From IMG/VR virus record IMGVR_UViG_3300046507_000426: a stretch of 43,059 nucleotides of DNA. One strand, written 5' to 3'. This DNA is from a virus (taxonomy: Duplodnaviria; Heunggongvirae; Uroviricota; Caudoviricetes). The translations under genes were made by a program, and so were the position numbers. The first letter of the stretch is position 1. Each line of letters starts with the position of its first letter. The notes beneath the pieces were generated by a model. That model ran no database searches and was not told the origin of the DNA. It was given only the letters and a program-made list of their open reading frames with translations. Shown here piece after piece: positions 1 to 43,059 of this stretch.

Positions 1-187
1 ATAAAAACATAGGGTTTACACCTAGAGTCTAAGAATCCGGGGGTCTTATATATATATAATATTTGAACTTTTTAAAAAATATATTTATATATAAGAGAGG
101 TATTGTGGGTTTTGTAAAAAGATGTGTGACTCAATTAGAAAGTGAGGTATGGTTGAAAATTTTTTCTGGACAATTGGACAAATCCTT

Positions 188-291
188 TGAAACTCAAGCT
201 GGATAAGGCTTTGCGGCTGTCCAGCTTCATTTTATTTTTTGGACAAATTGGACACAAAGCTCTGAAACCCAAGCTGGGTAAGGCTTTGCGG
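188..291. repeat. Pair of 29-bp direct repeats (188-216, 263-291; 2 mismatches) within an AT-rich non-coding region carrying multiple TGGACA/TGTCCA hexamers
   Basis: tgaaactcaagctggataaggctttgcgg vs tgaaacccaagctgggtaaggctttgcgg, 75 bp apart; TGGACA at 167, 175, 240, 249 and TGTCCA at 218, 303. Confidence 0.85.
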
Positions 292-515
292 GTTTTATGA
301 TTTGTCCAGTTTTTTCTGAGACTTTAAACCTGTCCTGTAAATCAGACTTCCTAACCGACTTGAAGTACATCTCCGGATCGATTACAGCCTCTCTGAGCCG
401 CTCGCAGACTTATTTGATACCCGAGTAGCACCTAGCCCTTAAAACGCCTCTAAAGGGCTCTGAGAGGATAGCACTAAAATGATTGACAGAAGAACTCTGC
501 TGATAGAGAATCCCT

Positions 516-1124
516 ATGACAATCAACTACAACCAAAACGCTATGCAAAACGTATCTATTCTTTCGGGGTTTACGATGGATGATATACAGGAGATGATAG
601 ATGAGAACTCTTCCCTAAGAGGTTACCTTCAAGGTTACCTAGCTGAGAGGGCTCTTAAGGATCAGATTCTTTGTATTCCCGGAGTTAGCTCAGTTACTAA
701 AATTCCGGATCGGGATCAAGAGAAGGGTGACTTCAAGGTCATCTACAAAGACGTACCTATTTCTATCGAAGCCAAGTCTGTGATGACTGACTCCGTTAGA
801 CCGGATGTCTTGAGCCAAACCTGGCAGGGCTCAGTCATGGTCAAGAACACCGACAAACGAGAAGTTGAAGTCGACGGCATTGGAACTATCACTACGACAA
901 AGCTTGAGCGTGGCCAATTCGACATACTGGCTATTTGCTGTTTCGCAGTTAGTGGCCGGTGGGATTTCCTGTTCATCGAGAATAGGTTTTTACCAGCAGC
1001 AGACGAAAGCCACAATTTGCTTAAGACTCGATTCATCGTCAATCCCGGTACAACTCCCGGTGTGACTGACAACCTCGTAAGACTTCTTGAAAAGACCTTG
1101 GAAATCAAGGCTCTCGCCGCTTAA
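516..1124 (+). CDS. PD-(D/E)xK restriction-endonuclease-like protein
   Basis: Helix with E (GYLAE), then GDF...IEAKS catalytic-type motif. True start could be a downstream Met. Confidence 0.6.
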   Translation: MTINYNQNAMQNVSILSGFTMDDIQEMIDENSSLRGYLQGYLAERALKDQILCIPGVSSVTKIPDRDQEKGDFKVIYKDVPISIEAKSVMTDSVRPDVLSQTWQGSVMVKNTDKREVEVDGIGTITTTKLERGQFDILAICCFAVSGRWDFLFIENRFLPAADESHNLLKTRFIVNPGTTPGVTDNLVRLLEKTLEIKALAA

Positions 1125-1153
1125 AATATCTGAGTAAAACGGATCCTATACAC

Positions 1154-1783
1154 ATGAATGACAACGAAATCGTACTAAGCCTTTTAGAGTTTTATAAGCG
1201 CAAAGGCATTGATATGTACAAGGTACTTGACGATCCTTCGTTCAAGGCACTATCGCTTGATACAAAACTTAAGGCCATTAAAACCCATGCACAGGAACTT
1301 GCTGAAGATACGGGTCATGGCATTACAAAGAAAGACTTTAAGGGTACCCTAAGCAATATGTTTGCACAGGCCGTTAAGGGCGCTATTACAGGTGTTGCAA
1401 CAGGCGTTGCAGCTAAGAGTATGTTTCGTGGGGGTCACCTGCCTCTGCTGGAAGTAGGACTAGGCGGTGCAGTAGTTGGCGCTATGGCCGGTGCAGCAAG
1501 TTCAGCTGTTAATGTCATTAACGCTTCACAGGAACGGGCCTTTATGCGACATGAGTTAAATCGCGTTGTATCGAGCCCCACTTCCCCGAACGCACTTGGA
1601 GTACTTAGCGCAGGGAATCTCAAAGGTATGGCTACTTCAGGAGAATTCAACAAAATTCTCGCCAAGGTTAGAGATGATCTGGACGGTAAGCTCGGAGATC
1701 ATCAAAAGAGCCATCTATCGAATTACGTTATTGCCCATAACGAAGCTCTTGGCCGTGAGCGCCTTGATGAACTGAATCCTTGA
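1154..1783 (+). CDS. Hypothetical protein with central Gly/Ala-rich hydrophobic segment (possible virion/ejection protein)
   Basis: 209-aa ORF; GAITGVATGVAA...GLGGAVVGAMAGAASSAV segment. Confidence 0.6.
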   Translation: MNDNEIVLSLLEFYKRKGIDMYKVLDDPSFKALSLDTKLKAIKTHAQELAEDTGHGITKKDFKGTLSNMFAQAVKGAITGVATGVAAKSMFRGGHLPLLEVGLGGAVVGAMAGAASSAVNVINASQERAFMRHELNRVVSSPTSPNALGVLSAGNLKGMATSGEFNKILAKVRDDLDGKLGDHQKSHLSNYVIAHNEALGRERLDELNP

Positions 1784-1800
1784 ATTAACATATAAACACT

Positions 1801-2688
1801 ATGCTAGCATATACACTTAAAGAAATTCTCGATCTTGTACCTGAAGCAGCTTCATTCGTGAAGAAGGCGTCAGTCGAACAGGATATGCCTCTGGACAGCA
1901 AGGATTCATGCATCGCCTCAGCTCTTAAGCTGAAGTACCATGAAAAAGTTGCCTTCAAGGCTGTTGACGTATTTGCAATCGAAAAGGTTGCTCAAGCTGT
2001 TAAGGCCTATGGCGTTGAAGCTGAAGTTGCATCCTTATCCGAACGCATGGTTAATGCTGCGTTTGAAAAGTCTGCCGCCGCCGCTGCTATTGCCAATGAC
2101 GACTACCTGACCAAGCAGGCTTACTTCGAAGGTGAACTCTCGGGACTGCGTCCTGAAGGTACTCTATCAAAAGAAGCTTCAGCTCTGTACGACGAAGCTG
2201 TTGCCAAGGGTATCAAACCTAGCGATGACGTTGTTCGTTATTCAGGTCATGGGTTCATGGATAAGGAAGCAGCCGTTAAAGCTCTTGCCAATCGTTTCTA
2301 TGAAACTCGCAATCCCTCTTTCGTAAAACTGGCTACAGCCATTCATAAATTACAGGGTCAAATTAAACCAGAAACGGTTCGTGACATCTGTGATACAATT
2401 TGTGGAATGGACAAAGAAGCTGGGCTCTCAACGAAGGGCTACAACTTCTATAAAGAAACTATTCTAACGAAGGAAGCAGAAGTGATTTCTGCACTAAAAG
2501 TAAAGCTGTGCGGTCAGGACGTACCGTTCGAAAAGATCGCCAAGCTTGGCAAAGGTCGATTCTCGGCTTACATGGGTGCAGACGTAGGTAATGAATTCGA
2601 TCACGGCCCTGCTCACTTTAAACAGATCCTGGAAACTCTCCCTATGGATCTTCAGAAAGTTGCACTCCATCTAACAAAGAACGTCTAA
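1801..2688 (+). CDS. Hypothetical protein with 12 repeats of an x-x-K-x-A motif (first residue mostly hydrophobic); possible head/internal protein
   Basis: 295-aa ORF; FVKKA, HEKVA, IEKVA, FEKSA, LTKQA, LSKEA, MDKEA, FVKLA, MDKEA, LTKEA, FEKIA, LQKVA. Confidence 0.65.
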   Translation: MLAYTLKEILDLVPEAASFVKKASVEQDMPLDSKDSCIASALKLKYHEKVAFKAVDVFAIEKVAQAVKAYGVEAEVASLSERMVNAAFEKSAAAAAIANDDYLTKQAYFEGELSGLRPEGTLSKEASALYDEAVAKGIKPSDDVVRYSGHGFMDKEAAVKALANRFYETRNPSFVKLATAIHKLQGQIKPETVRDICDTICGMDKEAGLSTKGYNFYKETILTKEAEVISALKVKLCGQDVPFEKIAKLGKGRFSAYMGADVGNEFDHGPAHFKQILETLPMDLQKVALHLTKNV

Positions 2689-2690
2689 TA

Positions 2691-3254
2691 ATGTTTGAAG
2701 AAGAAGACTTCGGTATTGAACTGAAAGCACCGGATTTTCGCATGGGTCTGGCGGCTATTTCCCATATCAAAAACTCTCTGGACCGTATGTTCGGCAAAGG
2801 CGGTTGGGAAGATCTGGAAATCGAAACGATCTCTATTACTCTAGGCACAGTCCTGGACGCATTGACTCGTGACAAAATAAGTGTTCTTCAAATTCTTGTA
2901 ACCCAGCCTGAACTGTTCTACGAAGATGCATCCTTCCTGCTTTACGCTACGGATGTTATCAACAACATTGAAGCAGACTTCGAATATGTGCCTGCACCTA
3001 CCTCGCTTGAGCTTGCATTTGCAATCAGTGAAGTAAAGAAGATTCTCTCAGCAGACAGCGTTTATGTTCACATTGAAGATACGACGTTCCCAAAGACAAT
3101 TGCTTACATGCTTCGTCAAGAAGGTTATTCTGTCCCGGTAGCACCGTTTGAGTTTGTACCAGCAGATGCATTGGAACCAGGTCAGACACCTGAAGATACC
3201 GCTAATAAAGCAAAAGCGATTAAACGCTATATCAAAGAAATGGGCGGTGAATAA
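2691..3254 (+). CDS. Hypothetical acidic protein
   Basis: 187-aa ORF tightly packed between neighbours (2-nt gap upstream, TAATG overlap downstream). Confidence 0.65.
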   Translation: MFEEEDFGIELKAPDFRMGLAAISHIKNSLDRMFGKGGWEDLEIETISITLGTVLDALTRDKISVLQILVTQPELFYEDASFLLYATDVINNIEADFEYVPAPTSLELAFAISEVKKILSADSVYVHIEDTTFPKTIAYMLRQEGYSVPVAPFEFVPADALEPGQTPEDTANKAKAIKRYIKEMGGE

Positions 3255-3667
3255 TGTATACGCAATCAGTCGAAGTTAACAACCTAGTTACAGTAACAGC
3301 TCAAGGTCCGGGTACTGGTCTTTCAGTTCCACCTGATCTTGCACTGCTATTTAATGGCGCACCTGTTGTTACCCCTACGGTAAGTTTTGCATCTGCAGGT
3401 GCGGGTCCTCTTTATAATTTCACTTTTACGCCTACTGCTACCGGCACGTATATCCTATACGCGTTTGGAGCAATTCAAGGCGTTGTAAATGTTGTAACGC
3501 AAACCCTGTACACGATTACCAAGAATATTCAAGATGAAAGTCTTGGTAGCTGGCAATGGGATAAAGTTGCTGGTACGCTTGTAATGTTAAGAACTGACGG
3601 TACTACGCTTGCACAGTTCACCGTTATAGATAATTTAACAACATCAAGTAGAGAACGTATTTCGTAA
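3254..3667 (+). CDS. Hypothetical beta-rich protein, probable virion structural component
   Basis: 137-aa ORF, Thr/Val/Gly-rich, translationally coupled to upstream gene. Confidence 0.55.
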   Translation: MYTQSVEVNNLVTVTAQGPGTGLSVPPDLALLFNGAPVVTPTVSFASAGAGPLYNFTFTPTATGTYILYAFGAIQGVVNVVTQTLYTITKNIQDESLGSWQWDKVAGTLVMLRTDGTTLAQFTVIDNLTTSSRERIS

Positions 3668-3673
3668 TTTATT

Positions 3674-4276
3674 GTGAATCTAATTTCCAGAAGCGAAGCT
3701 AAGGCTCAGGGTTTGACGAGATATTTTACAAAAGAAGCTTGTAAGAACGGCCATATTTCAGAGCGTTTCGTAAACAACGGGTATTGTTGTATTTGTAAAA
3801 AAGAAACTAGACATAAACCTGAAGTAAGAGAAAAAGAACGTTTGCAATGTATAGAGTGGAAAAAGGGTAACGTTGAAAAAGTTAGTCAATACAATAAAGA
3901 TTGGCTCACTATAAACGGGGATAAAAGACGAACTAAGCGTAGAATCATATATGCTTCTAATCCTGACTTTTTTAGATCTATTTCTAAAAATTGGTCAAAA
4001 CAAAATCGAAGTAAAGTGTATCTAAGTAACGCTAGTAGACGGGCCACAAAACTTCGGGCTACCCCTACTTGGGTTGATTTAAAAGCAATGGAAGCATTTT
4101 ACGCAAAATCTGTAAAACTCTCTGAAGAAACAGGTATTACTCACCATGTAGATCATATAGTGCCTTTACAAAATGAAATAGTCTGCGGTTTACATAATCA
4201 ATTCAATTTACAAGTATTAACAGCTACGGAAAATATTTCTAAAGGCAATAGATTTTGGCCAGATATGCCGAACTGA
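3674..4276 (+). CDS. Free-standing HNH endonuclease
   Basis: C-terminal HVDHIVPLQ...CGLHNQFNLQVLTATENISKGN HNH motif; N-terminal CKNGH...CCIC zinc-binding segment; GTG start; visibly AT-rich. Confidence 0.9.
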   Translation: MNLISRSEAKAQGLTRYFTKEACKNGHISERFVNNGYCCICKKETRHKPEVREKERLQCIEWKKGNVEKVSQYNKDWLTINGDKRRTKRRIIYASNPDFFRSISKNWSKQNRSKVYLSNASRRATKLRATPTWVDLKAMEAFYAKSVKLSEETGITHHVDHIVPLQNEIVCGLHNQFNLQVLTATENISKGNRFWPDMPN

Positions 4277-4370
4277 ATGCTTGGGCAAAACCGTACAACA
4301 AATTCAATTGCTAATAAATACATTACCTTCTAGAATTGATAGAATGTCAGTTTTTGTTTAACTAAGCTAA

Positions 4371-4400
4371 AAAAAGCCCCTCGTAAAACAGGGGCTTTTT
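4371..4400. terminator. Bidirectional intrinsic terminator between convergent HNH and ThiF/E1 genes
   Basis: aaaaagcccct-cgtaaaac-aggggcttttt: perfect stem with A and T tracts. Confidence 0.9.
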
Positions 4401-4409
4401 CATTGCTAT

Positions 4410-5645
4410 TTACAAAGAGCGAAATGCGGTAGATTCTTGACCGACTTCTTCACTGAGAGCAAAGGTTTCATCCAATGCTGTCTCTTCTTCTGTCTCGGGA
4501 TTTACAGGCGCTACTTGTGCGGCCCATTGGTTGAACCGACCCGTAGTAGTCGTAGGTTCAGACTTTTTAGCACGAGGCTTTCTCTTCGGAGCTTCAACCA
4601 CAACTTCAGGATTCACGGCCTGGTTAGCTGCAAGAGCCGCCTGAGCATCACGAAGCTGAATCATCTCGTTGTTACGAAGCAAGAACGAGTCGAACAAATT
4701 CTCTGCAGAAACCATAGCGCAACTTCCAACAAATCCTCTGTTTACTCCATTGCTGATTGAAGAGTGATATGAAGCCGACGGTTGAACAATCTTGTTGCGA
4801 TAGTTCGTAATCGTGTTCTTCGTATACGTCGTCGAACCACTCCCGATATCAATCGAAATTTCGTTGTAATCCACGATCTTGTTGTAGTAGTAATTCTGCA
4901 CAAACGACAGAATCAGCATAGCCATCAACGAATTGATTGCCAAGGTCTGATCCAGGTCAGCGCAACTACCAAGGCCGGGATTGTCCTGAAGGCTTTCATA
5001 GAACTCATGGTCGTACGGCAAGTATTCGACCGGTTCCGGAAGAAATTCGATACGCTCAGGTACACGATACTTTGCACGAAGCTCACCCTCTTGATACACC
5101 TTGTTGGAAATCAAGATGTGATTCGTAAACATCCGAACCTGACCAAATGCGTCTTCGTTCCCCGCATCAATGAACAACGTAGTCTTGTTGTAGTTAAGCG
5201 GAGCCAAGGCTTTGAGAACCGTGCGACGAGCCTCTGCGCTATCCACACACATGATAACCAGGTCGTTCGAAGTATTCTCGATCGTTATCCCAGCGGTGTT
5301 AACCAAGTCAGCACGGAACGTCGACGGTGTCATCGCCTTATCGATAAACTTCGGATAGGCCACGACATTCATGTCGTAAGCCTTGCCATATCGCATCGCA
5401 AGAACCGAGGCCTTGTTCTTGTTCACATCGTTTGCGATGAAGTTCTGACGAAGCAGATTCTTCTGTTCAACAATATCACCGTCAATCAGAACGATGTTCG
5501 TCGAAGGCAACCATCCAGTCGGATTATGCTCTTTCGTGATCGAACGGATAAACTGAACGAGGGTCGGAATTAGGCGGGAACCGGTTCCTCCGCAACCTAC
5601 GACGAAAATGTTGGTAGGAATAGTAGGCGGGCGAAATTTAAACAT
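4410..5645 (-). CDS. ThiF/E1-family ubiquitin-like activating enzyme (PRTRC-ThiF type) with disordered C-terminal tail
   Basis: VVGCGGTGS nucleotide-binding loop, DGDIVEQKNLLRQNF, NKA, CVDSAEARR, DAGN, and GSCAD...Q.L.IN candidate catalytic Cys segment. Confidence 0.92.
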   Translation of the reverse strand: MFKFRPPTIPTNIFVVGCGGTGSRLIPTLVQFIRSITKEHNPTGWLPSTNIVLIDGDIVEQKNLLRQNFIANDVNKNKASVLAMRYGKAYDMNVVAYPKFIDKAMTPSTFRADLVNTAGITIENTSNDLVIMCVDSAEARRTVLKALAPLNYNKTTLFIDAGNEDAFGQVRMFTNHILISNKVYQEGELRAKYRVPERIEFLPEPVEYLPYDHEFYESLQDNPGLGSCADLDQTLAINSLMAMLILSFVQNYYYNKIVDYNEISIDIGSGSTTYTKNTITNYRNKIVQPSASYHSSISNGVNRGFVGSCAMVSAENLFDSFLLRNNEMIQLRDAQAALAANQAVNPEVVVEAPKRKPRAKKSEPTTTTGRFNQWAAQVAPVNPETEEETALDETFALSEEVGQESTAFRSL

Positions 5646-5706
5646 GTTTACTCCTGGTTAAAAAGCTAGACGAATGGTCTTGTTTAAGGACGTGGTGGTC
5701 CGTTAC

Positions 5707-5721
5707 TATTCTTATACCAAA
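5707..5721 (-). promoter_or_regulatory. Candidate promoter -10 element TTTGGTATAAGAATA upstream of E1
   Basis: 15-bp exact match to 10668-10682; shares TTGGTATAA core with 9901-9917 and 9973-9989; overlaps stop codon of the zinc-finger ORF. Confidence 0.6.
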
Positions 5722-5945
5722 GAATTCGAATTCAATGGCCGAGGCCCAGTAGGTTCACCGATTATAACAATGCCCTTACTCGCAGCTTCTGCAGCATCAA
5801 GTTGAGCAAGGAAATTGGCCTTAGCGACTTTTTCAAGTTCGGGACTTGACGTCATGCATTTAAAACAGATCAACGCCCCGTTATGTCCATACGGACGGAC
5901 GTCAAATTCTTCGTGAAAGTCTTTGCAGTAGTGACAGAGTTTCAT
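5712..5945 (-). CDS. Small C4 zinc-finger protein (treble-clef/ClpX-ZBD-like spacing)
   Basis: CHYC-x19-CFKC; start overlaps stop of upstream ORF (TAATG). Confidence 0.65.
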   Translation of the reverse strand: MKLCHYCKDFHEEFDVRPYGHNGALICFKCMTSSPELEKVAKANFLAQLDAAEAASKGIVIIGEPTGPRPLNSNSLV

Positions 5946-6145
5946 TAAAAATCCCTAGTAAGGTTTAAAACCTTATCTTTCAAGAGTTGCAAATCTCTTT
6001 CTGCATCAATCCGTTTTCTCTTTTCATGGATTGCTGCATCACTCCACGTGTCAAATCCGTCAGGGCCTTTGGCTTCGCTTCGAAGTTTCCAGATTTCTCC
6101 CCATAGACGGATTGGGTTGGATTCGTTAGGGTCTAGAGGTTCCAT
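5945..6145 (-). CDS. Small hypothetical protein with C-terminal coiled-coil-like helix
   Basis: 66-aa ORF with purine-rich RBS-like sequence, coupled to downstream ORF. Confidence 0.55.
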   Translation of the reverse strand: MEPLDPNESNPIRLWGEIWKLRSEAKGPDGFDTWSDAAIHEKRKRIDAERDLQLLKDKVLNLTRDF

Positions 6146-6158
6146 AGTTTGTCTCTCT

Positions 6159-6190
6159 AAAAAAAGAAGCGCTCGGTTAAGAGCGCCTCT
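6159..6190 (-). terminator. Intrinsic terminator downstream of JAB gene
   Basis: Minus strand agaggcgctc-ttaacc-gagcgcttct followed by T7. Confidence 0.8.
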
Positions 6191-6194
6191 CGGG

Positions 6195-7574
6195 TTAGTG
6201 AATACCGTTCATCTGGATACGTTCTTGAACTTCATCAGGGAGTTCCTGATAGAGTCGTTTGAACAAGGTTTCCATAGCAGGACCATCAGAAGCCATATGC
6301 AACATATCGGCCATAATGGTTTCTACCAACTCATCCTTACCACTGAGATTAGCCATGATGTCATCAATCAGACAGAATGCTTCTGCAGTGTCGTGACCAT
6401 GTTGAGCATGGACTTCATCGTAACGATCATCGCCTGCATACATGCTCATGCCGGGCCCATCTAGATAAGTCTGATTACGGATCTCTCCAGTAGCCTGATC
6501 GACGTCAGGATCGAACGCAGGATTATACCCAGCATTGCCCGTGTAAGCAGGGGGAAGATGCGACTCGTCATAGCTCGGATCTTCGAACGCACGAGCCAAC
6601 GCACGCTCTGCATATGCAAGCCTTTCATCCTCGCCATTCGGAGTCAGATTCCAGGCATCGTCGGGATGACTCAGTGCGGGGTTTTGGGCCATCCCCCAGA
6701 AATCACCCTGCCAGTCGATATCACGCCCGTCCCAGGATTCGCCGGGAAGTAACCCCCGTTGGTTCTGGAGATGAGGACCAGCTCTATTGCCTTCCTTTTC
6801 TCCGCTTCCCGCGTCTCCCTTTTTGTATTGCCACGGCTTCAAGTGTTCCGCTTTTCCCTTTGTGCTGTTCCCTCCATACACAGTAACCGGAGGCGTATAC
6901 GTATTGATTTTTGCAACCCAATCAGCAGGGACCGCTGCCTCAGGACGAGCCGGGAGTTCGAACACATCATCCAGTTCGCACTCGATCTTCTTGTCACGAT
7001 AGTTAAAGCGCCAAACCGTTTGCGGATTGGTACTCTTCAGATGTCCGACAACGCCTGAGAAACCGATGTTATTTTGATCATCACGATTATCCGTGCCACT
7101 GAAGAACGCACCCATCGTATTGTGACTATGAATATCACAGACGATAGTCTTGCCCGTCGGAAGCGACGACCAGTCATACGAAGCCGAAGCTTTCGATACA
7201 CGTTGATCCGGAACGATCAAGTGATAGCCACTTTCAGCGTCCCAACAAATCCAGATCATCGCCTCAACTTCAGACTTCTTGACTTCCATGACCTGTTTGA
7301 AAAACGCAACAACCTGGTCAAACAGTTCAATTGGGATCTTACCGTCAGGCAGAAAGTTGATTTCCTGAGAAATACGAGTCGTTTTATAGTTGTCCGGGAG
7401 CTTGTCAACTGCCAGACGAACATAACGATTCTGACCACGAAGCTTATGGTGCTTCAGAATCGGGGATTCCTTCGAACCGGTCATAACATAGATTTCGTTA
7501 TAGCCCGCTTCCATTGCAGCCGGAAGTTCGTTCGGGGTTACAACACAGCTGATGAATTGAGTAATGATGTCCAT
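6195..7574 (-). CDS. JAB/MPN+ metalloprotease (Prok-JAB, PRTRC protein A type) with long acidic C-terminal extension
   Basis: Upstream Glu (EVEAM) and DIHSHNTMGAFFSGTDNRDD JAMM motif (HxH-x7-S-xx-D); AGGAG RBS. Confidence 0.92.
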   Translation of the reverse strand: MDIITQFISCVVTPNELPAAMEAGYNEIYVMTGSKESPILKHHKLRGQNRYVRLAVDKLPDNYKTTRISQEINFLPDGKIPIELFDQVVAFFKQVMEVKKSEVEAMIWICWDAESGYHLIVPDQRVSKASASYDWSSLPTGKTIVCDIHSHNTMGAFFSGTDNRDDQNNIGFSGVVGHLKSTNPQTVWRFNYRDKKIECELDDVFELPARPEAAVPADWVAKINTYTPPVTVYGGNSTKGKAEHLKPWQYKKGDAGSGEKEGNRAGPHLQNQRGLLPGESWDGRDIDWQGDFWGMAQNPALSHPDDAWNLTPNGEDERLAYAERALARAFEDPSYDESHLPPAYTGNAGYNPAFDPDVDQATGEIRNQTYLDGPGMSMYAGDDRYDEVHAQHGHDTAEAFCLIDDIMANLSGKDELVETIMADMLHMASDGPAMETLFKRLYQELPDEVQERIQMNGIH

Positions 7575-7600
7575 CTAAAACTCTCCTGGAGTTGTTTTAC

Positions 7601-8365
7601 TTAAACGGCTTTGAAGCCGCGAAGTGATTCGTAGGGGAAAGGCTTATTGTCTTTTGCTGCATCAGCGAGTTTCTTGAACCAGGCTTCAATAGAAGGCTCA
7701 CCAGAAACTGCACGAAGACCCAGGTCATTGTTGAACGGGGATTCAAACAGGAACTGATAATACCAATCCAAGCCACGCAGGTTATTTTCCGTGAACTGTG
7801 TAGGCATTGAGTTGCCACCGTAGCACATGTTCCCTTCCGAATAAGTATTCGGGAACGGCGACAGATAGATATGCTTGTTACCGTCTACACCCCAGATGAA
7901 GGTCTTAGGCAAGTTACCTACTTTGGCATTCGTCGCATAGTATCTCGACCCAGTTGATTTCCACGTTTTCGAATTGTGGCGAGTCAGCTGATGACTGATA
8001 ATGAAGTTAGGCGCACGCACCGTGTACTTCTTATTCATGTGACGCATGTCAGCCACACGCTCAGCATAATAACAACTCAGTTGAATCGTGGTACTCGACT
8101 TTGCGAAATAGAAACAGTTCGACGGAAGCTGGAAGCCTTCCATCTGTTCCTCATTACGGTGATTGACAACTGCACCGATAATCGCATTAAAGTCTTCGTA
8201 CGAGACTCGCTTTTCGACTTGGCTCTTTTCATCGCCGACCATGAATGCTACGCAATCTTCGAGAAGAATAACGTGATGGCCTAGTACATCCACAAGTCGC
8301 TCTTGAGGCTTCAAAATTTCTTTAGCCACGGGAGCTTCTACAGCTTCGATAACAATATCTGTCAT
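7601..8365 (-). CDS. Prokaryotic E2-like conjugating enzyme (Prok-E2_D / PRTRC protein B type)
   Basis: IYLSPFPNTYSEGNMCYG (candidate catalytic Cys), LFESPFNNDL and terminal FPYESL motifs; context next to JAB and E1. Confidence 0.85.
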   Translation of the reverse strand: MTDIVIEAVEAPVAKEILKPQERLVDVLGHHVILLEDCVAFMVGDEKSQVEKRVSYEDFNAIIGAVVNHRNEEQMEGFQLPSNCFYFAKSSTTIQLSCYYAERVADMRHMNKKYTVRAPNFIISHQLTRHNSKTWKSTGSRYYATNAKVGNLPKTFIWGVDGNKHIYLSPFPNTYSEGNMCYGGNSMPTQFTENNLRGLDWYYQFLFESPFNNDLGLRAVSGEPSIEAWFKKLADAAKDNKPFPYESLRGFKAV

Positions 8366-8616
8366 ACAAAATCCTCTTCAGTATCTGTAACTGCGTGTTT
8401 GGCTTTAACTACCTGAACCTCGATATTTTTGAGATTCGCTTTGGTTCTGCGTACAGTTTCAACCTGGAACACTTGAACACAGGCCCTACTCAATAATTCG
8501 AGATCGGAATGAGTTTTAGGAATATCCACATCGTTGAATCTATTTACTGCTGCATAAACTTCAGAAGCCAAATCAGGTAGTTTCGACGCTTCCGACATTA
8601 AACGCTGAAGTATCAT
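8362..8616 (-). CDS. Small hypothetical protein translationally coupled to E2
   Basis: 84-aa ORF whose TGA overlaps the E2 ATG (ATGA); start could be the Met at 8598. Confidence 0.55.
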   Translation of the reverse strand: MILQRLMSEASKLPDLASEVYAAVNRFNDVDIPKTHSDLELLSRACVQVFQVETVRRTKANLKNIEVQVVKAKHAVTDTEEDFV

Positions 8617-9487
8617 ATTGTACCCGTCGTGTAAAAGTGGTAATCACCTTGATCATTTCGTCAAGGACTGTAAAGATCTTTTCAGATGTACTATATCGCT
8701 CAAGACCTGGATAATACTCAACCCTAGAACGACTGGTAAGAGGAGAAGCAGTCCACCTATCAGGATCTTTGAAACGTCTTATCGTTGTTTCATCACCCTC
8801 TTTGATAATGTGTTTCTGATATTCTTCATACGAAGTAATACTCAATTCTGGTGCAGAAGTGACAATTGCAGCGTAATTGGCAAATTGATAAATCACCAAC
8901 TCCGCTTTAACTGTAGAAACCGCTTTTACTCTAAAAGTAGCCTCACCGCTTCTTGTCTTCCACCAGGTTTCATACGCCGCTTCATCTTCCGGATGAATAG
9001 AAAACTCAAATCCCGGAGACAGGCTAATAGGGATACCGTTCTTAATAGCCTTATAGCGCAAGAATCTACAATACCGCTCTATACTTTTTTTCCATTTGAG
9101 ACTATCTGACGCAACGTCCGCAAAAGAAGGCTCAAGTCTACTAACAGTTACTGGAAAATATGGAGATTCCAGTTTGATACCTATCCCGTTAGGTCTATTA
9201 CTCAACGGGAACAGAAACTGTTCACCGCCACGAATATACTCAAGGTAAGGAATCTGTTTCTTAACATGCTTATAGAGAATCTCTTTAAGCTTCTGTACAG
9301 ATTTACGCTGCGCTCCTGAACGACTGCCGCTGATATCGAATTCGTAGTTAAACGTCTTCGTTGAGAGTCGCTTATCCAGGATCTGCTGCGTACAAAACTT
9401 CGAAAGTTTATTCGATGCATCTGTTCTCATCTTTATGATGAGCGATGACAGATCTGATACGTTCTGAGGTAATTTGAATTTTCGCAT
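8573..9487 (-). CDS. Hypothetical basic protein of the Ubl island
   Basis: 304-aa ORF, AGGA RBS 5 nt upstream, overlaps downstream ORF; no motif recognised. Confidence 0.7.
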   Translation of the reverse strand: MRKFKLPQNVSDLSSLIIKMRTDASNKLSKFCTQQILDKRLSTKTFNYEFDISGSRSGAQRKSVQKLKEILYKHVKKQIPYLEYIRGGEQFLFPLSNRPNGIGIKLESPYFPVTVSRLEPSFADVASDSLKWKKSIERYCRFLRYKAIKNGIPISLSPGFEFSIHPEDEAAYETWWKTRSGEATFRVKAVSTVKAELVIYQFANYAAIVTSAPELSITSYEEYQKHIIKEGDETTIRRFKDPDRWTASPLTSRSRVEYYPGLERYSTSEKIFTVLDEMIKVITTFTRRVQYDTSAFNVGSVETT

Positions 9488-9502
9488 ATCTATCCTGTTG
9501 TA

Positions 9503-9587
9503 TTCCTGTTTTTCTTAAGCTCCTAGCTTGACTAAAAAAAACAGGAAAAACGAACAGCAAAGCTAGGAGAGAACCTTGCTGTTCGTT
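9503..9587 (-). promoter_or_regulatory. Interlocked RNA structure: terminator-like hairpin with alternative pairings (candidate attenuator)
   Basis: Perfect complementary pairs 9503-9513/9537-9547 (11 bp), 9520-9529/9560-9569 (10 bp), 9549-9560/9576-9587 (12 bp); U-rich run follows the 12-bp hairpin on the minus strand. Confidence 0.7.
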
Positions 9588-9623
9588 CTGCTTACACAGA
9601 CTAAAGAATTAGTCTATGCGTGC

Positions 9624-9833
9624 TTAGCCCTTCGTGCCGGTACGCGGCTTGAAGGTGATTTCGCGGGCTTCGCCGCCATCGATGCTGATAACACGTTCGT
9701 CAGCTTGCATGCTGCCGATACCCGAGATATCGCCTGCGTAGTTCGTACGAACGAAGTCAACGCTACGGTCACCCGGAATGGTGTATTCGGTATCGGTCGA
9801 AGCAACAACGATGATGGTCTTGATAACTGCCAT
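9624..9833 (-). CDS. Ubiquitin-like (beta-grasp) modifier, Prok_Ub / PRTRC protein C type
   Basis: 69 aa, ends FKPRTGTKG-stop, matching the GTKG C-terminus typical of this family; AAGGA RBS; own tandem promoters; same island as E1/E2/JAB. Confidence 0.85.
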   Translation of the reverse strand: MAVIKTIIVVASTDTEYTIPGDRSVDFVRTNYAGDISGIGSMQADERVISIDGGEAREITFKPRTGTKG

Positions 9834-9849
9834 TTTGTAAATCCTTAAC

Positions 9850-9863
9850 TTTATCTAGATAAA
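9850..9863. promoter_or_regulatory. Perfect 14-bp palindrome in the Ubl leader (candidate operator)
   Basis: TTTATCTAGATAAA is its own reverse complement; lies between promoter and RBS. Confidence 0.45.
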
Positions 9864-9900
9864 AAGAAAATGAACTTTGAGAACGTATGTTCTACCTGTC

Positions 9901-9936
9901 CAATATAGTTATACCAAACATTTCAAAATTATTGAA
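9901..9936 (-). promoter_or_regulatory. Sigma70-like promoter P1 for Ubl gene
   Basis: TTCAAT-N17-TATAAC with TGG immediately before the -10; 17-bp block identical to P2. Confidence 0.8.
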
Positions 9937-9972
9937 AATGTAATGGTTAATAAAAGCTATTCTTAGCCTTTA

Positions 9973-10008
9973 CAATATAGTTATACCAATGGACATAAAA
10001 ATATTGAA
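9973..10008 (-). promoter_or_regulatory. Sigma70-like promoter P2 for Ubl gene
   Basis: TTCAAT-N17-TATAAC; caatatagttataccaa repeated exactly 72 bp from P1. Confidence 0.8.
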
Positions 10009-10018
10009 TTTAACAGGC

Positions 10019-10086
10019 TAAAAAAAGCCCCGTCTATCCCCCTAGCAACCGGGGAAACACTAGAGGGGCGGCACGTCAGACGGGGG
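10019..10086 (-). terminator. Extended two-stem intrinsic terminator downstream of the 163-aa ORF
   Basis: Outer stem 10027-10034/10077-10084, inner stem about 10037-10044/10059-10066 (one G-U on minus strand), followed by T7 on minus strand. Confidence 0.7.
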
Positions 10087-10103
10087 CAAGAAAATTCTAG
10101 TCT

Positions 10104-10595
10104 TTAATAGGCAAGTTCAACCGACTTCATCTTATAGGAGTATCCTCCGCACATCGCCTTGGTAAGAATTTCGGCAATTTCATCAAAGGTAGCTCCCATA
10201 TCATTCAGACCGGTAAGAGCCAGTTGCTTTATGTTCATTGTGGCCTTAGCGCCATCCGGAAACTGCCCACCTACGTAAATGCCAAGCGGTCCCATGCCGC
10301 CATACATTCTTCGGATTGTGGGCAGCACATATTCCTGTGTGCTCATGATTTCGCCTTTCTCCACGGGGAAACTGTATCCGAAACCCCCGTCGTGCTCAAT
10401 CCATCCCTCCTTGGAGATCAAATCACATGCAACACCCATACAACAGTACGTATCACCTTTCCTCAGGATACCTTTTGCCTGACGATAGGCCCCAGACTTC
10501 AAAGCTGCTATCCAGTTCTTCCACCTTTGTCTCTGGATCTCGGTCAAAGGTACATCGGGAATTTCACGGATTACAGCGCCGCATTGTAGTATCAT
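10104..10595 (-). CDS. Hypothetical phage protein
   Basis: 163 aa; W..ALKSGAYRQ...L....CCMGVACDL motif of a kind I recall from phage hypotheticals; preceded by promoter motif. Confidence 0.7.
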   Translation of the reverse strand: MILQCGAVIREIPDVPLTEIQRQRWKNWIAALKSGAYRQAKGILRKGDTYCCMGVACDLISKEGWIEHDGGFGYSFPVEKGEIMSTQEYVLPTIRRMYGGMGPLGIYVGGQFPDGAKATMNIKQLALTGLNDMGATFDEIAEILTKAMCGGYSYKMKSVELAY

Positions 10596-10667
10596 AGGTA
10601 CGCCTCATTATGTAAGTATAAAACAACTAGCGTAGGACAAAAATCAAAAAGCCATATTGTTCTACAT

Positions 10668-10682
10668 TATTCTTATACCAAA
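10668..10682 (-). promoter_or_regulatory. Candidate promoter -10 element TTTGGTATAAGAATA at the right edge of the island
   Basis: Identical 15-mer to 5707-5721; back-to-back with terminase start. Confidence 0.6.
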
Positions 10683-10703
10683 ATAGCGTACTAACATAGG
10701 TTC

Positions 10704-12317
10704 ATGGAATTAAACAAACTACTTAGACTAAAACCATCTGAAATTTCAAAAGCTTTGCTAACGCTGAAGGGTAAGCCGTTAAACCTCGACGACTACAAAC
10801 CTTTTGAAATTATCTATGACATTGCCCCGAATGAGATGACTCTCATGGCGGGACGTCAGATTGGTAAATCAGTGTCCCTTGGGGCAGCTATCGTAGCTAA
10901 CAGCCTTGTTAGAGGACACTTTTCGACCTTGTTCAGTAGCCCATTGGCTCAACAAACCTCGCGGTTCTCTACAGCGTATCTGGATCCGTTCCTAAGTTCA
11001 CCTTTGATCCGTAGACACTTCACAGATCCATCAACACGTAAGAACGTTTTCTCTAAGTCCTTCACTAATGGAAGCTCTGTTACTCTCGGTTACGCCGAAA
11101 CAGAACAAGATGCCGACCGTATTCGTGGGGTGTTTGCGGATGCGCTCTACCTGGACGAATTCCAGGACACAAGTATCGAATGTGCCCCTATTCTCGCAGA
11201 AACGTTGGGCGCTTCTGACTTTGCTTTCAGACGTTATACTGGCACTGCCAAGACTGAAACTAATTCGCTTACGCAAAAATTCAAGCAAGGCAATATGATG
11301 GAGTGGGCTGTGCAATGCCCGAAGTGTAAAAAATACTCATTGCCGCTTGACTTTGACGTTTGCCACAGAATGCTGACTATCAACCCTGAAGGGCCTGGTT
11401 GTTTGTTTTGCGGCGGAGTACTGGACATGAAGACCGGTAAGTGGGTGGCTGCACGTCCGATGGAAAAAGATCATCTATCATTCCATCTCCCTCAAATAAT
11501 TTTCCCGGCTCGTACTAAGCCTAAGAAGTGGAAAGAGTTATTGCATAAAGCAAAGACGTATTCGATACCTAAACTTGCTAACGAAGTGTTTGGATGCCCA
11601 AGCGGTCTCGCCGGTCGTCCTCTTTCACTTAAGGAAGTAATGTCATGCTGTAACAATACTAAGACAGAGTGGGATAAGAGTTTTCCAGTTGATAAGCGAA
11701 ACATCCTTCATACAGTGCTTGGTGTTGACTGGTCTGTAAGCGGAGGTTCTAACTCGTACACAGTTATTACTGTTCTTGGTTATGACTGGAATGGCAAATG
11801 CTACCTCCTTTATTCGCAACGTTTGAACGGTATTGATATTCTGGATCAAGTTAAACGCGTTGAGCAACTATATTCGCAATACAAATGCACGATGCTTGCA
11901 TCTGATCGTGGCGTCGGTCAGCTTCAGGTTGAACTGATGAGAAAAAGTATTGGCGATGATCGTGTAAATTCGATACAATATGTTGCAGCAAAGAATACTC
12001 TACGTTGGGACAAGGATGGTCGGTTCTTTTCAGCAGATAGAACTACCAATATGGATACGATGGTGCTTAAGGCTAAACTAGGTCGTGAACGCATCGAAAC
12101 ACCTTGTTGGAATCTGATGTCTGAGTTCTGGCAGGATGCACTAAACATCTACGAAGAAGAATCTGTGACTGGACGACGTCTTTATAAAAAAGACGAAGAC
12201 TTATGTGATGACTGGTTTCATAGCATCGTGTTTGCCAATATTGCATACATGGTATTGAAAGGTGAATTCCTGACAGTCGACGAAGTGAAGAATGAAAAAG
12301 ATGTGTTTGACTTTTAA
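10704..12317 (+). CDS. terL: Terminase large subunit
   Basis: Walker A MAGRQIGKS, Walker B LYLDEFQD, motif III YTGT, CPKC/CLFC zinc finger, RNase H-like LGVDW ... DDWFHS. Confidence 0.93.
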   Translation: MELNKLLRLKPSEISKALLTLKGKPLNLDDYKPFEIIYDIAPNEMTLMAGRQIGKSVSLGAAIVANSLVRGHFSTLFSSPLAQQTSRFSTAYLDPFLSSPLIRRHFTDPSTRKNVFSKSFTNGSSVTLGYAETEQDADRIRGVFADALYLDEFQDTSIECAPILAETLGASDFAFRRYTGTAKTETNSLTQKFKQGNMMEWAVQCPKCKKYSLPLDFDVCHRMLTINPEGPGCLFCGGVLDMKTGKWVAARPMEKDHLSFHLPQIIFPARTKPKKWKELLHKAKTYSIPKLANEVFGCPSGLAGRPLSLKEVMSCCNNTKTEWDKSFPVDKRNILHTVLGVDWSVSGGSNSYTVITVLGYDWNGKCYLLYSQRLNGIDILDQVKRVEQLYSQYKCTMLASDRGVGQLQVELMRKSIGDDRVNSIQYVAAKNTLRWDKDGRFFSADRTTNMDTMVLKAKLGRERIETPCWNLMSEFWQDALNIYEEESVTGRRLYKKDEDLCDDWFHSIVFANIAYMVLKGEFLTVDEVKNEKDVFDF

Positions 12318-12326
12318 GAGATAGAA

Positions 12327-12845
12327 ATGAGCGAATTTGAATTTGAAAAACCAGCCAAGCGTAATCGTGGCCCTAAGCAAGAAGAAGTGAAGATCGAAGA
12401 ACAGCTTCCTGTTCAACAGAACGAAACTTACGAAAAAGAAGATCCGAAAGAAGAAGCAAAGCCTAAATACGATAAAGACGAGCTACTACGTATCTTTGAT
12501 GAGATTATCTTCAATGGGGAATACGCGGAAGACGTTGCAATTAAGGGAAAATTACACGTACAATTCCGGACAAGATCGTCGGAAGAAATCGCTGAGATCT
12601 CACGTATCATCGATACCACCACGTTTAATCTAGTTGCAACGATGAATGAAGCGAAGATGGTGCTAAACCTTCAATACGCTTTGACTTCGTATCAAGGCAA
12701 ACCTCTCGTGGGTATGAGTAAGGAAGACAAGGCTCGATTTATTAAACGTTTACCAGGTCCTATCATCGGGGTTCTCCTAGATGCACTGTACAAGTTCGAT
12801 GATAAGGTTTTCGAAGCATGCAAGGAACTTGAGGAAAATTTTTAA
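12327..12845 (+). CDS. Tail assembly chaperone (gpG-like)
   Basis: Position upstream of tape measure; ends at slippery AAATTTT directly before TAA. Confidence 0.75.
   Translation: MSEFEFEKPAKRNRGPKQEEVKIEEQLPVQQNETYEKEDPKEEAKPKYDKDELLRIFDEIIFNGEYAEDVAIKGKLHVQFRTRSSEEIAEISRIIDTTTFNLVATMNEAKMVLNLQYALTSYQGKPLVGMSKEDKARFIKRLPGPIIGVLLDALYKFDDKVFEACKELEENF
12836..12842 (+). promoter_or_regulatory. -1 programmed ribosomal frameshift heptamer A-AAT-TTT
   Basis: X-XXY-YYZ pattern in frame; the -1 frame reads LKNSWA and joins ORF 12860-13231 with no stop. Confidence 0.8.
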
Positions 12846-12859
12846 AAAACTCCTGGGCG

Positions 12860-13231
12860 ATGCAGCGAATGAAGTTGCACCTCTCAGGAGTCAAAGTTCC
12901 AAAACTAGGTTCGTTACAGGATAAAGTCTACAGACAGTATTTGACCAAGGAAAGCCAACTTGAAGTTGAGAAGACCAAGTTCACAATGCTCCAGACGTTG
13001 ACCAATCCTACCTTTGACGATACCGGTAAGGCTAGAGACTGGCATAGCAAGATCAAGAAGGCTTGGGCCAATTACCTGTCATTGGAATTCAATGTCGATA
13101 TCCCAGAGAATACTGAGAAAGAACTGCAGATGATGGAATACTACGAAAACGTGGTTAAACATCTTAAGCCTAAACTCGAAAGATCCGGAAAAGGTCTTGC
13201 TGTTAAAGGTCTTAGCGATCTGTTCAGATAA
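12860..13231 (+). CDS. Tail assembly chaperone frameshift extension (gpT-like); probably made as a 301-aa fusion from 12327
   Basis: In -1 frame relative to upstream ORF, no obvious RBS, open back to slippery site. Confidence 0.75.
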   Translation: MQRMKLHLSGVKVPKLGSLQDKVYRQYLTKESQLEVEKTKFTMLQTLTNPTFDDTGKARDWHSKIKKAWANYLSLEFNVDIPENTEKELQMMEYYENVVKHLKPKLERSGKGLAVKGLSDLFR

Positions 13232-13235
13232 ATTC

Positions 13236-13267
13236 AAAGCCGCCCTAAAAAGCGGCTTTTTCTTTTT
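13236..13267 (+). terminator. Intrinsic terminator between chaperone pair and tape measure
   Basis: aaagccgc-cctaaaaa-gcggcttt followed by T-rich run. Confidence 0.8.
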
Positions 13268-13278
13268 AAAATAATAGC

Positions 13279-16200
13279 ATGAACTCATTTGGCAATTTCT
13301 TCGGCTCAAATCAAAGCCCATTCGGTGATGTGTATCAGTCTCAGGCTGATATGTACGGCAATTCCTTTGCCAACCCAATGAACCCGGCAAATATGAATCC
13401 AGGCTTTGGTATGGATCCGAATTTGCTTACACCTAGCTATACTGCGGGATATCGTCCTCAGTACGCTGGGCCGCAACCGTATAATCAGTATGGACGTGTT
13501 GGTTTTTTCTCAGGAATTAATACGATACTAAATCCTATGGCTGATGAGTACCGTTTCGGTAACCCCATAGATAACCATCGTCAAACTGTTGAGGGAATTT
13601 CTTCAAGACCTTTCGATTCCATAGTGTGGGCAGGTCAACGTATTGCTGCTCCGATGGCAGGCTTTGGCCTCGCATTCAAGTATGCATCTAGGCCTGGAGC
13701 TGCTTTCGGCTCTGCATTAGGACGTGGTATTGGACAAGGTGTAACTGCAGGTATGGGCGGGGCAATGCCGGGCCTGGTTTCTAGAGGTATGACTGGAGCA
13801 TTAGCTGGGGCCGGTGGCCTTGCGGGCAGGCTTTTCTTACCTTTGGCTGTTGGCCAAGCTGCAATGTATGGAGCCCAGAAGACGATCTTCGATCCGTATA
13901 TCAATACGCGTCGTGAAGCCAGAGACTTACGTGATAATTTTGCAGGTATAACATTTGGCGATTCGCAAGGCAACAGCGTAACAGGTCAAGGCCTGAGCAA
14001 CAGAGAATCCTCACGTATTGCAGCAGGTATTACCAATCAAGGTATTCGTGATCTTACGTTCTCTACTGGCGAATACGCAAACATTGCTGACTACAGCGGT
14101 CGAGCAGGACTTCTTGACGACGTTAATTCCAAGCAGATTGGCAAGCGCGTAAAAGACATTGCAGCTCAGATCAAGCTGGTTATGTCCATTGCAGGAGATC
14201 CGTCGATCAAAGCTGCGATCGAAGAACTGGCGAAGCTACGCAACGCTGGTGCTTCTGTTGCTGGCGGAACTGGAAGCCAAGCTACGCAAGCATTGACTCA
14301 ACTTGGATATAGTGCTTCGGTGGCTGGACGAAGTGTTCAGAACATTATGAGCACTGTTGGTGCGCAAGGCCAATACCTGTATCAAGCTAACGGCATGACT
14401 CCATATATGGGTCAGATGGCAGCAGCGAACATTCTCGGTTCGTTTGAAACTGCACGTCGTAATGGCCTATTGTCTACTGCACAAATAGCTCGTATGGGTG
14501 GAACTGAAGGCGCAACCCAAGCTTCGCTTACAGCACAGATCAACGGATCACAAACATTGCTTAATAAAATGGCAATGTATAACCAGTATGTCAATGGCAG
14601 AACCGGTCCTTCAGCCGGTGGATCAGGCATGAACGTTAATAGCGTAACAAGCCAGTTTGGTGCTGACTTTTCCAAAGATCCGCTCGGCGCTTATGGCCAA
14701 ATGCAAATGTTCAGCCGTATGCTAGGTGGACAACAGCTTAAGGACAGAGGATCGCTAGGTCTTGAAGACCAAGTCTATGCGATTCTGAATAGCACAGCCG
14801 CTATCCGTAATAAGGATGGACGATACGACGCATCTAAAATGATGCCAGTGCTTACAGGTATGATGGGTATGAGCGAAGATGACGCAATGGCTTACATTGC
14901 TCAACGCACTGCCGAGTCAGATCCCGCTACGTATTCGCAAGGCGTTAAAGCACGTAATGCTCAGGCACAAAAACAGGCTAGACAGTACGTATCGCAAAAC
15001 TATATGTATGGTGGGGCTTTGGGTAGCACAGTGCGAGGCATTCGCAATACGACTAATAACATCGTAGGATTTCTTGCTAAAGGTGGAGAAGGTCTTGGTT
15101 ATGATGAAGGTCGTTTTGCCGATATGGTTCAAGGCGGTGTTGACTCTGTAATGTTTGGTTCAACCCTGACTCAAGATAGGGGAGGTGTTAACGATCAAAT
15201 CGATGCCGCTACGTCGGGTAAGGTAACCGACACTGGTCCGGTAAAGATTAATCAAATCGATGCTAACGGTGGGACTTTCAACTGGAACCGCATGAAGCGT
15301 AACGTGTCCAGATTTGGTCAAAGTATCGTTGGGAACAATGTCGACTCTGTTTTCGATAATAGAACAGTTCTGAATCGTATTAACAACCTTGCCAAGGCAG
15401 GAGGAGCCTCTGCAGCGGACGCTCAGGCCTTCATTAATGCCAAGACTAAGGAAGAGAAGAGTCAGGCCCTTGGAAAGCTTCTAAAGAGTCCGGACATGGC
15501 TGACATGGCTCCTCAAATCCGTGGGCAAGGCGGATCCGAAGCTGCAAGCGGTAACTTTGACGACCTTATCAACGATGCTATGGACATGGGTACGTATTCC
15601 CAGACTATTGACAAGGGTACGTCTAACGGATTGCTGGATAAAGTCAATGGCGCTCTTGGTATTGGCGACAAGACAGTTAAGCTTGGTCTGATGGATTCGT
15701 TCAATGCTATTGGCCAAATCTCTGACATCGCAGGGCAATTGAACAACGGTGACATTTCCCAAGCTGATCTTGGTGATGTGATCAATAGCGGTAAATATGA
15801 CCAAGTCAAGACTTTGCTCGGCGGTCGTACAGGTAAGGAAGCAAGAGACTATATTGTTAATGCGTATCGTAAGTCTGTTGGTGCTGGACTTGGCCAAGCT
15901 GGTTACGTTGCTCAGAACGCGGGACTTAGCGTTGAATCGCTTAAGAAGGATCCTAATCGTATTACAGATAAAAGTGATCGTGAAAAGTTCTTAGCGGCAG
16001 TGAAGTCAGGCGATAACTCAACTCTGCAGAACATTGCAGCTAAAGAATTGGCTCGTCACAATGGCGGAAACCTCGTTGGTACCGGTCTTAACGGAGCTAA
16101 CAATCTTTCTCTTGGCGATGTCTCTGGCTTTGAACAGCAGATGGATGAACTGGGCATGCAAAACTCGAAGCAATATGATCTCGTTAAATCAGGTCGCTTT

Positions 16201-16425
16201 GACTTCGCTACAACCCAGAACATCATTAACAACTTCGATCAAAAGAAGGTTGTGGATAAGTGGGACAAAGTTGCAGACAAAATGGACAAGGTTGCAGAAA
16301 AGATGGGGGGAGATTCACCCAGCTCAAACAATATGCCTTCTTTGCCATCCGGAGGTTGGAAACAGGTGTTATTCGGTATGCCTCCGGATAACCAAAGAGA
16401 TGCTGGATCGCCTCAAAAGAAATAA
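13279..16425 (+). CDS. Tail tape measure protein
   Basis: 1048 aa, Gly/Ala/Gln-rich with hydrophobic Gly-rich stretch, directly after frameshifted chaperones. Confidence 0.8.
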   Translation: MNSFGNFFGSNQSPFGDVYQSQADMYGNSFANPMNPANMNPGFGMDPNLLTPSYTAGYRPQYAGPQPYNQYGRVGFFSGINTILNPMADEYRFGNPIDNHRQTVEGISSRPFDSIVWAGQRIAAPMAGFGLAFKYASRPGAAFGSALGRGIGQGVTAGMGGAMPGLVSRGMTGALAGAGGLAGRLFLPLAVGQAAMYGAQKTIFDPYINTRREARDLRDNFAGITFGDSQGNSVTGQGLSNRESSRIAAGITNQGIRDLTFSTGEYANIADYSGRAGLLDDVNSKQIGKRVKDIAAQIKLVMSIAGDPSIKAAIEELAKLRNAGASVAGGTGSQATQALTQLGYSASVAGRSVQNIMSTVGAQGQYLYQANGMTPYMGQMAAANILGSFETARRNGLLSTAQIARMGGTEGATQASLTAQINGSQTLLNKMAMYNQYVNGRTGPSAGGSGMNVNSVTSQFGADFSKDPLGAYGQMQMFSRMLGGQQLKDRGSLGLEDQVYAILNSTAAIRNKDGRYDASKMMPVLTGMMGMSEDDAMAYIAQRTAESDPATYSQGVKARNAQAQKQARQYVSQNYMYGGALGSTVRGIRNTTNNIVGFLAKGGEGLGYDEGRFADMVQGGVDSVMFGSTLTQDRGGVNDQIDAATSGKVTDTGPVKINQIDANGGTFNWNRMKRNVSRFGQSIVGNNVDSVFDNRTVLNRINNLAKAGGASAADAQAFINAKTKEEKSQALGKLLKSPDMADMAPQIRGQGGSEAASGNFDDLINDAMDMGTYSQTIDKGTSNGLLDKVNGALGIGDKTVKLGLMDSFNAIGQISDIAGQLNNGDISQADLGDVINSGKYDQVKTLLGGRTGKEARDYIVNAYRKSVGAGLGQAGYVAQNAGLSVESLKKDPNRITDKSDREKFLAAVKSGDNSTLQNIAAKELARHNGGNLVGTGLNGANNLSLGDVSGFEQQMDELGMQNSKQYDLVKSGRFDFATTQNIINNFDQKKVVDKWDKVADKMDKVAEKMGGDSPSSNNMPSLPSGGWKQVLFGMPPDNQRDAGSPQKK

Positions 16426-16441
16426 CAGGTAAAATATAGAC

Positions 16442-16669
16442 ATGGCTATCGTAACCAAATCCTCAAGTTCTTATATCTCGCCGAGATTTACGGCGATGTC
16501 GCCCTATGAAGTCTACCTTAACCAGGTAAAAGGGGCGATTGATAACATCCGATTCACAGCACTGGGCATGTCCTACCTTCCACCTCAACTCGGTGGTCTC
16601 GACGGACAGCTGAATGTAATTACGCAAGAAGTTGTATTACAAATCACTGACTTTTCGGTTAGCTCATAA
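16442..16669 (+). CDS. Small hypothetical tail-region protein
   Basis: 75-aa ORF coupled (TAATG) to downstream gene. Confidence 0.6.
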   Translation: MAIVTKSSSSYISPRFTAMSPYEVYLNQVKGAIDNIRFTALGMSYLPPQLGGLDGQLNVITQEVVLQITDFSVSS

Positions 16670-18141
16670 TGTCTAATATCATTTCAGGTACCTCCGTCAT
16701 TTCAAGCACTAATAGTGTTCAGAATGGTAATGGTACAATCACTCAGACAGAACGATTATTTACTATTCGTCCTCGCGGTTCCAATACGGAAGACGTGGGA
16801 GGAGGCAATAGAGGCAGCCGTGCTTATATCCGTATACTGTCAACAGATCCTACCACTTCTCTTAACCGTAAGACAGGCGTAAATGAAGGGCTGGGAGGTA
16901 CATCCCTGTCTGCTAGCGGGGGTCCTCTCGATGCTGCCTTGAATGGCAATAACGCATACGGTGGCTACGCTAACTTCTTCGTTACAGATGTGCGTTGTGC
17001 ATTGGACGAGAAACTGCAGATCACTGAAACCTTTGGTGATGGTGAGGTTGCGTACTTCTTTGGCCGTCAGCCTATGTTCATGAACGTTTCTGGCTATATC
17101 TTCGATAGTGATGACAATAGCTGGTTCGTTGAGTTCCTGAGTATGTATGGTCAAGCCTTGCGTGGTACAGAGTTAGCTCGTAATTACGAACTGGTTAAGC
17201 TTGTGCTGCCTAACATGTACGTTATCGGATCTTTCACGCACATCGATTGGGGCCAAAACTCGCAAAGGGATCAGGACATTCAGTTTTCGTTCCAATTCCT
17301 GATCAAGCAGCTTGTACCTATTGCCATTCGGATGCCGGGCGTACCTACGTCTTCAGACAGTGGGTTGATTAACTTCAACGCTATTCCTACATTCCAGACT
17401 CAAGCACAGATCAACACGGTAAAATCGAGCTTCTCAGCATTGCAAAGTGCTATCCAGAATCCTTTCTCGACTACTAGCGATATTGCTTCGAGTATTACCG
17501 GACTTGGTTCAGGGCTAAGCGCCGGTGTGACTGCAGATGCATCTACTTTCGGTGTAGGTTCGAATTCGTTTGGGTTCACCACGGATAATAGTTCGGGTAG
17601 CAGTCTCGGTTCTGCTCTAAGCAGCGCCGGAAGCACTATTTCAGGTATCTTCTCAAGCGTGAGTGCAAACCTGACGGGACTACGTGCAAGTCTGTTCTCT
17701 CCTATTTATGGCGTATTGTCATCGCTAACTAAATTGGTTAAAAACGCAATGGGCTCAGTCACGTCTATTTTCAACGCACTGACAAGTCCAGTCCGTGATA
17801 TAATCCGGGCTGTATCAGATATCAGTAATCAGGCCATAGGTATTGTTAATCTTGTTAACGGTACTATTCAAGGCCTTACAGGTCAAGTTACTTCGATTGA
17901 TAATCAGGTTCGTATTGCGCTTGGAAATCTTAGCAACGCAGCCGGGGTTATCTCTAGCGCACCTAAGACTATCTCTCAGTCATTAGCCGAACTAGTCAAT
18001 GCTGGAACGTTGCCTATTACGACTGGATACCTACAAAACCGGCCAATGGCAAGCCTTTCTTCATCTGGTACTGCACCATCGAAACTGGCATTGCTTAATT
18101 CCGGTGCTAAATACTCAGCTCAATCAGGCGCATCGTTATAA
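16669..18141 (+). CDS. Putative baseplate/tail-tube initiator-like protein with Ser/Gly-rich helical C-terminal half
   Basis: 490 aa; beta-rich N-domain (EKLQITETFGD...FFGRQP...VSG) and position after tape measure. Confidence 0.5.
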   Translation: MSNIISGTSVISSTNSVQNGNGTITQTERLFTIRPRGSNTEDVGGGNRGSRAYIRILSTDPTTSLNRKTGVNEGLGGTSLSASGGPLDAALNGNNAYGGYANFFVTDVRCALDEKLQITETFGDGEVAYFFGRQPMFMNVSGYIFDSDDNSWFVEFLSMYGQALRGTELARNYELVKLVLPNMYVIGSFTHIDWGQNSQRDQDIQFSFQFLIKQLVPIAIRMPGVPTSSDSGLINFNAIPTFQTQAQINTVKSSFSALQSAIQNPFSTTSDIASSITGLGSGLSAGVTADASTFGVGSNSFGFTTDNSSGSSLGSALSSAGSTISGIFSSVSANLTGLRASLFSPIYGVLSSLTKLVKNAMGSVTSIFNALTSPVRDIIRAVSDISNQAIGIVNLVNGTIQGLTGQVTSIDNQVRIALGNLSNAAGVISSAPKTISQSLAELVNAGTLPITTGYLQNRPMASLSSSGTAPSKLALLNSGAKYSAQSGASL

Positions 18142-18998
18142 TGAGAAGTTATTCAAGTCTTTTAGTTTTCGAAGATATTTTCGATTTCGTTCCTAATCAG
18201 AACGCAGATGTAACAAGTCTTGCGTCTATGATTTTCACGCCCAATGTGCCAATCGTAACGAATGATTGTCAGACAACTCTCGGCCTCTTCCAAACTGTTA
18301 ACTACGAACTGGAAGGGGCTATTGAATTGGCTACTGGACTTGTTATAAGCCGGGACAGAATTGATAATCTTCTATTCCACGGAATTTACGAAATTGCTAC
18401 ACGAAGTCTATCTACTTGTATTGCACCTGGCGGTGTATGTCAGGCATGTTATTCTGCCAGTAATCCTAGAATTACGTCGATTCCCGCAATAGGATCCCGT
18501 GTAACTATTCAACCGGAATACATTTCTTCGACTGACGTCATCAAGGCTTCAGCCGGGGATACGACGTGGCCGCTAACTATCGCCGATGGCACGTATCAGT
18601 TCACGTATGTCTATGTAGATGGTGTGCTTCAAAATACGTCTGCATATTCAATTTCTAATTCCATATTGACGTTCAATACTCCTCTCGCAGCAGATAATAA
18701 CGTTGTTGTGCATTACTCAAGTTATAACAGGGCTCCGTACCTTGTCTTCCTAGCCACGACGTACTCGGGGTCTATGCTTGGCATGAAGCCTCTTCCGTCA
18801 CAGCTGCTTCCTATAAGATCGTTGCTGCTAGGGTCATTGGTCCCTCAGAATAAACTAGAATTAATTGTAGAGTATACAAAAGAGGTCACTCAGATTCCTG
18901 AAGACTATCGAACCTATATCGACTCAATTAATGACACGTTCGAAAAGGCATTGTATACTATTGCGATAAATTGTATCTATGCTAACGTGACGTCATAA
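18141..18998 (+). CDS. Putative baseplate-region structural protein
   Basis: 285 aa, coupled on both sides; CIAPGGVCQAC and VYVDGVLQ...YSIS Ig-like segment. Confidence 0.55.
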   Translation: MRSYSSLLVFEDIFDFVPNQNADVTSLASMIFTPNVPIVTNDCQTTLGLFQTVNYELEGAIELATGLVISRDRIDNLLFHGIYEIATRSLSTCIAPGGVCQACYSASNPRITSIPAIGSRVTIQPEYISSTDVIKASAGDTTWPLTIADGTYQFTYVYVDGVLQNTSAYSISNSILTFNTPLAADNNVVVHYSSYNRAPYLVFLATTYSGSMLGMKPLPSQLLPIRSLLLGSLVPQNKLELIVEYTKEVTQIPEDYRTYIDSINDTFEKALYTIAINCIYANVTS

Positions 18999-21900
18999 TG
19001 GCTTTATTCGACTCAATCCTAAACACAACTGTTAACACCGTAATGTCCCAAAGTAAGGGACTTGCAAAGATCACTAGCACGACGTTCTCTATGACGGGAA
19101 CGTCTATTGATTCCATTCGTACTCAAACGCTTGGATCTGTGACTTCGTCCCTTGGCAATACGGATTACAACAGCCAACTGTATTCTCCAATTACGCAAAT
19201 GAGCAGCTTTGCGTTGTCGAATGCTACGAGTCAAAGCCAGCAAGACGCTATCAACACCGCAACTCAAAATGCGTACTCTTCTGTTGATAACAGTTTTACT
19301 AACGCTTTTTCTACCGGTACTCCAAATACACTCTTTGACATCCAATCAGCTTCAACGGGAGCCATCGGTACCGGTATTAACAGTTTTGGGTCGTCTCTCT
19401 CATCCATTAACGCAGCGCTAGTTTCGCCAGCACTAAGCTTGGGCAATGCCGCATTCGTGCAGACAGGACAGGTTTCGGATAATCTTTGCACGAATGTATT
19501 CAACACTGCGACTTCGGCTGTAAACTCAGCTGTATCGACGGTGAACTCATCTGTAGCAAGTATCATTGCTGCAAAGAATTCTGTCACTTCAGCAGTATCG
19601 AACCTCGTTAATGGTACGTCAAGTACAGCTACCGCTGCTCAAGCGGCGGCGAATATCTTTTCGTCAGCAGGTATTTCTGCCGTTAATGAAGGTACATCGG
19701 ATGGAACTACGAATAACACTGATGTCATTTATCAGGATGTGAAGCTTTACATCGAAGGCGTTCAGGTCCCATTCGAGGCTATCTCTATTTCACAAGGTAT
19801 TGGAACGCTGCCGACGGCAAGTATCCAGATCCCCCCACAGCCAGGTCTTCTGGACATCGCACGTTACTATCAGCCTAAGGTACACATCTTCTATGCGGAT
19901 AGTGCGTATGGGGGCGATCGTCTGCTATTCTGGGGACATATCGTAGTTGCTAACTACTCGAAATCCCGTAGCACAGGCAGTGCAAGCATTTCTTTCCACT
20001 GCGAGCATAAGAACTCACTGCTGAGCACAGTTACGCTTGAGTTTGCAGGTTATGCTTCTAACGCTACTCAAGATCTAACTGACCCGAATCCAAACGCAGC
20101 TACTGCGAAGGTTAACAATCTTAACTCTACCCTTGCTGTTATCAGTGCGCTTCAAGGTTTGACAGGTATGCAGCAGAGCGCTGACGATCTGCTTGACACA
20201 AGCAACAAGAACGTCGGTAATGCGGACGTTTCGAAACTTGCTCAACGCTTTGTAAATTTTGAGAACAGGCTCATTGGTATGCCTTCGGCTATCATGAACT
20301 TCTGGAATCAACTTAAGAAAGAATGCTATACCAACGTAGTGCTTAATACGATCATGGCTGATATGTACATCCCTCTTGTTGAAGATGGACTAGCATTCTT
20401 CGATCGCCTTGCAGGCCACTATGTTATCGAAACGCTTATCGATACGACTAAGGAAAGCTACTGTCCAGGGGGAGTAACGCCTGCATCTACGGCTAAGCCT
20501 GTGATGGTCCCGCCTGCGTATCGTTTGAATAGCATCTCAGCTATCAAGGCTACTCTTGGGGTAAGCACTATCACTAGTATGCTAGGCTTCTCTGGCGAAA
20601 TGACTAACTTTCTGCAAATGTTCTCAGACTTCTACACGGCTGTAGAGTATGAGATTTTGACGTTGGCTAGCCCTGCAGAAATCCCTGTTGATCCAACTTC
20701 GACAATCAATCTGGATGATGTCGCAGCTATGGCTGCTGCAAACAAGATGGCTATTGAAACAATCGTTAAACCACAGGTTCCGTTCTATTACAGCCCTGTG
20801 TGTAACGTGCTGTTTCCAAAAATGTACCACACTATTAACATCTCCCAGGACGAATCGCAAATCCCAAGCCGCCTTACGGCTTTCAGCGATGTCATCCCGG
20901 GAAGTCAGGGCGATCTTGGGTCGCACTATCACGCTCCTAACTCAATTCGTGAGGCTATTGCATATGGCGCTACTATGTCCAATAAAGCAGGAATTACTCA
21001 GAACCTTCAAGTTAATCTCTTGGGTACGACTGGACAATCCTTTAACGTGCCGGGTAAATACGAAGTCGGTCGAGGAGTCAGACACAAGCGTGTTACTATG
21101 CCTAACTGGCTTGCTCAGCTAGTTAAGGGCAAGATGCAGGACCAGGGTAATCCAAATAACGAATCATGGCCTGCAAAGACCGATCCTGACTACCAAGCCC
21201 TATGTGATTTGCATGCAGCGTGGATTGATCGTTACGGGTTCGATAGAAACGTCTACGACGATGGCTCTGTTGAGTATGTGCGTAACACCGATAAGGATGT
21301 GCTTGATCCGTATTCGCAGAAGTCTGCCATCCAGCCATTTCAACGATTACTCGTAGCTGCAGCTGACTTTGAGTACACGAAAGCCGTTGTTGCATCTAGA
21401 TCAGGCAACGTTGAAGCTTTGTTCAATCCTTATATTGTGCCAGGCTATCCGATGGAAGTTTTGGATGATTCCCCGAACTCGCCTTGCTTCCATGCAATGT
21501 GTTCGTCGGTGACTCATCAGTTCACTTCACGTAGCATTGGAACGTCGATTGGTATGATTGCAGTGTGCTCGTATACGGAAATGGTGAACTACTATATGCA
21601 GCCTATTCATCCGTGGCTTCAGACTGCCTTGAACATTATTAATACTGCAGCTGGGCAATCGGGCAAATCATCGACAGATGGAGATGGGTATGGTAATCCG
21701 CCTGACGACTTAACGATCAACAGCACTATTCTGTTTAATGATGTAGCAAAGTCTAAGGCGGATGACTTTTATAGTTCTACGCTTGGATCTAAAGCGGTGT
21801 CTATCGATGATCTATATGACTTCGATATGGGCCAGGTTGTCCCCGTTGCTCGTACTAATGGTCTCTTGACCGAAAGCTCGGCTACATCGGTGAGAATGGC

Positions 21901-22228
21901 TAATGGCGGAGAGAAGAATGACTTCTTGACTGCTGTGGGTAATCTACGCCTTGTACGTCGTCCAATCGAAGGTAAGAAGAGTATTCAAGCGAAGTTTGGA
22001 TTAACATTTATTGATCTGAATACGACGAATTATAACCCTACCGCTGTTCAGTACCAGAACCCGAATCTTGACGATTCAGAAATGCTTGAGCCTGGTGCCA
22101 GCATATTTCTGGACTATCAGGAAGTGGCTGATTTTATTGCAAATTCAGATGCTACATCTTCAACCGCAACCACGACAACCTCTGCTACTACTGGCTCTGG
22201 AGCACCGATTGGCTTTGGTGGAAGTTAA
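18998..22228 (+). CDS. Putative baseplate hub protein with Ser/Thr-rich N-terminal region
   Basis: 1076 aa; VKLYIEGVQVPF...ASIQIP and FNPYIVPGYP motifs typical of hub-like proteins; location. Confidence 0.55.
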   Translation: MALFDSILNTTVNTVMSQSKGLAKITSTTFSMTGTSIDSIRTQTLGSVTSSLGNTDYNSQLYSPITQMSSFALSNATSQSQQDAINTATQNAYSSVDNSFTNAFSTGTPNTLFDIQSASTGAIGTGINSFGSSLSSINAALVSPALSLGNAAFVQTGQVSDNLCTNVFNTATSAVNSAVSTVNSSVASIIAAKNSVTSAVSNLVNGTSSTATAAQAAANIFSSAGISAVNEGTSDGTTNNTDVIYQDVKLYIEGVQVPFEAISISQGIGTLPTASIQIPPQPGLLDIARYYQPKVHIFYADSAYGGDRLLFWGHIVVANYSKSRSTGSASISFHCEHKNSLLSTVTLEFAGYASNATQDLTDPNPNAATAKVNNLNSTLAVISALQGLTGMQQSADDLLDTSNKNVGNADVSKLAQRFVNFENRLIGMPSAIMNFWNQLKKECYTNVVLNTIMADMYIPLVEDGLAFFDRLAGHYVIETLIDTTKESYCPGGVTPASTAKPVMVPPAYRLNSISAIKATLGVSTITSMLGFSGEMTNFLQMFSDFYTAVEYEILTLASPAEIPVDPTSTINLDDVAAMAAANKMAIETIVKPQVPFYYSPVCNVLFPKMYHTINISQDESQIPSRLTAFSDVIPGSQGDLGSHYHAPNSIREAIAYGATMSNKAGITQNLQVNLLGTTGQSFNVPGKYEVGRGVRHKRVTMPNWLAQLVKGKMQDQGNPNNESWPAKTDPDYQALCDLHAAWIDRYGFDRNVYDDGSVEYVRNTDKDVLDPYSQKSAIQPFQRLLVAAADFEYTKAVVASRSGNVEALFNPYIVPGYPMEVLDDSPNSPCFHAMCSSVTHQFTSRSIGTSIGMIAVCSYTEMVNYYMQPIHPWLQTALNIINTAAGQSGKSSTDGDGYGNPPDDLTINSTILFNDVAKSKADDFYSSTLGSKAVSIDDLYDFDMGQVVPVARTNGLLTESSATSVRMANGGEKNDFLTAVGNLRLVRRPIEGKKSIQAKFGLTFIDLNTTNYNPTAVQYQNPNLDDSEMLEPGASIFLDYQEVADFIANSDATSSTATTTTSATTGSGAPIGFGGS

Positions 22229-22244
22229 GGAGTAAAATAGCACT

Positions 22245-22460
22245 ATGACAACGACAAACACAGATGGATTCGCAGCCCTTGGGGAAACTAAGGGCGGTTT
22301 GCCAAGAAGCGTTAACATCCCTACGAATATCTCAAGTATGTTATCTGGGACTTCGTGGGCAGATGACGTGTTCGTATACCAGAAATTTGCTGAGAAGTTG
22401 CAGGCATATCTTGTTGGTTATGTAAATGCAATCTACTCGGATCATAACGTATATCTATAA
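22245..22460 (+). CDS. Small hypothetical protein
   Basis: 71-aa ORF with AAGGAG upstream, coupled to sigma gene. Confidence 0.55.
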   Translation: MTTTNTDGFAALGETKGGLPRSVNIPTNISSMLSGTSWADDVFVYQKFAEKLQAYLVGYVNAIYSDHNVYL

Positions 22461-23176
22461 TGACTGAAGAAACTACAAAACCAGAATTTATCGACTATCG
22501 GTCAAAAGACCGGGAGTTGTTTGACAAATGGAAAGAGACCGGCAGTAAACGGGATCTTGGTAATTTGATGCATCAACTCTCAGGGGTTATTTATCAGGAA
22601 GTCAATAGACAGTCTGGAAGTCTACCCAATGCTGCGCTTAGTGCAGAGGCTAAAACTTGGGCTATCAAAGCCATCAATACGTATGATCCTAGTAAAGGGA
22701 CTCAGCTGTCTACGCACGTAACTAATTATCTCCAACGTGTACGTCGCCTAAATTACAAGTATCAGAACGCAGTTAGACTTCCTGAAAATATGCAGCTTAT
22801 GTATAGGGATTGGAATTCGGCTAATCAGGAATTGTCCGATCAGCTTAACCGTGATCCTACTGAAGAAGAACTCGCTAAGCATTTAGGTTGGACAAAGCCT
22901 CAAGTTATTAAATATAGAAACTCTCTGTACTCGGATCTCGTTGAATCAGCTTCGGATAAACCAGCTGAATTTACTCAGTACAATGAAAGCGCAGAACTTA
23001 TGGCCTATCTCATGAGTCAACTGACGCCTGATGAAAAATTTATTCTTGACAACGTTAAACTGATGCCTGCCCCGCAAATCGCTGCAAAGCTTGGTGTTAA
23101 CATCAATCGATATAACTATATCAAGACGCAACTTAAGAACAAAATCGAAAAAATTAAGCAGGATATTGGACTCTAA
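22460..23176 (+). CDS. Sigma-70-family RNA polymerase sigma factor (group 3/FliA-like, likely late)
   Basis: Region 2 AINTYDPSKGTQLSTH...VRLP, region 3 LNRDPTEEELAKHLGW, region 4 HTH QIAAKLGV. Confidence 0.85.
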   Translation: MTEETTKPEFIDYRSKDRELFDKWKETGSKRDLGNLMHQLSGVIYQEVNRQSGSLPNAALSAEAKTWAIKAINTYDPSKGTQLSTHVTNYLQRVRRLNYKYQNAVRLPENMQLMYRDWNSANQELSDQLNRDPTEEELAKHLGWTKPQVIKYRNSLYSDLVESASDKPAEFTQYNESAELMAYLMSQLTPDEKFILDNVKLMPAPQIAAKLGVNINRYNYIKTQLKNKIEKIKQDIGL

Positions 23177-23568
23177 TGGCAATCGATACAAACTCAGCCA
23201 TCGGGCAAGCTCAGACGATTTATAATCAACTCGCCCAGTACTTTTCAGATATGCAATCATATTTGAATAATGGCGGAGCTTGTCCAGATTTCACGACGTA
23301 TATTACGTCCATTGATTATTCCGAGCTTCATCGTTTCACCGACCAATCTCAATCAGGTAGTGCAAACTATCCTAACGGCTCTGCTATCGAGAGCGTTCAC
23401 CACATCTCTTCGGTGTTGCGTGAATTTGCCCTCCGTACTAAAAATAAAGCTGCATACTATTCAGATGGCGCGGGAGAAGCTACGGATGAATCCAATTACT
23501 ATGCAACGCTCAAGACTGCTACTGTCAGTACCTTGAACGGAATCGTTACCCCTGGAGGTGGTATTTAA
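23176..23568 (+). CDS. Hypothetical protein, baseplate module
   Basis: 130-aa ORF, coupled both sides. Confidence 0.6.
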   Translation: MAIDTNSAIGQAQTIYNQLAQYFSDMQSYLNNGGACPDFTTYITSIDYSELHRFTDQSQSGSANYPNGSAIESVHHISSVLREFALRTKNKAAYYSDGAGEATDESNYYATLKTATVSTLNGIVTPGGGI

Positions 23569-24101
23569 TGGCCGGATTAAACTTTAATTTCAATCAGCGT
23601 ATTGGTACTACCTCCAACCTTCCAACTGGCGCAACTTATGATATGCTATTTATTTCATTTCCAGGGGGCTTTCCACAAAGCCAACTCGTATTTGAAATAG
23701 CAGATACTCCTCGTAAGGTGACCGGGCTTCAGAAAGTAGCTCAGATGTTTTTAAAAATCCTGTTTACTCATAAAGGATCTAACGTCATATTCCCCCAACA
23801 GGGAACTTACTTTTCTGATTATGTTGTTAATGCTAATCGTGTAGAAACAACCGATACAACATTGACTTCAGATTTAACTGAACAGATTACCGACGCTCAA
23901 ACACAATGTCAGTATATTCTTAATACGACTGATTCAGATGTAGCAAGCCAGCTTCAAACTGTGCAATTGCTTGGTATCGACGTTTCTCAGGAAAGCATTG
24001 TTATGTATTTGAGAATTCTCACCAACGCAGGGGCAATGGCTAGTATTTCAGTTCCCTTCCCCCAACTCGATCTCCCTCTTACAGATCAAATGCAAACGTG
24101 A
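23568..24101 (+). CDS. gp25-like baseplate wedge/sheath initiator
   Basis: TGLQKVAQMFLKILFTHKGS...GTYF motif; immediately before baseplate J-like gene. Confidence 0.65.
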   Translation: MAGLNFNFNQRIGTTSNLPTGATYDMLFISFPGGFPQSQLVFEIADTPRKVTGLQKVAQMFLKILFTHKGSNVIFPQQGTYFSDYVVNANRVETTDTTLTSDLTEQITDAQTQCQYILNTTDSDVASQLQTVQLLGIDVSQESIVMYLRILTNAGAMASISVPFPQLDLPLTDQMQT

Positions 24102-24163
24102 TAGGATGGTACGTTACATGTGGAAGAATTAAACTACTACAAGTAACGTACTGACCTATAACT

Positions 24164-26569
24164 ATGGCAAATTTCTACAGCGTTTTACCTGGGCTACAGC
24201 CCTCCCAACAAGACATCCTGCAAGCTGAACTTTTGGCGAAGCAAATCCTCGAAGCCGCATATCCCGACATGGACCTCCGTGAAGGTACTGGACTTCGAGA
24301 TTTGGTGCTTCGTCCTTCAGCAATGCTTCTTGCCGTCGTTCGTGCTGGCATCGATTATTACTTTGCCCAGAACACTATTCAAGGCGTTGATGATACGACG
24401 CCAACAAGCATCGTTGATGATATCCTAAGTAACTGGTTTATTACCCGTAACCTGGGAACCCGTGCTGTTATCAACGCACGTCTGTACTTTGCACGTCAGA
24501 AGAACGTATCTCTGACTACAGACATCTTCTTCTCGACAGATAACGTATCGAAGTTTTTCCCACAAACCCCTGTGACCTTCGCATCTGGTTCGCTTACTTA
24601 CGACGCATTCCAGAATGAATACTACGTCGACGTCGACCTTATCGCTGAAGCAGAAGGAACTCAGTACAATATCGGTTCTGGCTCGCTGCTGTATTTTTCA
24701 AACTTTGACCCATACTTCCTCCATGCTGAAATTAATTACCTGAAGGATAGTTCGGTTTCGTCTGAGACAAACGAAGAATTTATTACTCGTGCTCAAACTG
24801 CTATTTCTACGCGTAACCTGATCAATGATCCTTCGATTACAGCGAATCTGCAAAACAACTTTAACTATCTGAATCAGATCGTATCTATCGGTATGGGTGA
24901 TCCAGAAATGATCCGTGACCAAATCCAGGCCGTGTTCACTGGCCAGCTTCCGCAGCTCATTACCCAGCTTACCAGCTCAGGTACGACTGCGACTGCTACC
25001 TTGGCTAATCATGGTTATAATTCAGGTCAGACTGTAACAATTGCTGGGGGTGCTCCGACAACCTACAACGGTTCGTATACGATTACTGTAGTTGACACTT
25101 CGCATTTTACGTATCAGATGGCTACGGCTGCAACGAACGTAACTGTGCTTCCTACGGTTCAAGCTGTGAACTCCCCGTTGCTTATCCATAACGGCGGTAT
25201 GGTCGACGTCTACTGTGGCAATACGATTGCTTCGTCAGTTGTTCAGTTGACTACCGATGCTTTCGGCAATGCTGATCTTACCGGTGCAGTGTACTCATTC
25301 TCACGTAGCTCCGTGGCTGGTGGTAGCTCCGACGATACGATTCCTGTCAATGCTACGATCTCGGCTACTAGTGCAACGATTGCTGCTAGTTCAGGTCTTG
25401 TTCACGTATCTTCTGTTCAGCATGGTCTGTCTACTGGTCAAACTGTGATGGTTAGCGGAATCGCACAAACTCTGCCTATTACCTCGATTTCCTGTTCCGG
25501 TATTACTGTGACCGTGGTTTCGGCTGGACATGGCTTGACTAATGGCACATCAGTAACTATCTCTGGCGTGACCCCAACTACGTACAATGGAACTTATACG
25601 ATAACAGTTATCGACGCTAATACGTTCATTTACTTCGTAGCCTTCAACATCGCAAGTGCAGGTACTGGCGCTCCAATGCTGATCGGTAACCCGAGTATTA
25701 GCGGAACGTTCAGCGTCAATGTAACCAGCGCTAATGCATTTGATATTGTTATGCCTGGACTTTGGACAAGTGGATCGGTTACGACTACGAATGCGGCAGT
25801 GATTCAATATGCTGTTCCATACACGGTTACTAACAAGTACACACAGAGCCAACTTATCTCTGCGATGACTTGCAGCGGAACTACCGTTACTGTGACTGTT
25901 CCTAACCACGGCATTACTTCTAACCGGTACGTAACTATTACTGGCGCAACGACTGCCGCCTTTAATGGAACGTGGCTTATTTCTAACGCCCTGAATAAGG
26001 ATCAATTTCAGTTCACGGTTCCCGCTACGATCAGTGGATCGGCAGGTAATAATGCAGTTGTTAACTCGGTTATTCCTTGGAACGATTATGGTTTCAGCTC
26101 ACGTCAAGACTTGGTAATCAGCTTTGGTTCTCTATATGCAAACCAGACAGCCAGCTTCACGATTAACTATTTTGACAACGTGGATAGCGTGCAAAGCTAT
26201 CTGGAGAACTCAACCAATCGTGTTCTTTGTGGAGATTTGCTTGCCAGGGGCTTTAACTTCTATTTGCTTGACCTTACTGTTACGGCATATAATGGCACAA
26301 CTCCAGATGCAACGGTAATTACTGATATTGTAAAGACGTTCCTGACTGCGATGAATCCAGGCGATACGCTTATTGTTTCTAACCTGACTTCATCGCTGAA
26401 TACGGCGGGAATTACCAATATCAAAACACCGATTGGTATTAACTACACGCACTTTACACGTGACCTGATTACTCCTACGACCGGCTCGATTACTGACTTT
26501 CTTGATCCGAATGATAGAACTAACATCTTTATACTGAACACAGTAACAACTAATAACCAAACTGTTTAA
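24164..26569 (+). CDS. Baseplate J-like wedge protein with four inserted beta-barrel repeats
   Basis: DLREGTGLRDL, AEAEGTQYNI, ETNEEFITRA, GGMVDVY baseplate-J motifs; HG-x2-G/N-x2-V-x-[IV]-x-G...NG repeats. Confidence 0.8.
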   Translation: MANFYSVLPGLQPSQQDILQAELLAKQILEAAYPDMDLREGTGLRDLVLRPSAMLLAVVRAGIDYYFAQNTIQGVDDTTPTSIVDDILSNWFITRNLGTRAVINARLYFARQKNVSLTTDIFFSTDNVSKFFPQTPVTFASGSLTYDAFQNEYYVDVDLIAEAEGTQYNIGSGSLLYFSNFDPYFLHAEINYLKDSSVSSETNEEFITRAQTAISTRNLINDPSITANLQNNFNYLNQIVSIGMGDPEMIRDQIQAVFTGQLPQLITQLTSSGTTATATLANHGYNSGQTVTIAGGAPTTYNGSYTITVVDTSHFTYQMATAATNVTVLPTVQAVNSPLLIHNGGMVDVYCGNTIASSVVQLTTDAFGNADLTGAVYSFSRSSVAGGSSDDTIPVNATISATSATIAASSGLVHVSSVQHGLSTGQTVMVSGIAQTLPITSISCSGITVTVVSAGHGLTNGTSVTISGVTPTTYNGTYTITVIDANTFIYFVAFNIASAGTGAPMLIGNPSISGTFSVNVTSANAFDIVMPGLWTSGSVTTTNAAVIQYAVPYTVTNKYTQSQLISAMTCSGTTVTVTVPNHGITSNRYVTITGATTAAFNGTWLISNALNKDQFQFTVPATISGSAGNNAVVNSVIPWNDYGFSSRQDLVISFGSLYANQTASFTINYFDNVDSVQSYLENSTNRVLCGDLLARGFNFYLLDLTVTAYNGTTPDATVITDIVKTFLTAMNPGDTLIVSNLTSSLNTAGITNIKTPIGINYTHFTRDLITPTTGSITDFLDPNDRTNIFILNTVTTNNQTV

Positions 26570-26571
26570 AC

Positions 26572-28773
26572 ATGACTCGTGCTAACTTCACAGAAAATGG
26601 TCTGAATATCGGCCAGAACCAGACGAACATGACATACCTCTATGGGTTGTCAGACTTCTTCTCGGTTTTGTTCCAGGATACAGACAGACTTAACCTGATC
26701 CTTGAAGCTGGCACAGAGGGCGCTGCAGAGGCTTACAGTAGGTTCCTGCAGCTTACCTCTACTATCAGTCTCGAAACGATCCAAGAGACTACTGGCTCGT
26801 CTATAGAGCTTGTTATCCTTTCTGCTTCCTCAGCAGTGCAAGGACAAGTAAACCTATACACTCTACCCAAAACAATCGTCGATAGTCGGTTCATCGCTAA
26901 CCGCCCGTTCCTCCCAACCAAACTCCTGGAAGAGAATGTTGACTATCGTCTGGAGCTTGCAACTGACGGCACAGTGAATGTTCGCTTTGCTGCTGACATC
27001 TCTACGATGGGCTTTTCTACAAACACTGATATTAATGGTGTCAAGCAATACGCTATGTGGTTTGTGGATGCTGCGATTGACGAAAGGCTTATTTCTACGA
27101 TGTACGGTAATCTCATTGGCGTTGCTCCTGAGAATTCTACCGACACGTTCTACAATTTCGTCTTCGGCCTTTATTACGTCTACGTAAATGGGCCAACACT
27201 TGACTTGGTTCGTAAAGGTCTAAACCTTGTTTTAGGTATGCCTCTGGCTCGTGCAGACGAGACAGTTCTCGACGTTCGTAACTATTTGCAGACTGACGAG
27301 TATATCGTTATTACTGACCAGAACCAGTACGTGATTCCGTTTGGCATTCAGCCAACTGTGAATCCAGGCGATAGCATCGTAACAGGTCAGGAACTTGCGC
27401 AATGGGTCGAGATCCAGGACTATCTGAGCGATGGAGAATGGTGGATTAACCTTCAAATTCCGGCCTCAGTTATCCCCCAACTTCCTGCTGGTCAAAAAGA
27501 CAGATACGCTACTACTGGTAGTCACTTTGATTACCTGATGCAGAACTATCTGAAGAAACACACGTTCCTGGTTAACGTGAAGGTTGATTCGTTCAAGAAC
27601 ATTCAAACCTTCCAGCAGTTGTCTGACATCATTAACAAAGTCAAGCCTACCTACACGCAGCCAATTTACGTGTGGTCTGTGACCTCGATAGAAGAAGACC
27701 TTACGTTGACTGATGATTTGGCTACGTACCGTGTCGATCCAAGTCGTTGCGAAAAAATTCAATGGCCTATTGCCCGTTTCCACAGAGATAATACTACTGA
27801 CCCTATCATGCGTGGTTGCCCGACATTCTTACGTTCAAACGTTCCGATGTGGGTTACGAAAGTGCTTGGTACAGATCCGCTTATCAATGGTACGCCTTTG
27901 ACTGCTAACAGTGGAAGCGTGGTTGGATACATCAACCCTCAAGCACAGTTTCGTGCCAATACCGCCATTGAAACAGGTTGGCTTACTGCAATGATGCAGC
28001 GTAACCATGATCAGATTCATGTGCGCAGAAACATGGTTGGCTTTAATCGTTCAACAGGCGATGTGTCTCTATCTAACGGCAAAGCTGTGTCGTGGTATGC
28101 GCAACCTGCTGGAATGAAAGTAATTCCCCTCTACATCACCAAGCAATACGATGTAGCGAACAAATGTATTAATACCGGTTCGGATGTACCGCCATTAGCG
28201 CAATGGGTTTTCAAGCTGTTCGATCCTTCATCAGGGTCTCAGGCTATTAACACCTTCGCGGTTAATGACAGCGGTACATCAAATACTATCAGCCCGTTGG
28301 CTACGTATTTCAACCAGCTATTTTTTAGAGACCCCGCAGTGGGATACCTGGGGGCGCTTATTTCAGAATTAGGTATGCAATCAACGTATGCCCCTACTGC
28401 TGCTGATATTACCGTAGCAGATTATCTGCTTGGAGTTCGTATTCTAGAAGATACAGTTGGAATCTACTGGGTAACGGCTAATCAGGATGTAGTTGCACCG
28501 CAGTACTTCCCAGTTGCGGAAATGGATAGCGCTATTATTACTTATGGAATGCCTTTGACTAGAGGGCATTCCGGTATTGGCACGTCTATCTATACGCTTC
28601 GTGGGCGCGGTGACTTGGGCTATAATAATGTAGTCAGTGACATTAATGCGGCTGCTATCGAGAATTCGACAGGCGACGTTATTGTTCCAAATACTTACAC
28701 TGATAAATATAATTCAAACGTGACCATTACTCGTGGTGGCACGGTTATTACTCACGCACAAGAACTACTATGA
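26572..28773 (+). CDS. Baseplate wedge protein (partner of baseplate J-like protein)
   Basis: 733 aa; FGNLIG-like and GPTLDLVRKGLNLVLGMP segments; position. Confidence 0.55.
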   Translation: MTRANFTENGLNIGQNQTNMTYLYGLSDFFSVLFQDTDRLNLILEAGTEGAAEAYSRFLQLTSTISLETIQETTGSSIELVILSASSAVQGQVNLYTLPKTIVDSRFIANRPFLPTKLLEENVDYRLELATDGTVNVRFAADISTMGFSTNTDINGVKQYAMWFVDAAIDERLISTMYGNLIGVAPENSTDTFYNFVFGLYYVYVNGPTLDLVRKGLNLVLGMPLARADETVLDVRNYLQTDEYIVITDQNQYVIPFGIQPTVNPGDSIVTGQELAQWVEIQDYLSDGEWWINLQIPASVIPQLPAGQKDRYATTGSHFDYLMQNYLKKHTFLVNVKVDSFKNIQTFQQLSDIINKVKPTYTQPIYVWSVTSIEEDLTLTDDLATYRVDPSRCEKIQWPIARFHRDNTTDPIMRGCPTFLRSNVPMWVTKVLGTDPLINGTPLTANSGSVVGYINPQAQFRANTAIETGWLTAMMQRNHDQIHVRRNMVGFNRSTGDVSLSNGKAVSWYAQPAGMKVIPLYITKQYDVANKCINTGSDVPPLAQWVFKLFDPSSGSQAINTFAVNDSGTSNTISPLATYFNQLFFRDPAVGYLGALISELGMQSTYAPTAADITVADYLLGVRILEDTVGIYWVTANQDVVAPQYFPVAEMDSAIITYGMPLTRGHSGIGTSIYTLRGRGDLGYNNVVSDINAAAIENSTGDVIVPNTYTDKYNSNVTITRGGTVITHAQELL

Positions 28774-29279
28774 CAGATTTTTTGAAACGAATTTTTAAAG
28801 GCTTGAAGTTCCGTAACACTATGGAACTCGAAGGGGTTCTTAAGGCAGAGCTAGTATACCCAGATGGACGCAGGGAACTCGCTTTTGAAGAAAAAAATCT
28901 TATCGTGCTAACGGCCAAGCAAGTTCTTTTGAGTAGTTTGTACGTTGCTAATCAACTTTCAGATCCTATTATCAATTTGAACATTGGCACTGGCGGATGT
29001 ATTGACCCTCAAGGTCTCTTCCCGAAGCCTATTAGCCAAGCTATGACTTCGCTGTTCACTCCGCTACTGAGTGTTCCTACTTCATTTACGATTAATAGCG
29101 CTGCACCCTCAGTTACGTTTATCGCCGATGTGGACCAGGGTACAGCTAATGGACAGCTCATTACTGAAGCAGGGCTTTTCAAGGCAAGTGGGAATATGTT
29201 TAACATCAAGACGTTTCCTGGTATTCCAAAAACGTCTGAATTTTCCATACATTTTGAATGGACCATACAAATGTCATGA
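28770..29279 (+). CDS. Baseplate/tail-fibre attachment (tail-collar-like) protein
   Basis: NLIV..AK, IGTG, ITEAGLF motifs; ATGA overlap with upstream gene. Confidence 0.55.
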   Translation: MTDFLKRIFKGLKFRNTMELEGVLKAELVYPDGRRELAFEEKNLIVLTAKQVLLSSLYVANQLSDPIINLNIGTGGCIDPQGLFPKPISQAMTSLFTPLLSVPTSFTINSAAPSVTFIADVDQGTANGQLITEAGLFKASGNMFNIKTFPGIPKTSEFSIHFEWTIQMS

Positions 29280-29804
29280 TTTAACGCGAGGTTTGTATTT
29301 CCCCCTAGGACCTCTGGCTGCTACAGAAGCGGCCATTTTTTCACTAGGATTATACTTTCCCCGCTTAGCTCTAGGTGGTGCGTCAGCGTGATATTTCTTT
29401 GCAGATTCTGACATTTTTGCTCTTTGTTCAGCTGGTATAGTTTTGCCCTTTTGAGCCTTAGACATATTTAGCCTAGCCTGATCGGAAACCACTCTTCCTT
29501 TCATAGACTCCGAGTGTCGTTTTCTAAGCCATGCAAAAGACTTGTTATTGTTTCTGTATCCAAAGGGGTTTACTGACATAGCTATTGCTGCTTTAATAAG
29601 CCCTGATTCTTCTGGGTAAATTTTTACAAGCAATTGGTGGGCTAGATAGTGTTCTTCTGCAGTAAGTTTTACAAGATTTTCATCGTTGTTTGTACCGCCC
29701 AGACACCGAGGTAAGATATGATGAACTTCGAAATAGATGTCTTCTCCTAGATTTCTGGTGGAAGCCTTTAAAATCAAAGTATCGTAGATAAGTTTGTAAT
29801 TCAT
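29274..29804 (-). CDS. Free-standing HNH endonuclease with NUMOD3-like DNA-binding tail, antisense to structural operon
   Basis: EVHHILPRCLGGTNNDENLVKLTAEEHYLAHQLL; VSDQARLNMSKAQKGK...EQRAKMSES repeats. Confidence 0.9.
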   Translation of the reverse strand: MNYKLIYDTLILKASTRNLGEDIYFEVHHILPRCLGGTNNDENLVKLTAEEHYLAHQLLVKIYPEESGLIKAAIAMSVNPFGYRNNNKSFAWLRKRHSESMKGRVVSDQARLNMSKAQKGKTIPAEQRAKMSESAKKYHADAPPRAKRGKYNPSEKMAASVAARGPRGKYKPRVKS

Positions 29805-29858
29805 GAGCGAGAGTTCGAAGCTTTTTGTCTATTCTAACTCAAATCTAATATATTCACA

Positions 29859-30224
29859 ATGACAACTTCACAGCTACAAATAACAACGACTCTGGATGGA
29901 GATCAATACACGATAACTGCACAGATTCTTCCAGGAGGATCGTTGCCTCAAGATATTTTTCTCTTCAGTAATACAGGTACTAGCGAGCTTGGTGATTATT
30001 GGGGTGTTGCTAATACTGATGAATTAACGCGGTTTCAAGTTTGGAATGGCGTTGCTATACCTAAGTTTGGCAATTCATTCGTGCGATACTCTTCAGCTAA
30101 AATTACACTGAACGTTCAAGAAGATGCTGCATCTGTAATCCAGACCATCACTAATGGCGTAACGAATCTAAGCGCTGCATTAAAACTTGCGGCTAGCTCT
30201 ACTCAAGTAATAATTATCCCATGA
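29859..30224 (+). CDS. Hypothetical virion structural protein
   Basis: 121-aa ORF overlapping next gene (ATGA). Confidence 0.6.
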   Translation: MTTSQLQITTTLDGDQYTITAQILPGGSLPQDIFLFSNTGTSELGDYWGVANTDELTRFQVWNGVAIPKFGNSFVRYSSAKITLNVQEDAASVIQTITNGVTNLSAALKLAASSTQVIIIP

Positions 30225-31000
30225 CCACTAGCACAAGACTTTATGCTAATAATGCCAAGACAACCCTGGCTTCATCGGTTCAACCAACTGATACGACAAT
30301 CCAGGTTGCTAATGCATCGCTTTTCCCGAATCCGGCAGCGGGTCAACATTTCTTTGTAACCATTGATACTGGCTCGACTTACGAAATCATCAAGGTCCTT
30401 GGTGTTAGCGGAAACAGTTTCATTAACTGTGTTCGTGGTCAAGAAAGTACTGTAGCCGGTACATATCAAGCTTCGACCAGAATTGAGCTTCGTGTAACAG
30501 CAGGTAACTATTCCTCGTTTGCACGACTGCAGGATCGTGTGGCTCCTATCGGTAGCCTTGATCTTCTGTCAGCTCCTGGCGCTTCCGATTCTAACAGTTA
30601 CGTTACAGGCACGACTGATGACGGTGGTAACTCCATTCTTGCATATACGAATGGCACATCGGGAATCTGGAACTTTACGAATTATCCGACGACCCTTACG
30701 TCAGGAACACTGGCAGCTACGGGTACGACTACATCGATGTCGATTACCAACGCTTCTACGATTTTGAATCAACCGTTCTCCGGTAAGTACATCGTTCAGT
30801 TTATTACTGGTGCTAACGCAGGGCTTGTACGTGCCGTTACTTCAGTATCGGGCAATACGATAAACTGGGCTACAACATTGCCTAACGTCCCGGCTGCATC
30901 CGACGGATATCAAATTTATCAAAGCGAAGTATCGAACCTCAACGCTTTGAACATTGCTGCAAACAACGGACTGATTTACGCAATTCTACTTGGTTCATAA
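30221..31000 (+). CDS. Tail/fibre-associated structural protein
   Basis: ANNAKTTLAS...EIIKV...RGQE.T.A...IELRVTAG motif common in phage tail proteins. Confidence 0.6.
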   Translation: MTTSTRLYANNAKTTLASSVQPTDTTIQVANASLFPNPAAGQHFFVTIDTGSTYEIIKVLGVSGNSFINCVRGQESTVAGTYQASTRIELRVTAGNYSSFARLQDRVAPIGSLDLLSAPGASDSNSYVTGTTDDGGNSILAYTNGTSGIWNFTNYPTTLTSGTLAATGTTTSMSITNASTILNQPFSGKYIVQFITGANAGLVRAVTSVSGNTINWATTLPNVPAASDGYQIYQSEVSNLNALNIAANNGLIYAILLGS

Positions 31001-31004
31001 TTAA

Positions 31005-31334
31005 ATGGCACAGAATTTTAAACACTCAACAAATGGTCTTACCGTAGGCACTTCACGTACTCTGGTTTATGGCCCGGTTCCTAACGGTACAACTGGCATC
31101 GTATTCAGCGGCACGTTCCCGAATATCGACGGTACTAACCATAATATGCACTATCTGACTCTTGAAAAGTTCGATGGTACGACTTACAACACTGAACTTA
31201 ATTCCATCCCTATTCCTTGGGGCGGTGCTTCTAAAGCTCCTAAAATCGTATTGAACGCGGGAGAATCACTCTACGCTACGGCTGACGTAGCAGCAATGAT
31301 TGGTGTAAGTCTTAGCGTTCTTGAACTTTCATAA
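31005..31334 (+). CDS. Small beta-rich virion protein
   Basis: 109 aa; KIVLNAGESLYA C-terminal motif. Confidence 0.55.
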   Translation: MAQNFKHSTNGLTVGTSRTLVYGPVPNGTTGIVFSGTFPNIDGTNHNMHYLTLEKFDGTTYNTELNSIPIPWGGASKAPKIVLNAGESLYATADVAAMIGVSLSVLELS

Positions 31335-31345
31335 TAAGGTAAAAC

Positions 31346-32623
31346 ATGGCAGTCGATTTGGAATATTACGGCGTACCAGCAGCGGACTATCGGGAACAGG
31401 AAAACCGTACTCGTCTAACTGCGTCTGCTGGCCAAACAACTTTTTCAGCTCCCTACTCAGTAGGTTACGTTGATGTATATTTCAACGGGGCTAAACTCGA
31501 CCCATTTACTGAGTTTACTGGTACTGACGGTGCCAATATCGTCTTGGCTTCAGCAGCGTCTGTTGGGGATATCGTTGAAGTTATTTCTCGTGCTCAAGTC
31601 CAGCTTGCTAACGTCTATACGCAGCAACAAGTCAACGCGCTTCTAGTTCCTTACTTCGGTGTTTCAACAGGTACGGGCGATGCTCAGATCGTTGTTACGA
31701 CTCCGACATTTACATCGTTCGTAGATGGTATGGATATCAAGGTTCGTACGATTGCTGCAAATACAATTACAGCTCCTACAGTTACGTTGAATGGTCTAGC
31801 ACCTAAAACTATCGTGTCTAATGCTGGTGGCAATGCTTTGCTTGGGGGAGACTGGTTTGTTAATAGCGAAATCACTTTGCGCTATAATCAAACCCTTGAT
31901 AAAATGGTGCTCGTTGACGGTATGGCTAATGCTCTGCCACAAAACCAGTTTAACAACTCAAATAGATACGCTACAACTGGGTTTGTGCAACGTGCGCTTG
32001 GTAATTTTCAAACAGTCTCAGTGATAACCAATCCAACTACACTTACCCAAAGTCAAACTGGATCTTTTCTTGAAATTGGAGGCACATTTACATCGGGTAC
32101 CATTACGTTACCAGCTCCCACCTCCAATGTAGGGACTACATATACTTTTTATAATGCTGTTGCTGGATCAAACGTTACTTTATCTACTCCGTCAGGGCTA
32201 ATCTATTGTGCAAATACGGGAACTTCTACTTATTCCCTGATATCAGGAGCATCTATTCAATTGGTATGTGATGGTGCTAGTTGGTTAATTTTATCAGGAC
32301 AAAGTGCAGCATTAGTAACTGCATCTAATGGATATCAAAGATTCCCTAGCGGATATATCAGACAATGGGGTTTTGGAACTCTTCCCGCGAGTGGTACCAA
32401 CGTAGCCTCAGTCGCAGTCTCATTTCCGGTATCTTTTCCGGGCGGCATAAAATCAATCGTTTGCACTGCAGTAGGAACTGCTAATAGCAGCGCTGGGTAC
32501 AGTCCTATTATGAGGGCTTCAAGTGGAACTACTAACGGATTTACAGCTTCTGGGGATTTGAATGGTTCCGCTACAACTTTTAACCAGACGTGTCTTTTCT
32601 ATTGGCAAGCAGACGGAAATTAA
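31346..32623 (+). CDS. Tail fibre protein 1 with gp53-like C-terminal domain
   Basis: ASAGQTTF...DVYFNG N-domain; QFNNSNRYATTGFVQRALGN; NGYQRFPSGYIRQWG...W.A.GN C-terminus. Confidence 0.85.
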   Translation: MAVDLEYYGVPAADYREQENRTRLTASAGQTTFSAPYSVGYVDVYFNGAKLDPFTEFTGTDGANIVLASAASVGDIVEVISRAQVQLANVYTQQQVNALLVPYFGVSTGTGDAQIVVTTPTFTSFVDGMDIKVRTIAANTITAPTVTLNGLAPKTIVSNAGGNALLGGDWFVNSEITLRYNQTLDKMVLVDGMANALPQNQFNNSNRYATTGFVQRALGNFQTVSVITNPTTLTQSQTGSFLEIGGTFTSGTITLPAPTSNVGTTYTFYNAVAGSNVTLSTPSGLIYCANTGTSTYSLISGASIQLVCDGASWLILSGQSAALVTASNGYQRFPSGYIRQWGFGTLPASGTNVASVAVSFPVSFPGGIKSIVCTAVGTANSSAGYSPIMRASSGTTNGFTASGDLNGSATTFNQTCLFYWQADGN

Positions 32624-32668
32624 AATGGATAATATCCATATTGAATGTAATAAATTAAGGCAAACAAA

Positions 32669-33265
32669 ATGACAATGTTTTACTCGCAGTCAACCCATGG
32701 ATTCTACGATAGTGGCATTCACGTTGGTAATCAAATCCCTCACGATGCAGTAGAAATTACTGTAGAAGAGTGGCAAGCTCTGCTTGAAGGTCAAGCTTCT
32801 GGCCAAGTTATTAGTGCTGACGCAAACGGTAATCCCGTTCTTGTAACCCCTGCTGGACCTACTCTTTCGCAAGCCCAGGATTCAGGTCTTAAACAAATTG
32901 ACATTGAAGCCGAAGCTCTGCGCGGTGTTTACATCACAGCTAACTCCGGTCAAGTGGCTACGTATATTCTGAAATACAATGAAGCTACAGCATTTAAGAC
33001 TGCTGGTTATACCGGCGATGTTCCGGGGTTAGTCCAGGCAGAAGTTGCTGCTATCGGCGGTACAGCCCAAGCTGCTGCTGACTCGATCCTTGCTCAATAC
33101 GCAGCTTGGACTGCGCTTGCAGCTTCTATCGAGACAGTTCGTCGCACGGCTAAGGTTGCAGTGAATGCAGCTACGACTACCGCAGCAGTAACCGCAGCTG
33201 TTACGGCAGCTACGACTGGCTTTACAGCTATTCAAAATGCAGCAGGGGCTGCTTCTTCTAACTAA
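32669..33265 (+). CDS. Tail fibre assembly chaperone
   Basis: MFYSQSTHGFY...IPHDAVEIT.EEWQALLEGQ...NG.PVL motif; directly after fibre gene. Confidence 0.8.
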   Translation: MTMFYSQSTHGFYDSGIHVGNQIPHDAVEITVEEWQALLEGQASGQVISADANGNPVLVTPAGPTLSQAQDSGLKQIDIEAEALRGVYITANSGQVATYILKYNEATAFKTAGYTGDVPGLVQAEVAAIGGTAQAAADSILAQYAAWTALAASIETVRRTAKVAVNAATTTAAVTAAVTAATTGFTAIQNAAGAASSN

Positions 33266-33790
33266 TTGGAGTTTTTCTTGAAGTACGATGATATTCGTAA
33301 TCAGATTAAAACCGGGGACCTTATCGGAGTGAAACGCCGCTCCGGTATTTTCCCTATTGCAACACGTATCGTAACCAATAGCCCATATACACATACAGGT
33401 ATTGCTATTTGGTCGGGCGGTCGTCTTCTATTGGCTCAAACCAATGCTGGTGGCTGTAACCTCGCACCGCTTTCACAAGAAGCAGTCTACGACTTTGACG
33501 TGTTCGATTGTCCTGTAAACAGGGACACTTGCGAAAGCGTAATCTGGAGTGAACTTGGAACAAGTATTGCGTATGGTTTTATGGACTGTGTACGCATCTT
33601 TGGTTACAAAGTGTTTGGCATTCCTCTACCTAAAACAGATGGCTCCGATCTAGTATGCAGCGCATTATCAGCTACAATATATAAGAAAGCCGGTTGGGTT
33701 CCCGTAGGATTACCGTCCATTCCGTGGCCTGGCGCTGTTACTGATCAGTTACAAACTGTAAAGAAATTCGAAGTATTGGCTTCGGCATAA
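33266..33790 (+). CDS. Permuted papain-like (YiiX/YebB-type NlpC/P60) enzyme
   Basis: KTGDLI...SPYTHTGI (His) precedes LVCSAL (Cys); TTG start uncertain. Confidence 0.7.
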   Translation: MEFFLKYDDIRNQIKTGDLIGVKRRSGIFPIATRIVTNSPYTHTGIAIWSGGRLLLAQTNAGGCNLAPLSQEAVYDFDVFDCPVNRDTCESVIWSELGTSIAYGFMDCVRIFGYKVFGIPLPKTDGSDLVCSALSATIYKKAGWVPVGLPSIPWPGAVTDQLQTVKKFEVLASA

Positions 33791-33814
33791 ACGCTAAATT
33801 ATTAGGAGAATATA

Positions 33815-34267
33815 ATGGCTGAGCCAGTTACAACATCTGCTGGTGCAATTTTTACTATTGCAAAAGCATGGACCATCTTAGCAGGTGTGTTCGGTTCAGT
33901 TGTTCCTATTCTTGCATTAAGCGATCAAAATAAAACCAGCTTCAAAAACGCTCTTTTTATGGCTATCGTTGGATCCTCGTTTGCTATTTTTATGGGTCCG
34001 TGGATAGCTGATAATGCTAATGTGCATTCTACAGAAGGTGTCGTAGCTCTTTCCTGGGCTCTCGGAGCCATTGGAGTGTATGTCATCAGGGCTGTCCTTA
34101 AATGGCTAGACAAAAGAGGCGAAGAAGCAGTTGATCAGCTTATGCAGAAGGTTACTCGTGGTGCATATGAAGGTTCTGAACGCGGTGCTCGTGTAGAAGT
34201 CATCGTTGAAGACCGTCGTTCAGAAGCACACACTTACGAAGGACCGAATTCTTCTGAGGAAAAATAA
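33815..34267 (+). CDS. Holin-like membrane protein (3 predicted TM helices, charged C-terminus)
   Basis: Three hydrophobic segments and KWLDKRGEE... tail; AGGAG RBS. Confidence 0.6.
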   Translation: MAEPVTTSAGAIFTIAKAWTILAGVFGSVVPILALSDQNKTSFKNALFMAIVGSSFAIFMGPWIADNANVHSTEGVVALSWALGAIGVYVIRAVLKWLDKRGEEAVDQLMQKVTRGAYEGSERGARVEVIVEDRRSEAHTYEGPNSSEEK

Positions 34268-34656
34268 TGATCGACGCTATTTCGGCACTGATCCAAACTA
34301 CCAACTTACCGCTTCTTCTGAACTTGATGATCTCTTCAGGTCTTGGATTTTGCGGTTTCTTCTTCGCATTCTCAATCAAGAAGCGAGGCATCAAAAGCAA
34401 ATGGTTCACAACGCTCAGGTATATCCTGACGCTACTGTCTGTCTCAGCTTTGAGCAACGTTTATAGCCTTGCTATACTTGGCTATAAAATCGTACAACCC
34501 AGTGAACTACTCCTTAATACTTCCGTCTTTATCCTGATGGTGTGGGCTATCGCTTACTATGTTAAAAACATAGTTGGGTCTGGAACCAGTCTAACTCAAG
34601 AGAAAGTATTAAAATTCATTGAGAAAGAACACACGACTACGGGCATTCAACAATGA
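34267..34656 (+). CDS. Membrane protein, 3 predicted TM helices (holin/antiholin candidate)
   Basis: Hydrophobic segments; coupled (TAATG) to the holin-like gene. Confidence 0.55.
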   Translation: MIDAISALIQTTNLPLLLNLMISSGLGFCGFFFAFSIKKRGIKSKWFTTLRYILTLLSVSALSNVYSLAILGYKIVQPSELLLNTSVFILMVWAIAYYVKNIVGSGTSLTQEKVLKFIEKEHTTTGIQQ

Positions 34657-34686
34657 TGGCTCGTAGTTTGTTTTAATAACTAAACT

Positions 34687-35757
34687 ATGAGCTATTTCGG
34701 TCTACCTTTATATCCAACCACGCTTCCTAATCAGCAAGCTGTTGTCAACATCGTTGGTACAACAACGCTTGGCGCTGGTGCGGCAACATACGATAAGCAA
34801 TTCATGATCTCTGGGGCAGGCGGGTACACTATTACGCTCCCAGTGCTTGATGGCGTAAACTTCCCGTCAAAGAGCTACTCGATCTTCAACAACTCCAGCG
34901 CTGCCTGCACTATCACGACTAATGGTTCTGATACTGCGCTTCTGCTCGGATCAGCATTCTCTTCAGTCTCGATTCTTCCTGGCGAACGTTTCCTTGTTCA
35001 GAACGTGGTTACGAACTGGGTTATCGCACTGGAAAGCGCTTCAAGAACTACGACTGCACCTCAATTCGACAATACGATTCGTGCGGCTACGACTGCGTTT
35101 GTTCAAAAACAGGGTGTACAGTATTCTGGAGTTACCCTATTAGGTGCTAATACTACTCTTACCGCCTCTCAGGCAGGTGGAGTGTTTTGGTTGACAGGAA
35201 CTCCTGCATTTACTATTACTTTACCTACTGCATCGACATGTCCAATAGGTGCAGTTTTTAAGTTTTGGGCTCCGACTACCGCAGGCGCAACTATTGCAAG
35301 AGCTAGCACTGACGTTATTCAAATGAATGGTAATAGCGTTAATAGTATAGTTCTATCGGGCGGAGATACCTTAGAATTGGTATATGGAAGTCCAGGTGTT
35401 TGGGTAGCAACTAGCGGATCTGTTCAGCTGGGATTTTCAGGTGCATTCCTAGCATCTCAAACAACTTCCGGGTATCAAAGACTCCCGACTGGGATCCTTA
35501 TCCAATGGGGTCCTATTAGCTGTGCCGCAGGTACTACGAGCACTGGAACTTTTCCATTGGCATTTCCTGCAAATTGTTTTGCAGTTACGCTCACAGGTTT
35601 GCAAGCAACTGGTAACCAACAGGCTTACGCCACGCTTAACAATAAGAACTTGACAGGTTTTAACTGGAACGCTTTTAGCGCGGTGGGTGGGAGCGCACCT
35701 GTTTTAGCCGCTGGAGCTGCGTCTGTTCAAGGCCACTTCATGGCAGTCGGCAACTAA
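34687..35757 (+). CDS. Tail fibre-like protein 2 with gp53-like C-terminal domain
   Basis: PQFDNTIRAATTAFVQ; SGYQRLPTGILIQWG...MAVGN. Confidence 0.8.
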   Translation: MSYFGLPLYPTTLPNQQAVVNIVGTTTLGAGAATYDKQFMISGAGGYTITLPVLDGVNFPSKSYSIFNNSSAACTITTNGSDTALLLGSAFSSVSILPGERFLVQNVVTNWVIALESASRTTTAPQFDNTIRAATTAFVQKQGVQYSGVTLLGANTTLTASQAGGVFWLTGTPAFTITLPTASTCPIGAVFKFWAPTTAGATIARASTDVIQMNGNSVNSIVLSGGDTLELVYGSPGVWVATSGSVQLGFSGAFLASQTTSGYQRLPTGILIQWGPISCAAGTTSTGTFPLAFPANCFAVTLTGLQATGNQQAYATLNNKNLTGFNWNAFSAVGGSAPVLAAGAASVQGHFMAVGN

Positions 35758-35767
35758 GGATTAAATA

Positions 35768-36520
35768 ATGGCACGTACAAGAAATTTAGGTAATTTGACA
35801 GACCTGTTTACTGCAGGCTCAACTTACGCTTCAACAGCAACTCCTCCGCAGTTTGATAATAGCACTAACGTTGCTACGACTGCGTGGGTTAAATCTTCTG
35901 GACTTCAGTTAGCTACCAATGTCGGTATTTCGACAAATTCTACGCTTACAGTAGCTCAGGCCGCAGGTGCTATTTGTAATATTCAAGGCACTGGTTTGAC
36001 AGTAACTATGCCTTTAACTTCAACAGCAGTAATAGGAACCCGTATTGAATTTACAAGTGGTGGAGCTGGAAATGTTGTCCAACGTCAAGGCTCAGATACT
36101 TTTTCTGCTAACTATTCTAATAGTCTAAATTCTATTACTTTAAATTCTGGCGACAACGCAGTATTCGTATATATGGGTAGTAGTCAGTGGTATCTGACGG
36201 GGGGTACCGTTCAGCTAGGAAGTTCTGCTGGATTTGGAGCTTCGCTATTAAGTGCCGGATACCAGAAATTTCCGAGTGGACTTATTATACAATGGGGAAC
36301 TTTCTCAGGTTCTTCTTCTGCTGACACGGCAGTTACTTTCCCTCTTGCATTTCCGACTGCTGCTCAAAATGTGGTTGTTAATGCATATACCTCTGCTGGG
36401 GCTGGAAACTTTGCTACAACTACTGGAGTTCTTACCCCTACGGGGTTTTCCGGCTCTGTTTGGAGTACAGCTTCTACTCGTATTAACAGCGTAGGAACAT
36501 GGATAGCGACTGGAAGGTAA
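35768..36520 (+). CDS. Tail fibre-like protein 3 with gp53-like C-terminal domain
   Basis: PPQFDNSTNVATTAWVK; AGYQKFPSGLIIQWG...WIATGR. Confidence 0.8.
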   Translation: MARTRNLGNLTDLFTAGSTYASTATPPQFDNSTNVATTAWVKSSGLQLATNVGISTNSTLTVAQAAGAICNIQGTGLTVTMPLTSTAVIGTRIEFTSGGAGNVVQRQGSDTFSANYSNSLNSITLNSGDNAVFVYMGSSQWYLTGGTVQLGSSAGFGASLLSAGYQKFPSGLIIQWGTFSGSSSADTAVTFPLAFPTAAQNVVVNAYTSAGAGNFATTTGVLTPTGFSGSVWSTASTRINSVGTWIATGR

Positions 36521-36541
36521 CAAGTTTAGTGCGCTTCATCT

Positions 36542-36584
36542 AAAATCCCAGTATAATCTGATTATCTGGGATTTTTTATTTTTA
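36542..36584 (+). terminator. Terminator-like hairpin upstream of endolysin
   Basis: aaaatcccag...ctgggatttt stem followed by T-rich run; loop contains TATAAT. Confidence 0.65.
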
Positions 36585-36599
36585 CAATTTGGAGTTGTT

Positions 36600-37049
36600 A
36601 TGAGAGAAGGTCTACCCCTTGTCAAAGAATTTGAAGGTTGCAAGCTCGTTGCGTATCAGGACATCGTTGGCGTCTGGACGATTGGCTACGGTGAAACGTT
36701 GTGGCTGAACAGTTCTGGTCAACGTGTAAAAGTTTGGCCAGGCTTGACTATTACCCAAGCTCAAGCCGATGCAGATGTTGCAGGACGCTACGATGAGTTC
36801 GAAGCTAAAATCAAGGCTCTAATTAAAGTCCCAGTCACGTCTAATCAACTTGGAGCATTGGTAAGCTTTGCATATAACTTGGGCGAAGCTAGTCTAGCTG
36901 GATCCACACTATTAAAATTACTTAATGCAGGTGCTTCTCCTGCTACTGTCGCAGTTCAGTTTCCACGTTGGAACAAGGCTGGCGGCAAAGTTGTCGACGG
37001 ACTTACACGTCGTAGAAATGCAGAAGCTGGACTATTTTTAACAAAGTAA
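36600..37049 (+). CDS. Endolysin, GH24 phage lysozyme
   Basis: KEFEG...AYQD..GVWTIGYGET (E-D-T triad), ALVSFAYNLG, FPRWNKAGG...GL.RRR.AE; no SAR segment. Confidence 0.95.
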   Translation: MREGLPLVKEFEGCKLVAYQDIVGVWTIGYGETLWLNSSGQRVKVWPGLTITQAQADADVAGRYDEFEAKIKALIKVPVTSNQLGALVSFAYNLGEASLAGSTLLKLLNAGASPATVAVQFPRWNKAGGKVVDGLTRRRNAEAGLFLTK

Positions 37050-37050
37050 A

Positions 37051-37299
37051 ATGACTATCAAATCTTTAATTTTCAGTCTTATTTCAGAAAATGACGGTAA
37101 GTCACTCTGTCCAATTAGACTCTTCGCAGCCGCTATAAGTGTACCGGCTATTCTATTTTTCGTTATAGGATATAGTATACTTATGTATCACGGCCATTTT
37201 GATCTTCAAAGCATGGCGAATACATTTGCTGTCCTGACAGGTGGATACGCAGCTCTAGGCGTGTCTGTTGGGTTGAAAATGCGTAACGAAACTCAGTAA
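37051..37299 (+). CDS. Holin-like protein (2 predicted TM helices)
   Basis: 82 aa, two hydrophobic helices, between endolysin and spanins. Confidence 0.6.
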   Translation: MTIKSLIFSLISENDGKSLCPIRLFAAAISVPAILFFVIGYSILMYHGHFDLQSMANTFAVLTGGYAALGVSVGLKMRNETQ

Positions 37300-37316
37300 C
37301 TTATAAGAGAAAACAA

Positions 37317-37739
37317 ATGTTATCTTTAACAGGAATTAAGGCTTTCTTCAGCGGAGCTATCAACATCGTATTCATTTCGATTATTGTCGCTCTTTGTACT
37401 ATTATCGGCGTTAGCTATCTCAGCAATCAGTCGAAGCAGAAAGAGATCGAGACTCTAAACGGCAAACTAGGCGTGGCACAGACTGAAGCCGCGCAGTTCC
37501 AAGGCGCAGCTAGCGATTGCACAGCTGGCGTGAGCGCTGTACAGGCTTCCGAAGCTGTTGCTGACCAAGCCGTAAGCGAAGCTGTAAGCGTTGCTACAGT
37601 AAAGACTCAAATGTATGACAATCACGCTTCAACTGTGCTCAATGCGAAGCCTGCTGGCACTGACGACTATGCCAACAGCAAGGCCCTGATGGAATCTCTA
37701 ATCGATAATCGTCAATCACAACTGGTCACACCGAAATGA
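37317..37739 (+). CDS. i-spanin (Rz-like)
   Basis: N-terminal TM helix, Ala-rich coiled periplasmic domain with a Cys; upstream of lipoprotein. Confidence 0.75.
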   Translation: MLSLTGIKAFFSGAINIVFISIIVALCTIIGVSYLSNQSKQKEIETLNGKLGVAQTEAAQFQGAASDCTAGVSAVQASEAVADQAVSEAVSVATVKTQMYDNHASTVLNAKPAGTDDYANSKALMESLIDNRQSQLVTPK

Positions 37740-37999
37740 AAAAACTAATACTAGTCCTCGCCGTAGCTCTTGCAGCCTGTGCGACTAAGCCTGAAATACG
37801 CTATGTCCCGCAGGAAGTCAAGGTTCCAGTCCCCGTCAAGTGCAAGGCTCCGAACATTGCCAAGCCGACGTACGACTTTAACAACGCAAAGAAAACAAAT
37901 ACGCTTTACACCAGTATTGGCTTGCTTGCAGCAGAGAACGATCATCTTTCAGCGTATACGATTAAACTAGAAGCTGCTTTGGCCGCTTGCACTAAATGA
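37736..37999 (+). CDS. o-spanin lipoprotein (Rz1-like)
   Basis: MKKLILVLAVALAAC lipobox, Pro-rich linker, ATGA overlap with i-spanin. Confidence 0.85.
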   Translation: MKKLILVLAVALAACATKPEIRYVPQEVKVPVPVKCKAPNIAKPTYDFNNAKKTNTLYTSIGLLAAENDHLSAYTIKLEAALAACTK

Positions 38000-38370
38000 C
38001 ACATAGACACTTCTTTAACATTGAACTAACAGAGGGCTCCGATTATTCGGAGTCTTTTGTTTATGCAGACCCTTCCACGACACTGCCTATTTCTCTGACT
38101 GGCTACTCAGCAGACATGAAGGTACGTATCGCCATGAATGGGAATTACAACGCCTATGCTAATCCCGACTTCGTTCTGGAACTCAGCACGACAACAGGAG
38201 AAATTGTACTTGGCGGAGACACTGGAACTGTAACTGTGAATATCTCTGGCGACAAGACTTCGGGTTTGAATTGGAATAGAGGTGCTTATACATTGTTCCT
38301 TATTTCACCTTTTGGTGGGCGAGCCAAGTTCATTGAAGGGTTCATAACTATCAACGGGAGCACGTTGTAA
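37996..38370 (+). CDS. Beta-sandwich virion protein (BppU-N-like)
   Basis: SLTGYSADMKVR...LELSTTTGEI.L...TVTVNI...T..L.W..G.Y.L pattern. Confidence 0.5.
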   Translation: MTHRHFFNIELTEGSDYSESFVYADPSTTLPISLTGYSADMKVRIAMNGNYNAYANPDFVLELSTTTGEIVLGGDTGTVTVNISGDKTSGLNWNRGAYTLFLISPFGGRAKFIEGFITINGSTL

Positions 38371-38372
38371 TC

Positions 38373-38684
38373 ATGGGTCAAGGCGTTGCACGGGTAAATG
38401 ATATTGTGAGTGGAACATGCAGAGCATCTGCTCCAAATCATCCACGTCAATTCACGGGAGTCTGGATTTCTGGCTCTGATGTTTGTCAGGCTGATAACCT
38501 GGGCATAGTCCGGGTTGGTGATGTAGGCGTGACTGATTGTAATCATCACTTTACAGCAGTTGCAGGCTCTGATATATCTACAGCGGATAACCTGGCAATT
38601 CACCGCGTAGGTGATCCAGTCACCGTGCAGGAAGGTGGCGAAGGTACAACAATTACCGGTTCCGATACGGTAACAACAGAATAA
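38373..38684 (+). CDS. PAAR-like spike tip protein
   Basis: ARVND...C...HP, repeated RVGD, Cys/His candidates for Zn. Confidence 0.75.
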   Translation: MGQGVARVNDIVSGTCRASAPNHPRQFTGVWISGSDVCQADNLGIVRVGDVGVTDCNHHFTAVAGSDISTADNLAIHRVGDPVTVQEGGEGTTITGSDTVTTE

Positions 38685-38686
38685 TT

Positions 38687-39988
38687 ATGAGCGTAAATCT
38701 AACAACAGCTATCGCAGCCTTTGCTGCAGGAACCGCAATCGTGGACTTGGTCACTCCGGGCTTGGCTTCGATAACAAGTCACGGTAGCCCTCTGGCTAGT
38801 CTTTCCGCTATTCCAGGTATGTCTACGGCATCAACTACTATCAATTCGATGGTATCGTCTGCGACTACCCAGTGGAATTCTATACTTTCCCAGCTTAGCG
38901 TTGCCCTTCCCGCTATGAAGGCCGTGCATGTGCTTGAAAGTAAAATGGCTATGGCATCGACGCCAGGTATTGCTCCGACTACGGCTGGATCTACGTCTTT
39001 CCAAGCTTACTTCGGAGCTATCGATACGGTTAAGACACAAGTTACGAACCTTCAGACTTCTGTAACTAACTCCATCAATACACTAGGTACTAGCGCTCTG
39101 TCAGTCTCTGGTGTGACTGGCACAGGAACTGCTGCTCTTACTTCTCTTGCTAGCAAGATCCCTCCCGCAACGATTCCTGATGGCAGTGGCGGGACTATGA
39201 CTAACCCTGCTTACACTTCGTTTATGTCAACGAATAGTAGTACGTTCAGTTCGATGACAACTGCAGCGAACAGTCTAAATTCAACCGTAGCTACGGCCAA
39301 TACCGCAGTCACAGCTCAATTCTCTGCTGCAAGCTCAGCTTTTACAAATGGCGTCAACTCGCTTAAGGCTTGCGCTTTTGCAACTTTCTGTGCCCAGCCT
39401 CAACCAGCAGCTGTATCAGCGGTTATTGCAAAGACTGTCGATACAACGAAAGTACCTTCTACGGCACAACTGGCAGTAGCTTCTCAGTCTACGCAGACGT
39501 GGATGAGTGCTCAGAATACTACTTCGACTCCAGTATCTGGTCCGGATCCAGTAGCTACGACAACTACTACGGTTCCGACTATTAATACTCCACCGTCTGA
39601 TCCTAACAACTTCACTGCGTCAGGCTGTACTGCAGGACAACTGTCCGCTATTGATTCCCAAGTCGAATCTCAGTTGGCTGTCGCTACTTCTACTCAGTCA
39701 GCATTCGCTACTGCAAAGCAGAACCTTGATGCGTTGATGAAGTCGCTTAACTGGGCGAACATAGACAAGAGCACTAATCCTACTGGGTACCAAACTACCC
39801 TTAATACGATTCTGGCTTCTCCCCAAAGAGCAGCTTACGATGCAGCACAAGGTCCGTATAAAACTGCGCGTCAGCTATACTTCAGGCTTCAAGATATCCA
39901 GATGTATATGCATAAGCAAGGACCTTTGCCAGGGAATCCAAATGGACCTTGGACTATGAATGACTTTTTGCCGGGTTCGTCAAGCTAA
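38687..39988 (+). CDS. Ser/Thr/Ala-rich hypothetical protein
   Basis: 433-aa ORF following PAAR gene; Pro/Thr linker before a helical C-terminal domain. Confidence 0.6.
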   Translation: MSVNLTTAIAAFAAGTAIVDLVTPGLASITSHGSPLASLSAIPGMSTASTTINSMVSSATTQWNSILSQLSVALPAMKAVHVLESKMAMASTPGIAPTTAGSTSFQAYFGAIDTVKTQVTNLQTSVTNSINTLGTSALSVSGVTGTGTAALTSLASKIPPATIPDGSGGTMTNPAYTSFMSTNSSTFSSMTTAANSLNSTVATANTAVTAQFSAASSAFTNGVNSLKACAFATFCAQPQPAAVSAVIAKTVDTTKVPSTAQLAVASQSTQTWMSAQNTTSTPVSGPDPVATTTTTVPTINTPPSDPNNFTASGCTAGQLSAIDSQVESQLAVATSTQSAFATAKQNLDALMKSLNWANIDKSTNPTGYQTTLNTILASPQRAAYDAAQGPYKTARQLYFRLQDIQMYMHKQGPLPGNPNGPWTMNDFLPGSSS

Positions 39989-40024
39989 TCAAGTAAAATA
40001 AGAGCACAACTTTAGAGAAATACC

Positions 40025-40246
40025 ATGTCCTACTCCCCCGCCTCCACACGAATATTCGTTGAGTTAGTATTCGACTCAACTGGTTCCAACCTTATTAGCC
40101 CAGGTTCTATGTCTCATACCTACGGTTACGACGGATCTAGTAACCTTACTACCGATACCGTAACAGATAATTCTGGTACCTGGATCAAAACTTATACCTA
40201 TTCCGGCACGACGTTGACCGGTGAAAGCGCGTGGGTGAAGCAATGA
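40025..40246 (+). CDS. Small hypothetical structural protein
   Basis: 73 aa; TYGYDGSSNLTTDT...TYTY pattern; ATGA overlap downstream. Confidence 0.55.
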   Translation: MSYSPASTRIFVELVFDSTGSNLISPGSMSHTYGYDGSSNLTTDTVTDNSGTWIKTYTYSGTTLTGESAWVKQ

Positions 40247-41529
40247 GCGTAAGTTTTGGTGATTTCAAAAAGCTAGCCAAGTTAGCGAATTTGGGCAGTA
40301 GTGGCGGTTCTTCTACTCCGAGTGGTCAAACTGTGCGTAATATTGCCACACGTTGCCGTAACAATTATCAGACATTTGCTACTGCTGCTAGAGGTATTAG
40401 AAGCCGTACGTACCATATTAATATGGGCGATGATATTCAGTCATCAGATGGAATTCAGGTTGTAGTTGCAAACTGGCTTGCAAACAACATCGGTGAAACT
40501 GCTACAAGTGTAACTAGCACCGAATATATTTCTATTGAATACCCTATTGGTATTTTTACGATTGCAACCTGGAGCAATGTAACAGGCGTTGCATCGTCTC
40601 AGTCTGCACCATGTCCTGGTGGCCAGGAAATAAAGACAGATTTTATTAAAGTGGCTATCCCAAAAGGGGCTGGGTTTTTCGTAAACCATATTGCTACGTA
40701 CCCTTCCGCTATTAACCCGCCTGTGTCTTCGACGGGAACTACGTCCCTGGCAGAACCGGCAGTATCGTATTACTGGACAGATGCACAGCTTACAGCGTTG
40801 ACTACTGACATTCGTGCATTCTTGACGGGTACTACCTTATCAGGTGGTCAAACAACAGGCGGTGCGTTTGCACAATTCCCGGTAGCTATTCTCGGTAAGT
40901 CATCTGTACCGAGCGTTATAATCTATGGAGATAGCCGAGCTTCGGGACGTTCAGACGGTACAGCAGCTACTGCTGCATGTGATTTCGGATACTGGGGTAT
41001 TGGAGAAATTGCCCGTTCTATCGGGCACGCACTTCCCTATACTAATTTTGGTTGTGAAACAGATACGATTCAAAATTTTAACGCTCAACATACGTTCCGT
41101 GCAAGAATTGCGCAGTATCACCAATACGTTCACTTTGAATATGGTATTAACGACTTGACAGCTGGTCGTACTGCTGCAGTAATCTCAGCAGCTTTGGCTA
41201 GTGCATATGCCCTCTTTCCATCACAGAAAGTTTCACAGTCGACTATTCCGCCTGTTACGACTTCTACAGATGTATGGGTCACAACTGCTAACCAAACTGT
41301 AGTAGCGTCGAATCCTCAACGCACTGCTTTGAATGACATCATTAGAACAAAACCGGCTCCTTTGTGGAATTACTTTGAAATAGCAGATGTGTTTGAAACC
41401 TCTCGTAATAGTGGTATCTGGAACATTCTAAACGGTCAGGCGTTGACAGGTGATGGTACGCATGAAACTCCTATTGGATATCAATTAATCCAAACATCGG
41501 GTGCTATTAACACGGCACTTTTTACTTAA
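40243..41529 (+). CDS. SGNH/GDSL hydrolase-domain tail protein (candidate polysaccharide deacetylase)
   Basis: IIYGDSRASG (block I Ser), EYGINDL (block III), GDGTHET (D-x-x-H). Start set at ATG 40243 overlapping the upstream stop. Confidence 0.8.
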   Translation: MSVSFGDFKKLAKLANLGSSGGSSTPSGQTVRNIATRCRNNYQTFATAARGIRSRTYHINMGDDIQSSDGIQVVVANWLANNIGETATSVTSTEYISIEYPIGIFTIATWSNVTGVASSQSAPCPGGQEIKTDFIKVAIPKGAGFFVNHIATYPSAINPPVSSTGTTSLAEPAVSYYWTDAQLTALTTDIRAFLTGTTLSGGQTTGGAFAQFPVAILGKSSVPSVIIYGDSRASGRSDGTAATAACDFGYWGIGEIARSIGHALPYTNFGCETDTIQNFNAQHTFRARIAQYHQYVHFEYGINDLTAGRTAAVISAALASAYALFPSQKVSQSTIPPVTTSTDVWVTTANQTVVASNPQRTALNDIIRTKPAPLWNYFEIADVFETSRNSGIWNILNGQALTGDGTHETPIGYQLIQTSGAINTALFT

Positions 41530-41539
41530 CAACAGAACC

Positions 41540-42223
41540 ATGAGCCTAGTAACCTTAAACACTGTCAGATATCTTACCGCTGACGACGTATACCATTACA
41601 CAGTGGACAATCGTCCCCTCCAGGATTTGGCATCGAATGATGTTCTGCTCCAAGCTGGGCTTGACATTCTTGCAGCTTCTATTTCTGCAGGCGGTGTTAC
41701 CTCGCAAGACTTCATTGCAGGAACAGACTTTACAGTCAATGTAACGACTTCGCTTACACTTAGTAGCGCCCCGGCAACCATCAACTCCTTGTGGATCTTT
41801 TTCGACGGTGTCTACCAAAACGTTACAACCTACACGTTGAACGGTAACGTCGTTACTTTTGGCTCAGTTATTCCAACAGGGGTTAGTTCCGTTGAAATCA
41901 AGTGGTCAAATGCAGGATCCGTAAACGCATTCTCTACTACTTCAGTACTTACAGTGGGTGATGCTAATTCTACCCTTCCAGTAGCTCGGGATACTGTTGT
42001 CGTGTTCAACGCCCCAATCACTGCAAATCGTACTGCAACGTTGTCGACAAGTTCGACTCAGGGATTTAAGGTCAGAGTAGTTCGTAGCGCATCCGCAACC
42101 GGAGCATTTTCAATTACCGTTTCTAACGGCACGGGTCTAAAGATCCTCAATTCGATAAGCACCTGGGCTGATTTCATCTATACAGGCACTGCCTGGATCG
42201 AAACGGCCAGCGGAAGCCTGTAG
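41540..42223 (+). CDS. Virion structural/fibre-associated protein
   Basis: DNRPL.DL..ND N-terminus, IFFDGVYQ...Y.L.GN..TF Ig-like unit; start reassigned to ATG 41540 after upstream stop. Confidence 0.6.
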   Translation: MSLVTLNTVRYLTADDVYHYTVDNRPLQDLASNDVLLQAGLDILAASISAGGVTSQDFIAGTDFTVNVTTSLTLSSAPATINSLWIFFDGVYQNVTTYTLNGNVVTFGSVIPTGVSSVEIKWSNAGSVNAFSTTSVLTVGDANSTLPVARDTVVVFNAPITANRTATLSTSSTQGFKVRVVRSASATGAFSITVSNGTGLKILNSISTWADFIYTGTAWIETASGSL

Positions 42224-42272
42224 TCTAAAATATAGCGGGGCCTAAAGCCCTTTCTCTTTTTAGGAAATACAA

Positions 42273-42905
42273 ATGACTTTCAATTATGTACAAAGCTTCC
42301 CGAACGACGAACTTGGAACAGTAGTTTTCACAGGCAGTTCTGCAGGGGCTTACACCCTTGGAGACGCTCATGCTACTCCGGGTATCAAAGTTGTTCTGAA
42401 GAATCAAGGAACTGGCGTTGTTACGGTTTCAACGTCGAATAGCCAAACGATTGACGGAGCTTCAACGTATCAACTGGTTAACCAATACCAGGAAGTAACG
42501 TTTCAAAGTGACGGCACTAACTGGATGGTTATCGCTCATGTAGCTTCGGTAGCGTCTACAGTTGCTATCGCTCCGGTTAACCTCACTGCACAAGCTGCAG
42601 CTATCAATGCTACTACGCTTTACGCTGCGCCCGCTGCTGGTATGTATCGTGTTTCTGTTGACGGTATCGTCACTACGGTCGGTACTGCTGGTACGCTAGG
42701 CATCACCATCGCAAGTAACAACGGCGTTGCAGCACTAAGCCAAACGTCTGGTACCGCAAACCTTACGGTTCTAGGTGCAGAGATTTCGACTGAATTCACG
42801 CTTTACTCGGCTGCTGGCCAGAACATTACCTACGCAACGGCTCTAGCTGGCGCAACGGGTACTCCTGCTTATGCACTGCGTATTCGTGTTTCGTACCTTG
42901 GTTAA
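42273..42905 (+). CDS. Beta-rich virion/fibre-associated protein
   Basis: TIDG...YQL..QY..V.FQSDGTNW motif; AGGA RBS. Confidence 0.6.
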   Translation: MTFNYVQSFPNDELGTVVFTGSSAGAYTLGDAHATPGIKVVLKNQGTGVVTVSTSNSQTIDGASTYQLVNQYQEVTFQSDGTNWMVIAHVASVASTVAIAPVNLTAQAAAINATTLYAAPAAGMYRVSVDGIVTTVGTAGTLGITIASNNGVAALSQTSGTANLTVLGAEISTEFTLYSAAGQNITYATALAGATGTPAYALRIRVSYLG

Positions 42906-42925
42906 GATTTAACTGTTTAAATAAG

Positions 42926-42948
42926 GCCGGGCTTAGTCCCGGCTTTTT
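42926..42948 (+). terminator. Intrinsic terminator
   Basis: gccggg-cttagt-cccggc followed by ttttt. Confidence 0.85.
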
Positions 42949-42991
42949 CGTTTCTGACTCCATTAAAATAGGAGTCTAACCTTACAATAAC

Positions 42992-43059
42992 ATGGCTACT
43001 TTTCCTGGTTCAAAACTCATTAAATTCACAGCGTCCCTACTTGGTATAGGCGGCGTTGA
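42992..43059 (+). CDS. 5' fragment of an ORF running off the window
   Basis: ATG GCT ACT TTT CCT... (MATFPGSKLIKFTASLLGIGGV), open to the window end. Confidence 0.45.
   Translation, partial: MATFPGSKLIKFTASLLGIGGV

What the first reader, a model, noticed from the sequence alone, without database searches (positions are those of the whole stretch)
4410..9833. Phage-encoded complete ubiquitin-like conjugation system (Ubl + E2 + JAB + E1) as a discrete island in the virion gene region
Seen: four co-oriented genes with apparently intact catalytic motifs. These are ThiF/E1 (GxGGxG, NLLRQ, SCAD Cys), E2 (PFPN...GNMCYG), JAB (E...HSH-x7-S-xx-D) and a 69-aa protein ending GTKG. The island has its own promoters and terminators and runs opposite to the flanking structural genes. 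Established: this domain set matches the Prok_Ub/Prok-E2_D/Prok-JAB/ThiF (PRTRC-type) cassettes known mainly from comparative genomics of plasmids and integrative elements. Bacterial E1/E2/JAB systems (Bil, CBASS Cap2/Cap3) act in anti-phage defence by protein conjugation. Here the ParB/ParM partners of PRTRC cassettes are absent and the carrier is a virion-forming phage with lysis genes. Inference: the phage runs its own protein-tagging pathway, to modify or inactivate host proteins such as defence factors, to regulate its own proteins, or to decoy or reverse host Ubl defences. I cannot check whether homologous phage cassettes have already been characterised.
Basis: partly seen in the sequence, partly recalled or inferred. 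Interest (0 to 1): 0.92.

Follow-up and report, generated by a model that had tools for sequence, protein, structure and literature searches.

The report
Phage core ubiquitin-like tagging cassette
A clade of large lytic phages, including cultured Salmonella and Vibrio phages, carries next to its DNA-packaging gene a complete, selectively maintained kit for attaching a small ubiquitin-like protein to other proteins; what it tags is unknown, no paper I could search has studied it, and it can now be tested.

Summary
On the minus strand at 4410-9833 lie a 69-aa beta-grasp protein ending in GTKG-stop, two unknown proteins (304 and 84 aa), a Prok-E2_D E2 with an invariant Cys, a JAB/JAMM peptidase and a ThiF-type E1. 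All catalytic motifs are intact and all genes are under purifying selection.

It is not a mobile island. The cassette sits between the large terminase and a structural gene in 31 of 32 related viral contigs with enough flank (TerL identity 45% or more), including Salmonella phage Arash and Vibrio phages D69/D181/D148. A sister phage (TerL 39%) has an empty site. In several relatives the tag gene is a head-to-tail repeat of 2 to 5 units, each ending in GTKG, like polyubiquitin. This gives the JAB peptidase a clear processing role.

The cassette is a very divergent relative of PRTRC (operon type 6d of Iyer et al. 2006). It falls below every PRTRC cut-off and has no ParB. I found no functional study of that kind.

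A TTGGTATAA motif and conserved terminators make the tag gene its own highly expressed unit.

This scan already reported the same clade's cassette on two other genomes (e1-5324481, e1-5359353). My results agree with both.

The parts
10665..10681 (-). Promoter-like motif copy (TTGGTATAAGAATAATG) ahead of the 163-aa gene
   Evidence: The same 17-mer precedes a ThyX operon elsewhere in the genome.
10104..10595 (-). 163-aa co-oriented neighbour (phrog_18067 / DUF8296-type). Not part of the core cassette.
   Evidence: PHROG hit at 3.3e-16. It is present only in the closer relatives. A terminator-like GC hairpin with a T-run follows it (sequence read).
9901..9989 (-). Two exact copies of TTGGTATAACTATATTG (9973-9989 and 9901-9917) upstream of the tag gene
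   Evidence: TGGTATAA lies 67-300 nt upstream of the tag gene in 9 of 9 relatives checked.
9624..9833 (-). Ubiquitin-like tag: 69 aa, made in finished form and ending TGTKG-stop
   Evidence: AF2 model with pLDDT 90.7 and a beta-grasp fold. AFDB fold hits include 'PRTRC system protein C' and ubiquitin-like domains. The GxKG end is nearly invariant across the clade. Relatives carry poly-tag forms.
9547..9589 (-). Strong hairpin (18 pairs) plus a T-run just after the tag gene: terminator or attenuator
   Evidence: A GC hairpin followed by TTTTTTTTAGT is kept at this position in all 9 relatives checked.
8573..9487 (-). 304-aa conserved partner of unknown fold; the fastest-evolving cassette gene
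   Evidence: No family hit. Only 10 homologues, at 40-59% identity. The AF2 model (pLDDT 70.6, mixed alpha/beta) has no fold match. dN/dS is 0.16-0.19.
8362..8616 (-). 84-aa partner. Its start overlaps the end of the 304-aa gene and its stop overlaps the E2 start codon.
   Evidence: kept in 17 ORFs, about 14 distinct phage loci. dN/dS is 0.24 against L003.
7601..8365 (-). E2-like conjugating enzyme (Prok-E2_D); candidate catalytic Cys181 in PFPN-x7-C
   Evidence: dN/dS is 0.02-0.06.
6195..7574 (-). JAB/JAMM metallopeptidase (E, HSH, S, D) with an N-terminal domain and a long C-terminal extension
   Evidence: dN/dS is 0.03-0.12.
6164..6191 (-). Terminator-like hairpin plus T-run directly after the JAB gene
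5712..6145 (-). Two small accessory genes: 66 aa at 5945-6145, and 77 aa at 5712-5945 (CxxC...CxxC, phrog_18256). They occur only in the closest relatives.
5712..5720 (-). Fourth TTGGTATAA copy, about 70 nt upstream of the E1 start
4410..5645 (-). ThiF-type E1 with GCGGTG, R66, D135 and candidate catalytic Cys228 in SCADL; variable C-terminal tail
   Evidence: dN/dS is 0.14-0.15.
4371..4400 (.). Two-way terminator (A-run, GC hairpin, T-run) between E1 and the convergent HNH gene

Best explanation
This is a working, phage-encoded ubiquitin-like (Ubl) protein conjugation pathway. It is a fixed core module of a clade of roughly 170-190-kb lytic phages.

Proposed mechanism:
1. The 69-aa beta-grasp tag is transcribed from its own TTGGTATAA-type promoters. 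A conserved terminator or attenuator lets only part of the transcription run on into the enzyme genes, so the tag is made in excess.
2. The ThiF-type E1 adenylates the tag's C-terminal Gly69 and probably takes it as a thioester on Cys228.
3. The tag passes to Cys181 of the E2.
4. The E2 puts it on lysines of target proteins, probably helped by the fast-evolving 304-aa and 84-aa partners acting as specificity factors.
5. The JAB peptidase cuts after GTKG. In relatives with 2-5 head-to-tail tag units or short C-terminal caps it must release the units. Here, where the tag is already finished, it most likely removes the tag from conjugates.

My best guess for the target class is host proteins or phage non-structural proteins, tagged early or in mid infection as part of host takeover.

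Shown here: gene content, motifs, fold, synteny, selection and regulatory motifs. Inferred: every chemical step and the target.
For: - All four enzyme and tag classes are present with intact, clade-invariant catalytic residues.
- The E2 Asn-to-Cys spacing of 8 residues (N173 to C181) equals that of the canonical HPN...C motif; the canonical spacing is from my own knowledge.
- The tag model is a confident beta-grasp (pLDDT 90.7). Its fold hits include PRTRC protein C and ubiquitin-like domains.
- The GxKG-stop end is nearly invariant. Bacterial relatives share it, ending ...RAGTKG-stop.
- Relatives carry poly-tag genes: 2 units in L011, L013 and L035, 3 in Vibrio phage D69, 5 in L030 and L034. 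Each unit ends TGTKG and is followed directly by the next, with 1-5-residue caps at the end. This only makes sense if a peptidase releases free C-terminal Gly for activation.
- All genes are under purifying selection, with dN/dS 0.02-0.24 for the enzymes and partners.
- The cassette is present in 31 of 32 TerL-ascertained loci with enough flank, over TerL divergence down to 45%.
- The Arash homologues of E1 and E2 were seen as proteins by mass spectrometry (PMC10585845).
- E1(1-290) plus tag co-fold gave weak support only. The score was 0.43 and the best of 3 controls 0.00. The pass mark was reached by 58 of 80 solved complexes and 2 of 110 mismatched pairs, but at 0.60 or under by only 7 of those 80 and by both mismatches. 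The runs agree in at least 89% of contacts and the partner's pLDDT is at least 85. E1-Ubl complexes are solved, so the pass may come from memory.
- For early or middle timing: the cassette runs opposite to the late genes, and TTGGTATAA occurs 4 times in the window, only inside the cassette. The same 17-mer precedes a ThyX operon.
Against: - No biochemical data exist for any member of this or the PRTRC family.
- The tag has no sequence-family hit. Its PDB fold matches are weak (best E 0.036).
- The E2 lacks the downstream His that Iyer et al. called absolutely conserved in type 6d E2s.
- No E3 is recognisable, and the 304-aa partner matches no known fold.
- Against a host-directed role: universal, syntenic conservation across phages of different hosts is unusual for arms-race genes. 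The position inside the morphogenesis region, and the detection of cassette proteins in Arash particle preparations, point to a virion role instead.
Confidence: 0.7

Rival explanations
1. The chemistry is the same, but the targets are the phage's own virion or assembly proteins. The tag would be attached to capsid or tail components, or used transiently in assembly in the way lambda's Ubl-like gpI and JAB-containing gpK are.
For: - The cassette is fixed between the large terminase and a structural gene in every clade member.
- It behaves as a core gene set, not an accessory one.
- Arash Table 2 lists Gp246-249 and Gp251 among proteins found in sucrose-gradient particles, and GenBank marks the E1 and E2 homologues as 'structural protein'.
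- There is a precedent in the Ubl-plus-JAB pair of lambdoid tail assembly (PMC1779556).
Against: - The cassette is on the opposite strand from the late genes and shares its promoter-like motif with a nucleotide-metabolism operon.
- The Arash particle proteome lists 116 proteins, including ribonucleotide reductase and RNA ligases. The authors themselves allow for carry-over of abundant proteins.
- The cassette proteins evolve faster than TerL and the structural neighbour.
Confidence: 0.3
2. Counter-defence by interference. The JAB strips host Bil or CBASS conjugates, or the tag and E1 act as decoys, and no phage-directed conjugation takes place.
For: Bacterial Bil and CBASS type II systems use Ubl-type conjugation against phages (PMC11601596, PMC10097602). 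A phage JAB could reverse it.
Against: - This does not explain a complete E1 + E2 + tag set with invariant catalytic Cys residues, or the poly-tag precursors.
- There are no PADLOC hits to Bil or Cap3-type models.
- The cassette is conserved in phages of hosts that mostly lack such systems (that distribution is my own knowledge, not tested here).
Confidence: 0.08
3. The small protein is a sulfur carrier (ThiS/MoaD/TtuB-like). The E1 makes a thiocarboxylate for thiolation of tRNA or a cofactor, in a phage rich in tRNA genes.
For: The E1 is a small ThiF/MoeB-type enzyme.
Against: - The E2 has an invariant Cys, and a JAB and poly-tag precursors are present.
- No rhodanese and no PP-loop ATP_bind_3 enzyme were found in the 107-kb record. 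The record is only about 87% complete.
Confidence: 0.05
4. A partition or maintenance module, as PRTRC is sometimes annotated ('ParB/ThiF partitioning cassette').
For: That annotation is used for PRTRC in a Burkholderia prophage paper (PMC13366799).
Against: No ParB in the record. The carriers are lytic-type phages with no partition genes seen. The annotation itself rests on no experiment.
Confidence: 0.02

Closest known systems
PRTRC system (ParB-Related, ThiF-Related Cassette; NCBIfam TIGR03734-03742), which is operon type 6d of Iyer, Burroughs and Aravind 2006 (PMC1779556)
   Same: - The parts are the same: a small Ubl ending in Gly, an unknown partner, an E2-like Cys protein (Prok-E2_D), a JAB with an N-terminal domain, and a small ThiF-type E1.
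- The best NCBIfam hits of all three enzymes are PRTRC_A, PRTRC_B and PRTRC_ThiF.
- Fold hits of the tag include PRTRC protein C.
- Bacterial relatives share the ...GTKG-stop end and the Ubl-x-x-E2-JAB-E1 order.
   Different: - Every score is far below the curated cut-offs: 26 against 131, 74 against 102, and 87 against 145 bits.
- There is no ParB and no hit to PRTRC C, D, E or F.
- The E2 has no conserved downstream His.
- The carrier is a lytic phage clade in which the cassette is a fixed core module next to the terminase.
- Relatives carry polyubiquitin-style tag genes.
Bil (BilABCD, types I/II; type II is operon type 6C) bacterial anti-phage Ubl conjugation (Chambers 2024, Hor 2024; PMC10557695)
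   Same: Separate Ubl, E2, JAB and E1 genes in one operon. Conjugation to lysines without a recognisable E3. JAB acts as the processing and removal enzyme.
   Different: [quoted passage not shown] Here the E1 is a small single-domain ThiF type.
- There are no PADLOC hits beyond weak matches of the E1 to E1-E2 models.
- Bil is a host defence that tags phage tails. This cassette is carried by the phage.
Eukaryotic polyubiquitin genes
   Same: Head-to-tail tag units, each ending in the activation Gly. There is sometimes a short C-terminal cap that must be trimmed.
   Different: No sequence relationship beyond the beta-grasp fold. The units end TGTKG, not LRGG. The putative processing enzyme is a JAMM peptidase encoded in the same operon. 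The window's own gene is a single finished unit.
Lambdoid and T1-like tail assembly proteins I (Ubl-like) and K (JAB + NlpC/P60) (PMC1779556)
   Same: A phage-encoded Ubl-fold protein with a conserved Gly, paired with a JAB peptidase, in a morphogenesis region.
   Different: That pair has no E1 or E2, so no conjugation is expected. It sits inside the tail operon on the late strand.

Membership tests
PRTRC (NCBIfam TIGR03734-03742) | ThiF-family E1 scoring over the TIGR03736 cut-off | tested here: not met
   87.1 bits against a cut-off of 144.75. It is nevertheless the best-scoring family.
PRTRC (NCBIfam TIGR03734-03742) | PRTRC_A (JAB) and PRTRC_B (E2) over their cut-offs | tested here: not met
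   74.2 bits against 101.8, and 26.2 against 131.45.
PRTRC (NCBIfam TIGR03734-03742) | PRTRC_C Ubl recognisable by the family model | tested here: not met
   No hit in the protein scan or in a six-frame scan of the genome at E up to 1. The only likeness is by fold and the shared GTKG end.
PRTRC (NCBIfam TIGR03734-03742) | ParB-related protein in the cassette | tested here: not met
   No ParB_N match in the 107-kb record. The record is about 87% complete.
PRTRC (NCBIfam TIGR03734-03742) | PRTRC proteins D, E and F | tested here: not met
   The 304-, 84-, 66- and 77-aa proteins have no NCBIfam hit to them.
Operon type 6d (Iyer et al. 2006) | One operon with a Ubl ending in Gly, an uncharacterised partner, an E2-like protein, a JAB and an E1-like protein | tested here: met
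   The partner is predicted to be mixed alpha/beta, not largely helical.
Operon type 6d (Iyer et al. 2006) | E2 with a conserved Cys and an absolutely conserved His downstream of it | tested here: not met
   The Cys is invariant, but there is no conserved His after it. N212 and D214 are invariant in 135 sequences instead.
Ubl conjugation systems in general | Beta-grasp modifier with a free or releasable C-terminal Gly | tested here: met
Ubl conjugation systems in general | E1 adenylation motifs with a Cys, an E2 Cys with a (H)PN-type motif, and the JAMM motif | tested here: met
   Sequence level only.
Ubl conjugation systems in general | ATP-dependent thioester relay and isopeptide conjugates | not testable with these tools
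   Needs biochemistry. The co-fold of E1 with the tag gave weak support only.
Bil (BilABCD) | [quoted passage not shown] | tested here: not met
   The E1 has a single ThiF domain in residues 12-175 plus a variable tail. PADLOC-DB has no hit for the E2, JAB or tag. I did not verify that this PADLOC version holds Bil models.
CBASS type II Cap2/Cap3 | Fused E2-E1 protein next to a CD-NTase and an effector | tested here: not met
   E1 and E2 are separate genes. Only weak E1-domain hits to PADLOC 'E1-E2' models (best 1.4e-7) were found, and there is no CD-NTase in the cassette.
ThiS/MoaD sulfur-carrier systems | Sulfur-transfer partner (rhodanese, PP-loop thiolase) and no E2 | tested here: not met
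   No rhodanese or ATP_bind_3 match in the record. An E2 is present.

The most novel reading that the evidence does not exclude
A whole clade of lytic phages depends on its own ubiquitin-like conjugation pathway as a core step of infection. The pathway has polyubiquitin-style tag genes and fast-evolving specificity subunits. It tags either host proteins, to take over the cell, or its own particle proteins. This would be the first virus-encoded, self-sufficient E1-E2-Ubl-DUB pathway shown to act for a bacteriophage and not against one. It would also give the first function for the 20-year-old, untested PRTRC/6d family.
Probability: 0.4. Interest if true: 0.85.

Novelty: new variant of a known kind. 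Interest (0 to 1): 0.68.

Why it matters
Prokaryotic ubiquitin-like conjugation has so far been shown to work only as bacterial defence against phages (CBASS type II, Bil). The Bub family has been worked out in biochemistry, but its role is unknown. The type 6d/PRTRC family was predicted in 2006 and remains untested in the literature I could search.

Here the same kind of machinery is a fixed, selectively maintained core module of a phage clade that includes culturable phages: Salmonella phage Arash and Vibrio phages D69, D181 and D148. Their published annotations do not recognise it. That makes an open question directly testable with ordinary phage genetics and mass spectrometry: what does a virus of bacteria use protein tagging for?

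The polyubiquitin-style tag genes also show that this gene organisation arose outside eukaryotes, in a viral setting.

Tried and rejected
- Megablast of the cassette against GenBank phages found nothing. Only protein-level searches found Arash and the Vibrio phages.
- PHROGs has no family for the tag, 304-aa, 84-aa, E2, JAB or E1 proteins.
- PADLOC gave only weak E1-domain hits.
- Pfam at E up to 10 on eight tag homologues gave nothing relevant.
- Foldseek of the tag against PDB gave only weak beta-grasp rows, best E 0.036.
- The 304-aa partner matched nothing credible. Its AF2 model has pLDDT 70.6. I tried PDB, AFDB clusters and the ESM Atlas (TM 0.34 or less; a feature score of 0.91 to unnamed clusters).
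- The 34-sequence E2 alignment was too diverse for locus scans, so I used the E1 and TerL alignments instead.
- A PDB sequence search with the E2 profile found no solved relative.
- The JAB gave an unexplained E 4e-4 hit to 9e72 HvrF.
- The sigma-70 consensus scan found 8 sites against 12.1 expected, so it lends no support to host-type promoters.
- Positive selection on the 304-aa partner is rejected. Its dN/dS is 0.16-0.19, and its excess differences from the near-identical phage L002 cluster at residues 203-243 together with raised dS, which looks like a recombination patch.
- The numbering in Arash Table 2 does not match the GenBank 'structural protein' labels one to one, so I do not claim which cassette proteins beyond E1 and E2 were detected.

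Full report
**What is there.** The window is bases 73-43131 of a 107-kb IMG/VR virus record. It belongs to a tailed phage. A large terminase lies at 10704-12317, and there are several tail-fibre genes and an endolysin at 36600-37049.

Between the terminase and a block of plus-strand genes, eight genes run on the minus strand:
- a 69-aa protein (9624-9833)
- a 304-aa protein (8573-9487)
- an 84-aa protein (8362-8616), which overlaps both of its neighbours
- an E2-like protein (7601-8365)
- a JAB peptidase (6195-7574)
- two small genes (5945-6145 and 5712-5945)
- a ThiF-type E1 (4410-5645)

Pfam places the three enzymes above its gathering scores: Prok-E2_D at 2.6e-9, Prok-JAB at 8.3e-9 and ThiF at 3.1e-14.

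**The tag.** The 69-aa protein has no hit in Pfam, NCBIfam, PHROGs or PADLOC. With an alignment of eight homologues, AlphaFold2 gives a confident model with pLDDT 90.7 and strand-strand-helix-strand-strand order. PDB matches are weak but are all beta-grasp proteins: ubiquitin, a bacterial Ubl in an E1-E2-Ubl complex, and protein L/G domains. AFDB cluster matches are better. The top hit has E 6.1e-5 and TM 0.69. Entries named 'PRTRC system protein C' appear at ranks 5 and 29, alongside ubiquitin-like domains. The C-terminal TGTKG-stop is invariant in close homologues and nearly so across the clade.

**The enzymes.**
- E1: G17, G19, G20, R66, D135 and Cys228 (in SCADL) are invariant across 17 E1s.
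- E2: an exhaustive HMMER search found 237 clusters at 50% identity. Across 135 of them P119, N173, C181, G183 and N212 are invariant. The N173-to-C181 spacing of eight residues is that of the HPN...C motif of canonical E2s (canonical spacing from my own knowledge). The downstream His that Iyer et al. describe for type 6d E2s is not conserved.
- JAB: the Glu, HSH, Ser and Asp of the JAMM motif are kept in all orthologues.
- No solved structure is a sequence relative of the E2. The E1 is nearest to small ThiF-fold proteins and to the adenylation domains of UBA7 and NAE.
- A co-fold of E1(1-290) with the tag gave weak support only. The score was 0.43 against 0.00 for the best of three controls. 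The calibration was 58 of 80 true and 2 of 110 false pairs at the mark, but only 7 of 80 true pairs and both false ones at 0.60 or under. The runs agree in at least 89% of contacts and the partner's pLDDT is at least 85. The pass may come from memory of solved E1-Ubl complexes.

**It is a core module, not an island.** A scan of IMG/VR with an E1 alignment gave 30 loci, many on contigs of 170-182 kb. All show the order TerL (opposite strand), tag, about 1.2 kb of fast-evolving genes, E2, JAB, E1, then a convergent structural gene, the 137-aa homologue.

I then ascertained loci through TerL, which does not presuppose the cassette. This gave 71 loci:
- Of the 32 with TerL identity of 45% or more and enough upstream sequence, 31 carry the full set.
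- The 32nd (L145) carries at least the tag gene at the edge of the locus.
- One sister phage (L158, TerL 39%) has the 137-aa gene directly beside TerL, an empty site.
- None of the 25 more distant loci (TerL 31% or less) has the cassette within the flank available, up to 10 kb.

Cultured members are Salmonella phage Arash (gp251c to gp246c) and Vibrio phages D69, D181 and D148, where the genes are annotated as hypothetical or 'structural'. In 185,579 species-representative prokaryote genomes the best E1 relatives are only 30-37% identical. This lineage was therefore not seen as a prophage there.

**Selection.** Against a phage with 91% TerL identity (L003), dN/dS is 0.06 for E2, 0.12 for JAB, 0.15 for E1, 0.19 for the 304-aa protein and 0.24 for the 84-aa protein. 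For TerL it is 0.02. These are real genes under constraint, but they evolve faster than the morphogenesis genes. Protein identities to L003 are TerL 91, Ubl 75, JAB 72, E2 69, E1 62, 84-aa 60 and 304-aa 49.

**Polyubiquitin-style genes.** In relatives the tag gene holds 2 units (L011, L013, L035), 3 units (Vibrio phage D69) or 5 units (L030, L034) joined head to tail. Each unit ends TGTKG and the next follows directly. The last unit sometimes carries 1-5 extra residues. Such precursors need an endopeptidase that cuts after GTKG, and the JAB is the only peptidase in the cassette. In the window the gene is a single unit that ends on the Gly, so here the JAB is more likely a deconjugase.

**Regulation.**
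- TTGGTATAA occurs four times in the 43-kb window against 0.35 expected. All four are on the minus strand and inside the cassette: before the 163-aa gene, twice before the tag gene, and about 70 nt before E1.
- The longer 17-mer occurs five times in the 107-kb record, all on that strand. One copy precedes a ThyX gene.
- TGGTATAA lies upstream of the tag gene in 9 of 9 relatives checked.
- A GC hairpin followed by TTTTTTTTAGT lies just downstream of the tag gene in all nine. In the window this is the 18-pair hairpin at 9589-9547.
- Further hairpins with T-runs follow the JAB gene (6191-6164). A two-way one closes the cassette (4371-4400).
- A sigma-70 consensus scan is not enriched.

My reading is that the tag is a separate, strongly expressed unit, that the enzymes are made by read-through and from a second promoter, and that timing is probably early or middle. 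The timing is an inference from five motif sites.

**Relation to known systems.** The best NCBIfam hits are PRTRC_A, PRTRC_B and PRTRC_ThiF, all far under their cut-offs. There is no ParB in the record and no hit to PRTRC C, D, E or F. Myxococcales and deltaproteobacterial MAG loci have the same order (Ubl, two unknown genes, E2, JAB, E1) and a Ubl ending RAGTKG-stop. They are also below the PRTRC cut-offs. The cassette therefore belongs to the wider type 6d kind of Iyer, Burroughs and Aravind (PMC1779556) but is not a PRTRC member.

The characterised bacterial systems are other types. CBASS type II is 6B, MBL is 6A, Bil type II is 6C and Bub is 6E (PMC11601596, PMC10557695). The 6A and 6B letters rest on my own reading of the table and of the NCBIfam name; 6C and 6E are stated in the papers. 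I found no functional study of 6d/PRTRC.

PRTRC cassettes have been annotated in a Burkholderia gladioli prophage, with the remark that the function has not been studied (PMC13366799). In a Phocaeicola prophage the E2 (protein B) is a recurrent mutation hotspot, which the authors link to a diversity-generating retroelement (bioRxiv 10.64898/2026.10.01.756045).

The Arash paper does not mention ubiquitin or ThiF. It lists Gp246-249 and Gp251 among 116 proteins found in sucrose-gradient particles, a list that also holds ribonucleotide reductases and RNA ligases (PMC10585845). I take that as evidence of expression, not of packaging.

**Function.** The chemistry is well supported by sequence, fold and comparative evidence: E1 to E2 to target, with JAB for release and removal. 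The target is open.
- An early or middle, host-directed or regulatory role is favoured by the strand, the motif shared with a nucleotide-metabolism operon, and the fast-evolving partners.
- A role on particle proteins is favoured by the fixed place in the morphogenesis region, the core status, and the Arash proteome.
- Sulfur transfer is unlikely. An E2 and poly-tag genes are present, and no rhodanese or PP-loop enzyme was found in the record.

**Standing in this scan.** The scan holds more than 200 notes on phage PRTRC-like cassettes. It has two follow-ups on this same clade from other genomes, with the same main conclusions. My tests were run independently of them and agree.

Noticed in passing
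L004:9144-9419 (also L019, L020 and L021): In four relatives the JAB gene is split exactly inside the catalytic motif (DIH | SHNTM) by about 340 nt or more. In L004 the insert matches the Rfam group I intron RF00028 over the full model (29.1 bits, E 1.9e-5, below the gathering score).
   Followed up: partly
L008:3403-4062: In a distant cassette a LAGLIDADG-type gene (faint Pfam hit) sits between the JAB and the next gene. With the HNH gene beside the window's cassette, this suggests the region is a frequent landing site for homing elements.
   Followed up: no
window 3674-4276 (+): An HNH/endonuclease VII-like gene (phrog_26577 at 1.8e-28, phrog_1035 at 5.3e-18) lies beside the E1 end. In L004 and L021 its homologue lies on the other side of the cassette, next to TerL, and many relatives lack it.
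   Followed up: partly
window 8573-9487 (-), residues 203-243: Against phage L002, whose TerL and 137-aa proteins are 100% identical, the 304-aa protein has 27 differences. Of these, 18 fall in residues 203-243, with raised dS (0.295). This looks like a recombination patch.
   Followed up: partly
window 4410-5645 (-), residues 357-407: All 14 E1 differences from L002 lie in the C-terminal tail. The tail is variable in length and sequence across the clade, and its role is unknown.
   Followed up: no
L006:5950-6201 (Vibrio phage D69, OZ195729): The annotated E1 starts at the equivalent of residue 82. The GCGGTGS nucleotide-binding part is open in frame upstream but has no ATG, GTG or TTG. The cause is probably a mis-called start or a rare start codon.
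   Followed up: partly
window 9624-9833 (-): The tag gene has much lower synonymous divergence from L003 (dS 0.45) than its neighbours (dS 1.4-3.5). This suggests constraint at the nucleotide level, from codon use for high expression or from RNA structure.
   Followed up: no
window 6195-7574 (-), residues 108-221: The JAB region gives an unexpected PDB sequence hit to 9e72 'HvrF methyltransferase' (E 4e-4). The same entry appeared among the weak fold rows for the 304-aa protein.
   Followed up: no
window 22460-23176 (+) and 29274-29804 (-): A sigma-factor-like gene (phrog_351, 9.6e-15) lies among the virion genes. A homing endonuclease (phrog_655, 1.9e-52) lies on the opposite strand inside the structural block.
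   Followed up: no

Follow-up and report, generated by a model that had tools for sequence, protein, structure and literature searches.

A conserved, terminator-like RNA element with loop-loop complementarity between a ubiquitin-like gene and the E2-JAB unit of Arash-like phages

The window analysed here is a stretch of 43,059 nucleotides from a virus of the class Caudoviricetes (IMG/VR record IMGVR_UViG_3300046507_000426), whose nearest cultured relatives are Salmonella phage Arash and Vibrio phages D69, D148 and D181. On its minus strand lie a gene for a 69-aa ubiquitin-like protein that ends in GTKG (Ubl, 9624-9833) and, downstream of it, a promoterless unit (6195-9487) with genes for 304-aa and 84-aa unknown proteins, an E2 of family D (7601-8365, passing Pfam Prok-E2_D) and a JAB protein (6195-7574, passing Pfam Prok-JAB), which is closed by a terminator at 6191-6164. 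The AF2 model of Ubl (pLDDT 90) had a beta-grasp-like order (beta-beta-alpha-beta-beta), Foldseek gave weak ubiquitin matches with TMq up to 0.62, none of them significant, and the G-x-K-G end was invariant in 32 Ubl homologues. Ubl frames double the single unit in length (about 140 aa) were observed in L027 (2325-2747), L048, L049 and L054, and Vibrio phage D69 has a 263-aa Ubl frame with GTKG and a 5-residue tail at its end. The 304-aa protein (8573-9487) was kept behind Ubl family-wide and had no Pfam, NCBIfam or PDB fold match; it is a candidate for an undescribed component of the conjugation system. A ThiF E1, which passes Pfam ThiF, lies beyond the JAB terminator; the NCBIfam matches to PRTRC system proteins (PRTRC_A, PRTRC_B and ThiF) were all below cut-off.

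Two tandem phage promoter motifs (TTCAAT...TGGTATAA), 72 nt apart at 9909-10008 on the minus strand, are the putative drivers of Ubl and the downstream unit, and almost all relatives retain the motif ahead of Ubl. On the minus strand TGGTATAA was present at 9981-9988 and 9909-9916 and next at 5712-5719. Neither a sigma-70 scan nor this phage motif revealed a promoter between Ubl and the downstream unit, which agrees with an earlier note on this DNA, made from the sequence alone; therefore, the expression of the unit appears to depend on read-through from Ubl, as that note had supposed. The motif in 5712-5740 stands directly before the ThiF/E1 gene, and hence E1 is probably transcribed separately from Ubl-E2-JAB. 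The Ubl 5' leader (about 9857-9904) begins with a hairpin, kept across relatives in structure and not in sequence, which is probably a 5' stabiliser.

The earlier note had described three exact helices within 85 nt of the spacer between Ubl and the 304-aa gene, and all three were recovered as Watson-Crick inverted repeats on the minus strand: hairpin C (9549-9560/9576-9587, 12 bp), a terminator-like stem-loop whose loop holds the 5' strand of B; hairpin A, whose core of 11 bp (9503-9513/9537-9547) lengthens to 16 bp including two G·U pairs (9547-9532/9518-9503); and helix B (9520-9529/9560-9569, 10 bp), which joins the loop of C to the loop of A. Base 9560 is common to B and C, an overlap which the note had missed, so that at most 9 bp of B can stand alongside the full C. 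The 5' strand of B (9560-9569) has its core UCCUAG at 9568-9563 in the C loop, and the 3' strand (9520-9529) has its core CUAGGA at 9526-9521 in the A loop, which carries a Shine-Dalgarno (SD)-like AGGAG with no start codon behind it. A fourth hairpin, D (9595-9618, arms 9595-9604/9609-9618), also overlooked before, follows right after the Ubl stop and is variable in sequence, with the hairpin kept. A basal extension of C (AAGCAG/CUGUUU) was set aside, having no conservation in relatives.

Two U-runs were found, U5 directly 3' of C (9550-9546) and U8-AGUC at 9541-9530. The imperfect U-tract after C (UUUUUCCU, 9543-9550), with U at 6 of 8 positions, scored as terminator-like and is a candidate leaky release site, and the 5' arm of A (9530-9547, UUCCUG-U8-AGUC) consists of the ancestral terminator base and tail. 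C had been read as the terminator of Ubl; it is indeed a stable, covarying, terminator-like stem-loop, but the adjoining 8 nt hold just 4-6 U in relatives and the perfect U8 sits 7-10 nt off C. The idea that A sequesters the U-run has to be narrowed in the same way, since A does pair with a U-run but two of them exist and it covers mainly the second (U8). The 3' arm of A (9503-9518) does include a second AGGA (9507-9504), as had been claimed, but the ribosome-binding site of the 304-aa gene (9485-9496 together with the start codon, the AGGA being 9496-9493) lies outside A in all relatives.

The 142-nt spacer had a folding energy of -57.5 kcal/mol on the minus strand (z = -8.2) and a z of -4.9 on the plus strand. 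None of 3000 dinucleotide shuffles contained even two perfect helices of at least 10 bp, nor did any other 142-nt segment of the 107-kb genome, and loop-loop pairing of at least 9 bp arose in 9 of 50,000 loop shuffles. C and A coexisted in the lowest-energy fold, with the B core left free; C, A and a B core were mutually compatible by energy calculation, and B contributed -7.5 to -12 kcal/mol before loop or pseudoknot penalties in 15/15 members of the clade described below.

We gathered 15 distinct homologous spacers and computed region identities on 11 non-redundant sequences. The element was kept in the 15 intergenic sequences, which represent one clade of Arash-like phages. C showed 5 pairs with two-sided changes among the 15 sequences, so that covariation was present in the homologous regions. 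In A, 98% of 16 pairs were kept, and the changes were one-sided only, mostly A to G opposite U. A varies by G·U wobble only, which points to the minus-strand RNA as the conserved form, and the structural conservation in relatives that the earlier proposal called for was found; a function of the plus strand or at the level of DNA was set aside, as the same wobble pattern speaks for the minus strand. Stop-codon read-through or a conserved frameshift was likewise rejected, as the spacers, 123-148 nt long, keep no frame. Within the clade the 18-nt 5' arm of A was 100% identical, more than pairing demands, and its U-run was always exactly eight; pairwise identity was 36% in the D region and 66% at four-fold codon sites of Ubl. 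Loop-to-loop pairing by B had been claimed for the single sequence, and complementarity of 7-10 bp was present in every relative (15/15), with 99% of cells paired, a 6-bp core that was always complementary, and B arms spaced 32-34 nt in all members.

The origin of the element can be traced by comparison with 14 outgroup lineages (Arash, D69 and 12 uncultured ones), all of which had a canonical terminator at the same place 3' of Ubl, with a U7-9-AG tail at its end in 13/14. U7-AGU was invariant over 11 aligned lineages, and a pyrimidine-U7-AG tail is the fixed end of terminators across the phage family (17 matches versus 0 for the reversed control in one complete genome); in the window, terminators with this tail occur at 10026, 6165 and 4375, and they occur in related genomes too. 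In the outgroups the tail directly abuts the hairpin, with the ribosome site close behind, whereas in clade members the tail is detached from C by 7-10 nt and its U-run is paired downstream. Seven other tail sites in the present genome lie 0-3 nt from a hairpin, the Ubl element being the exception with 9 nt. The tail matched the E. coli pause consensus only partially, and it may serve the phage's own RNA polymerase as a signal; an RNA polymerase beta subunit is encoded in five related genomes, none was found in the present, partial genome, and Arash particles contained beta and beta' (PMC10585845).

The B-carrying forms were a single clade in the E2 tree (support 99/99), and the 5' strand of B was absent from the outgroups and from L029, a lineage whose 304-aa homologue had the top score outside the clade. 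In L029 the loop of C is UUCG, A carries compensatory changes, and B is missing; the UAGGAG of the A loop is found in it all the same, without a partner. The C-loop core of B arose with the clade, as the complement of an older A loop. L029, which the tree did not place firmly, may be an intermediate between the plain terminator and the loop-loop fold. Judged from these sequence comparisons, the C-B-A element evolved from an ordinary Ubl terminator.

From the sequences, helix B likely forms. Identity was 97% in its 5' core (C loop) and 100% in its 3' core (A loop), against 22% in the 5' part of the C loop beside the core. There was no in-register two-sided change among the 15 sequences, and the variation consisted of one shifted compensation in L015, where both loops are altered and yet ten Watson-Crick pairs remain around a one-base bulge, one pair gained by a single change in L008, and wobbles. 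It is quite improbable that B never forms and that the element is a pair of tandem hairpins whose loops are conserved for separate reasons: the missing in-register change, the UAGGAG kept in the partnerless L029 and the inner hairpins which compete inside both loops would fit that view, but it is opposed by the birth of the C-loop core as a complement, by the contrast between core and neighbours, and by the changes in L015 and L008. In kissing complexes that stack coaxially, each strand occupies the 3' side of its loop. Both strands of B are so placed, yet only 1-3 nt link stems C and A, which would favour pairing between molecules, as head-to-tail dimers or chains of read-through RNAs, or as finished RNA on a nascent C loop; we regard this as very improbable, as the fixed spacing of the arms suits a cis fold and a side-by-side cis arrangement appears feasible by rough geometry.

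The order of synthesis decides what the element can do during transcription. According to the earlier note, a conformational switch sets the Ubl:enzyme ratio or makes E2/JAB expression conditional, with A or B replacing the terminator and so determining read-through. The pairings of A over the U-run and of B with the C loop are indeed present in the sequence, but release would occur near 9543 or near 9534, and the 3' strand of B starts at 9529 and the 3' arm of A at 9518, so that the 3' arms of B (9529-9520) and A (9518-9503) are transcribed only after both U-runs. Such a cis attenuator fails because these arms do not exist when termination is decided, and we consider it scarcely tenable. Nascent-RNA folding found no antiterminator from sequence made before the release site and no upstream competitor of C, and the folds were not mutually exclusive, C and A standing together in the lowest-energy fold. 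Therefore, of the proposed switch a role in the ratio is likely, but a decision on termination by A or B is not supported. Two further candidates were rejected: an upstream antiterminator or ribosome control of C, since C forms at P of at least 0.9 regardless (14/14 nascent RNAs computed, naked or with the reading frame blocked), and a long-range terminator stem from the transcript 5' end, which was neither specific nor conserved.

We propose, with a probability of about 0.5, that the ancestral Ubl terminator was rebuilt into a two-stage, fixed-ratio device, a leaky terminator with a lock that closes after read-through. In the first stage, during transcription, C with its weakened U-tract would free part of the polymerases and yield Ubl-only mRNA, and the U8-AG signal, detached and 9 nt beyond, would add to the partial release; this stage may be weak, since some members have just 4-5 U among the 8 positions behind C. 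In the second stage, only in read-through RNA, the C loop would pair first with the newly made GCUAGGAG (B), and A would then zip over the U8 run. The compact C-B-A fold would hide the U-run and two anti-SD-like sequences, with the 304-aa ribosome site staying free, and it would present a layered barrier to 3'-5' exonucleases that protects the Ubl part after downstream cleavage, so that the Ubl part would outlive the enzyme part; Ubl would as a result stay in constant excess over both E2 and JAB. This model leaves the retention of UAGGAG in L029 unaccounted for and does not explain the need for B, since plain hairpins already stop exonucleases; against it also stand the lack of an in-register two-sided change in B and a ribosome-site effect, described below, in only 9/15 members.

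The 18-nt arm of A, invariant beyond pairing needs, could also mark a factor-dependent terminator, in which the polymerase would pause at U8-AG and let the RNA go only through the action of a further agent (a protein on C, a trans RNA, or the transcript 5' end pairing with UUCCUG) and A and B lock the read-through state afterwards; expression would be conditional, although not through switching by A and B. When nascent RNA is folded naked, the CCUG finds partners upstream, which in six members is the transcript 5' end, the phage family has its own RNA polymerase beta subunit, and TRAP is a protein that activates a weak terminator (PMC3064811). However, the upstream partner varies by member and is no better than the partners of other members, the 5' ends sit in hairpins of their own of similar or greater strength, and the analysis turned up no such factor, and we hold this explanation to be rather unlikely.

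Blocking the 3' arm of A lowered the accessibility of the ribosome site from 0.58 to 0.04 in the present sequence, and blocking the arm together with the loop gave values of at most 0.17 in 9/15 members; holding the B arms open left the accessibility unchanged in nested folding. These values count for the two-stage model and would also fit a translation gate, in which a GGA-binding protein of the CsrA/RsmA type or a ligand would favour the C+B pseudoknot and keep A open, and the freed UUCCUG would pair with the 304-aa ribosome site and shut the unit. C+B without A forms first and, before penalties, is less stable than the nested fold by only 2-8 kcal/mol, and three consecutive GGA motifs are present (loop, 3' arm of A, ribosome site). 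On the other side, the blocking had no effect in L004, L006, L027, L044, L048, L049 or L029, GGA is already expected from SD ancestry, and no CsrA gene was found in five phage genomes, so that the gate seems rather doubtful. An arrangement of another kind, for which the C+B pseudoknot and the completed A are the two states of a protein- or ligand-gated device acting after read-through and timing the ubiquitin-like conjugation enzymes, may be entertained tentatively as a minority reading; it would gate translation or modify the phage RNA polymerase, and would have evolved, with the same tentative standing, from the terminator by moving the partner arm downstream.

The very high sequence conservation and the pair of neighbouring stems some 300 nt from the promoter recall HK022 putRNA, a phage nascent RNA of two stems in a V shape, similar in size and near a promoter (PMC9378689). 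By analogy, the fold could bind the phage RNA polymerase after read-through and make it resistant to pauses and termination over the 3.3-kb unit. We consider this unlikely, since the outgroups have a plain terminator ahead of the same unit and express it without the element, there is no sequence likeness to putRNA and no Rfam match, and the available text on putRNA describes no loop-loop pairing (PMC9378689).

For the two-stage reading, the mccA-mccB intergenic terminator of the microcin C operon is, by analogy, the closest functional precedent: termination and stability together give about 20-fold more substrate mRNA, and the system has a substrate gene, a leaky terminator, two hairpins after the stop and substrate mRNA in excess over the enzyme genes (PMC4231749). 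The enzyme there is an adenylase, as is E1 here, but the E1 gene of the window is preceded by a promoter motif of its own (5712-5719); hairpin formation is under ribosome control there, whereas C forms regardless, and no loop-loop helix or tail-swallowing hairpin is described in the part of the source available (PMC4231749). Protective intercistronic structures of the malE-malF type (PMC5927463) resemble the element in being stable structures just 3' of an operon's first gene in read-through RNA, and a stable structure in this position is what the C-B-A element has; those are simple hairpins, while here the structure is terminator-derived, with the U-tail kept and a conserved loop-loop helix added. 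The guanidine-IV riboswitch (PMC11611296) also has two hairpins with pairing loops beside a terminator, but its kissing loop precedes the finished terminator and blocks it, whereas here the partner lies downstream of the U-runs and the element has no Rfam match or known ligand.

Rfam 15 gave no family at the gathering threshold (best 20 bits, E 0.54 or worse), and a nucleotide search of cultured phages found nothing relevant. With the covariance model each genome gave a single strong site, L029 being picked up as well at 31 bits, and pattern scans found no members outside the Ubl locus in viral contigs and none in bacterial genomes. Literature searches found no description of the element, though the supplement of a phage RNA-motif survey (PMC10690425) may list it. 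We conclude that the C-B-A element is a real, conserved and uncatalogued variant of the intercistronic terminator and stabiliser. Its reach is limited because it is single-copy and restricted to one uncultured clade. One locus gives a series from the plain terminator through the two-hairpin form (L029) to the loop-loop fold, which indicates how a structured cis-element can arise. Moreover, the element suggests that these phages keep the ubiquitin-like tag in excess of the enzymes, as a working conjugation pathway would need, and the U7-AG tail shared by the family offers a testable mark of the rules by which a little-studied phage RNA polymerase terminates.

Other arrangements of terminators were also observed. 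A second detached U7-AG lies at L131:1158 on the minus strand (G001:C1:8435-8446), just 3' of a terminator hairpin, where it has two alternative partners, the end of the reading frame upstream and a downstream AGAGGAGCG; it was found in two near-identical genomes only. L038:2206-2341 has a canonical terminator, then a separate long hairpin before the ribosome site and no loop-loop pairing, and in the terminator upstream of the Ubl promoters (window 10020-10090) a long nested hairpin replaces the short loop. In phage Arash the same cassette is present as gp251-gp246 (L068:102-4539), annotated as hypothetical or structural, and the particle preparation contained five of its products; as a cultured phage with this cassette, Arash is a practical test system.
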